The notes beneath the pieces were generated by a model, which saw only the letters and a list, made by a program, of their open reading frames with translations, was not told where the DNA came from and did not search any database. 51,652 nucleotides of DNA, from the NCBI GenBank assembly GCA_945861645.1, contig CAMAVZ010000014.1, positions 1 to 51,652 of the forward strand. The letters run 5' to 3'. Below, piece by piece: positions 1 to 51,652 of the stretch. Source of the DNA: Opitutus sp. GAS368. GTDB taxonomy: Bacteria > Verrucomicrobiota > Verrucomicrobiia > Opitutales > Opitutaceae. How positions within the stretch are numbered: position 1 is the stretch's first letter; each line of letters opens with the position of its first letter. Position numbers and translations under genes: made by a program.

Positions 1-843
1 GGCCGTTTCTCCGCCGTGGGAGAAGGCATGGCCGGCGGGTAGGTGAAGCAGAGCGTCATCGATTTTCTCCAACCGCCAATGCGTCTCCAGCGAAAGCCAG
101 CCCGCATAACCGATGGTCCGCAGCGCTTCGAGATGAGCGCGCCAGTCTACTTGGCCAAGCCCCACGGGAGTGCCGGTGGCGATGAGTTCAGTCGGCTTGG
201 GCGCAGCCAGCCGGCGGGCATCTTTGACATGGAGATGGAGCAAGCGCGATGCGAGTAGGTGCAAATCCGCCGGGGAGGGGGCCGCGGCGCCGGGCACGTA
301 GAGCACATTGCACGGATCCCAGATGGCGCCCATGCGTTCGGCGGGCAGCGGCGCTAGGATGGCCGCGGTTTCGGCGGCGGTGGCGGCTAAGCAGGAGTGT
401 TCGTTTTCTACGCCTAGCCGAACCCCCGCTCCGTTGGCGAGGTCGAGAAGTCCGTTGAGGTGCTCGCTGACGCGGCGTTGTTTGTCGGGTGCCGTTGCGT
501 TGGGCGTGCGCAAAAAAGTAAACACCCGTAGCAAGTCGCAGTTGAGGGTATGGGCAATTTCGAGACTGCGTTTAAATATTTCCCGATGCGCCGCGATGGC
601 CGTGGCGTCCTCGAGGTCGCATTTGAAGACGGGCGTGGCACAGCCCACAACACGCCAACCTTCGGCCTGCGCGGTAGTCGCGACCGCCGCGACATCAGCC
701 GACGTGAGATCTTTGAAGGCGCGGCCATTAAGACTGCGTAGCTCGAGGCCATTGATTTTAAACTCCCGCAGGAAGGCGGTGATGATGGGCAACTCCTGCG
801 ACACTTCGTCAGAAATAACACTGATGGACTGGGGAAATTTCAT
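1..843 (-). CDS. Sugar phosphate isomerase/epimerase, xylose-isomerase-like TIM barrel (AP endonuclease family 2); 3' end runs off the window
   Basis: Absent from the ORF track because it has no stop in the window. Manual translation from the ATG at 843: MKFPQSISVISDEVSQELPIITAFLREFKINGLELRSLNG...PVFKCDL...LLRVFTF...; same frame ends ...LHLPAGHAFSHGGETA at base 1. ISDE, ELR and RVF motifs are typical of the family. Confidence 0.8.
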   Translation of the reverse strand, partial: MKFPQSISVISDEVSQELPIITAFLREFKINGLELRSLNGRAFKDLTSADVAAVATTAQAEGWRVVGCATPVFKCDLEDATAIAAHREIFKRSLEIAHTLNCDLLRVFTFLRTPNATAPDKQRRVSEHLNGLLDLANGAGVRLGVENEHSCLAATAAETAAILAPLPAERMGAIWDPCNVLYVPGAAAPSPADLHLLASRLLHLHVKDARRLAAPKPTELIATGTPVGLGQVDWRAHLEALRTIGYAGWLSLETHWRLEKIDDALLHLPAGHAFSHGGETA

Positions 844-865
844 GGCGACGAGGGCTTGGGCCAAA

Positions 866-1849
866 TTATTTCGCGGCTTGATAGCCGGCTTGCTGCAGAA
901 TTTCGGCAATCGTTACGGGCGTGCCCCCGCGGCGTTTGCTTTCATCAGCGGCTTCCATGAAGGCCAGCAACTCGAGGGTGGTCTCGGGAGGGACGGGCGA
1001 AATGCCGGTCTGGAAAAATTTCATAATCTCAACCGTGAGCCCGTGGTAACTATGTTTATCCCCAACGGTGGTGACGCCTTTGGTGCCGACGACGGTCACG
1101 CCATAGCCTTTGTATCCTTTGCGGTTCCCTTGAGCGATGCCGATGCGACCATCGGACCAAATGCCAGTGATGAGGTCCGTGTTAGCGGTGTGGGTGCGGA
1201 CTACCTGCGTGCAACCTGGTCCGAGGACGGTGTAGAGCGCTTCGACGCAGTGAATACCGTACCAAAAAAAATCGGTATGATGGGGCTCGAATTCCGCTGG
1301 TCCCACCGAATAGGCCGAGGTGATATCCCCGATCAGCGCGAGTTTTGGGGCGTAGGGTTCGGGCGCATAGCGGAGTGAAGAGGAGCTAAAAACCGGTGCG
1401 CCCGCGGCGCGAGCGAGGCGCATGATTTCGACGGCATCTTTAAGCGAGTTTGAGAAAGGTTTGTCGATAAAGATGGGTTTCTTGGCCGCTAGGGCGCGGC
1501 GAAATTGGTCAAGGTGCGGGCGACCGTCGAGACTCTCGATCAAGATGGCGTCGACGTTGCGGGAGAGTTCTTCGATGGTGTCGTAAATTTTAACCCCGTA
1601 GGTTTCGACTAATTGTTTAGTGTAGCCCTCGACGCGGGAGGCACTGGCTTCGATGTCAGGGCTACCCCCTTTGAAAGCGGCGACAACGCGCCCGCCGGGG
1701 ACGTGGCCGGGATCCTTGGGGTTGTTAAAGGTTTTGGTAAACGCCGGCACGTGCGAGGTGTCGAGGCCGATGATCCCGAGACGCAGCGGCTCCGCGCCGC
1801 GGAGGGTCAGGAAGGATATAAAAACAAGGAGGAGGATGGAGCGAAGCAT
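866..1849 (-). CDS. Gfo/Idh/MocA family oxidoreductase with N-terminal signal peptide
   Basis: LRLGIIGLDTSH Rossmann start, IFIDKP motif, FWYGIH; hydrophobic leader MLRSILLLVFISFLTLRG. Confidence 0.88.
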   Translation of the reverse strand: MLRSILLLVFISFLTLRGAEPLRLGIIGLDTSHVPAFTKTFNNPKDPGHVPGGRVVAAFKGGSPDIEASASRVEGYTKQLVETYGVKIYDTIEELSRNVDAILIESLDGRPHLDQFRRALAAKKPIFIDKPFSNSLKDAVEIMRLARAAGAPVFSSSSLRYAPEPYAPKLALIGDITSAYSVGPAEFEPHHTDFFWYGIHCVEALYTVLGPGCTQVVRTHTANTDLITGIWSDGRIGIAQGNRKGYKGYGVTVVGTKGVTTVGDKHSYHGLTVEIMKFFQTGISPVPPETTLELLAFMEAADESKRRGGTPVTIAEILQQAGYQAAK

Positions 1850-1863
1850 GGGTGGGGTGGGGT

Positions 1864-2655
1864 TTAACTAGAAAGCAGGTTGGCGGCGGCGCTGTCGAGG
1901 TAGAGTATCGCGGCGGGATGCTGGCGGAGAATTGACGCGGGGCACGCGGTGGTGATCGGGCCTTCGACGGTGGCCAGCACCGCGGCGGCTTTACGCGGAC
2001 CAGGCACCTGAATACTCAAGCGCAGTGCTTGGCGAAAGACGGGAATCGTGAGGGTGAACGCGTGACGCGGTACCGCGGCGAGCGAGGGGAAACAGCCGTC
2101 ATTCACTTGTTGCTGGCGGCAGGCGAGATCGAGTTCGACGACTTTCACCAGCAGAGGATCGTCAAAATCTGCCACCGGGGGATCATTGAAGGCGATGTGG
2201 CCATTTTCGCCAATGCCCATACAGATCAGATCAATCGGCTGGGCGCGTAGCAGGGCCGTGTAGCGCGCGGCGACCGCGATGGCATCGGATTCCTCCGCCG
2301 GGAGCGGATGGAAACAACCGATTTTGACCTGACGCAGTAAGTGCTCGTGAAGATAGGAGCGAAAACTTTGAGGGTGGGTTCCGCTCAAGCCGACATAATC
2401 GTCCATGTGAAACGCGGTAATCTTTGACCACTCGAGTGTGTGTCCGCATTGGGCGGGATCAATGAGGGCCGCTAAAAATTCATTCTGCGATGGCGCGCAG
2501 GCAAAAATAACCCGCGCGGTACCTTGCTGGGCTATGACCGCTTGTAAATGCGCCGCTACGGCACGAGCTGCTGCGCGACCAAGGGCGCCGCGATCTGGAT
2601 GCACTTCGACGGCCAAGGAACCGGCAGTGAAATGGTGAGGAGTGATGATCGGCAA
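1864..2655 (-). CDS. nagB: Glucosamine-6-phosphate deaminase-like protein (NagB/6-phosphogluconolactonase family)
   Basis: FHMDDYVG, GIGENGHIAFNDP, CPASIL motifs; adjacent to nagA; TTG start. Confidence 0.82.
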   Translation of the reverse strand: MPIITPHHFTAGSLAVEVHPDRGALGRAAARAVAAHLQAVIAQQGTARVIFACAPSQNEFLAALIDPAQCGHTLEWSKITAFHMDDYVGLSGTHPQSFRSYLHEHLLRQVKIGCFHPLPAEESDAIAVAARYTALLRAQPIDLICMGIGENGHIAFNDPPVADFDDPLLVKVVELDLACRQQQVNDGCFPSLAAVPRHAFTLTIPVFRQALRLSIQVPGPRKAAAVLATVEGPITTACPASILRQHPAAILYLDSAAANLLSS

Positions 2656-2666
2656 GAGAGGAAAGA

Positions 2667-3596
2667 TTAAAGAGCCGGAAGCGTGATCCCAAAAGCGGTG
2701 GCCGGGGCGGTGGACCAGAAATTACGCGCGGCTTCGAGCGTTAGGTTGAGCCAATCAGCGATGTGGCGCACGCCGACATCGGGGGTTAGCGTGGAGCCTG
2801 CAAAATTTTTCTCGCCGGGCTGCCGCGCCACACCATCCGCGCCAACGGCAATAAGGTGCGGTCCGATGGTGTAGCGACCGGGTGGGGCGCCCGCGCCCGC
2901 CATGGCATCAGTCGTGAAGAGGACGCGACTGGTAGGTTTGGCGCGGACAAAATTCTTGAGCACCCCTTTGGGCAAATGAATCCCGTCGGGAATGAAGCAG
3001 GCGGTGAGCTCGTCTCGAGCGAGAAGGCGTTGGACGATGTTGTCATGACGCGGCAGTTCGAGCGGACAGCCGTTGCCGAGGTGCGTGCAGAAACGGGCGC
3101 CAGCGCGAATAGCCGCGTCGATCTCGGCCTCGCTCGCGTTGGTGTGGCCAAGGGAGACGTGCACGCCTTGTCGTGTGACCGCAGCGATAAATTCAGCACT
3201 GCCTGGCCACTCGGGAGCGAGGGTGATGAGGCGGAGGCGGCCTTGAGCCGCAGCTTGGAGTCGCTCGTAATCTGCAAAGGTAGGTGCCCGCATGGGTCCC
3301 GCAGGATGGGCTCCGCGATAGCCGGGGGTGGGACTGAGCCAGGGCCCCTCGAGGTGATAACCTAAAATTGTGGCGCCGGCCGACGGCACGGTGGTGCACA
3401 ATTTTTCTAGAGCGGCAAAGCGGCGGCACAGTGCATCGACTTCATCGGTGATGAGCGTAGCAAAAATCCCGGAGGTGCCGTGGCGACGCAGTGCGGCGAC
3501 GGCGTGCGTAAATTCTGTCGAGGTGAGGTCGTTGCGTTGAAAATCAACTCCGCCAAAACCATTAACTTGGAAATCGAAAAGCCCAGCTGCGTTCAT
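2667..3596 (-). CDS. nagA: N-acetylglucosamine-6-phosphate deacetylase
   Basis: GLFDFQVNGFGG, HLEGPW, GAH, TLAPE, SLGH, THLGNG, DGIH, TDAM, AGS motifs. Start moved to the ATG at 3596, which overlaps the upstream stop (ATGA). Confidence 0.9.
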   Translation of the reverse strand: MNAAGLFDFQVNGFGGVDFQRNDLTSTEFTHAVAALRRHGTSGIFATLITDEVDALCRRFAALEKLCTTVPSAGATILGYHLEGPWLSPTPGYRGAHPAGPMRAPTFADYERLQAAAQGRLRLITLAPEWPGSAEFIAAVTRQGVHVSLGHTNASEAEIDAAIRAGARFCTHLGNGCPLELPRHDNIVQRLLARDELTACFIPDGIHLPKGVLKNFVRAKPTSRVLFTTDAMAGAGAPPGRYTIGPHLIAVGADGVARQPGEKNFAGSTLTPDVGVRHIADWLNLTLEAARNFWSTAPATAFGITLPAL

Positions 3597-6163
3597 TTGA
3601 TCAGGTTGAGTTCTTCTTGGCTCCACGCATCGCTATGCTGTTTGGTCGCCGTGCGAATCGCTGTGACCTGGGCGGGATCGACGGGCGAAGCGTCGTGGCC
3701 CCACTCGCGGCGGATGTAGGTAAGAATTGAGGCAATCTGGTTGTCGTCGAGATACCCTTGGGCGGGCATTTCACCAGCGTGGATGCGATTGGCGACCTTG
3801 ATGGGACCGCGAACGCCGTGCAGAACGATGCGCACGGCGCGTTCAGGGGAGCCGAGAGCCCATTCGGAATCAAGCAACGGGGGGGCGAGTCCGTCGAGAC
3901 CACGTCCATTGGTTTGGTGGCACAAAGCGCACACGGCGGTGAATAAAATTTTTCCAGCCGCAAAACGCTGTTGCTGTTCTTCAGTGAGCGCGGGCACGGC
4001 GGCGACATCGGCCAAACCGGTTTTTCCAGGCCAGACCACGATCGCCTTTAGTTTATCAAGCGCGACGGCGAGTGCGGGATTTTTTGTGAGGAGGTTCCAA
4101 CCCGCGGGCTCATGGGTAAAAGCCAGCGGTCGACGAGAGCCGTTGACCCCAGCGATCATACCGTTGAGCAACGCTACGACGCGAGCGCTGCTGGGCGATT
4201 CGGCAGCCGTGAGAGCAAGGAGGCGCTCGATTCGCGTGGTTTCGCGCGAAGCAAAGATGCCATTGGCCAGACCAGCCAGCAGGGAGTTCGCAGGGACATC
4301 GTCGGGGAACCACGCAGGATTTGCGATGAGTCGCTCAAGCAACGGCAGTTCGCGCTCACCGACGCCGCTCAGGAAGGCTTCGCGTAAATAGGTGTTCTGC
4401 GGATGAGTGCGGACGATATCCGCGAGCGCTAGGTCAGTCGAAAGTTCGCCGTGTTCGCCCAGCGACAGCACGGCCTGCAACTGGACTTCGGCCGAGGCAG
4501 CGGAGGCCAGCGGTAAAAGTTGGGCCACGAGTTCGGCGCGGCCGCGCGGATCTTTTAAAAAGCGTTCGCTGAGACGAATGGCGGAGGCACGGACGATCGG
4601 ATCAAGATCAGTCAACGCGTGCACGACACTCGCGCGATCCAGTGCGCCCATGCCGTCGAGGGTCCAGAGAGCTTGCATCCGACCAAGTGGTTGCGGACTG
4701 GTGAGGATCAGCTGACGGATCGAGGGCGCGAGGGTTGCGTCGCGGCCTTCCACGAGGAGCCGTTGAGCTGTTTCGCGCCACCAAGAGTTGGGATGCGCGA
4801 GCCGCTCGACCCATTGCGCGGAGGTCAGCGTGGGGAATGGGGCAAGCCGTGGGGTAGGGCGATCGCTGGGGACGAGGCGGTAAATACGACCGAGATGTTG
4901 GGGGTCAGCCAGGTGACGAGATTCGCTTTGTTGGCGCAGGTAACTGGTCAGAGAAATTCGGTGCTGAATGACGCCGCGGTAAAAATCGATGAAGTAAAGT
5001 GCCCCATCTGGACCGGTGGTGAAACCAACGGGACGAAAACGCTCGTCGGTGGAAGCGATGAATTCCTGTTGTTGATACGCGTTACGGCCGATGAGCGTGC
5101 CTTGGCCGGCGGTAAGAATAGTGCGGCGGACAAGATTGCCGGCCGGTTCAGCGACAAAAACGTTGCCATAAAATTCTGGCATGAGGTCGCCGCGATACAC
5201 CCAGGGTGAGTTAGCCGCGGTAAATTCCTTGAGCTTGCCGTCGCGCAGAAAATCAGGGCGATAGCCGCGGTTGATGCCGGGGTTGACGCGAATGGGCCAG
5301 ACGAAGAAATTTTCAGCCGCATTGACATTGGTCCCGGCGAGGTAACGAAGGTTGGGGTTACGTTGGAGATAATCCGAGGGGATGATATCGACGCGTAGCG
5401 GGTCGCTGTTGGAGCCATGGAAGAGGTGGCCGAAGTTATCCTGACTGAGTCCCCATTGGCCGCGAAAGAAGGTGCTGGCGGTTTCCCAGGTGCCATTGTT
5501 GTAGCGGAATTTTTTTGTGTAGGCCGCGCTGTAAATCCAGTTGTCCTGCGCCCAGAGCAAGTTGTTGGGGGCGCGCTCGGGATTGGCGAGGAAAGGTCGC
5601 TTGGGATCAACTTTTACGCCGTAGTCGGTGGCGACGACGGTCTTTTGGTCTGCTTTGCCATCGCCGTTGGTATCGCGCCAGAAGGCGAGTTCGGGCGGAG
5701 CGCCGACCAACACCCCATCGCCGACGAGGGTGATGGCGCGCGGTAGCACGAGGTTATCGACGAAGACCTGCGAGTCATCGTAGCGGCCGTCGCCATCACG
5801 ATCGGTCAGAACCACGACGCGACCGACGGGGGCGTCTTCGCCGTTGCCATCCAGGTCGGGCATGTAACCGCGCATCTCGACGACCCACATGCGACCATCG
5901 GGCCCGAAGGTCATGGCCACCGGATCTTGCACGAGGGGTTCGGCGGCGGCGATTTCCAGTTTAAACCCAGGCATGAGCGTGAAGGCCTGGAGCGCCTCTT
6001 CGGGCGTTAGGGCGGGAGCTGCTGGAATTTGATCGGCTGGTACGATTGGTACCTGCGGGGCGCCGAGTTTATCGGCGTTATCGCCGATCTGGGCGCGAGC
6101 CAGCGATGCGCTGGCAAAAATAACGAGCAGAAGGAAAATGAGCGAGCGAGGCAGCGAGATCAT
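3593..6163 (-). CDS. PVC-type heme-binding CxxCH protein (signal peptide, glucose/sorbosone-dehydrogenase-like propeller, HEAT-like repeats, C-terminal cytochrome c)
   Basis: GFKLEIAAAEPLVQDPVAMTFGPDGRMWVVEM, DRDGDG, STDERFRPV, GPDGALY, GRIYRL, HPNSWWRETAQRLL, CALCH and a distal Met (MPAQG). Confidence 0.88.
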   Translation of the reverse strand: MISLPRSLIFLLLVIFASASLARAQIGDNADKLGAPQVPIVPADQIPAAPALTPEEALQAFTLMPGFKLEIAAAEPLVQDPVAMTFGPDGRMWVVEMRGYMPDLDGNGEDAPVGRVVVLTDRDGDGRYDDSQVFVDNLVLPRAITLVGDGVLVGAPPELAFWRDTNGDGKADQKTVVATDYGVKVDPKRPFLANPERAPNNLLWAQDNWIYSAAYTKKFRYNNGTWETASTFFRGQWGLSQDNFGHLFHGSNSDPLRVDIIPSDYLQRNPNLRYLAGTNVNAAENFFVWPIRVNPGINRGYRPDFLRDGKLKEFTAANSPWVYRGDLMPEFYGNVFVAEPAGNLVRRTILTAGQGTLIGRNAYQQQEFIASTDERFRPVGFTTGPDGALYFIDFYRGVIQHRISLTSYLRQQSESRHLADPQHLGRIYRLVPSDRPTPRLAPFPTLTSAQWVERLAHPNSWWRETAQRLLVEGRDATLAPSIRQLILTSPQPLGRMQALWTLDGMGALDRASVVHALTDLDPIVRASAIRLSERFLKDPRGRAELVAQLLPLASAASAEVQLQAVLSLGEHGELSTDLALADIVRTHPQNTYLREAFLSGVGERELPLLERLIANPAWFPDDVPANSLLAGLANGIFASRETTRIERLLALTAAESPSSARVVALLNGMIAGVNGSRRPLAFTHEPAGWNLLTKNPALAVALDKLKAIVVWPGKTGLADVAAVPALTEEQQQRFAAGKILFTAVCALCHQTNGRGLDGLAPPLLDSEWALGSPERAVRIVLHGVRGPIKVANRIHAGEMPAQGYLDDNQIASILTYIRREWGHDASPVDPAQVTAIRTATKQHSDAWSQEELNLIK

Positions 6164-6227
6164 GCAGCAGACAAAAAGCGCGGTTGGGTGGGTAGGGGGC
6201 GAGGCCGTTTGGCTCCACGAACTAGAA

Positions 6228-6255
6228 ATATTTTGAGTGCTGAATAATTAGTCAA
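6228..6255 (-). promoter_or_regulatory. Putative sigma70-type promoter of the heme-c/nagA/nagB operon, overlapped by an AT-rich operator-like site
   Basis: Minus strand TTGACT-16 nt-AAATAT in an AT-rich patch about 65 nt upstream of the ATG at 6163. Confidence 0.45.
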
Positions 6256-6534
6256 GTCTGAGCCCCTGAGTCCCGCCGAGGACACGCTGACCCAAGAACG
6301 CCTAGCCCCCCAAAATGAGTACTACCACCAGCGCTAGCGGCAGCGTAATTGAGCGAAGTAACCTTCGCTACTAACGGTGGCGCGGGGGCCAATAATCGGA
6401 AGAATAGTACAGCAGCGAAATCTAAAAGCTGCCGTTGCCATTAAACTTGCGGGCTGGGGCTGGTGGGCGGGTATCAGCTTGCGGGACAGCCGCCAGCGGA
6501 CTTGCCACGGAGCCGCGTTTCGCTCTCTTGCTTA

Positions 6535-7431
6535 ATGATGATTATACGCTGCCTTCTCGTGCTCAGTTCGGTCTTAGCATCTTTTGCGGTCGAGGGCACC
6601 CCGCTCGCGCCGACTCGGGCTGATGTGCCTTACGCTGGCACGACTGATTTTCGTCAGACCCTCAATATTTACGCTCCCGCTAAAAAATCAGCGACCCCCG
6701 CCGCGGTGATTTTCTGGATTCACGGTGGCGGTTGGCAAGGGGGTGAGAAAATCAAGGTCCAGTTGAAGCCCGCTTTCTTTACCGCGCAGGGCTATGTGTT
6801 CGTCTCCACCAATCACCGTTACATCAAAGTCGTTCCGATGAATGAAATTCTGGCCGACATCGCACAGGCGCTCCGCTGGACGCATGATCACGCGGTCGAA
6901 TTCGGCGGCGATCCCAACCGCATCATTATCATGGGGCATTCCTCCGGCGCTCAGCTCGCCGCGCTTACGGCCATCGATGATCGTTATATTAAGGGGGTGG
7001 GGTTGTCGTTAAAGATGTTCAAGGGGTGCATCCCCGTTGATGCCGACACGTTCGATCTTCCGCTGATCATCGCCACGGCTACCGCTAAGCGCCAAGCCGC
7101 GGGTAAACCCGAGCCCACTTACGGCCACCGCGAAAAATTTGGCGGCCGGCCGGAGCGCTGGGCGGACTACTCTTCCACCAATCATGTGGCGTCAGGCAAA
7201 GGTATCCCGCCATTTCTGATTCTGCATGTTGCCACCACGCCGGAAACGACCGCTCAGGCCAAGCGCCTCGAAGCGGTGCTCCGCGCGAGTGACCTCAGCG
7301 TCAAGGTTTACGGCGCACTCGATTCGACGCACGAGAAAATTAATCAGGGCATTGGCTTGGCCGACGACCCGACGACCACCGAAATTAAAAGATTCCTAGA
7401 GCTGGCACTGGAGCAAACGGCCAAGCCCTAG
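6535..7431 (+). CDS. Secreted alpha/beta hydrolase (HSL-like carboxylesterase)
   Basis: IHGGGW oxyanion motif, GHSSG nucleophile elbow, C-terminal His (STHEKIN); signal peptide begins at the ATG at 6535. Confidence 0.85.
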   Translation: MMIIRCLLVLSSVLASFAVEGTPLAPTRADVPYAGTTDFRQTLNIYAPAKKSATPAAVIFWIHGGGWQGGEKIKVQLKPAFFTAQGYVFVSTNHRYIKVVPMNEILADIAQALRWTHDHAVEFGGDPNRIIIMGHSSGAQLAALTAIDDRYIKGVGLSLKMFKGCIPVDADTFDLPLIIATATAKRQAAGKPEPTYGHREKFGGRPERWADYSSTNHVASGKGIPPFLILHVATTPETTAQAKRLEAVLRASDLSVKVYGALDSTHEKINQGIGLADDPTTTEIKRFLELALEQTAKP

Positions 7432-7500
7432 GCGAGAGCCGCTGGGCTGGAATTAATGGTGGCGGGCGGAATTTTATCTACCGCTTTTTGTCGCCCCGGA

Positions 7501-8775
7501 TTATTCCGGCAGTGCTTTACCTTTAGTTTCGGGGGCGAGCCAGATTAGGCCAAGGCCAGCGATGTAAATGAGGGTGATGATGGCGCCGGCTTTGGCGTAG
7601 CTGCCGTCAAAACTCTGCATCAGCGAACCCATTTGCAGTGCACCCAAGGCGGCGAGAATGCGGCCAGCGTTGAAGGAAAGGCCTTGGCCCGTGGCGCGCA
7701 CGCGGGTGGGAAATAATTCCGGGAGATACAGTGGCAGCCACCCATAGAAAGCTGCGGTAAGGGCTCCGACGATAAAGGTCATCACGAGGAAAGGCGGGCC
7801 GTAAGCATCGATCCCACGGAAAAGAATGGCGCAGCTAATTAAGGAGCCGAGGCACAGAAGAAAATAGGCCAAGCGGCGAGTAATAAAGCGGCCGATGTAA
7901 GCACCGAGCATACAACCAAACACCGCGCCGATCCCCGCGCTCATGCCGGTCCAGCCTTTGGCGGTGGGGTCGGCCACGCCGGCCATCTTATCGGCCCAGA
8001 GCGGCAGCCATTGCACCGAACCCCATGTGCCGATGAGCGCAACCGAGGACAGCGCGGTAGCGATCAGGGTAGTTTTTAAGAGCTTGGGCCCAAAAATTTC
8101 CTGCAACGGCTTGATCTTCGTAGGGCTAGCTTTCACCGCCGCCTGCCATTTTTCTGACTCGGGAATGAAGAGGCGAACAATGAAAGTAAGCAACGCGGGA
8201 GCGGCGCCGATCAACGCCACCCAGCGCCAGGAATCGATCGTCACTTTGAAAAAGATCGCGATGACGGCAATCAAAGCAAAGCCGACGTTTGCGGCGGCCC
8301 CAATAATGCCGGCCATAAGGGGACGGTGTTTCTCGGGCCAGATTTCCATCACTAAGGCAATGCCGAGCGACCACTCGCCACCCATGCCAAGGGCGGCAAC
8401 GAAGCGCGAGGCGCATAAATGCCAAGGCTCACTCGCGAAATAAATGAGCCCCGTGAACACGGAATAAACAAAAATGCTTGCGGCCATCGCTCGGACGCGG
8501 CCGATTTTGTCGCCGAGCCAACCAAACACCACGCCGCCGCCCGCGGCGCCGATTAAGAAGGCCGCCGTCGCGTAGCCCATCCACTGGGCGACAAACGAAT
8601 CACTTAACGTCAGCCCCTGCGCCTGTTGCATCTGCAATAAAGCCGGTCGGGCGATCAAGGGGAATAAGCCCATTTCCATGCCGTCGAACATCCAGCCGAG
8701 GAACGCGGCGAGCAGGACGGAGTAGAGTCGCAGTTTATTGGGTGAATTGAGGTCGGCCGGGGCGGGGGAATTCAT
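7501..8775 (-). CDS. MFS transporter (sugar/organic-acid, SHS-like)
   Basis: GWMFDGME, GWLGDKIGRVR (MFS motif A), GMGGEW, ELFPTRVRATGQG, about 12 hydrophobic segments. Start set at MNSPAP. Confidence 0.9.
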   Translation of the reverse strand: MNSPAPADLNSPNKLRLYSVLLAAFLGWMFDGMEMGLFPLIARPALLQMQQAQGLTLSDSFVAQWMGYATAAFLIGAAGGGVVFGWLGDKIGRVRAMAASIFVYSVFTGLIYFASEPWHLCASRFVAALGMGGEWSLGIALVMEIWPEKHRPLMAGIIGAAANVGFALIAVIAIFFKVTIDSWRWVALIGAAPALLTFIVRLFIPESEKWQAAVKASPTKIKPLQEIFGPKLLKTTLIATALSSVALIGTWGSVQWLPLWADKMAGVADPTAKGWTGMSAGIGAVFGCMLGAYIGRFITRRLAYFLLCLGSLISCAILFRGIDAYGPPFLVMTFIVGALTAAFYGWLPLYLPELFPTRVRATGQGLSFNAGRILAALGALQMGSLMQSFDGSYAKAGAIITLIYIAGLGLIWLAPETKGKALPE

Positions 8776-8908
8776 GCGCGATAGTCGGAAACTCGGAGCG
8801 AGCTCCGATGGGTTGTAGGGTGGGGCCTGCCAGCAGGCACTGAATGGATAAACTGATAGACCACTGCGCGAATCGCTGGCAAGCAAGCTTCGCCAAATCG
8901 ACCATAAT

Positions 8909-9547
8909 TTAATTACCGGCGGTCGACCGCGTTGTAATTCTATTATGCCGCGCGGCCATCGCCCAAGCGACCAGGGCATACGCCGCGCTCGCCACATGGG
9001 CGCTTGTTGCTACCTGAATGCTGGGATCATCAAACTGAATCATGCCGCCGCCGCGGCCGCCTTGAATGATTTCAAAAATAATTTCCCCCACATAAATGAC
9101 GAGCACGCCGGGCCAGAACCAATCCGACCATTGCCGCTGCCAACCTTGGGCGGCCCAATAAAGCAGGAGACCGAGATTGACCGCACTGAGGCCGCCGTAT
9201 CGCGCCATGCTGGAATCAAACCCATAGATGATCGCGGAAATAAAAGCGGGCATCAGCAGGAGCGCCCAGTGACTGAAACGGGCATGGCGAGCTTCGAGGA
9301 GACCGCCCATGATCATAAACAGCCCCGCGTCGGCCAAAAAATGCGGCCAGCCAAAATGGATGAGATGACCGGTCCAGATGCGCCAATATTGACCACTGAG
9401 AAGCAGGGAGCGGTCATAGATCAGCCCATCACGCCAACTCGGATTAAATTGAATGATTAGGGTCGCCAGTCCTGCGCCCATAAACAGCCAAGGCAATTTT
9501 CCGGGATAAAGTTGGCAGAGCGAGCGCAGCGACCGGAGGATAGACAT
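8909..9547 (-). CDS. Rhombosortase-like rhomboid intramembrane serine protease
   Basis: YDR...GQYWRIWTGHLIHFGWPH, catalytic YGGLSA and SAH, multiple TM segments; directly downstream of a GlyGly-CTERM protein. Confidence 0.8.
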   Translation of the reverse strand: MSILRSLRSLCQLYPGKLPWLFMGAGLATLIIQFNPSWRDGLIYDRSLLLSGQYWRIWTGHLIHFGWPHFLADAGLFMIMGGLLEARHARFSHWALLLMPAFISAIIYGFDSSMARYGGLSAVNLGLLLYWAAQGWQRQWSDWFWPGVLVIYVGEIIFEIIQGGRGGGMIQFDDPSIQVATSAHVASAAYALVAWAMAARHNRITTRSTAGN

Positions 9548-9555
9548 GACGCTGA

Positions 9556-11238
9556 TCAAGCAACCCGACGACGCCAGCACCGACCGAGGGCCCAACAGCT
9601 CAGCACCACGCCGAACCAAAGACTGGGGGCGCCGCCACCGCCACCGCCGCCACCGCTACTAGGAGCAGGCGAGGGCGGGACCACTACCGGAGCGGGGGTG
9701 ACGGTTAATGTCGCGCTCGTGCTGGTGACGCTGCCCGCCGTGGTCGTGAGCTTGACGGTGTAATCGCCGGCGTTGCTCGTTTGGACATTGCTCAAACTCA
9801 GCGTGGAGCTCGTGGCTCCGCTCAGGGCGGCATTACCGAGCGACCATTGATACGCGATGGAGTTGGTGCCCGCCGTGGCGGTAACGCTGAAAACAACATT
9901 GGTGCCCGCCGTAGCCGTGGCGCTGGCCGGCTGTGTCGTGATTGCCGGCAGCGTATTAACGGTGAGCGTGGCGGCGCTGCTGGTCACGGCGCCGATGGAA
10001 TTACTGACCGTCACCGTGTAGCTGCCCGCGTCGCCACTGGCGGGCGAGGCGATGGTGTAGGTGGCCGCATTGGCTCCGCTGATACCGTTGACGCCTTTCT
10101 GCCACTGGTAGGTCGGGGTAGGATTGCCCGTGGCCACGACACTAAAGGCAACCGAGGTGCCAGCCGTTACCGTTTTATTCTCGGGTTGAGTCGTAATAAC
10201 AGGCGCGCTGCCGATCGCGATTGTCGTGCTGCTAAGATTAAGCGTCAGGCCGGAGGAGTCAGCGTCGAAACCATCGACGGCGAGGTAATAAGTAGTGCCG
10301 CCGACCGCGTTGAAAGTAACGGTGCTCGCCTGTACTACTCCTTGATCAATATCATCGTTAGAGGCGATCGTGATTAAACTGGCGAGGGCGGTTCCCGTAT
10401 AAATTCCCAGCGTGGTGTCCGAGTAACTGCCGCGGGTATCGATGGTGATCGCCCCGCTGCTCGGGGCAGCCCATTTCCACCACACAGAATGGCCGCCGGC
10501 ATTGTCGGCGTGGCGGGGCTCGCCGATTTCTTTGGTGGCATTGGTGTTGTAACCGGTAACTTTAGCCGTGCCGTTGCTGAGCACGACGGCGATGGCGTTC
10601 GCAAATTTGTCATGAGCGGGAATGCCAAGAGGGCCGTACAGATTCTGCGCCCCATCGGTGTCGTCTGATGTGATGGTATCGATGGTGCTCACGCGACTAT
10701 TCATGACGGCGTTGACCGTCTGAGCATCCTCATCCGGATGATCGAGTCCGAGGGAGTGCCCTAGTTCGTGGATGGCGACGCGCTGCAAGTCGACGATCCC
10801 AGTGCGTTTCACGCCGCGGTAGGAGTCCCACGTGTATTTTGTGTTAAAGACAATATCTGACTCGGTGCGTCGATTGCCGCTGTACCATGTGGTGGTGACT
10901 GCCAGCGTGGTATCGCCGAAAGCTTTGCCAAAAATATCAGCGGCAAAGGTCATTTCATTTAAGCGATTACGATCCGTGGCCTCAGCGGCGGTAGCGAGTT
11001 GGGGGTTGAATTTAAAATTACCGATCACGGCGTTCCATGTTTCCGCAGCGACTTGCGTGCTTGTATTATAGTTGCTGCCGTCGATTAAGGTCGAGGTCGA
11101 CCCGAGCAACACCCGCATCGTGACCTGGCCCGGATTCCACTTGATGGGCAGACCGGTATTTTTGTTTATAATAAAAGAGAAACCCCACGCCTTAGGCGCA
11201 AGACAGACCAAGAGAAGGAGGGCAAAAAAGCGGGCCAC
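9556..11238 (-). CDS. Matrixin (M10/MMP-like) zinc metalloprotease with beta-sandwich domain, two Ig-like domains and a GlyGly-CTERM sorting tail
   Basis: Signal peptide; HELGHSLGLDH zinc motif; Met-turn AVMNS; two P(V/A)ITTQP...YQW...AGxYTV Ig repeats; tail SSGGGGGGGAPSLWFGVVLSCWALGRCWRRRVA. Confidence 0.88.
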   Translation of the reverse strand: MARFFALLLLVCLAPKAWGFSFIINKNTGLPIKWNPGQVTMRVLLGSTSTLIDGSNYNTSTQVAAETWNAVIGNFKFNPQLATAAEATDRNRLNEMTFAADIFGKAFGDTTLAVTTTWYSGNRRTESDIVFNTKYTWDSYRGVKRTGIVDLQRVAIHELGHSLGLDHPDEDAQTVNAVMNSRVSTIDTITSDDTDGAQNLYGPLGIPAHDKFANAIAVVLSNGTAKVTGYNTNATKEIGEPRHADNAGGHSVWWKWAAPSSGAITIDTRGSYSDTTLGIYTGTALASLITIASNDDIDQGVVQASTVTFNAVGGTTYYLAVDGFDADSSGLTLNLSSTTIAIGSAPVITTQPENKTVTAGTSVAFSVVATGNPTPTYQWQKGVNGISGANAATYTIASPASGDAGSYTVTVSNSIGAVTSSAATLTVNTLPAITTQPASATATAGTNVVFSVTATAGTNSIAYQWSLGNAALSGATSSTLSLSNVQTSNAGDYTVKLTTTAGSVTSTSATLTVTPAPVVVPPSPAPSSGGGGGGGGAPSLWFGVVLSCWALGRCWRRRVA

Positions 11239-11242
11239 GGGA

Positions 11243-11857
11243 TTATTTGGCCAATTCCGTTGTCGCCTCGGCGCGCGCGCCCACGGCGCGGATTTTCTGC
11301 GTGAAGGCGGCAGTCGTCATCGGCCGAGCTTGGGGGTTTAAGCGTTTGACCGCATCCCAACTCATTAGGGGCAGAGCGACATCCTGCTCGCTGTAAAGCG
11401 GCAGCCCATTGCTGCGTAGAATCAATTCTTGGCCGGATTGAGCTTCTTTATAAACCACATACAGTCCGTGCATGATACCGACTAGGGGGTAGATTTGCTG
11501 GCCGTTGCCTTGCACAAAAAGAATATTTTCCTCGCCGAGGTGAAATTTCGGCGCGCCCTCGATCACGAGTTCTTCCGCGCCGATGCGGCCCCCGACAAAT
11601 TCCAGTACCAGCGGTTGCGGTGGGGTGCCTTTGATGATCTCGCGTAACTCTAAGGTGACTTTGCTCAGGATGTAAGGGCGGCCCTGATTATCCCGCCATT
11701 CGGGGGTGATGGACGTGATCACCCCGCGCACGACGTAATCAGCCTGACCGACCAATTGTTCAAAATTCGGCGCTTCCACGCTCGTGGCATTACCAGGTGC
11801 CGTGAACAGCCCTAGTCCGGCGATCATTCCCAACATATTCATCAAACGAAAAGACAT
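11243..11857 (-). CDS. Secreted hypothetical protein, possible OB-fold (TIMP/NTR-like) partner of the matrixin
   Basis: Signal peptide ending ...PGNA, then LVGQADYVVRGVI...VTLELREIIKG...GG...GAPKF.LGEENILF; stop lies 4 nt before the matrixin start. Start set at MSFR because the ATG at 11902 abuts the -10 box. Confidence 0.75.
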   Translation of the reverse strand: MSFRLMNMLGMIAGLGLFTAPGNATSVEAPNFEQLVGQADYVVRGVITSITPEWRDNQGRPYILSKVTLELREIIKGTPPQPLVLEFVGGRIGAEELVIEGAPKFHLGEENILFVQGNGQQIYPLVGIMHGLYVVYKEAQSGQELILRSNGLPLYSEQDVALPLMSWDAVKRLNPQARPMTTAAFTQKIRAVGARAEATTELAK

Positions 11858-11903
11858 AGGGCGGTAAGGGGATGGAGCGTTTTTTATCTGAGCTACTGGC
11901 ATT

Positions 11904-11931
11904 ATTCTAGTCGAGAAATACGCTTCGTCAA
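11904..11931 (-). promoter_or_regulatory. Near-consensus sigma70 promoter for the three-gene protease cassette
   Basis: Minus strand TTGACG-16 nt-TAGAAT. Confidence 0.6.
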
Positions 11932-11965
11932 ACAGGCTGAGGTAAATAAATTGAATCGTGAAAAA

Positions 11966-13537
11966 TTAGCCGAGCCGAGTCGCCACTTCGATCACATCAT
12001 GCGGGGAGGCTTCTTTTTGGCCGGCGGGGGTGACGCGGACATAGCGAGCTTTAGTGCGAAGTTCGGTTAAATTTTTGGCGCCAAGATAGCCCATGCCGCT
12101 CTGCACGCCCCCGATGAGGGTGCCGAGGACGTCGTCGACGGAGCCAGAAACTTCCTTGAGGGCCTCGATGCCCTCGGCGGCGACTTTGCGGGCAGGGTCA
12201 TTTTTATCGTGACCATAACGGGCGGCGGAACCGGCTTTCATGGCCGCGTGGCTGCCCATCCCTCGGTATTGTTTATAGATTTTACCCGAAATTTCCATGA
12301 TTTCACCTGGCGCCTCGCGGCAACCGGCCAAGAGGCCACCGAGAATGACGGCATCGGCGAGGGTGAGGGCTTTGACGATGTCGCCGGATTTCGTCATACC
12401 GCCGTCGGCGATGAGGTGGACGCCGAGTTTTGCGGCGTTGCGACCGGCCACGTGTAAAGCGGTGAGCTGAGGAATGCCCACTCCGGCCACGATGCGGGTG
12501 GTGCAGATGGATCCAGGGCCTTGGCCAATTTTGATGGCATTAGCTCCCGCGCGGGAGAGGAACTCGACGCCCGCTCCGCTGGTGACGTTACCGGCAATAA
12601 TGGTGAGATCCTTGAAGGCATCGCGAATGAGCTTTACCATATCGCCGACCCCAGCGGTGTGGCCATGCGCGGTGGAAATCGCTACGGCGTCGATCGCTTC
12701 ATCGACTAATTCGCTGACGTGCGTGATAATTTTTTTGCGATCAAGTTCCCCGTTGGGTAAACGCACCGGAGAGATGGCGGCGCCGACCACGAGACGAAAA
12801 TTTGCGTCGCGGGCGGGTTTGCGTCGTGACTTTGCTTCGCTGGTGATGCGTTCGACATCCGAGCTGGTGACCAGTCCCCGGAGGTGATCTTTATCATCAA
12901 CGACGAGCATTTTGTGAATGCCGACATTGAGGGTGAAAAAGCGATCCGCTTCTTTGATAGGATCCGCCGCCATGTGCTTTTCCTGAACCGTGATGAGTTG
13001 CTTGCGCGGGGTCATCACCTCGGAAACTTTCTTGGACTTGTAACGGTCTTTAACGAGATTGCCGGAGAGCAAGCCGGCGAGCTTGCCGGATTTCTCCACC
13101 ACGGGAAAGGTGCGAAAATCGAAACGCTTTTGGTCGATCATCGCCAGCACTTCGCTGACATACGCGTCAGGGGAAACGGTGATGGGATCTTGAATGAGGC
13201 CGTGGATGTGGCGTTTGACGCGAGCGACTTCCTTGATCTGGTCCGAGTGCGGAAGATTATAGTGGATGAGTCCGAGTCCGCCATTGAGCGCCATGGCGAT
13301 GGCCATCCGGGACTCGGTGACCGTGTCCATGTCAGACGAGATGATGGGAATTTGCAGCCGCAGGCTATCCGATAGCGCGGTGCTCAAGTCAGTGTCCTTT
13401 GGCAAAATCTCGGAATGCAGCGTCGCGAGGGAGACGTCATCAAACGTCAGGGCGCTCGGCAAGTTGGCGGCGAAGAAGCGATCGGCAGGCAGGTAAAAAT
13501 CCGAGTCGCTGGCGGAGGGGGCAACAGGCTTAGTCAT
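11966..13537 (-). CDS. guaB: Inosine-5'-monophosphate dehydrogenase with CBS pair
   Basis: [25 protein letters not shown] (catalytic Cys), IADGG, YRGMGS. Start set at MTKP. Confidence 0.95.
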
Positions 13538-13726
13538 TGTTGCCCAGAACGAGATACGCCCGCTGCGACAAAGCTCAAACAAAAACCACGCCGCGGCTTA
13601 TTCGTTGGGAATGAGTGAGTAGTGTAAGAGAAAATCCCTAGATAAGTTGAAGATAAATTTGAAAAATTAGCTTGATGGCTAGTTGCCTTCTTTCGGTGGA
13701 TTCTGTGTGTTCGCCGGTGCTCACTC

Positions 13727-14728
13727 ATGGTTTATCTTTTTGAGTTCAAACGCTATTGTCAGCCGCTGCAGGTGCCGCTGCGGACCGCGCATGGCGTCTG
13801 GGCGGAGCGGGAGGGCTTGATTATCAGGCTGGAGGATGAGTCCGGGCAAGTGGGCTACGGGGAGATTGCGCCGATTCCATGGTTTGGCACGGAAACAGTG
13901 GCGGAGGCGGAGGAGATTTGCCGAAAATTTGGTGATCAGATAGACGACGCTCTTTGTGCTGCGGTACCGCTGTCGTTCGGTTGCGTACGTTTTGCCCTCG
14001 CGGCCGCTCGGGCGGAAAAAATAGCTGACGCCTCCGTCGCCAAGTTGCGGTTACCGGTAGCGGCTTTGTTGCCCGCGGGGCGCGCGGCGCTCACAATTTT
14101 ATCGGCTAAACTCGAGGCCGGCTTCTTGGCGTTTAAATGGAAGGTGGGGGTGGGCCAGGCTGATGATGAGCTTGGGCTGCTCGACGATTTATTGGCTCGT
14201 TTGCCCGCCCACGTGAAATTGCGCCTCGATGCTAATGGCAGTTGGACTCGCCGGCAGGCGCAACAGTGGTTGGAGCGCTGCGCGGATCGGCCGATTGAAT
14301 TTATTGAACAGCCAGTCGCACCAACCGAAGAAGATACGCTGCTGGGATTGGTGCGTGATTATCCGGTGACATTGGCGCTGGATGAATCGGTCGTGCGACT
14401 GAATGAGGCGCGCCGTTGGCAAGGGCTCGGTTGGCCGGGGGTGTTTGTGATAAAGCCGGCCCTCGTTGGTCCATTACCCGAATTGGCGGAATGGATTATT
14501 ACGAGCAAAGCAGATGTAGTAATTTCTAGTGCGATCGAAAGTGCCCTGGCGCGCCATTCGATCTTGCGGCTGGTGCTGACGCAGTCGCTCACGCAACGCG
14601 CGCTGGGCTTTGGGCTCGGCGAGATGTTTGGTGAACGGGCTTGGGATGGAGCGATCCTGGGGCCCTTGGCTGACGGCACGCTTTTCACCGCTAATCCGGG
14701 GGAGGCTTTATGGAACGAGCTGAGCTGA
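13727..14728 (+). CDS. menC: o-succinylbenzoate synthase
   Basis: Enolase superfamily: GYGEIAP, FKWKVG, LRLDANG, IEQP, ALDES, VIKP; overlaps menE. Confidence 0.85.
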   Translation: MVYLFEFKRYCQPLQVPLRTAHGVWAEREGLIIRLEDESGQVGYGEIAPIPWFGTETVAEAEEICRKFGDQIDDALCAAVPLSFGCVRFALAAARAEKIADASVAKLRLPVAALLPAGRAALTILSAKLEAGFLAFKWKVGVGQADDELGLLDDLLARLPAHVKLRLDANGSWTRRQAQQWLERCADRPIEFIEQPVAPTEEDTLLGLVRDYPVTLALDESVVRLNEARRWQGLGWPGVFVIKPALVGPLPELAEWIITSKADVVISSAIESALARHSILRLVLTQSLTQRALGFGLGEMFGERAWDGAILGPLADGTLFTANPGEALWNELS

Positions 14729-15954
14729 GTGACGCGCTGCGGCCCTGGCGGAGTCGCGATCACAGCGGGCAGTCTGTGGCCCGAACGTATATTGCGGAAG
14801 TTCAGCCAGAAAAATTTATGACCGCCTTCGCTGACGCGGTCGCCGGCTCGGGCGAAATTTTTTTAGGAAATCCGGCGTGGGGAGAGACGGAGCGGGCTTC
14901 GTGGGCCGCGCTCCGTACGGCGGGTGTCGGGACAGCTCCTGCGGCCGGCTTGCCCTTGGGTTGGCTCGGTATTCCTACTGGCGGGACGAGTGGTCAGTTA
15001 AAATTTGCGCGGCACGATCACGAAACCTTAAGCGCAGCGGTGCGCGGTTTCACCCAGCATTTCGGTTTAACGCAGGTGAACGCCGTGGGGGTTTTGCCCC
15101 TGTATCATGTGGGTGGATTAATGGCCTGGTTGCGGTGTGCGCTGACGGGCGGAACCTATCTGGCGTGGGATTGGAAGGCCTTGGAAGGGGGCGGGCGCCC
15201 CGTGCTGCCGGCACGTGCGGAAGGTTGGCTGCTATCGCTCGTGCCGACTCAATTAGAGCGGCTCTTGTCCAGTGCCGACGCGGTGGCTTGGCTCCGTCAG
15301 TTTCGCATAATTTTTATCGGTGGGGCACCGGCGCGGCCCGATTTATTAGAGCAGGCCGCGGCGCTGCGGCTTCCGTTGTCCTTAGGGTACGGCATGACCG
15401 AGACCGCTGCCATGGTAACCGCATTGCGGCCGCAAGATTTTCTGGCGGGTGCTCGGCATAGTGGCGCGGCTCTGCCACATGCCACCTTGAAGTTGGGATC
15501 TGACGGAGTGATCAAAATTGAGAGCGCGTCATTGTTTCGGGGTTATTATCCGGCATGGCGGGAAGTCGCCGCTTTTGAAACGACGGACGATGGGGTGCAG
15601 CCCGCACCTGGGCAGTGGCAGATTTTAGGCCGACGTGATGCGATGATTATCACGGGTGGCGAAAAAGTGTCACCGGTGGAGGTCGAGGCAGTTTTGCGGG
15701 GTAGTGGCGAATTGCGCGACGTCGTTGTCGTCGGAGTGCCCGATCCTGAGTGGGGGCAGCGAGTCGTCGCCGCTTACCCTGATTCTGAACGGCCGAATCT
15801 GGCTAAATTAGCTGCGGTCATCACGCAGTTGCTCGCGCCGGCCCAGCGCCCGAAGCAATTCGTTCCGCTGGGGAGTTGGCCGGTGTCGACGGTGGGTAAA
15901 GTGAATCGGGCCGCGGTCGCTGAGTTGGTCCGCCGGGCGCTCATTGCGTCCTGA
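14710..15954 (+). CDS. menE: o-succinylbenzoate-CoA ligase (short AMP-binding enzyme)
   Basis: PTGGTSGQLK, LPLYHVGGL, SLVPTQL, YGMTET, GRRDAMIITGGEKV, DPEWGQ. Confidence 0.82.
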   Translation: MERAELSDALRPWRSRDHSGQSVARTYIAEVQPEKFMTAFADAVAGSGEIFLGNPAWGETERASWAALRTAGVGTAPAAGLPLGWLGIPTGGTSGQLKFARHDHETLSAAVRGFTQHFGLTQVNAVGVLPLYHVGGLMAWLRCALTGGTYLAWDWKALEGGGRPVLPARAEGWLLSLVPTQLERLLSSADAVAWLRQFRIIFIGGAPARPDLLEQAAALRLPLSLGYGMTETAAMVTALRPQDFLAGARHSGAALPHATLKLGSDGVIKIESASLFRGYYPAWREVAAFETTDDGVQPAPGQWQILGRRDAMIITGGEKVSPVEVEAVLRGSGELRDVVVVGVPDPEWGQRVVAAYPDSERPNLAKLAAVITQLLAPAQRPKQFVPLGSWPVSTVGKVNRAAVAELVRRALIAS

Positions 15955-15966
15955 TGCTATCGCAAA

Positions 15967-15995
15967 GGGTGGCGCCGACCCCGCCGCTATTTTTT
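15967..15995 (+). terminator. Putative intrinsic terminator after menE
   Basis: GGTGGCG/CGCCGCT stem (with G-U pairs) followed by ATTTTTT. Confidence 0.5.
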
Positions 15996-16032
15996 CTCTG
16001 TATTCAGGAAAATCTCTGATTAGTTTTAGGGT

Positions 16033-17793
16033 GTGAATAAAACTGAAATCGCCGCGGTGCTCACCGAGATTGGTACAATGATGGAATTGAAGGGAGAGAA
16101 TCCCTTTAAAATTCGCGCCTATCAGGCGGGGGCTCGTTTGCTGGAGACCCTCAGCGAGGAGGAAATAGCGACGCGCGTCGCGGCCGGGACGCTCGATGAA
16201 GTGAAGGGTATTGGCGAAGCGCTGGCCCAAAAAATTACGGAACTACACACCACGGGCGCATTGGAATTTCATGCAACGCTCAAGGCTTCAATCCCCGCCG
16301 GCTTATTCGATATTTTATCGATCCCCGGGGTTGGTCCGAAGAAAATTCACGCCCTGCGGGACCAGCTCGGCATCGATTCCATTGCGAAATTGCAGCAAGC
16401 TTGTCTCGATGGACGCATTGCCGAACTCGCTGGCTTTGGGAATAAATCTCAGGAGAAAATCCTCGAAGGCATTCGCAATCGGGAAAAATATGGTCGGCGG
16501 CATCGGTGGGCCGATGCCTTTGTTGTGGCCGAGCCCATTCTCGCCGGCTTGCGTCAGCTACCCCAGGTGTTGCGGGCAGAGCATGCCGGTAGTTTGCGGC
16601 GCCGCATGGAGACGGTGGGGGATTTGGATTTTCTGGTGGCGACGAACGATCCCCAGCCGGTGACCGCTTGGTTTGTGGCGTGTCCGGGAGTTGTTGAAAT
16701 TACGGCCCACGGAGAAACGAAAGCGAGCGTGCGCCTCGCTTCTGGGATTCAGGCGGATTTACGGTTGGTGCCGCCCGAGCAATTTATTTTTGCGCTGCAT
16801 CATTTCACGGGGTCGAAAGATCACAATGTCGCGATGCGGCATCGGGCCTTGCAGCGCGGCTTATCGATGAGCGAATGGGGGCTCGTGCCCTCAGCCGGGG
16901 AGGGCACCGCCAAGGAGAAGGCCGAAGTTCGCGGCCGCCAGACGGAGATCACGTCTGAAGAACAACTTTTTAGCGCTTTGGCTTTGGCTTTTATTCCTCC
17001 CGAGTTGCGCGAAGGGCTGGGGGAGATCGAGGCCGCCGAAAGTAATACGCTGCCGCGTTTGGTGGAAGCGGGTGACATTCGGGGTGTTTTCCATAATCAC
17101 ACCACCGCTTCGGATGGACATAATACGCTCGAGGAAATGACCGCGGCGGCCCAAGCCCTCGGCTTTGACTATCTCGGCATTGCGGATCATTCCAAATCAA
17201 GCGTGCAGGCCCGCGGTTTGACTGAAGAGCGACTGCGCGAGCAAATCGCCGCGATTAAAAAACTCAACGCAACGGGGCAATTTAAGTGTCATGTCTTCAG
17301 TGGCACGGAATGCGATATTTTGCCGGACGGTCGGCTCGATTTTTCTGACGAATTATTGGCCGAGCTTGATTACGTGGTGGTGTCGGTGCACAGCGCCTTC
17401 AACCAAGGGCGGGATGGAATGACGGCGCGCATAATTCGGGCGATTGAAAATCCCCAGACCACGATGCTGGGCCATTTGACCGGGCGGTTGTTGTTGGAAC
17501 GCGAAGGCTATGAGGTCGATACCGAGAAGGTTATTGCGGCGGCGATCGCCCATCATGTCATCATCGAGTTGAATGCCAGTCCTTGGCGGCTAGATCTGGA
17601 TTGGCGTTTCTGGCGCCAAGCCGCGGAGCGTGGGCTACTGTGCTCGATTAATCCCGATGCCCACCGGACTACGGGGCTGGCAGATTTTCGCGTTGGTGTG
17701 AGTGCCGCCCGCAAGGGCTGGTTAACGCCGGCACACATTCTTAACACTCGGCCCTTGACTGAAGTGCAGCGGTGGCTCGCGGCGCGGCGCTAA
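16033..17793 (+). CDS. polX: DNA polymerase X with PHP 3'-5' exonuclease domain
   Basis: GENPFKIRAY, HhH motifs, AGSLRR..ETVGDLDFL, ADLR, HFTGSKDHN; PHP motifs HNHTTASDG, DHS, NPDAH. Confidence 0.93.
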   Translation: MNKTEIAAVLTEIGTMMELKGENPFKIRAYQAGARLLETLSEEEIATRVAAGTLDEVKGIGEALAQKITELHTTGALEFHATLKASIPAGLFDILSIPGVGPKKIHALRDQLGIDSIAKLQQACLDGRIAELAGFGNKSQEKILEGIRNREKYGRRHRWADAFVVAEPILAGLRQLPQVLRAEHAGSLRRRMETVGDLDFLVATNDPQPVTAWFVACPGVVEITAHGETKASVRLASGIQADLRLVPPEQFIFALHHFTGSKDHNVAMRHRALQRGLSMSEWGLVPSAGEGTAKEKAEVRGRQTEITSEEQLFSALALAFIPPELREGLGEIEAAESNTLPRLVEAGDIRGVFHNHTTASDGHNTLEEMTAAAQALGFDYLGIADHSKSSVQARGLTEERLREQIAAIKKLNATGQFKCHVFSGTECDILPDGRLDFSDELLAELDYVVVSVHSAFNQGRDGMTARIIRAIENPQTTMLGHLTGRLLLEREGYEVDTEKVIAAAIAHHVIIELNASPWRLDLDWRFWRQAAERGLLCSINPDAHRTTGLADFRVGVSAARKGWLTPAHILNTRPLTEVQRWLAARR

Positions 17794-17903
17794 TTGGACT
17801 CTTTTGTTAAATAGGATGAGGGCTTTGGGGTGGGTCACAGCCGGAGAGAAGGCAGGAAATGAGAATTGAACATTGGTCGCTGAACTTTCATCACTCTTAG
17901 GCC

Positions 17904-18947
17904 ATGATTAAATCTGCCCTGATTACTGGTATTACCGGCCAAGATGGATCTTACCTCGCGGAGCATCTTTTGGCGCACGGCTATACGGTGCACGGTCTGG
18001 TGCGCCGAGCCAGTATGTTCAACCGCTCGCGTATCGATCATCTGCGTACGGGGGGCCAGATTTCGCCTGAACGTCTCGTCTTACACTATGGCGACCTCAA
18101 TGACCTCACCTCTCTGCGTCGCCTGCTGAAACAGGTCGCGCCGGCGGAAGTTTATCATTTGGCCGGGCAAAGTCATGTGGGCCTTAGTTTTGAAATTCCT
18201 GAAGTGACGGTGCAAGAAAATGGCATGGCGACCCTTGGCCTGCTTGAAGCCCTGCGCGACCTCGATTATCCGGTGCGCTTTTATCATGCGGCCAGCGCGG
18301 AAATTTTTGGGGCACCGGCCGCCGCCCCGCAGACGGAAGCTACGGCCTTTAATCCGGTTAATCCTTATGGTTGCGCCAAGGCTTTTGCGACCCAGCTATG
18401 CCGAGTTTATCGTAGCGCTTACGGCGTATTTGCGTGTAGCGGCATCGCCTACAATCATGAATCGCCGCGGCGTGGTGAGAATTTTGTGACGCGAAAGATC
18501 ACGCTCGGCGCGGCGCGGATTAAAGCGGGTCGGCAAGCGGTGCTGGCTTTGGGTAATTTGGCGGGGCAACGTGATTGGGGTTATGCCCCCGAATATGTGG
18601 TCGCGATGTGGCAGGCGCTGCAAGTGGCCACGCCGCGCGACTATGTGCTGGCTACGGGAAAAAGTTGCTCGATCCGAGAGTTCGCCATCGCCGCCTTTGC
18701 GGAACTGGGGCTCGGTTTGAAATTTGAAGGCGAAGGCGTCGCGGAGGTTGGTCGCCGCCCAGATACCGGAGCGGTCGTGGTGCAAGTGGATCCCCGCTTC
18801 TTCCGTCCCGCTGAATCAACCCACTTAGTCGGCGATGCTTCCTTGGCTCGGCAGGAATTGGGCTGGACGCCCCAAGTGACCGGCGCGGCCGTGGCGCGGC
18901 TGATGGCGCGAGCGGATTTTGCCCACGAACAAAAAACTAACGGGTGA
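17904..18947 (+). CDS. gmd: GDP-mannose 4,6-dehydratase
   Basis: ALITGITGQDGSYLAE, QSHV, PYGCAK, NHESPRRGENFVTRKI, RDWG. Confidence 0.95.
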   Translation: MIKSALITGITGQDGSYLAEHLLAHGYTVHGLVRRASMFNRSRIDHLRTGGQISPERLVLHYGDLNDLTSLRRLLKQVAPAEVYHLAGQSHVGLSFEIPEVTVQENGMATLGLLEALRDLDYPVRFYHAASAEIFGAPAAAPQTEATAFNPVNPYGCAKAFATQLCRVYRSAYGVFACSGIAYNHESPRRGENFVTRKITLGAARIKAGRQAVLALGNLAGQRDWGYAPEYVVAMWQALQVATPRDYVLATGKSCSIREFAIAAFAELGLGLKFEGEGVAEVGRRPDTGAVVVQVDPRFFRPAESTHLVGDASLARQELGWTPQVTGAAVARLMARADFAHEQKTNG

Positions 18948-18976
18948 AATGAGCGCGGATTGAGCTAGCTCCCTTT

Positions 18977-20023
18977 ATGTCAACCTACCTTGTCACCGGT
19001 GCCGCTGGCTTTATCGCCGCCAAGGTCTGCGCGCAACTGCTCGCGGCGGGCCACACGGTAGTCGGAATTGATAATCTGAACGATTATTATGATGTGCGTT
19101 TGAAGGATTATCGGCTCGCCCAGTTGCTGGACGAAACTGAGCAAGCCGACTTCCCCGCGGTGGGTGGTTCGCGATTCGCCCAGAGTAAGACCGCCCTGAC
19201 CAATCGAGCGGGATCGTTTATTTTTCGGTATCTCGATATTGAAAATTTAGCGCAATTGGACGCGCTCTTTGCGGAGTTTAAATTTTCCGCGGTCTTTAAT
19301 TTGGCGGGCCGCGCCGGTGTTCGCGCCAGCATGGAGAATCCGTATGTTTATCTGAGCACCAATACGCAAGGGACGCTGAATTTGCTCGAGTGTCAGCGCA
19401 AGCACGGGGTGAAAAAGCATGTGCTGGCCTCTAGCTCGTCGCTTTATGCGGGGAGTACGCTCCCTTTTCATGAAACGCAGTCGGTGAATACGCCGCAGTC
19501 ACCGTATGCGGCCACCAAGAAAGCGGCCGAGCTGCTCGCCTACAGTTATCATAAACTTTACGGGCTCGATATCTCCGTGCTGCGTTATTTTACCGTTTTT
19601 GGGCCCGCGGGTCGGCCGGACATGGCGCCGCTCCGTTTCATTAAATGGATTGATGAAGGCACGCCGATTACTCTCTACGGTGATGGTACGCAGACCCGCG
19701 ATTTTACGTACGTGGATGACATTGCCCGGGGCACCATCCTCGCCGTCCAGTCGCTTGGGTATGAGATTATCAATCTTGGGGGCGGGCAGAATTTATTTTC
19801 ACTCCAGCAAGTCATCGCCTTGATCGAAACCGCGCTGGGGAAAAAAGCCGCGGTACAAGTCGCCCCGTTGCACCCGGCGGACGTGAACGATACCTGGGCG
19901 GATATTGCCAAGGCGCAGCGGTTGCTCGGCTGGTCGCCACAAATTAGCGTGGCTGCCGGTTTTGCCCGAGCCGTGCAGTGGCACAGTCTCAATCGAGCTT
20001 GGCTCAAGACCTTGAAAGTATGA
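18977..20023 (+). CDS. NAD-dependent epimerase (UDP-glucuronate 4-epimerase-like)
   Basis: VTGAAGFIA, DNLNDYYDVRLK, AGVR, ASSSS, YAATKK, LRYFTVFGPAGRPDMA, RDFTYVDD. Confidence 0.9.
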   Translation: MSTYLVTGAAGFIAAKVCAQLLAAGHTVVGIDNLNDYYDVRLKDYRLAQLLDETEQADFPAVGGSRFAQSKTALTNRAGSFIFRYLDIENLAQLDALFAEFKFSAVFNLAGRAGVRASMENPYVYLSTNTQGTLNLLECQRKHGVKKHVLASSSSLYAGSTLPFHETQSVNTPQSPYAATKKAAELLAYSYHKLYGLDISVLRYFTVFGPAGRPDMAPLRFIKWIDEGTPITLYGDGTQTRDFTYVDDIARGTILAVQSLGYEIINLGGGQNLFSLQQVIALIETALGKKAAVQVAPLHPADVNDTWADIAKAQRLLGWSPQISVAAGFARAVQWHSLNRAWLKTLKV

Positions 20024-20075
20024 AACCAGCCGCGAGCCCGTTAGCGCGGGGCTACCAAGTTTAACGGGCTCGGGT

Positions 20076-21500
20076 ATGATTACTAATCGCCACCGCGGAC
20101 TCGTTCGGCTGCATGGGGCCGCTGTCGTGTTGATCGTCGCTTTATTTTTTTTGGTTTATGCAGAATTTATTATGCGCTTCGTCCCCGTGGTGCGGTTGTC
20201 GCGGGAGGTTAATCTGCTGCCGTATTTTCTCTGTGTCTTGCTGGGGCTGCTCGCGGGGGGCGGACGCCTGCGCGCGGTCGAGTCGCGCTTGACCCGGCTC
20301 AGTGGGCTCGCCGCGGTCGGCTTAGCGACGACGCAGATATTTTATGTAGCCCTAGCGGTTTTTAGTATGATGTTTGCGACGCAAGATCGCAGTATTAGCC
20401 GCTTGTTTCTCGGGACCTTCTTAGGGGGCAGTTGGCTGGGGTTAACTTGGTTGCATCAAGCGCTGCCGCCATGGTTGGCGCGTTTATTATACCGTCAGGC
20501 AGCGGGGATTCCTACCTTGTTGATTGGTCGCGCCGAGTTGTTGCCGCAATTGGCGGACTGGTTAGCTCAGCGGATGCAGCTTGGTTTGCAGCCGGTGGGT
20601 TTTCTTTCACTCGACCAATCGGCGCCGCCGTCGTCGCTGCATTCCGCCGTGCCTTTTGCGGGACAATTAACGGCCCTCCCTCAAATCTTGGCCGATAAGA
20701 ATATTAGTCAGGTGATTTTACTCGAGCTACCCACGAGCGCCGCCGTGGCTCGCCAGATTATTGCGGACTGTCAGGTGCGCGGTTGCCGTTTGTTAATTCA
20801 ACATCAAGTCGATGAATTGCTCGGGCATCCGGTTGAGTCCGTTGACGAAGAGGGGCATCATTTCTTTACCTTGCACTACGAGCCATTGGAGGAGCCCGTC
20901 AATCGCGCGTTGAAGCGCACCTTTGATCTGATGGTGGCTTTGCCCGTGGTGCTCTTGATCTTGCCCCCTGTGCTGCTGGTCGTGTGGCTGGGGCAGAGGT
21001 GGCAGGCGCCGGGACCGTTATTTCATACGCGGCTTCGCACCGGTGGCCGCCGCGGAGAGTTTGCGATGTTGAAATTTCGCTCGATGTGCGTGGGTCCAAT
21101 CGAAGCCAAGGCGGAAGCGCAGCAAGCGAGTACCACCGATCCGCGGATTTATCCTTTGGGACGATTTTTGCGCCGGCACAGTATCGATGAGTTGCCCCAA
21201 TTTTGGCATGTCTTGATGGGGTCAATGAGCGTGGTCGGTCCCCGGCCGGTTATGCCGCTGCTCGATGAGGAATTCGCGCGGCAAGTGCAGGCCTATCGCT
21301 CCAAGCATTGGGTTAAGCCCGGCATAACCGGCTTGGCGCAGAGTGGCGGCTTTCGCGGTGAAATTAAAACACCGGCCCAGCTCCAAGAGCGTATTCGCTT
21401 AGACCTTTATTATATCGCGAACTGGTCTTTTTGGCTGGATGTGCAGATCACGCTCAAGACGGCGGTTCAGCTTATTTTTCCACCGAGTTCGGCCTATTGA
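20076..21500 (+). CDS. Polyprenyl glycosylphosphotransferase (WcaJ-like initiating sugar transferase)
   Basis: Four N-terminal TMs, Rossmann-like middle domain, KRTFDL, KFRSM, DPR, SIDELPQF, MSVVGPRP, KPGITGLAQ, DLYYIANWS. Confidence 0.9.
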   Translation: MITNRHRGLVRLHGAAVVLIVALFFLVYAEFIMRFVPVVRLSREVNLLPYFLCVLLGLLAGGGRLRAVESRLTRLSGLAAVGLATTQIFYVALAVFSMMFATQDRSISRLFLGTFLGGSWLGLTWLHQALPPWLARLLYRQAAGIPTLLIGRAELLPQLADWLAQRMQLGLQPVGFLSLDQSAPPSSLHSAVPFAGQLTALPQILADKNISQVILLELPTSAAVARQIIADCQVRGCRLLIQHQVDELLGHPVESVDEEGHHFFTLHYEPLEEPVNRALKRTFDLMVALPVVLLILPPVLLVVWLGQRWQAPGPLFHTRLRTGGRRGEFAMLKFRSMCVGPIEAKAEAQQASTTDPRIYPLGRFLRRHSIDELPQFWHVLMGSMSVVGPRPVMPLLDEEFARQVQAYRSKHWVKPGITGLAQSGGFRGEIKTPAQLQERIRLDLYYIANWSFWLDVQITLKTAVQLIFPPSSAY

Positions 21501-21522
21501 TTCTAGCAGAGACCGGCCCTTT

Positions 21523-22125
21523 TTAGAAATTTCGAGTGTAGCGTGCGCCGCTTTCATTTACGAAAGTGAGCGAGTTGGCCGTGATTTCGATTAATTTTAA
21601 ATCAAGTTCATACTCCACAACATCGCCGTTACGGTAAACGCGATCGTTCATGAGAACTTTGCTGTCCGTAGCAGAGGCTCGGATACCCACGATGCGCAGA
21701 TTATCTACAAAACTGATGGCTTTAGCGCTAAACTTGGGCCGAGGCGGAGGGGGCGGGGGGGAGGTGACCACCGGGGGAGCACTCGGGGGGATTGGTATGC
21801 TGAAGGTCTCCGGCGCCTGGGTCGTCTTGACCACCGGAGGGGGCGCGGGGGAAATAGCTGGGGCGGCGCTGGGGGGGGGCTCCGCGGGCTGAAAGGTGGG
21901 CTGTCGCGAGCGCTGGAGCCCAAGGTAGGCGCCGATAAGCAAAATAAGCAGAGCGCTCGCGCTTAGGCCAATTCGAATGAGTAGGGTACTAAACGCCGGC
22001 GGTTTATCCCGTTTCACAATTTGTCCGATTGCTTCACCCTCGGGACCGGTTGCACCGGCGGCGGAAGCGCTTTCGCCGGTCCGCTGCTTTTGCGCCTTCT
22101 TGAGGGCATCATTGATCAGGCTCAT
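21523..22125 (-). CDS. GspB/ExeB-like membrane protein
   Basis: MSLINDALKKAQ start, one TM, Pro-rich linker, C-terminal LMNDRVYRNGD beta domain; follows an ExeA-like ATPase. Confidence 0.65.
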   Translation of the reverse strand: MSLINDALKKAQKQRTGESASAAGATGPEGEAIGQIVKRDKPPAFSTLLIRIGLSASALLILLIGAYLGLQRSRQPTFQPAEPPPSAAPAISPAPPPVVKTTQAPETFSIPIPPSAPPVVTSPPPPPPRPKFSAKAISFVDNLRIVGIRASATDSKVLMNDRVYRNGDVVEYELDLKLIEITANSLTFVNESGARYTRNF

Positions 22126-22238
22126 GTGGACGATGGGCGGGTTGAATCCGAGGACTCGCATGAGCGGATGAGCGTGGGTAAATTAAAAATCGAACACATA
22201 GAACTTCGGAGCAGTAAAAGGCAGTCGTTATATTTTCC

Positions 22239-23054
22239 TTAGTCAGTCAATTGCTTGATCTCTTTCACGGCGCGCCGCGCATCCCAGTAGTTTACTTCGT
22301 CCGAGTTGCGAATGAAAGCAGCCAAGAGGGCCTTGTCGCAAAGATTATTGATGATGCGCGGAATGCCGCGACTGGCCTGAAAAATTTGCCGCAACGCCCA
22401 CGGGGTAAAGTAGGGCCGGCCAATGCTGCCTGACACCGTAAGCCGGTGCTGGATGTAACGGTCCATTTCCTCGCGCGCGAAGGGGCGTAATTCATAATGG
22501 ACGAGAATGCGTTGGCGCAGCTGGCGTAATTCTTCGGCCGCGAGGCGATGTTTGAGCTCGGTCTGACCCAGGAGGACGATTTGCAGGAGCTTTTGCTTAT
22601 CGGTCTCGAGATTCGACAATAACCGTACTTGTTCAAAAACCTCGAAAGAAAGATTTTGCGCTTCGTCGATAATCAGGACGATTTCGCGGCCAGCGGCGAT
22701 GCGTTGGAGGAGGACTTGGTTCATTTGCGCGACGAGGTCGTTCTTACTGCGGGCCACTCGCGTTTCGCCTAGCTCGACTAAAATTGCCTTTAGCATCTGC
22801 GTCTCCGTGAGCCGTGGATTGAGCACCAGCGCGGTATCATAATGCTGGGGATCAAGTTCGCTGAGAAACCTGCGGCATAAGGTGGTTTTGCCGCACCCGA
22901 CTTCCCCGATCAGAACAATGAAGCCTTTTTTCTCGCTCACCCCGTATTTCAAATGCTGCAAAGCTTCCTGGTGGGTTTCGCTCAGGTACAGGAATTTGGG
23001 GTCAGGCGTAATATGAAACGGCATTTCCTGGAGGCCATAATAGCTCTGATACAT
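22239..23054 (-). CDS. ExeA/GspA-family AAA ATPase (ATPase domain only)
   Basis: MYQSYYGL..PF.ITPDP.FLY, Walker A GEVGCGKT, Walker B IIDEAQ, LRQRI, GIPRIINNLCD. Confidence 0.9.
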   Translation of the reverse strand: MYQSYYGLQEMPFHITPDPKFLYLSETHQEALQHLKYGVSEKKGFIVLIGEVGCGKTTLCRRFLSELDPQHYDTALVLNPRLTETQMLKAILVELGETRVARSKNDLVAQMNQVLLQRIAAGREIVLIIDEAQNLSFEVFEQVRLLSNLETDKQKLLQIVLLGQTELKHRLAAEELRQLRQRILVHYELRPFAREEMDRYIQHRLTVSGSIGRPYFTPWALRQIFQASRGIPRIINNLCDKALLAAFIRNSDEVNYWDARRAVKEIKQLTD

Positions 23055-23159
23055 CAGGCGCGAATTATCGGTGGCAGGGACTAAAAAGCACGACAAAAGG
23101 ATGCCCGCGCGATCTGAAAAAAGTTGCTTGGGCCGCCGCAGGTTCTTTTAACCACCTAG

Positions 23160-23459
23160 TTGCCTCCTGCGAATTTCAGTAAATTGCTGCTGGTTTTTTT
23201 TGCCGTGCTGTTCGCGGCTGTCGTGCTGTGGGCGGCCACATTTTTTATCCAGATGCATCGGGAATGGACTGCGTTAAACGTTCAAGAAATCAATAATCAA
23301 CGGCGTTTAGCCGAAGCCAATGCTCGGCTGCAAGAGCAGGAGAAATATCTCGATCAGCTCCGGCATGATCCCGCCTTAGTGGAACAGATCATTCGGCAAA
23401 AACTTGGTTATGCCCGCGAGCGTGAGTTCATTTTCCGGTTTGAAGACGACAAAAAGTAA
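23160..23459 (+). CDS. Septum formation initiator family protein (FtsB/DivIC-like)
   Basis: N-terminal TM, coiled coil, DPALVEQIIRQKLGYAREREFIFRF. Confidence 0.8.
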   Translation: MPPANFSKLLLVFFAVLFAAVVLWAATFFIQMHREWTALNVQEINNQRRLAEANARLQEQEKYLDQLRHDPALVEQIIRQKLGYAREREFIFRFEDDKK

Positions 23460-23485
23460 GCGCCAGTCTCACCATTAAAACCAAA

Positions 23486-23510
23486 AGCGAGCCGAGGTGA
23501 CTCGGCGCGC
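23486..23510 (+). terminator. Hairpin downstream of the ftsB-like gene
   Basis: GCCGAG-gtga-CTCGGC stem extended by GCG/CGC; weak U-tract. Confidence 0.4.
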
Positions 23511-23576
23511 TCTCTAGTGCTGATTTTTATGCCAAGATCTCTTCTGGCCGCCCCGTGCCTCCGGCTCTGGCCGATG

Positions 23577-23609
23577 CTCTGTTTGTAATATAATATATTA
23601 CAAATAGAG
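23577..23609. promoter_or_regulatory. 33-bp AT-rich near-perfect palindrome containing TATAAT
   Basis: CTCTGTTTGTAATATA-A-TATATTACAAATAGAG; 15 of 16 arm positions pair. Confidence 0.6.
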
Positions 23610-23733
23610 TGCCGTTGAAGGGCGCCGGGTTGACGTTGGGTGTGGCGATGGGCGCCGGAGCGGAGTTGGCTGATCAACGGTGGGCGAGTTTTTACGAGCG
23701 AATATCTGTCTGCCTTGCATGTTTTAGGCGGTT

Positions 23734-25179
23734 ATGGTTTTTATTTTCGCAGTGGAATCTGAACCATTAATGGCCGCTTTTCGGGCTGCGGGGCAGGAAC
23801 AGGTATTTGCGCATTGGCCGAGCCTCTCCGCTGCCCAACGGGCGAGCTTACTTGCGCAGGCGGCCGAGATTGATCTGCAGGAATTAGCGCGCTTGAACGC
23901 GGCCTTGGTCGTGGGCGCGGGCACAGCGACCTCGGTAAATTTGGCAGGGCTGGCGCCGGCGCCCTGTATTCAGCTGCCGACAGCTGGGGGTGACGCGCAG
24001 GCTTGGGCGCAGGCGGCGGCGATCGGGACCGCGGCTTTGCGGCAAGGTCGGGTAGCCGCCTTCACCGTCGCCGGCGGGCAGGGCACGCGGCTGGGTTACC
24101 CGGGGCCGAAAGGAACTTTTCCGGTTACGCCGGTTAAGCAAAAAACTCTATTCCAGCTTTTTGCGGAAAAAATTAAGGCGGCGGGCCTGCGCGCGGGTCG
24201 CCCGCTGCATTGGTTCATTATGACCAGTCAGGCCAATCACGAGGAAACCGAGCATTTCTTTGTGAGGAATAAATATTTTGGTTTAGATGTCAGTCGGGTG
24301 CATTTTTTCCGCCAGGGCCGCCTGCCTGCGGTCGATTTTAACGGAAAATTATTATTGGAAACTCCGGCGAGCCTAGCGCTCAGCCCAGATGGTCATGGCG
24401 GGTCACTGCGCGCCTTGCACCGCAGCGGAGCGTTAGATCTCATGCAGGCCGAGGGGATCGATACGATTAGTTATTTTCAGGTCGATAACCCCCTCGTCCG
24501 TTGTCTCGATGCGGCGTTTATCGGTTTTCACCTCAGCGCTCGGGCAGAAATGTCGAGCAAGATGGTCCGAAAAGCGTATGCCGATGAAAAAGTCGGCCAT
24601 TTTTGCCAACAAGCCGGCCAGGTCGTCGTCATCGAGTATAGCGATATGCCGCGGGCGATGCAGCGCGAACTGGAGATTGACGGCACCTTACGCTTCGGCG
24701 CGGGGAGCATCGCCATTCATCTCCTCGATCGTGAATTTGCCCGGCGGATGGCGGCGGGCGGCCCGGGGGTGGCGCTGCCTTTTCATCGGGCCGATAAAAA
24801 AATCGCCACCATCGATGCTCGGGGGCAACCTCTGCAACCGAGTAAGGTCAATGGCGTAAAATTCGAACTCTTTGTCTTTGATGCGTTACCCTTCGCCCGT
24901 AATTCCGTCGTGATCGAAACCGCGCGAGCTGATGATTTCAGTCCAGTAAAAAATGCGGAGGGCTTAGATTCACCCCAGAGCTCGCGGGCTGATCAACTCC
25001 GGCAATATGCCCGCTGGCTGCAATCCGTGGGCGTCGTGATGGCAACGGATCCGACCGGATTGCCCCAGCTCTCAATCGAAATATCACCGCTCTTTGGCGA
25101 CGATGCGACGTCTTTTGCGGAGCGGTGGCGGGCATTGCCGGTTAAGCCAACCATTGTTGACGGACTGTATTTGGCTTAA
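23734..25179 (+). CDS. UDP-N-acetylglucosamine/UDP-sugar pyrophosphorylase (eukaryote-type UDPGP family)
   Basis: AGGQGTRLG..GPKG, IMTS, SPDGHGG, QVDNPL, EKVG, IEYSD, KFELFVFDA, FSPVKNA. The true start may be the GTG at 23752. Confidence 0.9.
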   Translation: MVFIFAVESEPLMAAFRAAGQEQVFAHWPSLSAAQRASLLAQAAEIDLQELARLNAALVVGAGTATSVNLAGLAPAPCIQLPTAGGDAQAWAQAAAIGTAALRQGRVAAFTVAGGQGTRLGYPGPKGTFPVTPVKQKTLFQLFAEKIKAAGLRAGRPLHWFIMTSQANHEETEHFFVRNKYFGLDVSRVHFFRQGRLPAVDFNGKLLLETPASLALSPDGHGGSLRALHRSGALDLMQAEGIDTISYFQVDNPLVRCLDAAFIGFHLSARAEMSSKMVRKAYADEKVGHFCQQAGQVVVIEYSDMPRAMQRELEIDGTLRFGAGSIAIHLLDREFARRMAAGGPGVALPFHRADKKIATIDARGQPLQPSKVNGVKFELFVFDALPFARNSVVIETARADDFSPVKNAEGLDSPQSSRADQLRQYARWLQSVGVVMATDPTGLPQLSIEISPLFGDDATSFAERWRALPVKPTIVDGLYLA

Positions 25180-25238
25180 TTTTATTTCGTATTTAGCGAC
25201 TTCGCGCCCACGCTTTTAAATTTTCGCCGTAAATTTCC

Positions 25239-27188
25239 ATGAATTATTCTGATCAAATAGCTCTCGCCGTAAAAAACGGCCAGCTAATGTCGAGCGCCGC
25301 TGAAAATCTGCAGGCTTGGTGCAACGCTGGCTTGCCGGTCTGGGCGCAGCAAAGTTTAGGCGAACTCGTGGCCCGCGGGGAGTGGAGTGAACTCAATGAT
25401 CGTTTCTATCGTTACCTTGAGTTTGGTACGGGCGGAATGCGGGGGCGGACCATCGGCCAGGTAACGGCCCAGGCCGAGACGGGCCAGCTCAGTGCGGCCG
25501 GCACGCCCGAGCACGCCAATGTCGGCAGCAATTTACTAAATGATTTCACCCTGATCCGAGCGATCATCGGTCTCCATCGTTATGTGCATAGCTATTTGCA
25601 GGCGCAAGCGAGCGCGGCGCGCCCGAAGCTCGTGATCGCTCACGATGTGCGGCATTTCTCTCGGCATTTTTGTGAACTAGCCGCCTCGACGTGGACGCGA
25701 CTCGGTGGGGAGGCGGTAATATTTGACGGTCCGCGTTCGACCCCGCAGTTGAGTTTTACCGTACGGCACCTCAAGGCGCACACGGGGGTGGTCATTACCG
25801 CCAGTCACAATCCGGCCCATGATAATGGATTTAAGGCTTATTTCACCGATGGGGCGCAGGTGATTTCACCCCAGGACAAAGGGATCATCACCGAAGTGGA
25901 TGCAGTCCCCTTATCCGCTGTGCAGGAATTTCTAACGAAAGATCTCCGCTCCGTGGTGACGCTGGGCAGCACGGCGGATGCGGCTTACTTAGCCGCCGCG
26001 GCCCAGGCGGTTATTGATCCCGGTCTGCTCCGAGCGACGCCACTCAAGGTGGTTTTCACCAATCTCCATGGCGTCGGCGCCATTTCCTCCCTGCCGCTCT
26101 TGCATCAAGCCGGCATCACGGTGACGCCGGTGCCCGAGCAATTAGTCGGCGATGCCCGATTCCCCACCGTAAAATCCCCGAATCCGGAAAATGCGGCAGC
26201 CTTAGCCATGGCGGTCGCGCTTGCCGAACAGAACGGCGCGGAAGTTGTGATGGCCACTGATCCCGATTGCGATCGCATGGGGGTGGCGGTGCGTAATCGT
26301 GCGGGGAAAATGGAATTACTCACCGGCAACCAAGTGGGGGCATTATTAGCCGATTACCGGATTACTATGTATAAAGAGCTCGGCTGGATCCCCCGTACTG
26401 GGAGCGAGTCGGTCGCGATCATCAAAACTTTTGTGACGACGCCCCTGCAGGATGCGATTGGGCGGGGGCATGGCGTTAAAGTTATTAATACGCTGACGGG
26501 CTTTAAATGGATCGCAGGCAAGCTTCGTGGCTATGAGGAGCAGTTGGTTGCCGCGAAGGGTGGGGATTTCGATTATGAGGCCGCGCCGTTTCGGCAACGC
26601 GCGGCTGATCTGCAGGCGCACAGTACTTTTGTGCTGTTTAGCTCGGAGGAAAGTTATGGTTATTTACCCAATGACTTAGTGCGCGATAAAGACGGCAACG
26701 CGGCGTGTCTGATGTTTGCTGAGGTGTGTGCCTGGGTGAAATCACGTGGCCTGACGGTACCCGAATATCTCAATGAGATTTATCTCAAGTACGGCTTCTT
26801 CCTCGAAGGCGTGATTAACATTTATTACGAAGGGGCGAGTGGGGCGGCGAAAATAAAACGAATTCTGGGAAGCTATCGGCAAAATGCACCAACGGCATTT
26901 GGCGCGACTGCCGTTACCCGTTTTCAAGATTTCGGGCGGGAAAAATTTTCGGATGCCGACGGGGAGTTAATTCCTGCGCAGGATTTATACTTGGTAACGC
27001 TGGCAAACGGCTATTCCTTCGCGGCGCGGGGGAGTGGCACGGAGCCCAAGATGAAGTTCTATCTTTTCGCGCAAGAACAGGCGAAATCAGCGGCTGCGTT
27101 GCCGGCGGCTAAGGCTCGGGCCCAAGCGACCCTGGATGGCTTAAAGGCGCTAATCGAAACTGACGCTCGCCGCCGCGCGGAAGGCTGA
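25239..27188 (+). CDS. Phosphoglucomutase/phosphomannomutase (phosphohexomutase)
   Basis: EFGTGGMRG, ITASHNP, TDPDCDR, EESYG, RDKDG, RGSGTEPKMK. Confidence 0.93.
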   Translation: MNYSDQIALAVKNGQLMSSAAENLQAWCNAGLPVWAQQSLGELVARGEWSELNDRFYRYLEFGTGGMRGRTIGQVTAQAETGQLSAAGTPEHANVGSNLLNDFTLIRAIIGLHRYVHSYLQAQASAARPKLVIAHDVRHFSRHFCELAASTWTRLGGEAVIFDGPRSTPQLSFTVRHLKAHTGVVITASHNPAHDNGFKAYFTDGAQVISPQDKGIITEVDAVPLSAVQEFLTKDLRSVVTLGSTADAAYLAAAAQAVIDPGLLRATPLKVVFTNLHGVGAISSLPLLHQAGITVTPVPEQLVGDARFPTVKSPNPENAAALAMAVALAEQNGAEVVMATDPDCDRMGVAVRNRAGKMELLTGNQVGALLADYRITMYKELGWIPRTGSESVAIIKTFVTTPLQDAIGRGHGVKVINTLTGFKWIAGKLRGYEEQLVAAKGGDFDYEAAPFRQRAADLQAHSTFVLFSSEESYGYLPNDLVRDKDGNAACLMFAEVCAWVKSRGLTVPEYLNEIYLKYGFFLEGVINIYYEGASGAAKIKRILGSYRQNAPTAFGATAVTRFQDFGREKFSDADGELIPAQDLYLVTLANGYSFAARGSGTEPKMKFYLFAQEQAKSAAALPAAKARAQATLDGLKALIETDARRRAEG

Positions 27189-27201
27189 TCGCCGCTGCGC
27201 T

Positions 27202-28479
27202 TTAGACCAGCAGCAGCGCGGGTTTCTCGAGAAGACCTTTCAAGGCGGCGAGAAATTGCGCGCCAAGGGCGCCGTCGACGACGCGGTGGTCGCAGGAAAG
27301 CGTCAGCGTCATAGTCTGGCCAACCACAATAGTTCCATTTTTAACCACTGGCTTAGTGACGGTGGTCCCCACGGCGAGGATGGCGGCGTTTGGCGGATTG
27401 ATAATCGCGCTAAATTTGGGAATGCCCATCATGCCGAGGTTGGAAACGCAGAACGTGCCGCCCGTGAATTCCTCGGGCTTAAGTTTCTTTTGCTTGGCGC
27501 GCTGGCCGAGCGGTTTGACCTCAGTGCTAATCGCGAAAACAGATTTGAGGTGGGCATCACGAATCACCGGCGTGATGAGGCCATCTTCGATCGCCACGGC
27601 AAAGGAAACGTGTGCGGCGCCGTGGTAGTGGATACCTGAGCCCGTCCACGAGGCATTAACACCGGGGACGCGGCGGAGCGCTTCCGCGCTGGCCTTGAGG
27701 ATGAAATCGTTGATCGACAACTTAACGCCTTCTGTGGCCAAAGCAGTGTTGAGCTGAGCGCGAACGGTGAGCAACGGGTCCGCGTCGACCTCAATTTCTA
27801 AATAGAAATGCGGGATTTGGGTCTTCGCCTCGAGCAGACGCTTTGCGATGGTCGCCCGCATATTTGTCGCGGGCACAGTGCGCTCCGCTTGGATAGGACC
27901 GGTGCGGAGTAGCGCGACAGATTTCGGCGCAACCGCCGGCAAAGGATTGGCGGCGGCGGCGAGGACATCGGCCTTGACGATGCGTCCGCCGGGGCCAGAT
28001 CCGCTCAGGTGGGTGGCATCGATCTTTTGATCGGCGGCAATTTTTCGGGCGAGGGGGGAGATTTTTAGCCGATCGGCGGAGGTCTGCGAGGCCGCGGAGG
28101 GCACGGTAGCGAGGGTGGGAGCTGGCACTGGTACGGGCGCGGCAACGGGCGACGGTGCGGTCACCACGGGAGCGGCGGGTACGGCGGCGGGCGGTGGGGG
28201 CGGGGCTGCGCTGGCCACTGGCGGTGTGGGCGCGGCTTCGCCTGGTTTACCGATGGCGCAAAGTGGCGCGCCGATCGCTACTTCGGAACCAGCCTCAGTA
28301 TAAATTTTGATGAGCGTCCCCGTGAAGAAAGTTTCCAGTTCCATCGTGGCCTTGTCGGTCTCGATTTCGGCGAGCATGTCGCCCGCTTGAACGGCATCCC
28401 CTTCTTTTTTGAGCCATTTAATTAACGTGCCCACCGACATCGTGTCGCTGAGCTTGGGCATATCAATGAGGTCGGCCAT
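27202..28479 (-). CDS. pdhC: Pyruvate dehydrogenase E2, dihydrolipoamide acetyltransferase
   Basis: Lipoyl ETDKA, Pro/Ala linker, SPLARK..GSGPGGRI, DHRVVDGA. Confidence 0.95.
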   Translation of the reverse strand: MADLIDMPKLSDTMSVGTLIKWLKKEGDAVQAGDMLAEIETDKATMELETFFTGTLIKIYTEAGSEVAIGAPLCAIGKPGEAAPTPPVASAAPPPPPAAVPAAPVVTAPSPVAAPVPVPAPTLATVPSAASQTSADRLKISPLARKIAADQKIDATHLSGSGPGGRIVKADVLAAAANPLPAVAPKSVALLRTGPIQAERTVPATNMRATIAKRLLEAKTQIPHFYLEIEVDADPLLTVRAQLNTALATEGVKLSINDFILKASAEALRRVPGVNASWTGSGIHYHGAAHVSFAVAIEDGLITPVIRDAHLKSVFAISTEVKPLGQRAKQKKLKPEEFTGGTFCVSNLGMMGIPKFSAIINPPNAAILAVGTTVTKPVVKNGTIVVGQTMTLTLSCDHRVVDGALGAQFLAALKGLLEKPALLLV

Positions 28480-28518
28480 GGTGGGAAAAAGGCTAAGGTT
28501 TTAGTGCTAAACCGTAAA

Positions 28519-29496
28519 TTATTTCAGCGTATCGAGGGCGGCTTGGTAGATGCGCTCAACCGAGGGAAGTTGTAGTTTTTCTAAAGGCGGCGAATAAATC
28601 GCGGGGGCGTCGATGGAGGTCAGGCGTTTGACGGGGGCATCGAGATAATCGAAGGCTTGATCCGAAATGAGGCAGGCGACCATGGCGCCGACGGAGCAGA
28701 AAGGTTTAGATTCTTCGACGTAAAGGCAGCGGCTCGTTTTTTTGACGGAATTCAGAATCGTCTCGACGTCGAGCGGGCGGATGGAGCGCAGGTCCACCAC
28801 CTCGGCGTTAATCTGGTATTTTTCCTTGAGCAGGTCGGCGGCCTTGAGGGCCAACTGAATCGAGCGGCCGTGACCGATGATGGAGATATCGCTGCCTGCG
28901 CGCATGACACTGGCCTTGCCGAGTGGGACGAGGTATTCGCCGTCGGGTACTTCACAGGCTTCGCCGTAAAGAATCGTGTTTTCCAGAAACATCACCGGAT
29001 CGTTATCGCGAATCGCGGATTTCATGAGGCCCTTGGCGTCATAGGCGTTGGAGGGAACGACAACCTTGATCCCCGGATGATAGGCGGCGATCGATTCGGG
29101 CGTGTGGGAGTGGGTAGCGCCAACGTTGGTGCCGCCGTTAGCGGGGCCGCGAATTACGATGGGGCAGTTAATGAGACCGCCCGACATGTAGCGAATATTG
29201 GCGGCGTTGTTGAAGATTTGGTCAAAGGCGACGGAGTAGAAGCTGAAGAACATCAGTTCCATCACGGGACGGAGTCCGAGCATCGCCGCGCCCACGCCCA
29301 GGCCGATGAAGCCGGCTTCGCTGATGGGCGTGTCGACGATTCGCTTCGGGCCGTATTTGGCTAACATGCCCTCGGAGATTTTATAGGCGCCGTTAAATTG
29401 AGCGACTTCCTCGCCCATCAGGACGACGTTGGGATCGCGTTCGATTTCCTCAGACATAGCAGCGCGGAGGGCTTCGCGGTAAGTGATGACAGGCAT
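28519..29496 (-). CDS. pdhB: Pyruvate dehydrogenase E1 beta
   Basis: YREAL..AMSEE, GEEV, DTPISE, DAKGL, DLRSIRPLD. Confidence 0.95.
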   Translation of the reverse strand: MPVITYREALRAAMSEEIERDPNVVLMGEEVAQFNGAYKISEGMLAKYGPKRIVDTPISEAGFIGLGVGAAMLGLRPVMELMFFSFYSVAFDQIFNNAANIRYMSGGLINCPIVIRGPANGGTNVGATHSHTPESIAAYHPGIKVVVPSNAYDAKGLMKSAIRDNDPVMFLENTILYGEACEVPDGEYLVPLGKASVMRAGSDISIIGHGRSIQLALKAADLLKEKYQINAEVVDLRSIRPLDVETILNSVKKTSRCLYVEESKPFCSVGAMVACLISDQAFDYLDAPVKRLTSIDAPAIYSPPLEKLQLPSVERIYQAALDTLK

Positions 29497-29544
29497 GGGA
29501 CGGAGCAGGTCTAAGGGTAAATTTTAGTGGAGGGCGGCGGCGGC

Positions 29545-30642
29545 TCAGTCGAAGAAGAGGGCGCCGACCGATTTGCGATCGGCGGGATTATCGATCTCCC
29601 AGTAGACATCTTTTTTGATATCTTCGAGGCTCGGGTACGGGCTCGCTTCGGCGAACTGCGCGGAGGTTTCCGCTTCGGCGCGGGCGGACTCATCAATTTT
29701 TTGAATGAGCTCGGTCGTCAGCGTTTGCTCAGCCAGGAGGGATAATTGAAAAACGCTCAACGGATCTTTCGTCGATTTGTAAGCCTCAATTTCTGCTTTA
29801 TCACGATAGGTGGTATCAGGATCGGCGACCGAGTGACCGCGGTAGCGGTAGGTGCGAATCTCAAGGACGCTGGGGAGTGATTTGTCGTGAGCTAATTTGA
29901 GTGCCTGGCCGACTTGATCGCGGACGGCGAGGACGTCATGGCCATCCTCAATAATGGCCCAATTCATGCCGTAGCCTTCTGCGCGTTCGGCGAGGCTGGG
30001 ACCAGCCGAGGAGCGCTCTTGGCTCGTGCCCATTGAGTAACCATTGTTTTCAATGATGAAGACGACCGGCAGCGACCAGAGAGCGGCCAAGTTATAGGAT
30101 TCGTGGACGGCACCTTGATTAACTGAGCCGTCGCCCATGAACGCCATACAGGCGCCTTTCAGTCCTTTATATTTTAGCGCGTAGGCTAAACCGGTGCCAA
30201 GCGGGATTTGGCCGCCGACGATTCCGTGGCCGCCCCAGAAATTGCGGGAGGGATCAAAGTAGTGCATCGAGCCACCCTTGCCTTTGGAGCAACCGGTAAC
30301 TTTACCGTAGTTTTCGGCCATCATCTCGTTCATGCCCATCCCGACTGCGAGCGCATGGCCGTGGTCGCGATAGGCGGTGATAATATGGTCATCTTTGCCC
30401 ATCACTGAGGCGCAGCCGACCGCGATCGATTCTTGCCCAATATAAAGGTGGAGAAACCCGCCAATCTTACCCTGCTGATAGCTCCTTATGCACCGCTCTT
30501 CGAAGCGACGAATCCGGACCATGTCGCGGTAGAGAGCAACTTTCTCGTCTTGACCGAGCTTAATATTGATCGGCGCTTGACGCGCATCATAGCCCAGGTT
30601 GGTGACTTCTGGTTTTTTCGAGGAGGAAGGCTTCTTGGTCAC
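29545..30642 (-). CDS. pdhA: Pyruvate dehydrogenase E1 alpha
   Basis: GFLHLYIGQE, KGKGGSMH, TPP motif GDG...ENN, TYRYRGHS. Start tentatively the GTG at 30642. Confidence 0.93.
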   Translation of the reverse strand: MTKKPSSSKKPEVTNLGYDARQAPINIKLGQDEKVALYRDMVRIRRFEERCIRSYQQGKIGGFLHLYIGQESIAVGCASVMGKDDHIITAYRDHGHALAVGMGMNEMMAENYGKVTGCSKGKGGSMHYFDPSRNFWGGHGIVGGQIPLGTGLAYALKYKGLKGACMAFMGDGSVNQGAVHESYNLAALWSLPVVFIIENNGYSMGTSQERSSAGPSLAERAEGYGMNWAIIEDGHDVLAVRDQVGQALKLAHDKSLPSVLEIRTYRYRGHSVADPDTTYRDKAEIEAYKSTKDPLSVFQLSLLAEQTLTTELIQKIDESARAEAETSAQFAEASPYPSLEDIKKDVYWEIDNPADRKSVGALFFD

Positions 30643-30775
30643 AGGGAATGCTTTAAGATTGAAGTAATAATGGGATGCGAATGTCCCGTTGTTCAGGGTA
30701 AGATCATCAAACACAAGCGAAACTTGCGGCTTAAATAACAATTAAGTCGGCCGCCTTACCCAGTGTGTGGCCCTA

Positions 30776-31288
30776 CTAAGTATTCCCCGCTAATCCGGTG
30801 ATTTGTTCGACGCCGATAGTGATCGGCGTGCGGGTACAGTCAGCTTTTAAGGCTACAAATCCGTCGCGGTATTGGTCGAAAATAGGCCAGAGTGCAGCTT
30901 TATCTGTTTCGGGAATATCGAGGGTCTGGATTTGTTCACGGGAGAAAAAGGCAAACTTCCCTTCACTAATATCTGCCGGCAATCCGGCGATCGGGGTTTT
31001 GCAGCGAAAGAGAAACATCAGCCAATGGGTACTGCCTTGATAAGCCTTCTCGGCGATCATGGCGAAAAGATGCAAATCCGCGGGGGTTATTTTGAGGCCA
31101 GTTTCTTCCTCCGTCTCACGGACGGCGCATTCAAACGGAGATTCTCCGGTGGCCATCTCTAATTTCCCGCCGATGGGCGACCACACGCCGAGGTTCGGTT
31201 GTTGGGCGCGGAGGAGGAGCAGCTGCTCGTGCGCGGCATTTTCAATAAAGACCAGAACGCTGATTTTATAAGGTAAGACCGGGCTCAT
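30776..31288 (-). CDS. NUDIX hydrolase
   Basis: GGKLE...GESPFECAVRETEEETGL Nudix box. Start set at MSPVL. Confidence 0.88.
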   Translation of the reverse strand: MSPVLPYKISVLVFIENAAHEQLLLLRAQQPNLGVWSPIGGKLEMATGESPFECAVRETEEETGLKITPADLHLFAMIAEKAYQGSTHWLMFLFRCKTPIAGLPADISEGKFAFFSREQIQTLDIPETDKAALWPIFDQYRDGFVALKADCTRTPITIGVEQITGLAGNT

Positions 31289-31357
31289 CAGAAATAGAGC
31301 GTGACCTTTGCCGAAAGGCCCGCAAACAAAACCGCCACACGGGCCGTGTAATATTTT

Positions 31358-32920
31358 TTGCCCGTGGTTTCTCATCGTACGATCATCTTGGATTGCGGCG
31401 CCGGCTCGACGGCGCTCGCAATTTTTAGTCGCGCCGGCGAGCAACTTTGCTTGCATGGCATCGCCGTCGAGATTTTCCCCGTGGGGGTGAATCGCGCTGA
31501 GCGGTGGTTGGCCAATACCTGTGCCGCGATTCAGGCTTTAGGTGCCCGCGTTAAGCTCAGTGATCCGGTTTGCCTGGTGCTTCCGGCGCAGCACGCCCTA
31601 ATTAAGTTTATCGATTTACCGCCGGTCGGGCCCGCGCAGCGCGCTCAGATCCTAGAATTTGCCGCCGAGCAAAACATTCCTTATGCGCTGGCGGAAGTGG
31701 CTTGGGCCAGCGTCGTGCTCGATCAAAGTAAGGGCCAAGGCGCTGCCCTGCTAGCTGCCGCCAAGCTGGCATTGCTAGACCCACTCTGCGCGGCGGCCGA
31801 GTCGGTCGGGTGGGAGGTGTCTGCCATCTTGCCGGCTCCGCTGGCTACGCTCGCGGCCTTTCGACTCGCGCAGCCCAGTCAAAGCGAGTCGGCCTTAGTG
31901 CTGCATTTGGGGGCTGACGGGACGACGTTGTTATTGGTTGAGCCGTCACGCTTCACTCTGCGGCGGCTCGCTTTGGGCGTTGGTGAAATAGCGGAGTCGA
32001 CTGAGGGAGCGGCTCCGGCGGCAGGACTAATAATCGATTACGTGAATAAATTGGAGCCAGAGATTACGCGTTCGTTGCTGCATTTTCAGCGCCAGAATAA
32101 TTGGACAAAGCCGGCGCGGGTTTACCTGACTGGTCCCGGCGCGGCTTGCGCTGAGTTAGTCGCAGCGCTCGCCGCAGAACTGCCGCAACCGGTGGAGCGT
32201 TTGACTGAGCTTGGAATGGTTAAACTAGCGGCTGATTGTGACTCAGCCGCCATGGCCAGTTCGGCGCGCTGGCTGACCGATCTCGTCGGCGCGGCGGCGG
32301 CCCAATTATTTGTAGGTCACCCGACCATTAATTTGCTGCCTCCGCGTTGGGGCCAGCTGGCGCGTCGCCGTCGTCGTCAGCCTTGGTTGCTCGCTGCGGC
32401 TCTATTTATGGTCGCCGCACCGGTGGCGCCCATTTGGCATGCGTATAATCTTCGCAATGAAGCGCAGCGTAAAATGGGGGCGATGGAGCGAGAAAATAAG
32501 CCGCTCCGCACCCGCCAGGCAGAACAAAAAATAGCGCTCAGCCACCTCGCGGAGAGCCAGCGCCAGTTGGAGCAATTACAGGTGCTGTATGCGCAACGCG
32601 TGGGTTGGCTGAATTTTCTAGCCGAGCTACAAGGATATTTTGTGGGCTTAGAAGATGTCTGGTTGGAAAAAATGCAGCTGCTTCCCTCGGTCGGGCCGGA
32701 GCCCTTAAAATTACTAATTGCGGGGCGCCTCTTGGACCATGCGCACCCGCTGGCTACGGAGAGCGGCGGGGCGATGAACCGCGTGCAACTCCTGCTGCAG
32801 TCCATTGACCGTTCGCCTTACGTGCGCGTCGCGGTCGACGGTCAGCACTTTGATTACCGCCAGCCCGGCGTATTAAAATTCGACTGCGTGCTGATCCTGC
32901 GATCCACGCATCCCCTTTGA
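31358..32920 (+). CDS. PilM-like actin-fold protein fused to a TM/PilN-like domain (Amuc_1101-like)
   Basis: IILDCGA, AEQNIPYAL.EV.W, LVLHLGA..T, EITRSL.HF, VYLTG, INLLPP, then TM, coiled coil and DVWLE. Confidence 0.75.
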   Translation: MPVVSHRTIILDCGAGSTALAIFSRAGEQLCLHGIAVEIFPVGVNRAERWLANTCAAIQALGARVKLSDPVCLVLPAQHALIKFIDLPPVGPAQRAQILEFAAEQNIPYALAEVAWASVVLDQSKGQGAALLAAAKLALLDPLCAAAESVGWEVSAILPAPLATLAAFRLAQPSQSESALVLHLGADGTTLLLVEPSRFTLRRLALGVGEIAESTEGAAPAAGLIIDYVNKLEPEITRSLLHFQRQNNWTKPARVYLTGPGAACAELVAALAAELPQPVERLTELGMVKLAADCDSAAMASSARWLTDLVGAAAAQLFVGHPTINLLPPRWGQLARRRRRQPWLLAAALFMVAAPVAPIWHAYNLRNEAQRKMGAMERENKPLRTRQAEQKIALSHLAESQRQLEQLQVLYAQRVGWLNFLAELQGYFVGLEDVWLEKMQLLPSVGPEPLKLLIAGRLLDHAHPLATESGGAMNRVQLLLQSIDRSPYVRVAVDGQHFDYRQPGVLKFDCVLILRSTHPL

Positions 32921-33867
32921 TGAAAGCCTGGTCCGCTCGGCTCCGCGGTCGGTGGGGCCTGATTATTTTCGCCGCTATCTTCGTGGCCGAGGTGGGGCTG
33001 GCGTGGCGTGGTTATCGGGCAGCGACGCAGGCGCTGATTGAATTACGCGCCAAAAAAAATGAGCGGGAGCAATTCGTTCTGCATCGGCCAAGTTTAGGCG
33101 AAGAAAATAATCAGGCTCTGCTCGTTCAACAGCATAACGTCGCAGCGAGCCTCGAAGCGATGCGGACTGCCTTGCGGGGCCGCGCGGCCGCGGCTCTGGA
33201 GCCACCGCTGCCGCCGACGGCGATCGGGCTTTTTTTTGACTTAGCCGATTTTATTAAAAAATCACGCGAGCTCGCTGAGCGTGCGCAGGTTGCGACACGG
33301 CCCGAGGCGAGTTTTGGCTTTTCAGACTATGCCCATGAGGGCCCAGCGGTTGAGTTAGCGGCGGCCGTTTTTCGTCAGCGCCTGCTGGCCGCACAAGTAC
33401 TCCCACTGCTCTACGCCGCCCGACCGCTGGCCTTGCTCTCGCTCCAACGCGAGCGTCCACGGCCCGAAGCGCTGCGCAGCCCGCTGCCGCCCCCGCAGTT
33501 TGCTTCGGCGAATAGGGTCGCACCATCACCGGCGCGGGGGGGCGCGGGGGACGATTTTTTTGTGCTGCCCGCCGCTTGGTCACTCCGCGTTCCCGGCCAG
33601 ATTGAGAGCACGGCCTTGCGCGTGGAATTTACCGGCCAAACGCGAGCCCTTCGCGTGTTTTTACAGAGCCTAGCGGACTTTGATCTGCCGTTAATCGTCC
33701 GAAGCGTGGAGGTGGAGGCTTTAATTAACCCGACCCAAACCGTGGGATTGAGCGCCCCCACTGCTCCCGCTGGGTTGGCCATATTAGTGCCCCCTGTTTT
33801 TTCAAAATTCTCCGTGATCATCGAGGCGATTGATCTGTTACCTCGCTCAGCCCCACCGGCCGCATGA
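32917..33867 (+). CDS. Amuc_1100-family pilus-associated protein (PilO position)
   Basis: N-terminal TM, coiled coil, FGFSDY, EFTGQT..LR.FL, IVRSVEVE; lies between the PilM/N gene and the secretin, 4-nt overlaps on both sides. Confidence 0.65.
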   Translation: MMKAWSARLRGRWGLIIFAAIFVAEVGLAWRGYRAATQALIELRAKKNEREQFVLHRPSLGEENNQALLVQQHNVAASLEAMRTALRGRAAAALEPPLPPTAIGLFFDLADFIKKSRELAERAQVATRPEASFGFSDYAHEGPAVELAAAVFRQRLLAAQVLPLLYAARPLALLSLQRERPRPEALRSPLPPPQFASANRVAPSPARGGAGDDFFVLPAAWSLRVPGQIESTALRVEFTGQTRALRVFLQSLADFDLPLIVRSVEVEALINPTQTVGLSAPTAPAGLAILVPPVFSKFSVIIEAIDLLPRSAPPAA

Positions 33868-34778
33868 TGGCGCGAATTAAGCAGTCTGGCGAAAAACTTC
33901 TGCTGGTCGCAGTCGTGGGTTTGAACGTCGCTAGTTGGATTTGGTATGGTCAGCAGCAAGGGGTTATCCGGCGCATTCGCAGCCAGCTCGTGGCCATACG
34001 TTTCTCTGGGGCGAACTCGCCGATTGTCCCGCCGGCGCGGATCGCTCAGGAGTCGCCTGTCTGGCCTGAACCGTCGGCTCAGTCAGCGGGCCGCGGTTGG
34101 GTCTACGAGCTCTTCACTCCGCCCGTCATCTATTATGATGGGCGCGATCGAACCTACACGGTCACGGCACCCGCTCATTTGCCCGAGGGGAAACCGTCTC
34201 TTGGCATCCAATTATTAGCGGTAAAACCCGAGCTCTATCCGCTGCAGTTGGTGGGTTACGTCGGTCCAGCGCATGATTATCGGGCCACGTTCATTCGGCC
34301 GCAGCACCCTGAGGCATGCTTGGTTCGGCCGGGTTATTATTTTGCGGAGCTTGGACTAACCTTCACGCACTTTGAGGTGAAGAAGGTCTTGGTCCCAACG
34401 AGTGAAACTGGGCCCGTCTACGAGGCGGCGGCGTTCGCCTTGCTAACGGAAGACGGTACGGGGCGCGAGGTCTGGTTGGATAGCCGTGGGCCGCACTACA
34501 CGGATACGCCGCTGGCCGTGCTGCAACCGCTGGCCGGTGGTTCGCGGCACGAGCTCCATGCGGGTGATTCCTTTTCCATCGCGGGGGACAGCTACCGGAT
34601 TGAGGCCGTCCAGCTAACGCCGCCGGAGGTACGGGTGGGCCGACAAATTATTGGTTTACCCGAGGCTGAAACGCATCTGCTCCGACCGCTCAATAGCCCA
34701 CTGCCGCCGATCCGGACCCAAGCCGACGGGATGCCGCGGGGAGCCGCGCCTGCGGCCCCTGATATTGCCGCCCGTTAA
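33864..34778 (+). CDS. Pilus-cluster hypothetical membrane protein (Amuc_1099 position)
   Basis: N-terminal EKLLL plus TM, beta-rich body (YELFTPP.IYYD); operon position only. Confidence 0.55.
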   Translation: MMARIKQSGEKLLLVAVVGLNVASWIWYGQQQGVIRRIRSQLVAIRFSGANSPIVPPARIAQESPVWPEPSAQSAGRGWVYELFTPPVIYYDGRDRTYTVTAPAHLPEGKPSLGIQLLAVKPELYPLQLVGYVGPAHDYRATFIRPQHPEACLVRPGYYFAELGLTFTHFEVKKVLVPTSETGPVYEAAAFALLTEDGTGREVWLDSRGPHYTDTPLAVLQPLAGGSRHELHAGDSFSIAGDSYRIEAVQLTPPEVRVGRQIIGLPEAETHLLRPLNSPLPPIRTQADGMPRGAAPAAPDIAAR

Positions 34779-34792
34779 AATTTTTAAAAAAT

Positions 34793-36892
34793 ATGAAAAC
34801 TTTTCTTCGCTGGAGTATTTTATTATGCGGGCTATCTGATTACTCGTTGAGCGCGGAGGTCGCCCAGTTGGCGCCGGGGCCTGAGTTGCGCCGAGCGCGG
34901 CCGGCGGAGGCGGTCGCCGCGTTGGTGGCGCGAGGGCGCGGACAATATCTCGCCGGCGAACCGGCCGCCGCGCAAAATACTTTAGAGCAGGCCCTAGCGG
35001 CGGAACCAAGTAACGCGGAGGCGCAGTTTTTTATTAACCGGCTCCACCGCGAAAGCGCCGGCCCAAGCGGAGCTCGGGCTCAAACGAGTGCCGCCATGCT
35101 CGGGGCGGTTGATCGGGCTTGGCAGCGTCCCAGTGCGCGGCGCGAAGCAGAAGGCACCGTGGCGGCGTCGACCGGACCATCGCCGCTCCAAGATAAGCTC
35201 CACCGCATCATAATTCCTAGTGTGAATTTCAGCGGCTTAGAAATTGGGCGCGTGATCAACACGCTGAGCGCGCTGACCGAGGAGTATGATCTCACGGGCC
35301 CCAGCCCCAAGGGGGTTAACCTCATTCTGGTCGATCCCAGCCTGGCCCATCCGCTCATCAATCTGACTCTACGCAACCTTTCGCTCAAGCGCGTACTCGA
35401 CTTTATTACCGAGTCGGTGGGTTACCAATATGAGGTGCAGGCTGATGCCGTCATAATTCGACCAGGTGGGGAGCAATCGGCGCTGACCACGCAATTCTTC
35501 GCCATCGCGCGCTCGACGGTCTTGCGGATGATCGGCCAACCTAGGGCGAGTGGCGGCACTCGGGTGGGTCCCCTGGCGCTGCCGGTGGGTAATGAATTAA
35601 CCATGGTCGGGGAGGGCCAAGCCATTCGAGATTTTCTGCAGCTGGCCGGCGTAATTTTCGAGGGCGTCGTGGGCAGTACTTTGGCCTTCGACGGCTCGCA
35701 GTTGATTGTGACCCAGACACCCCGCAATCTAGAGCGGATTCAGAATATTTTGACGCGTTATAATGAAGTTCGCCAGGTGGAGATTGAGGCGAAGTTTTTG
35801 GAGGTCCAGCAAGGCGCGCTCGAAGAACTCGGGGTGCAATGGAATCTGGGTAAAAAAGCCACGCAACATAGCGGTGCGGCCGTGAGCAATTATCAGACGG
35901 CGAATCGCTCGCTCGCGCATGCGTTTACGAACGACTCGGGTGGCGGGCGCGGCAGCATTGTTCGTGGCATGGTCGGGGCCACGACGACCACCTCCACCTT
36001 GAATGCCACCGGAGCGATCCTCGATAGCACGCTGACGAGTTCTACTGGTTCGCCCACGCCGGACGTGCCAATTTTTGATCACCCGCCGTCTATTCCGGGT
36101 ACCAATAATCTTGGCGTGATCGCCAATCCGCTCGCGACGATCAGCGGTATTATCGGCGAGTTTAACCTCAACGCCGTGGTGCGCGCGCTGTCTCAGAAGG
36201 CGGGTACCGAGTTGCTCAGCGCGCCCAAGCTTACTGTGCTTTCCGGCAATCTCGCCACCATCACCGTGGCGCAAGAGCTGCGCTACCCGCAATCTTTCGG
36301 CCAAGTGCAGAGCCAAGTAGGGACGGGCAGTGCGAGCGGCGGCGGCTCGGCGGGCGTCGCAATCACGGCGGGGACGCCCCAAGAATTTACCACCCGCAAC
36401 GTCGGGGTGGAATTGAAAGTCACGCCGACGGTGGAGGAAGATGATTATAGTATCAGTCTCGATTTGAATCCCAAGGTTACGGAATTTGAAGGCTTCGTTG
36501 AATACGGGGGGCAAAGCATTGCCATCTCGGGTGGCACGACCGTCACCGTTCCTTCCGGTTTTTTTCAGCCGATCTTTGGGGTGCGGGAAATGAGCACGAA
36601 AGTGACAATTTGGGACGGGGCTACGCTCGTCATGGGCGGGCTAACGCGTGAAGATGTTAAAAACGTTAGTGATAAAGTTCCCGTCCTGGGCAATTTACCT
36701 GGGCTCGGCCGATTTTTCCGCAGCAAGGGCGAAAGTACGCAGAAGCGAAATTTGCTGATTTTTGTAACGGCTAATCTGGTGAGTCCCGGTGGATCGCTCA
36801 AAAAACAAGCGGTCGCCGGTATTGCCGCTGGGACTCTTTACCAAAACCCCACGATTGTAACGCCCCAGGGACTAGCGGAACGAGTGCGCTAA
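34793..36892 (+). CDS. Type II/IV secretin (Amuc_1098/PilQ/GspD-like)
   Basis: Signal peptide, TPR-like segment, QVEIEAKFLEV, LLSAPKL, RNVGVELKVTPTV, TLVMGGL, DKVPVLGNLPGLGRFFRS, NLLIFVTA. Confidence 0.9.
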   Translation: MKTFLRWSILLCGLSDYSLSAEVAQLAPGPELRRARPAEAVAALVARGRGQYLAGEPAAAQNTLEQALAAEPSNAEAQFFINRLHRESAGPSGARAQTSAAMLGAVDRAWQRPSARREAEGTVAASTGPSPLQDKLHRIIIPSVNFSGLEIGRVINTLSALTEEYDLTGPSPKGVNLILVDPSLAHPLINLTLRNLSLKRVLDFITESVGYQYEVQADAVIIRPGGEQSALTTQFFAIARSTVLRMIGQPRASGGTRVGPLALPVGNELTMVGEGQAIRDFLQLAGVIFEGVVGSTLAFDGSQLIVTQTPRNLERIQNILTRYNEVRQVEIEAKFLEVQQGALEELGVQWNLGKKATQHSGAAVSNYQTANRSLAHAFTNDSGGGRGSIVRGMVGATTTTSTLNATGAILDSTLTSSTGSPTPDVPIFDHPPSIPGTNNLGVIANPLATISGIIGEFNLNAVVRALSQKAGTELLSAPKLTVLSGNLATITVAQELRYPQSFGQVQSQVGTGSASGGGSAGVAITAGTPQEFTTRNVGVELKVTPTVEEDDYSISLDLNPKVTEFEGFVEYGGQSIAISGGTTVTVPSGFFQPIFGVREMSTKVTIWDGATLVMGGLTREDVKNVSDKVPVLGNLPGLGRFFRSKGESTQKRNLLIFVTANLVSPGGSLKKQAVAGIAAGTLYQNPTIVTPQGLAERVR

Positions 36893-36973
36893 ATTGGCCG
36901 GCGCGGGGGAGGTCAGCGGAAGGGCGAAATTCTTTTCGCTGGCGGTAGCATGCGAGCGGATTAGCTTGGCAAA

Positions 36974-38821
36974 ATGAAAAGTTTTTTTACCTCTTTTTTT
37001 GCCAGCCTGACCGCTCTCCTCGTGGTCATTTTCGGTGGCGGCTTGCTGCTGGCGGTGATCGTAGCCGCGGTGGTGGCCCTCGGGCAAAAAAAGCCCGTGG
37101 TGGTGCCGAACGGCGCCTATTTAGTTTTTGATCTGGCCGCCAATATTCAAGATGCCCCCGCGCAGACCGACGGCCTAGGGGAGATTGTGGAATCGTTAGG
37201 CGGGCGCAGTCGATCGGTGCTGCAACTGCGGGCGATTACCCGCGCGCTGCAAGCGGCCGCAAAAGATGAAGCGATCGCGGGGCTCTATCTCACCGGATCT
37301 CTTCAACCGGCTGGTTATGGAACGGGTTATGCGGCGCTGGCGGAGGTGCGCGCGGCCCTCACGGAATTTAAGGCGGCGGGCAAACCGGTGAAAGCTTACC
37401 TGCATTATGCCGATACGCGTGATTTCTACCTCGCTTCAGCAGCCAGCGAAATCGTGCTCGATCCCTACGGAGCAGTGGTAATGCCGGGGTTAGCGTCGCA
37501 GCCCATGTTTTTGACCGGCGCGATGGAGAAATTGGGCGTGGGCGTGCAAGTGACCCGCGTGGGCAAATATAAAAGCGCGGTGGAGCCTTACACGCGCAAG
37601 GACATGAGCGTGGAAAGCCGGCAGCAGACGCAAACCTTGCTGGACGATCTTTGGGGAACGCTGACCACCGCGATTGAAAAAGATCGAGGGCTGGCCGCGG
37701 GCGCTCTGCAAAAAGCGGTCGATACGAAAGGTTTTCTGCGTCCGGAAATGGCCAAAAATCTTAAGCTCGTTGATCGCATCGCTTATCATGATGAGATTTT
37801 GGCGGAATTAAAAGCAGCCACGGGTCGCGCTGGTTCCAGTCAGGCTTTCCAGCAAGTCGCCCTCAAGGACTATGCAAATTTAATTCCCGCTGGTGGGAGC
37901 AACGCCCAACGCCAACGCGCCAAGCGGGTCAAACTCGACGACAATAGCCGCAGTAAAATTGCGATCATCTATGCCGAGGGTGAGATCGTCGATGGTGATG
38001 GCTGGGATGAAGGCAATGTGTATGGGGAGAAAACCGCCCGCCTGTTGCGCCAGATTCGGCAGGACGACAGCATCAAAGCTATCGTGCTGCGGGTTAACAG
38101 TCCTGGCGGCAGCGTAAGCGCGTCCGAAGCGATTCATCGCGAGTTGCGTTTATGCGGGCAGCAAACCCCGATCATTGTGTCGATGGGCACCGTGGCGGCC
38201 TCGGGTGGTTATTGGATTAGCGCCGATGCCGAGCGAATTTTTGCCGAACCCAGCACGATCACCGGTTCCATCGGAGTGTTTGGTTTATTTCTCAATTTCC
38301 AGGGTCTCGCCACGGATAAATTAGGCCTCTCGTTCGACACGGTTAAGACGGGGAAATTTGCCGATCTCGCGACGGTGACGCGGCCTAAAACCGAAGACGA
38401 GCTGGCGCTCTTCCAGGCCAACGTTGACTGGGTCTACGACCAATTTCTCAGCAAGGTATCGGTCGCGCGAAAATTAGATCGCCGCGTGGTTGAGGAAATA
38501 GCGCAAGGGCGCGTGTGGTCGGGTCGGGCCGCGCTCCAACTTGGTCTGGTTGATGAAATTGGTGGATTGGCCGAGGCGCTCAAATACGCCGCGCAGAAAG
38601 TTAAGCTCGGGGATAATTTTCGAGTGGTGGAATATCCGCGGCCCAAGCAGTTGGGCGCGGCCCTGACCGAGGCGCTCGAGGGCAAGCGTCATGAGCAGAC
38701 GTGGACCGGTCCCATCGGGTCGCTCCTGCAGCGAACCATGAGTGAGTTTCAGAGTTTGCGGCAATTTAATGACCCGCGGGGCCTTTACGCGCGGCTCCCC
38801 ACTGAATTTTATCTGCCGTAA
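36974..38821 (+). CDS. sppA: Signal peptide peptidase SppA, 67 kDa type
   Basis: VGKYKSAVEPY, LRVNSPGGS, AASGGYWIS, TGSIGVFG, AQGRVWSG. Confidence 0.95.
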   Translation: MKSFFTSFFASLTALLVVIFGGGLLLAVIVAAVVALGQKKPVVVPNGAYLVFDLAANIQDAPAQTDGLGEIVESLGGRSRSVLQLRAITRALQAAAKDEAIAGLYLTGSLQPAGYGTGYAALAEVRAALTEFKAAGKPVKAYLHYADTRDFYLASAASEIVLDPYGAVVMPGLASQPMFLTGAMEKLGVGVQVTRVGKYKSAVEPYTRKDMSVESRQQTQTLLDDLWGTLTTAIEKDRGLAAGALQKAVDTKGFLRPEMAKNLKLVDRIAYHDEILAELKAATGRAGSSQAFQQVALKDYANLIPAGGSNAQRQRAKRVKLDDNSRSKIAIIYAEGEIVDGDGWDEGNVYGEKTARLLRQIRQDDSIKAIVLRVNSPGGSVSASEAIHRELRLCGQQTPIIVSMGTVAASGGYWISADAERIFAEPSTITGSIGVFGLFLNFQGLATDKLGLSFDTVKTGKFADLATVTRPKTEDELALFQANVDWVYDQFLSKVSVARKLDRRVVEEIAQGRVWSGRAALQLGLVDEIGGLAEALKYAAQKVKLGDNFRVVEYPRPKQLGAALTEALEGKRHEQTWTGPIGSLLQRTMSEFQSLRQFNDPRGLYARLPTEFYLP

Positions 38822-38904
38822 ATAACGGCTTCACCCCGCCCCATGCCGGTGCTCCTTGATCCTATCGTTGCATTGGCCCGAGCCGCCCCCATCGTCCATT
38901 CATC

Positions 38905-39441
38905 ATGAAGGAATATACCTTAAACCGCGCTTGCCCCGCTACGATTATTCCCGCCGGTGAGGCCGTAACGCTGGCGGCGGGTGAAGTCGTTTTTGTGACG
39001 CAGACCTTGGGTGGAAATGTCACCGTACGCACCGCGAATGGACTCTTTCGCATTGCCCGCGAAGACACCTCTGCCTTGACCGGTCTAACCCTCACCGCCG
39101 AGCCAGCGGCTGCCCAGGTCGCGGGCGATTTTAGCGAAGCGGCTGTTTGGGAAGCTTTGCGCAGCTGCTTTGATCCTGAAATCCCAGTCAATATTGTCGA
39201 CTTGGGCTTGGTCTATGACCTCGCCCTAACCCCCACGGCAGCCGGTGGAAACACCGTGGAAGTTAAAATGACTTTGACGGCGCCCGGTTGCGGCATGGGC
39301 CCAGTTATCGCGGAAGATGCCCGGCAGAAAATCGCCGCCTTGCCGACGGTGGAATCGGCGCGCGTGCATATTGTGTGGGATCCGCAGTGGGCGCCGCAAA
39401 TGATCTCACCCGCGGGCCGCAAGATTCTCGGACTTGAGTAA
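38905..39441 (+). CDS. sufT: Fe-S cluster assembly protein SufT (DUF59 family)
   Basis: TQTLGG N-domain, DPEIPVNIVDLGLVY, MTLTAPGCGMG, VWDPQW. Confidence 0.9.
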   Translation: MKEYTLNRACPATIIPAGEAVTLAAGEVVFVTQTLGGNVTVRTANGLFRIAREDTSALTGLTLTAEPAAAQVAGDFSEAAVWEALRSCFDPEIPVNIVDLGLVYDLALTPTAAGGNTVEVKMTLTAPGCGMGPVIAEDARQKIAALPTVESARVHIVWDPQWAPQMISPAGRKILGLE

Positions 39442-39565
39442 GCCTTAATGCCAGAGCGGGCTTGGCCGCAAAAGCCGCCGAGGCGTAAAACCGGCCAGTG
39501 GTAAACTAACAGCGTCAGCAAGTTTAAGGCCTGATCCGCGCGTAGAATCTAAAATAGTCGCGAGC

Positions 39566-39608
39566 GCCAGCGAGTGGCGATCGGGCCCGATCACCCATAA
39601 TCGCTGAC
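39566..39608 (-). terminator. Long hairpin just 3' of dus in the convergent sufT/dus gap
   Basis: Core palindrome GATCGGGCCCGATC (39579-39592), extended by outer arms that pair best on the minus strand through G-U pairs; no U-tract. Confidence 0.35.
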
Positions 39609-39619
39609 CTTTAGCCAAA

Positions 39620-40711
39620 TTATGCGCACACCGTATCGAGCGAACAGCTTTGCAAAGGGGTTTCGCAATTGGGCCGAGCGATGACGCCGGGATAAGGTTC
39701 AGCGGAAAACAAGCGGGCTGGCTCGGTGAGCAAATGGCGATCACACACCGCAAAGAGTTCGGCGGCCGTTACGGCTCGCCGCATAGCATGGAGAAAAGCG
39801 CCCGCCTCATCGACGCTCTGGCCCACAAAATTAAGATATTTCTTCATTTTTGCCACTTGGGCAAATTCCGGTACTTCGGCGGAGTGGGTCTCCCGATAGA
39901 GGCGATCGATATATTCGCGGACTTGCACGAGCGTAATTACGCTGACCGCTTCGCCCGCCAGTCGTTCGCGAATTTGGCGAAAAATCCACGGATTGCGGAT
40001 GGCATGGCGGCCGATCATCACGCCCGCTGCGCCGGTATTTGTTAAAATAGCATCTGCTTGTTGGGCGGAGGAAACATTGCCGTTCGCGAGCACGGGGCAG
40101 TTGACGCTGCGGGCCGCGAGGCCGATGAAATCATAGTGCACGTCACTCCGGTAGCCTTCCTTGACGGACCGACCGTGCACGCTGAGCAGATCGATGCCGT
40201 GTTTATTAATGAGGGCGAGAATGCGCTCGAAATTATCCGTCGAGTCAAAGCCTAGGCGCATTTTCACCGTGAAAAGATGAGGCACGGCATCGCGCAGGGC
40301 TCCGAGGAGGGTATCGATTTTAGCGGGATCACGCAGCAAGCCGCCGCCGACATTCTTTTTATAAATCTTAGGCGCCGGACAACCTAAGTTCAGATCGATG
40401 CCGGCGATCGGATAGGCGAGTAAGGCTTTTACGGTGCGCACCATATCGGGAATATGTTCTCCGATGAGCTGGGCGAAAATGGGCCGGCCAGTTTGGTTTT
40501 CGCTCAGCGAGCGCAGGATGTGTTTCTCGGGGCGAGATTGGCTGTGGACGCGGAAAAATTCGGTGAAAAAGTAATCGGGTGCGCCGTAGTGGGCCGCGAC
40601 GCGCATGAAGGCGAGGTCGGTGACATCCTGCATTGGCGCCAAGGCGGTGAGCGCTTGGCCCGGTCGGAGACGCGGGGGCAGGGCGGGGCGGCCGGCGGGC
40701 GGATGATTCAC
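39620..40711 (-). CDS. tRNA-dihydrouridine synthase family protein
   Basis: LAPMQDVTD, DLNLGCP, VKMRLG, VHGR, ANGNV, VMIGR.A..NPWIF; GTGA overlap with the upstream gene. Confidence 0.9.
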   Translation of the reverse strand: MNHPPAGRPALPPRLRPGQALTALAPMQDVTDLAFMRVAAHYGAPDYFFTEFFRVHSQSRPEKHILRSLSENQTGRPIFAQLIGEHIPDMVRTVKALLAYPIAGIDLNLGCPAPKIYKKNVGGGLLRDPAKIDTLLGALRDAVPHLFTVKMRLGFDSTDNFERILALINKHGIDLLSVHGRSVKEGYRSDVHYDFIGLAARSVNCPVLANGNVSSAQQADAILTNTGAAGVMIGRHAIRNPWIFRQIRERLAGEAVSVITLVQVREYIDRLYRETHSAEVPEFAQVAKMKKYLNFVGQSVDEAGAFLHAMRRAVTAAELFAVCDRHLLTEPARLFSAEPYPGVIARPNCETPLQSCSLDTVCA

Positions 40712-41178
40712 TGGTCGCCCTCTTCCTTGGGCGCTTCTTTTTGCTGCTTCAGTACCCGCTCAAGAATTTCGGTCATGTCTTCCACTACCTCAAAAACTTT
40801 ACGGGCGACAAAAATGGGTCGCTTCTGTTGCAGCGCCAAAACGATGGAGTCGCTCGGCCGAGCATCCAACTCGAGGATTTTGCGTCCGAGTTCATTCTGC
40901 ATGTGAAAAATGATGCGGGCGAAATAGGTGCCATCGTTGACATCATTGATAATGATGCGCTCGAGCTTGATTTCCAAGCCCAGCAGTAAATGGCCGATGA
41001 GGTCATGGGTCAGGGGCCGCTCTTTCTTCACCCCATTCATCGTCATGGAAATTGCGCTGCCGACGCTAGGATCGACATAGATGACGAAGACTTTGGTCTC
41101 ATGGCCGAGGAAAACGGCACACCCATTGGCGGTGGGCATGAGACCCTTGATGGAGACTTCGATATTATCGGCAGACAT
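40708..41178 (-). CDS. Bifunctional nuclease family protein (DUF151)
   Basis: RPLTHDL, GTYFARI, DARPSDSI.LAL...PIFV. Confidence 0.9.
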   Translation of the reverse strand: MSADNIEVSIKGLMPTANGCAVFLGHETKVFVIYVDPSVGSAISMTMNGVKKERPLTHDLIGHLLLGLEIKLERIIINDVNDGTYFARIIFHMQNELGRKILELDARPSDSIVLALQQKRPIFVARKVFEVVEDMTEILERVLKQQKEAPKEEGDQ

Positions 41179-41262
41179 AGTTGCAAGATGTGAGCCCAAG
41201 GAAAAAGTGCAAGTTTGCGTCATCCCGGTAGCCGCCGGTCGGCGCGCGCGCGGAACGCTTAC

Positions 41263-42099
41263 TTAGAAGCCGGTGAGGGTTATACCGGCGGCCTTGGCTT
41301 GCTGTAGCACGGCGGCTTTTTCGAGCATGATGACTTTACCCGCCTCGAGGGCGGCGGCGGTGAGGCCGGCTGCCTGCATGCTGGCGAGCGTTTGCAGACC
41401 GAAAACAGGAACATCAAAACGAAAATCTTGGGATGTTTTGCTGATTTTCACGAAAAGAGATTCATCGGTTTTAAAAGTACCGGCGCGGCGAAGCATGGCA
41501 TCGGTGCCTTCGAAGGCTTCCACCGCGAGCACGGTTCCTTTGCGGACCACGCAGCCTTGGCCGATATCGAGCCGCGCTATTTCTCGGGCAATTTGGATCC
41601 CGTGTTGGAGGTACTCGTCGTTAATGGTAAATTTCCCCACCATCGACTCCAGCGTAGCTAGCTCGTCATCAAGGAAGGCGCGAGCATCGAGCAAGGTCAC
41701 GCCGAGTTGCTCGATTTCTGCGGCAATCGCCCCAAAAATAGTCTCCGCATTGCGCCGCTTGAGGGAAAAAAGAATTGAGGCCGCTTTGAGGTCGGGGGTC
41801 AGCCCATGAAAAAGTTTCTTGGGGGTGACCTGTCCGGCCATGAGGGCGTAGCCCGCGTTAAAATTGCCGAGGGCGGCCAACATTTTCCCTACTTGGCCCA
41901 CATTCAGGCTAAGTCGTTCGCTGGCGGGGAAACTGGCGATCAGCTCCGGGCTTGTTTCGTCATCCATCGCGATGAGGCGAAGGGGCAGGCCCGCGCGGCG
42001 GATAGCGGCCGCGGTGATGATCGGGTATTGGCCGCGTCCGGCGATGAGGACCAGCGGACGTTGGGGGTCAAAATTTGCAGGCAGAAAGACAGAAAGCAC
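41263..42099 (-). CDS. lpxI: UDP-2,3-diacylglucosamine diphosphatase LpxI
   Basis: LIAGRGQYP, MAGQV, LDIGQGCVV, AVEAFEGTD, QDFRFDVPVFG. Confidence 0.9.
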   Translation of the reverse strand: MLSVFLPANFDPQRPLVLIAGRGQYPIITAAAIRRAGLPLRLIAMDDETSPELIASFPASERLSLNVGQVGKMLAALGNFNAGYALMAGQVTPKKLFHGLTPDLKAASILFSLKRRNAETIFGAIAAEIEQLGVTLLDARAFLDDELATLESMVGKFTINDEYLQHGIQIAREIARLDIGQGCVVRKGTVLAVEAFEGTDAMLRRAGTFKTDESLFVKISKTSQDFRFDVPVFGLQTLASMQAAGLTAAALEAGKVIMLEKAAVLQQAKAAGITLTGF

Positions 42100-42167
42100 A
42101 GCGGGAGCGTGGGCGATTTTTACGCCAGAGTAAAGTCCCCCGAGGTGGGGAGGGGGCGCCTAGCACT

Positions 42168-42665
42168 TTACGACAGTGAGCCGTAATATTTTTTATAGCT
42201 CCGGTAGTAGCGATAATTGCTATAATATTCGATGCGCCGCGTGGACAACCCGTTGAGCACGATGCCGAGCAGCTCATTTTTACTCTCCTTGAGCTGCTTA
42301 AGATAGAGCCGAATATGTTTCCGATACGCGCGGTTGAAGCGGCCGACATAGATGGTTTCATCCGTGCGCGCGGAGATCAGCAGGGCATCAGTGACGGCGC
42401 CCATGGGGGGGGGGAGTCGATCACGATGAGGTCAAAATGTTTTTTCATGCGCGCGATGAATAAGCCGAAGGCAGGATGCTCGAGCAATTCGGTCGGACTC
42501 TTGGAGCGTCCCCCGGAGCGGAGGAGGCTCAGATTTTCGTCGACCTTCCTGAACCCCAGTGAGGTATCGGTGAAAGGATCATCCGTGAACTTAGCCCCAG
42601 CTTCAAACCAAGCCAGCAGGCCGGTTTCGTCGGTCAGTTGAAAGTGGCGGTGCAGCATGGGGCGG
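42168..42665 (-). pseudogene. 3' remnant of a BY-kinase (Wzc/CapB-type tyrosine autokinase), 5'-truncated and frameshifted
   Basis: Frame 1 gives RPMLHRHF...SPTELL...FDLIVIDSPP; after a 10-nt C run (G at 42405-42414 on +) frame 2 gives MGAVTDAL...LLGIVLNG...YYSNYRYYRSYKKYYGS. No Walker A or membrane region before the leuS terminator. Confidence 0.8.
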
Positions 42666-42694
42666 CAACGTGCGCGTCCCCCTTCGGGCAACGG

Positions 42695-42723
42695 AAACTA
42701 GCCGCTAATAAATCGGCTAGTTT
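42695..42723. terminator. Probable (bidirectional) terminator downstream of leuS
   Basis: Perfect 10-bp inverted repeat AAACTAGCCG-9 nt-CGGCTAGTTT. Confidence 0.65.
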
Positions 42724-42739
42724 TAAATTATATCATCTT

Positions 42740-45303
42740 CTAGACCAATATATTAAGAATTCTCCCCTTAACATAAATCGATCGCTTGATGGGCTGTCCG
42801 GCGATGTGTGCCGCCACCTTGGGGTGGGCGGAAGCTAAGCTGAGGAGTGCAGCTTCAGTTGTATCAATCGACACCGTCAGGTCGCCCCGATATTTCCCGT
42901 TCACCTGCAAGACGATGGTGATGGTATTGGTCACGAGTTTGGCTGGGTCGAAAGGAGGCCATCCAGCGGTCATCACGGATTCCGTGCCGCCGAGGCGGGC
43001 CCACAGTTCTTCTGCGAGATGGGGGGCAAAAGGCGCGAGTAAACGGAGGACATCCCGCATCACAGCGCGGGGCAGGGCCGGTTCTTTCTGCAGCGCGTTC
43101 AAGAGGATCATCATTTGGGAAATCGCGGTGTTGAAGCGCAGATGATCGATATCTTCGCCGACTTTCTTGATCGTCTCGTGCCGTAATTTTTCGGCGGCAG
43201 GGGTCAACGCGGCGACCAAACTCAAGCGAGCGTTGAGTCCGCCTTCCTCATTCAGGCACTCTCGCCAGACTTTACGGAGGAACCGATGCACGCCTTCGAT
43301 GCCTTGGGGATTCCACGGCTTCATTGCCTCGAGCGGTCCTAAGAACATCAGATACATCCGCAGTGAATCAGCACCGTAAGCGGCGATGATGTCGTCGGGA
43401 TTAACTACATTACCGCGGCTCTTCGACATCTTGACGCCATCCTCGCCGAGAATAATTCCTTGGTGAAAAAGTTTCTGGAAGGGTTCGCTTTCAGTCACGA
43501 CCCCCAAATCAAAAAGTACTTTATGCCAGAAACGGGCGTACAGCAGATGCAGGACGGCGTGCTCGGCGCCACCGACATAAAGATCGGGCGTTCCCCAATA
43601 GCGCAAAGCCTCAGCGCTCGCGAGTGCCGTCGAATTTTTCGGATCGAGGTAGCGTAAATAATACCAGCACGAGCCGGCCCATTGGGGCATGGTATTGGTT
43701 TCGCGCCGCGCGCGCACCCAAGTTCCGTTCGTGGGCTTCGTTTGGGTGACAGGCACACTGGCGCCGGTATTAACTTCCAGCCAAATTTGGAGCCAAGCGG
43801 TTTCATTCGCCAAAGCGCTTTCGCCCGTGCCGCTGGGGAGATAGGACTGCACCTCTGGCAAGGTTAAGGGCAGGGCCGCATCGGGCAAGGGGAGCGCATA
43901 ATGGGCAACCCCAGCTTCGAGGAAGGTGACTGGCTGTGCGGGCAAATCGCCGCGGGTGGTGGCGGCGATTTGATAATCGGTGGCGCTGACCCAGGCGATG
44001 GGGAAGGGTTCGCCCCAATAACGCTGCCGAGAAAATAGCCAGTCGCGTAATTTATAATTAATCGTGCGCTGGCCCATCCCGCGGGCCGCCAGCGCGGTGG
44101 TGATTTTTTGTTTAGCCTCTGGCCAAGCAAGGCCATCATAGCCTGGCGAATTGATAAGCGAGCCGTCGCCCGTGTAGGGGAGCTCAACCGTGGCCTCTGC
44201 CGCCGCAATGACGCGAATGATCGGCAATGAATATTTAACGGCGAACTCATGATCGCGGTCATCATGCGCCGGCACCGCCATGATCGCGCCGGTCCCATAA
44301 CCCATCAGCACATAATCCGCGACCCAGATGGGCACGCGCGCTTGATTGATCGGGTTAATCGCATAGCTGCCGCTAAAAATTCCGCTCTTATCTTTGGCTA
44401 AATCTGTCCGCTCAAGATCACTTTTGCTGGCGGTTTTCAGGCGATAAGCTGTGACCGCGTCGCGTTGGGCGGGGGCCGTCAAGCCATCGACCAAGGGATG
44501 CTCCGGGGCGATGACCATGTAGGTGCAGCCAAATAATGTATCGGGGCGAGTGGTGAAAACTTTCAGGTGACCGAGTGGCGCCGTTTCGAGGGCAAACGAA
44601 ATTTCGGCGCCTTCGCTGCGACCAATCCAAGCCTCCTGCATCCGTTTGGTGGAATCGGGCCAATCGACGTCCTTCAGTCCATCGATCAATTGCTCGGCAT
44701 AAGCCGTGATCCGCAAGACCCACTGGCGCAGATTGCGCCGTTCGACGGGGAAATTCCCCACTTCAGATTTGCCGTCAACGACTTCTTCATTGGCCAACAC
44801 GGTGCGCAATTCAGGGCACCACCACACGGGACGTTCATCGACGTACGCGAGGCCTTTCTTGAAGAGCTGTAAAAAAATCCACTGCGTCCAACGAAAATAT
44901 TTCGGATCAGTGGTGTCGACTTCACGCTCCCAGTCATAAGAAAATCCCAAAGCCTTAATTTGGCGCCGAAAATTGGTGATATTATTTTGGGTATTAGTGG
45001 AGGGGTGAGTGCCGGTTTTGACGGCATGTTGTTCGGCGGGCAGGCCGAAGGCATCCCAACCGATGGGGTGGAGAACATTGAAGCCACGGGCGCGTTTATA
45101 GCGGGCGAGAATATCGGTGGCGGTGTAGCCTTCCGGATGGCCAATATGTAAACCCGCCCCCGAGGGGTAGGGAAACATGTCGAGGATGTAGTATTTTGGG
45201 AGCGGCGAAGGCTGGGGGGCCCGAAAAGCTTTGGTTTGATCCCAGAAAGATTGCCAATGGGGCTCGATCTGGAGAAAGTCGTAGTCTTTGCAATTAGTAG
45301 CCA

Positions 45304-45304
<1 letters not shown>
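42740..45304 (-). CDS. leuS: Leucine--tRNA ligase
   Basis: MFPYPSGAGLHIGH, FTTRPDT editing domain, GTGAIMAVPAHD, SRQRYWG, KMSKS, QVNGK. Start set at MATN. Confidence 0.97.
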
Positions 45305-46673
<1,369 letters not shown>

Positions 46674-46677
<4 letters not shown>

Positions 46678-48056
46678 GATTCTGGCGGCATTTATTTCTG
46701 CAGACTTGGGTCATGGCTTTGTCGCTCAGCGGCGCGGGCCTCTCCGAACTTTTTAACGAGCGAATCAAATCAGTGGTCGCCGTAGAATTTTTTGTGCAGT
46801 CAGAAATCGAACGTCAGCCGGTGTTCGTTTTAGGCACGGTCATCGATTGGCAGGGCACGATTATCGTGCCGGCGGCGGCGATTTTGCCCAACGTTGCACC
46901 TGATCAGCTCAAGGATTTTAAAGTTTACCGCCCGGGTAACACGGCGGCCGCGCGGGCTGAATATTTGGGGCAAGATGCTTTCACTGGTTGGCATTATTTG
47001 CGCGTCGAAGCTAAGCTCCAACCGGCCTTAGTGCCCATCACGCATTTCCCCGCGGTGACAACTGATCCGGCGATGAGCGATGAGTTGTGGGGCATTGGGC
47101 TGCGGAATAAGGATGAGGATTTTTTGCCTTATTTTCTAAGCGCGCGGGTTGCTACGGTCATGAAGCTACCGCAGAAAACGGCGATTCTCGGCACCGAGGT
47201 GGCGGGTCCTGGTCTGCCAGTATTTGATCAGGCCGGGCGATTTGCGGGTTTAGCCCAAACTTCCTTTGGACAAAACTACTTACTCTTTTCCCGTAATCAG
47301 CACGGCAATCCGATTTTGCTGATCAATGTTGAGGAAAGCAGCGTGGTCCTGCTGGCCGCGGAAGTTTTGCCCTATCTTGGCCGAGTCCCACGTTCGATGA
47401 CGGGCCGCCCCATTGCTTGGCTCGGCGTTTATGGCCTGCAGGCGATGGATCCTGAAGTCGCCAAGCTGCTCCAGCTTGAAAATAAATCGGGAGTCGTCGT
47501 GAGCGATATTCTGGCGGGCAGTCCCGCCGCGCGCGCGGGCCTGCAAGAACGTGATATCGTGCTCGCGATTGATGGCCAACCGTTGCCACGCCTTAAACCC
47601 GATCGCGTCGTCGTGGGTTACTTTAGTCAGGTGATACTGCAGCGGCAGCCAGGTGATGCGATTATTTTAGATATCTGGCGCGGGACGCAGCACCAGGCGA
47701 TCACGGTTCATTTAGGCGAAGAGCCTAAGCTGAGCCGCGAGGCCGATCGTCATTATTTTGAGCGGTTGGGCTTTACGATTCGAGAATTTCTCATCGCGGA
47801 CAGTATCCTACAGCGCACTAAACCCACGGAGGCACAGGGGGTGGTCGTGCATTTTGTGAAACCGGGAAGCCAAGTAGCCACTGTCGGTTTGCGCCCTGAC
47901 GATTGGATCCGCGAGATCGATGGGGATGAAATCAAGAGTTATGCTCAAGCCGTGGCTAAGCTTAAAAGTATCGAAGCGGAAAAAAATCGCGCCGAATTCA
48001 TTTTGCTTGTCAGCCGCGCCGGCGAAACTTCCGTGCTGCGCGTTAAACTTAATTAA
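46674..48056 (+). CDS. HtrA-like protein with degenerate trypsin domain and two PDZ domains
   Basis: Same length and architecture as the upstream HtrA, ATGA overlap, PDZ motifs SPAARAGLQERD and GLRPDD; triad motifs missing. Confidence 0.8.
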
Positions 48057-48127
48057 TCATGAGTGCCTTGCCTCAAAATGATGCGCCAGCTTGCTCCTAG
48101 GGACGGGGTGGGGTTAATTAAATTCTT

Positions 48128-48724
48128 ATGTTTACCGGAATCATTGAAGAAGTCGGTCAGGTGGGGGCTTTCACCCTCGGGGCGGATGCTTGGAAGCTGC
48201 AGGTCGCGGCGGTTAAAATTTCCGCGCAGGTTGCCCTCGGGGATAGCGTCGCGGTCAACGGGTGCTGTCTGACCGTAACACGATTTGCGGCGGGCCAGTT
48301 GTGGTTTGACGTGCTCGCCGAGACGCGGCGGTTGACCAATTTTGCTGAACTCCAGTCTGGGGCGGCGGTGAATCTCGAGTTGAGTTTGAGGCCGACCAGT
48401 CGCTTGGGCGGGCATTTTGTGACGGGTCACATCGACGCGCTGGGGCGAATTATGATGCTCGAGCCACGGGGTCAGGATTATTATTTGCGCGTAGCCACCC
48501 CGACTGGATTCGACCGATATTTGGTCGTCAAAGGTTCAGTCGCCATTGAGGGAATTTCCCTGACGGTGGCCGAGGTAACGGCTGATGCCTTGGCCGTGTG
48601 GTTGATTCCTACCACACTCGCGGCGACCAATCTTAAGCACAAAAAAGTGGGGGAGGCGGTGAATCTAGAATTCGATCTCTTGGCGAAGTATGTCGAAAAG
48701 CTAGCCGCGCTTCGATTGGTTTAA
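48128..48724 (+). CDS. ribE: Riboflavin synthase (alpha chain)
   Basis: MFTGIIEE, GDSVAVNGCCLTV, GGHFVTGHID, KGSVAIEGISLTV. Confidence 0.95.
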   Translation: MFTGIIEEVGQVGAFTLGADAWKLQVAAVKISAQVALGDSVAVNGCCLTVTRFAAGQLWFDVLAETRRLTNFAELQSGAAVNLELSLRPTSRLGGHFVTGHIDALGRIMMLEPRGQDYYLRVATPTGFDRYLVVKGSVAIEGISLTVAEVTADALAVWLIPTTLAATNLKHKKVGEAVNLEFDLLAKYVEKLAALRLV

Positions 48725-48732
48725 TTCATCCC

Positions 48733-49638
48733 GTGACCCCCCGCGATCAACTCTTAGCGCTCAATGATGAACTTCGCCGCCTGAAGGCGAGCGGCCAGCG
48801 AACCGTGCCGGTGACGCGGGAGAGTTTAGCGCAATTGCAAGCCGCGGTGCGGACTGCGCAAGGGGAAGAGGCGCCCCGTGTCGCTGCCGCCGCGCCGTCA
48901 CCGGCTTTGGTTGTAGCCGACCGCCCAGCGATTCTGCCGCCCTCTGCGCCGATCAAGCCGGCGCCAATTTTAATTGCCCCCCCGACGATCCAGTTGCCGG
49001 CGGGCGACAAGGCCACGCGGTGGGCGGCGCTGCGTGCACTCATTTTGCATGATCCAGTGGGGCGGGCCCAGCTCTCTTCTGCGGGAAAAATAGTTTTTGG
49101 GGTGGGCGATCTGAATGCCTCCATCTTTTTTTGCGCGGAGGCGCCGGGGCCAGAAGAGGAAAGTGCGGGCGAGCCCTTTGTTGGGCCGGCGGGTCAGTTG
49201 CTCACCAAAATGATTCAAGGCATGGGGGTGGAACGAGCGCAGGTTTATCTCAGTTATATCATGAATTGGCGGCCAGCGGTTCCGGTCGGCACCAGTCTCA
49301 GTGCGACCGATAATCGGACCCCGACGACGGAAGAACTCCACTACGGGCTGCCTTATTTAAAGGCCCAGCTCGAGATTGTGCAGCCTCGGATGATCGTAGC
49401 TTTGGGCAAAACGGCCGCGGGGGGCTTATTGGGCGCGAGCAGTTTTAAAACTTTGGGCGAAGTTAAAGGACGCTGGCATGAATTCGCCGGCATTCCGGTG
49501 ATGGTCACGTATCATCCCTCTTATATCTTGCGCGATAATAGCAAGCGATCGAAGCGGGCGATCTGGGAAGATCTTCTGCAGGTCATGGCGCGGGCTAAAT
49601 TATCCATTTCGGCGAAGCAAAGAGATCACTTTATTTAG
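48733..49638 (+). CDS. Uracil-DNA glycosylase, family 4-like
   Basis: VFGVG, EAPG, EPFVGPAGQLL, NRTP, VALGKTA, TYHPSY. Confidence 0.88.
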   Translation: MTPRDQLLALNDELRRLKASGQRTVPVTRESLAQLQAAVRTAQGEEAPRVAAAAPSPALVVADRPAILPPSAPIKPAPILIAPPTIQLPAGDKATRWAALRALILHDPVGRAQLSSAGKIVFGVGDLNASIFFCAEAPGPEEESAGEPFVGPAGQLLTKMIQGMGVERAQVYLSYIMNWRPAVPVGTSLSATDNRTPTTEELHYGLPYLKAQLEIVQPRMIVALGKTAAGGLLGASSFKTLGEVKGRWHEFAGIPVMVTYHPSYILRDNSKRSKRAIWEDLLQVMARAKLSISAKQRDHFI

Positions 49639-49739
49639 TCGATGAAGCACCAACTAATTTTTTTGGCTGATCCTCGCTGCGGTTCTGCCGCCTAGGGCGC
49701 GGGCGGAGGCCTGACAGGTCGCTGCGCCGATGCATCTTT

Positions 49740-50111
49740 TTAATCAACTCCAGGCGAGTGGCCTGCAACGCTCGCCGTCAAAGCTTCTGCGACCCGAGCA
49801 TATTCCGCTTTTAGGGCGAGCACTGCGGCCGCGGTGAAGCCCGTCGTGGCGGCGGCTAATTCGATCTCGTGGGCCAATTGGGCCAGCGGGGTGGCCCCGA
49901 AATTTTCTGAACTGCCTTTAATCGAATGCGCGGTACAGCTTATGGCAGCTAAATCGTGGTCAGCTAAGGCTAACTCGATTTTTGCCAACAGCATCGGTGT
50001 ATCTTGGAGATACAGGGCAATGATTTCACGCAAGAAATCGTCGCTGCCGGCGGTGCTCAATTCCCGCAATGCCTCGATGGCTCGCTGGTCGATGGCGGGA
50101 GGGTTTGGCAT
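49740..50111 (-). CDS. Stand-alone Hpt (histidine phosphotransfer) protein
   Basis: AHSIKGSSENFGA phospho-His motif in a helical 123-aa protein. Confidence 0.88.
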   Translation of the reverse strand: MPNPPAIDQRAIEALRELSTAGSDDFLREIIALYLQDTPMLLAKIELALADHDLAAISCTAHSIKGSSENFGATPLAQLAHEIELAAATTGFTAAAVLALKAEYARVAEALTASVAGHSPGVD

Positions 50112-50238
50112 AGGCGTTACATGCTATCGACGCATTCGGCCCATCGTTGAGTTTTTCTGCGGGGCGGCTTTGCCCTCAAGGTGGGTGGAGGGCGTTAGGT
50201 CAGCCACGATTTCTCCGGGCTTTAGCATACATATCATA

Positions 50239-50258
50239 TAATCCAGATACGTTGATAT
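50239..50258. promoter_or_regulatory. Candidate ArsR-family (SahR-like) operator upstream of metK-ahcY
   Basis: TAATCCAG-ATAC-GTTGATAT imperfect palindrome in an AT-rich patch, with a further ATATCA half-site at 50231. Confidence 0.4.
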
Positions 50259-50305
50259 TGTCCTTGCAGTGCGGGCGGTCGCGGCTTTTTTTAGCTTCTA
50301 CCTTT

Positions 50306-51472
50306 ATGGCTAAATCATTCGTATTCTCATCCGAATCAGTAGGCGAAGGTCATCCCGACAAAGTGGCTGACCTTATTTCCGATAGCGTCCTCGACGCCTG
50401 CTTGGCGCAGGACCGCACCAGTCGCGTGGCGTGCGAGACGATGGTCAAATCGAACATGGTCATCTTGGCCGGTGAGATCACGACCAAGGCCCAGCTTAAT
50501 TATGAAGCGATCGTTCGGGCCGCGATTCGCGACATCGGCTACGTCAATAGCGACGATGTGTTTCACGCCGATACCGTTTTCATCAATAACTACCTCACTC
50601 GGCAGTCGCCGGATATTTCTCAAGGGGTTGATGCGAAGAAAGCAAAGGGCAAGAAAACCGCCGAGCAAGGCGCGGGCGATCAAGGCCTGATGTTTGGCTA
50701 TGCGTGCACCGAGACCCCTGAGCTGATGCCGACGCCGGTGATGTTTGCGCATCGCTTGGGCCGCAAGCTCACGCAAATCCGCAAGAGTGGCCAGGTTGAC
50801 TGGTTGCGCCCTGATGCCAAGTCGCAGGTTTCGATCCGTTACGAAAATGACAAACCCGTCTCCGTGGAAAACGTTGTTATTTCCACGCAGCACACGGCGG
50901 ATGTTTCGCATAGCAAAATTGAAAGCTACCTGATCGACCAGGTGGTCAAAAAGGTAATTCCCGCTCGGTTACTCACCAAGAAGACTCAGTTTTTGATTAA
51001 TCCCACCGGTCGCTTTGTGGTCGGTGGCCCGCAGGGTGACTCAGGTCTGACTGGTCGCAAAATCATCGTCGATACCTACGGCGGTTGGGGTCGTCATGGG
51101 GGCGGTGCTTTCTCCGGCAAGGATCCATCGAAGGTCGATCGCTCGGCGGCCTACATGTGCCGTTGGGTCGCCAAGAATATTGTGGCCGCGGGCCTCGCCG
51201 ATCTGGCTGAATTGCAAGTCGCCTATGCCATTGGCTATCCTGATCCGGTGAGTGTCTACGTTGACACGATGGGTACGGGCAAAGTCTCCGATGAGAAGAT
51301 TGCGCGGGCCGTCACCAAGATTTTCGGCTTCAAGCCAGCGGAAATTATTCAGCAGCTGAACCTGCTCCGGCCAATTTATCGGCAGACGACTAATTACGGT
51401 CACTTCGGCAAGGCGGGCCTGCCGTGGGAACAAACCAACAAAATCGCCGCTCTGCGCGCTGTCCTCCGTTAA
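50306..51472 (+). CDS. metK: S-adenosylmethionine synthetase
   Basis: [51 protein letters not shown]. Confidence 0.98.
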
Positions 51473-51491
51473 CCCTTCAACAATTATCTTT

Positions 51492-51652
51492 ATGCCTACT
51501 ACTACCACGCGTCCCGCTCTCGATTTTCACGTCAAAGATATCACGCTCGCCGATTGGGGGCGCAAAGAAATCTCAGTGGCTGAGCATGAAATGCCCGGCT
51601 TGATTTCATGCCGCAAAAAATTCGGACCGGCTAAACCGCTCCAAGGCGTCCG
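51492..51652 (+). CDS. ahcY: Adenosylhomocysteinase, N-terminal part (runs off the window)
   Basis: Manual translation [37 protein letters not shown]...KPLQGV; follows metK. Confidence 0.92.

Follow-up and report, generated by a model that had tools for sequence, protein, structure and literature searches.

A predicted TIMP-fold protein encoded beside a bacterial matrixin is a candidate disulfide-free partner of the protease

Introduction

In a window of 51,652 nucleotides from Opitutus sp. GAS368 (the whole stretch of DNA analysed, contig CAMAVZ010000014.1), a small exported protein of no named family is encoded directly upstream of an MMP-like enzyme, and the locus raises the question of what this protein does to its neighbour. 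A first-pass annotation, made from the letters alone, had proposed a cognate inhibitor resembling the tissue inhibitors of MMPs (TIMPs) or a trans-acting prodomain. TIMPs count as an animal family in PMC4860685, and PMC9890683 gives them as the sole endogenous protein inhibitors of MMPs.

Results and Discussion

The Partner Gene and Its Product

The partner gene was located at 11243..11857 on the minus strand, where it codes for 204 amino acids counted from Met16 of the longest open reading frame and ends in a stop codon at 11243-11245. The longest frame itself covers 11243..11902 on the same strand (219 amino acids from the first ATG, an in-frame ATG at 11902). The start at 11857, used in the first-pass annotation, proved the better one, since the closest homologues are 204 amino acids long and begin at the same methionine and since Met16-Ala39 makes up a typical Sec signal peptide. 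The reading frame is real and not a chance one; a search of the 90% library gave 105 homologues at E <= 0.001, and one of the 50% library gave 4,085 cluster representatives. The source of the gene is a lake bacterium. All four sequence strings on which the TIMP comparison had been built (TSVEAP, ADYVVRGVI, VTLELREIIKG and GEENILF) were present in the translation, and the protein was free of cysteine, in line with the missing TIMP cysteines noted earlier. It therefore has no lipobox, and its mature part comprises 180 residues, compared with the ~100 residues of Potempin A, an inhibitor considered below.

The signal peptide (MSFRLMNMLGMIAGLGLFTAPGNA; 11786..11857, minus strand) is predicted to be cut by signal peptidase I between Ala39 and Thr40, a site that was placed by the (-3,-1) rule and not by a signal-peptide predictor. 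Among 102 aligned family members, position -1 was occupied by A in 89, G in 11 and S in one (A, G or S in 101/102), and position -3 by A, L, V, G, S or T in 97. The first eight mature residues were among the best-conserved of the family: +1 was not invariant (T in 74, M in 12 and L in 11 of the same 102 sequences), +2 was T or S in 95, +3 was V in 94, +5 was P in 77 and A in 19, +6 was P in 94, and +8 was F in 101. The mature N-terminus TSVEAP... proposed earlier is in agreement with both the rule-based cut and this conservation. From the family counts and the models described below, the segment TSVEAPNF (Thr40-Phe47; 11762..11785, minus strand) is a candidate zinc-directed 'N-terminal ridge'. 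In the family alignments G104 and G105 were invariant and G116 and P118 nearly so, and the mature part contained no cysteine in 40 of the 102 members and a single one in another 40.

The Adjoining Matrixin and Its Putative Sorting Tail

That the partner lies directly upstream of an MMP-like enzyme was borne out. The gene for this enzyme, an M10A-like matrixin of 560 amino acids (9556..11238, minus strand), starts with a GTG at 11238, 4 bases downstream of the partner gene, and its product matched PF00413 over residues 33-202 with 51.4 bits (cut-off 24). It consists of a signal peptide, a catalytic domain, a PPC-like domain (20.4 bits, under the cut-off of 25.9), two Ig domains (Ig_3, 75.5 bits) and a putative sorting tail. 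The catalytic domain (residues 20-210; 10609..11181, minus strand) comes directly after the signal peptide VARFFALLLLVCLAPKAWG, and a profile made from the catalytic-domain alignment A3 found human MMP-1, -13, -14 and -16 with a best E of 5e-10. The zinc motif HELGHSLGLDH (residues 157-167; 10738..10770, minus strand) is followed by Met179 of the Met-turn at NAVMNS. The motif HExxHxxGxxH was intact in 83/83 partner-linked catalytic domains, and H138, E139, H142 and H148 (alignment A3 numbering) were invariant. A cysteine-switch prodomain was absent from the matrixin, which matched no propeptide family; the signal peptide and the first position of the Pfam profile are only 13 residues apart, too few to hold one.

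The C-terminal tail (9559..9696, minus strand) is made up of a Pro/Ser-rich linker, eight glycines, the hydrophobic stretch APSLWFGVVLSCWALGRCW and the basic end RRRVA. Judged by this composition it is GlyGly-CTERM-like, with the three-part make-up described for such tails in PMC6219818; the NCBIfam models gave no match to the 45-residue tail at E <= 10. The next gene codes for a rhombosortase (TIGR03902, 95.7 bits against a cut-off of 84). Its longest open reading frame (8909..9619, minus strand) overlaps the end of the matrixin gene by 64 bases, so its true start is probably further in.

Linkage of Partner and Matrixin Genes

A matrixin match was found just downstream of the partner in 78/79 loci from Opitutaceae genomes, including one (L025) in which only 18 matrixin residues precede the contig end; in the sole miss (L075) the contig ends 168 bases after the partner gene. 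Among cultured relatives, Oleiharenicola lentus carries the pair twice (L019 and L057). More distant relatives were collected from metagenomes with a narrow family alignment, which yielded 80 loci carrying 83 partner genes. The matrixin lay directly downstream in 31 of these, upstream on the same strand in 24 and on both sides in two. No copy with room on both sides was without a matrixin (0/83), and 26/83 were undecidable, so that all 57/57 decidable copies were matrixin-linked. One related locus, L084, was considered as an exception, as a DsbD-like gene follows the partner there and no matrixin is visible; its contig ends ~630 bases upstream of the partner gene, and it counts as undecidable.

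Pairwise distances in the partner tree and in the protease tree were correlated with r 0.73 (maximum of 0.075 in 500 permutations), a co-divergence that is to be expected of neighbouring genes in any operon. When columns of the partner were compared with those of the protease by APC-corrected mutual information (130 pairs, effective number ~94), neither the N-terminus nor the active site showed a signal that could be interpreted.

Predicted Fold of the Partner

Sequence searches placed the partner in no known family. Pfam (at E <= 1) and NCBIfam gave no match to the protein. Pfam run over 20 family members gave no name either, and over 86 members PF00965 and PF01759 were not among the matches at E <= 10. 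Among PDB sequences, phmmer gave no match and the family profile found no chain at E <= 10. PF00965 was found in none of 401 Verrucomicrobiota genomes, an absence that is uninformative as 14 control genomes were equally silent. The Cys1-x-Cys3 N-terminus and the conserved disulfides of TIMPs are missing in this cysteine-free protein.

Structure prediction gave a different picture. AlphaFold model 1 of the partner had a pLDDT of 84.9, and the model of the mature protein a pLDDT of 94.9 and a pTM of 0.90. For both models TIMP-2 (1br9) ranked first in Foldseek (E 1.6e-4 and 3.4e-4). In a search made without Foldseek, N-TIMP-3 (3cki_B) came out on top of 48,161 chains, with 114/121 residues at an rmsd of 2.8 A and a Z of 8.9; between the partner models its Z ranged over 8.6-8.9, and 114-117 of its 121 residues were aligned. 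Every one of ranks 1-12 in that search was an NTR-type module, and an OB fold of another kind first appeared at a Z of 6.0; in a second fold look all 50 rows were TIMP, agrin NtA, C345C or PCOLCE NTR. In all, TIMP/NTR modules came first in four fold searches with the two models, and the TIMP/NTR kind of OB fold, which had been called by eye, agrees with these predictions. The values themselves (Z 8-9, TM-scores 0.40-0.55) are middling, a best Z of 7-8 being usual for models that have no clear match. NTR modules matched as well as the TIMPs did (NtA 1pxu, Z 8.6; C345C of C3/C5, Z 7-8). Potempin A, the serralysin inhibitors and other bacterial inhibitor folds were not among the fold matches listed, which leaves room for a resemblance.

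The register of the alignments placed model residue 1 (Thr40) on residue 1 of TIMP-3, with residues 1..173 of the model aligned to 1..121; the corresponding ranges were 1..173 to 1..125 for TIMP-1 and 1..172 to 1..126 for TIMP-2, in support of the register that the first-pass annotation had given its TIMP sequence pattern. The alignments ended at TIMP residues 121-126, a few longer ones at about 147, and the second, C-terminal TIMP domain is absent from the partner, in keeping with its 180 mature residues. As leads from the ESM Atlas, the nearest clusters were bacterial and without a name, and the nearest named ones were a bacterial one in which 19% of the members carry PF00965 (0.86), agrin NtA (0.83) and nematode NTR (0.82).

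Predicted Complex With the Catalytic Domain

An inhibitor of the kind proposed implies an interface with the matrixin domain, and one was predicted at a passing score: the partner-matrixin complex, computed with only the catalytic domain of the matrixin, scored 0.74 (runs of 0.69, 0.77 and 0.74), against 0.13 for the best of three controls. The mark used for this score was reached by 58/80 solved complexes and by 2/110 mismatched pairs; the score excludes the zinc, and the zinc riding along and the custom alignments depart from the calibration of the tool. It may also partly reflect likeness to the many solved TIMP-MMP complexes. The runs shared at least 80% of their contacts, with a partner pLDDT of 86-88. 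On the matrixin side the predicted interface comprises the helix of the HELGHSLGLDH motif, the edge strand and the S1' wall after the Met-turn, and on the partner side residues 40-45, which come to lie over the zinc-binding helix, together with 109-116 and 131-144. The least expected error was found between partner residues 110-115 and residues 95-99 of the matrixin fragment (the edge strand), and not at the N-terminus. On these contacts, the segment AEELVIEGAP (residues 109-118; 11549..11578, minus strand) is a candidate for a second part of the binding ridge.

Proposed Role of the Partner and Alternatives

On the strength of the gene linkage, the conserved N-terminus and these models, we lean towards the partner being a cognate inhibitor or latency partner of the adjoining matrixin, TIMP-like but free of disulfides; inhibitor and trans-acting prodomain are indistinguishable by the computation used here. 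The partner would be a soluble, Sec-exported protein of ~180 residues with the TIMP/NTR variant of the OB fold, dedicated to the matrixin encoded beside it. Lacking a prodomain, the matrixin would gain its activity upon folding in the periplasm, en route to rhombosortase processing and cell-surface display, and the partner would most likely bind it 1:1 across the active-site cleft and so impose latency. The first part of the binding ridge would be the free N-terminus made by signal peptidase, Thr40-Ser-Val-x-Ala/Pro-Pro, and the second the strand 109-116 paired with the edge strand of the protease, comparable to what the N-terminus and the C-D loop do in TIMPs. That the residue heading the ridge has a free alpha-amino group is predicted from the rule-based cut and from the alignment of model residue 1 with TIMP residue 1. 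Chelation of the catalytic zinc by the alpha-amino group of Thr40 is a more tentative part of the proposal, and somewhat less likely than not. Inhibition of the matrixin, a periplasmic site of action and a later release of the enzyme are likewise what we infer.

The best-surviving alternative, which we consider rather unlikely, is that the partner is a separate prodomain or folding chaperone, which binds the nascent matrixin in the periplasm, aids its folding or, as a detachable prodomain, keeps it latent, and is later degraded or does not go along with the enzyme in sorting. The body of the protein and the 109-116 strand would then block the cleft, and the free alpha-amino group would have no special part. 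This would suit a matrixin without a prodomain of its own, and it would also suit the surest predicted contacts, which are those of strand 110-115 with the edge strand. Proteins in which the domain is naturally fused to a matrixin, also in line with the original proposal, were indeed found by whole-genome search (P0260/P0261 and P0262): the domain stands in front of the matrixin (hhalign probability 90.9%, E 1.1e-6), at the position of a prodomain. The conserved N-terminal motif is absent from both fused proteins, so the association can do without it. A search for longer fused relatives with the partner sequence gave none among 998 candidates, which is weak evidence. A prodomain or chaperone leaves unexplained, however, the conservation of the first eight mature residues and the coincidence of the predicted cleavage site with TIMP residue 1, and the protease-first order of the 24 distant copies, which form one clade, fits a stoichiometric inhibitor at least equally well.

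It is improbable that the partner is instead a substrate or released effector, cut by the matrixin to yield a fragment that, with or without the enzyme, targets the cell envelope or other cells. The model for such a role is the Mtz-Tim pair of Listeria monocytogenes (Boichis et al. 2021, PMC8235301), in which the metzincin Mtz cleaves and releases the lipoprotein Tim (LMRG_00714), with effects on the cell wall; inhibition was not demonstrated in that report, in which the TIMP-like call rested on Phyre2. This TIMP-like lipoprotein is the only bacterial TIMP-like protein that we found in print. The predicted complex does put the partner in the substrate cleft. Nevertheless, Tim is a lipoprotein of a Gram-positive organism, encoded with the protease gene first, and Mtz must remove ~50 residues before the TIMP-like part of Tim is exposed (PMC8235301), whereas the partner is soluble, has neither a lipobox nor such an N-terminal stretch, and its fold begins at mature residue 1. 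Moreover, lasting pairing with the protease over thousands of clusters and in both gene orders is not what one would expect of a mere substrate.

It is very improbable that the partner is an accessory for sorting, secretion or substrate recruitment without effect on catalysis, either as an OB-fold adaptor for a glycan or peptide or as an escort of the GlyGly-CTERM protein to the rhombosortase or a secretion system: agrin NtA, C345C and PCOLCE NTR, which scored as high as the TIMPs, are binding modules and not inhibitors, and a rhombosortase homologue follows the pair here and in 43/79 related loci, but in the complex computed with the catalytic domain the predicted interface is the catalytic cleft, and 36/79 loci, in addition to further tandem pairs, keep the partner without a nearby rhombosortase, so that its linkage is to the matrixin rather than to sorting.

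Comparison With Known Inhibitors

With animal TIMPs (MEROPS I35, PF00965; 3cki_B, 1br9 and 6mav_B) the partner shares a predicted OB barrel with flanking helices, a proposed target family (matrixin), the alignment of its predicted N-terminus with TIMP residue 1 and a two-part predicted ridge over the zinc site. Residue 2 of TIMPs is Ser or Thr, as in 95/102 members of the partner family. There is, in contrast, no detectable sequence similarity; the partner has no Cys-x-Cys, no disulfides and no C-terminal TIMP domain, is bacterial and operon-encoded with its proposed target, and has longer OB hairpins (180 versus ~125 residues). The Cys-X-Cys motif is a key feature for inhibition by TIMPs (PMC4860685), and the TIMP ridge is held rigid by disulfides that the partner does not have. 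It is unlikely, though worth stating, that the family is a true and very distant homologue of animal TIMPs/NTR modules, in which case the TIMP fold and the matrixin would have arisen as a bacterial two-gene operon whose warhead is the N-terminus made by signal peptidase, predating the animal extracellular matrix, and both halves would have reached animals by descent or by acquisition, the disulfides being a later addition.

Karilysin of Tannerella forsythia carries a prodomain. Its inhibitor Potempin A is, as described in PMC9890683, a small OB-barrel protein whose gene lies immediately upstream of that of the bacterial MMP-like peptidase, as in the pair studied here; it protects the cell's own surface proteins, and when it was co-incubated with karilysin for hours the inhibitor stayed intact and the enzyme silent (PMC9890683). 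Potempin A is a 98-residue outer-membrane lipoprotein with a bilobal mechanism that makes no use of the N-terminus, unlike the mode proposed for the partner.

The serralysin inhibitors (MEROPS I38: Pseudomonas APRin, Serratia/Erwinia Inh) likewise are periplasmic inhibitors encoded beside a secreted metzincin. Their N-terminal residues insert into the cleft, with the amino group of the first residue extending to the zinc; their fold is an eight-stranded barrel, unlike that of the partner. They target M10B serralysins, which are exported by a type I system, and not a matrixin as here. The Pseudomonas alkaline protease inhibitor is described in PMC8235301 as engaging its metzincin in a TIMP-similar fashion. 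On the side of the cargo, VesB of Vibrio cholerae is a known case of GlyGly-CTERM and rhombosortase sorting (PMC6219818, PMC3237569). A rhombosortase gene is present here too, and the Gly-rich motif, the hydrophobic helix and the basic end have visible counterparts in the matrixin tail, to which no curated model matched; VesB is a serine protease, whereas the cargo here is a matrixin with a TIMP-fold partner.

If the partner is indeed an inhibitor, it would supply the missing latency mechanism of bacterial matrixins and provide a disulfide-free, easily expressed scaffold for the engineering of MMP inhibitors. The origin of the TIMP-MMP pair would become testable, and thousands of Verrucomicrobiota 'hypothetical proteins' (by the Atlas leads also some in Myxococcota, Acidobacteriota and Pseudomonadota) would receive a name.

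Hints of Expression

A promoter-like site upstream of the pair (TTGACG-16-TAGAAT; 11904..11931, minus strand) is weak, with 10/12 matches, and was rejected as no better than chance, the regional count of such sites being that expected from shuffles. Contigs from RNA libraries of four studies cover the gene pair and four of them bridge the gene junction, which is no proof of transcription. RNA-library contigs end at 11785-11882, one of them at 11882 with adaptor sequence behind it, and cover is thin upstream of ~11882; together these ends and the thin cover are a weak hint of a transcript start.

The Partner Gene and Its Family

The minus-strand open reading frame at positions 11243-11902 contains 219 codons, and its translation (P0001, numbered from the first ATG) included every string quoted in the first-pass annotation. 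Since the nearest homologues of P0001 in the 90% library are 204 residues long and start at the second Met, the gene was assigned to positions 11243-11857, the limits originally proposed. By rule, a Sec signal peptide (Met16-Ala39) and a signal-peptidase I site between Ala39 and Thr40 were predicted, leaving a mature partner of 180 residues (Thr40-Lys219), in which no cysteine was found on inspection of the sequence. In 102 sequences, position -1 was Ala (89), Gly (11) or Ser (1) and position -3 was small or aliphatic, while the mature protein showed Thr (74), Met (12) or Leu (11) at +1, Thr or Ser at +2 (95), Val at +3 (94), Pro (77) or Ala (19) at +5, Pro at +6 (94) and Phe at +8 (101). These N-terminal residues rank among the best conserved of the partner family and, since mature N-termini usually vary freely, their conservation calls for a function.

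No match to P0001 was obtained in Pfam, NCBIfam or PDB sequences, and neither 20 distant members nor all 86 members of the family alignment (A2) matched a relevant Pfam family. The 105 relatives in the 90% library are all annotated as "hypothetical protein", the few with taxon names belonging to Opitutaceae, Lacunisphaera or Didemnitutus. An exhaustive search of 1.84 billion representatives retrieved 4,085 proteins at E <= 0.001, of which 535 also passed E <= 1e-10 and 35 passed E <= 1e-30. The partner family is real, large and unnamed. It was present in 22 of 301 genomes of the phylum, most of them from the same family as the window, in which 16 of 26 genomes carry it, not counting the window's own genome; the latter, 84% complete, has one copy. 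The nearest ESM Atlas clusters, in Myxococcota, Pseudomonadota and Acidobacteriota, are leads only.

The Adjoining Matrixin and Its Predicted Sorting

As noted in the first-pass annotation, a matrixin gene lies directly downstream: a GTG at position 11238 (minus strand), four bases beyond the partner stop codon, starts a 560-residue protein consisting of a signal peptide, a matrixin catalytic domain (PF00413, 51.4 bits against a cut-off of 24, with HELGHSLGLDH and a Met-turn), a PPC-like domain scoring under its cut-off, two Ig domains and a tail. With just 13 residues between its signal peptide and the Pfam profile start, this matrixin has no prodomain. Its C-terminal tail contains eight glycines followed by a hydrophobic stretch and RRRVA, and had no match among curated models. 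The next gene (8909-9619, minus strand) encodes a rhombosortase, which scores 95.7 bits on TIGR03902 (cut-off 84) and agrees with the GlyGly-CTERM-like tail. Judging from these sequence features, positions 8909-9696 (minus strand) would be a GlyGly-CTERM/rhombosortase system, with the matrixin as cargo, in an Opitutaceae bacterium; this type of sorting is treated in PMC6219818 and PMC3237569. The longest rhombosortase reading frame shares 64 bases with the end of the matrixin gene.

RNA-library contigs from four studies cover the partner-matrixin pair, and four contigs bridge the gene junction (11098-11257, 11209-11359, 11194-11426 and 10981-11882); these cannot prove a single transcript, as such libraries may hold DNA, and cover cannot be judged at 9623-9662, a glycine/proline run before the matrixin tail that was skipped as a repeat.

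Genomic Linkage of Partners and Matrixins

In 78 of 79 reference-genome loci, the partner gene is closely followed by the start of a matrixin homologue, counting one (L025) in which only 18 matrixin residues are visible before the contig end; at the sole remaining locus (L075) the contig stops 168 bases past the partner gene. Two tandem partner-matrixin pairs occur in five loci (L036, L042, L060, L074 and L076), and all 83 partner-linked catalytic domains keep HExxHxxGxxH. Since a rhombosortase lies downstream in just 43 of the 79 loci, the constant companion of the partner is the protease and not the sortase. Two further families of the phylum also hold more distant pairs (L081 and L082). At another locus (L084:5240-5818, minus strand, genome G048), the gene after a family member codes for a DsbD-like thiol:disulfide interchange protein and not for a matrixin; because the contig stops about 630 bases upstream, a protease-first arrangement may lie beyond view.

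With distant members as queries, 80 metagenomic loci (31-44% identity to their query) with 83 partner genes were collected. The matrixin was directly downstream of 31, upstream on the same strand of 24 and on both sides of two (L101 and L144); 26 were on contigs too short to decide, and none had room on both sides yet no matrixin. The reversed-order loci (L104, L114, L115, L117 and 20 further metagenomic loci), with the partner lying some 0.9 kb beyond the catalytic domain, form one clade in both the partner and the protease tree. Pairwise distances in the two trees were correlated (r = 0.73; permutation maximum 0.075, n = 500), which says only that partner-matrixin pairs are inherited as units, because any operon staying together shows the same.

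Natural fusions to matrixins, a search suggested at the outset, were also found. A whole-genome match in genome G056 falls within a 602-residue reading frame (P0260; L083:3600-5408, minus strand), whose residues 30-109 correspond to residues 48-130 of P0001 in an hhalign comparison (probability 90.9%, E 1.1e-6) and whose residues 305-366 are matrixin; a second fused protein (P0262) has 606 residues. In both, a signal peptide precedes a shortened partner domain that a linker of about 100 residues joins to the matrixin, and a bacterial TSP3 repeat follows. The NCBI call for P0260 (P0261, labelled Kiritimatiellae bacterium) begins 60 residues later and thereby loses half of the partner domain as well as the signal peptide. 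The conserved N-terminal motif is missing in P0260/P0261 and P0262.

Predicted Fold of the Partner

AlphaFold2 gave models of pLDDT 84.9 with 32 sequences and of pLDDT 94.9 and pTM 0.90 with 102 sequences for the mature partner alone. The TIMP/NTR OB fold had initially been called by eye, and structural comparison upheld it: in Foldseek against the PDB, TIMP-2 headed the lists of both models, at E 1.6e-4 and 3.4e-4, followed by TIMP-1, agrin NtA, C345C and PCOLCE NTR, and in VIA-align, whose ranking is independent of Foldseek, N-TIMP-3 ranked first among 48,161 representative chains (Z 8.9, rmsd 2.8 A, 114 of 121 residues). All of the first 12 ranks were NTR-type modules, including at rank 11 the netrin-like hookworm protein 3nsw, and the first other OB fold scored Z 6.0. 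In a second fold comparison with the better model, 50 of 50 rows were TIMP, NtA, C345C or PCOLCE NTR chains. Absolute scores were middling (Z 8-9, TM 0.40-0.55), and the predicted fold is supported instead by concordant lists and near-complete cover of the N-TIMP domain.

Structural alignments to TIMP-3, TIMP-1 and TIMP-2 placed model residue 1 on TIMP residue 1, the offset being unchanged in the alignments of the first model (41..212 to 2..121 and 43..215 to 4..127). Because mature residue 1 is paired with TIMP residue 1, the predicted cleavage site and the modelled TIMP register coincide, from independent lines of evidence.

Predicted Complex with the Matrixin

Complex prediction with the matrixin domain, also proposed in the first-pass annotation, was carried out with the catalytic domain (56-row alignment), one zinc and mature partner residues 40-219 (86-row alignment). 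The score was 0.74 (runs 0.69, 0.77 and 0.74), whereas the best of three controls reached 0.13; the score leaves the zinc out, and the author-made alignments and ligand deviate from the tool calibration, in which 58 of 80 solved complexes attained the mark, as did 2 of 110 mismatched pairs. At least 80% of contacts agree between the runs, with partner pLDDT 86-88. The predicted interface lies over the zinc helix, involving enzyme fragment residues 82-102 (DIFGKAFGDTTLAVTTTWYSG, edge strand), 135-153 (VAIHELGHSLGLDHPDEDA, zinc helix plus third His) and 161-165, directly behind the Met-turn, and partner residues 40-45, 109-116, 131-144 and a few others. The most certain contacts pair partner strand 110-115 with the protease edge strand. 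This pass may owe something to likeness with solved TIMP-MMP complexes, though the partner has no TIMP sequence similarity.

Proposed Role of the Partner

Altogether, the original observation of a possible TIMP-like inhibitor encoded next to an MMP-like enzyme was confirmed. The most likely reading, held with modest confidence, is that the partner, TIMP-like and free of disulfides, acts as cognate inhibitor or latency partner to the matrixin, an enzyme sorted to the surface and lacking a prodomain. Putative zinc chelation by Thr40 is plausible, if more tentative. TIMPs are described in PMC4860685 as an animal family with Cys-X-Cys as key feature. The partner is not a member by sequence or by cysteines; in its fold, its register, its target and its predicted binding mode it would work like one. 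This likeness could reflect either homology or convergence.

In Listeria, a metzincin is paired with a lipoprotein called TIMP-like by Phyre2 (Boichis et al., 2021; PMC8235301). There, the metzincin cuts the lipoprotein, inhibition was not demonstrated, and the authors came across no prior record of bacterial TIMP-like proteins; our full-text literature search found no other such report. Potempin A (PMC9890683) is a lipoprotein inhibitor with an OB scaffold; its gene immediately precedes that of the bacterial MMP karilysin, and it inhibits by another mechanism.

Other Genes in the Window

The flanking genes are guaB upstream and an MFS transporter gene downstream. On the plus strand, menC (o-succinylbenzoate synthase, 323 bits) and menE (433.7 bits, under the model cut-off of 525) occupy positions 13727-15954 with a 19-base overlap, and are followed by a PolX-type DNA polymerase/exonuclease gene (16033-17793). 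Positions 3593-6163 (minus strand) code for an 856-residue protein combining a PVC-type heme-binding CxxCH N-terminal domain (TIGR02604, 198 bits) with a ccoP-like cytochrome c part, an architecture typical for Planctomycetota-Verrucomicrobiota genomes.
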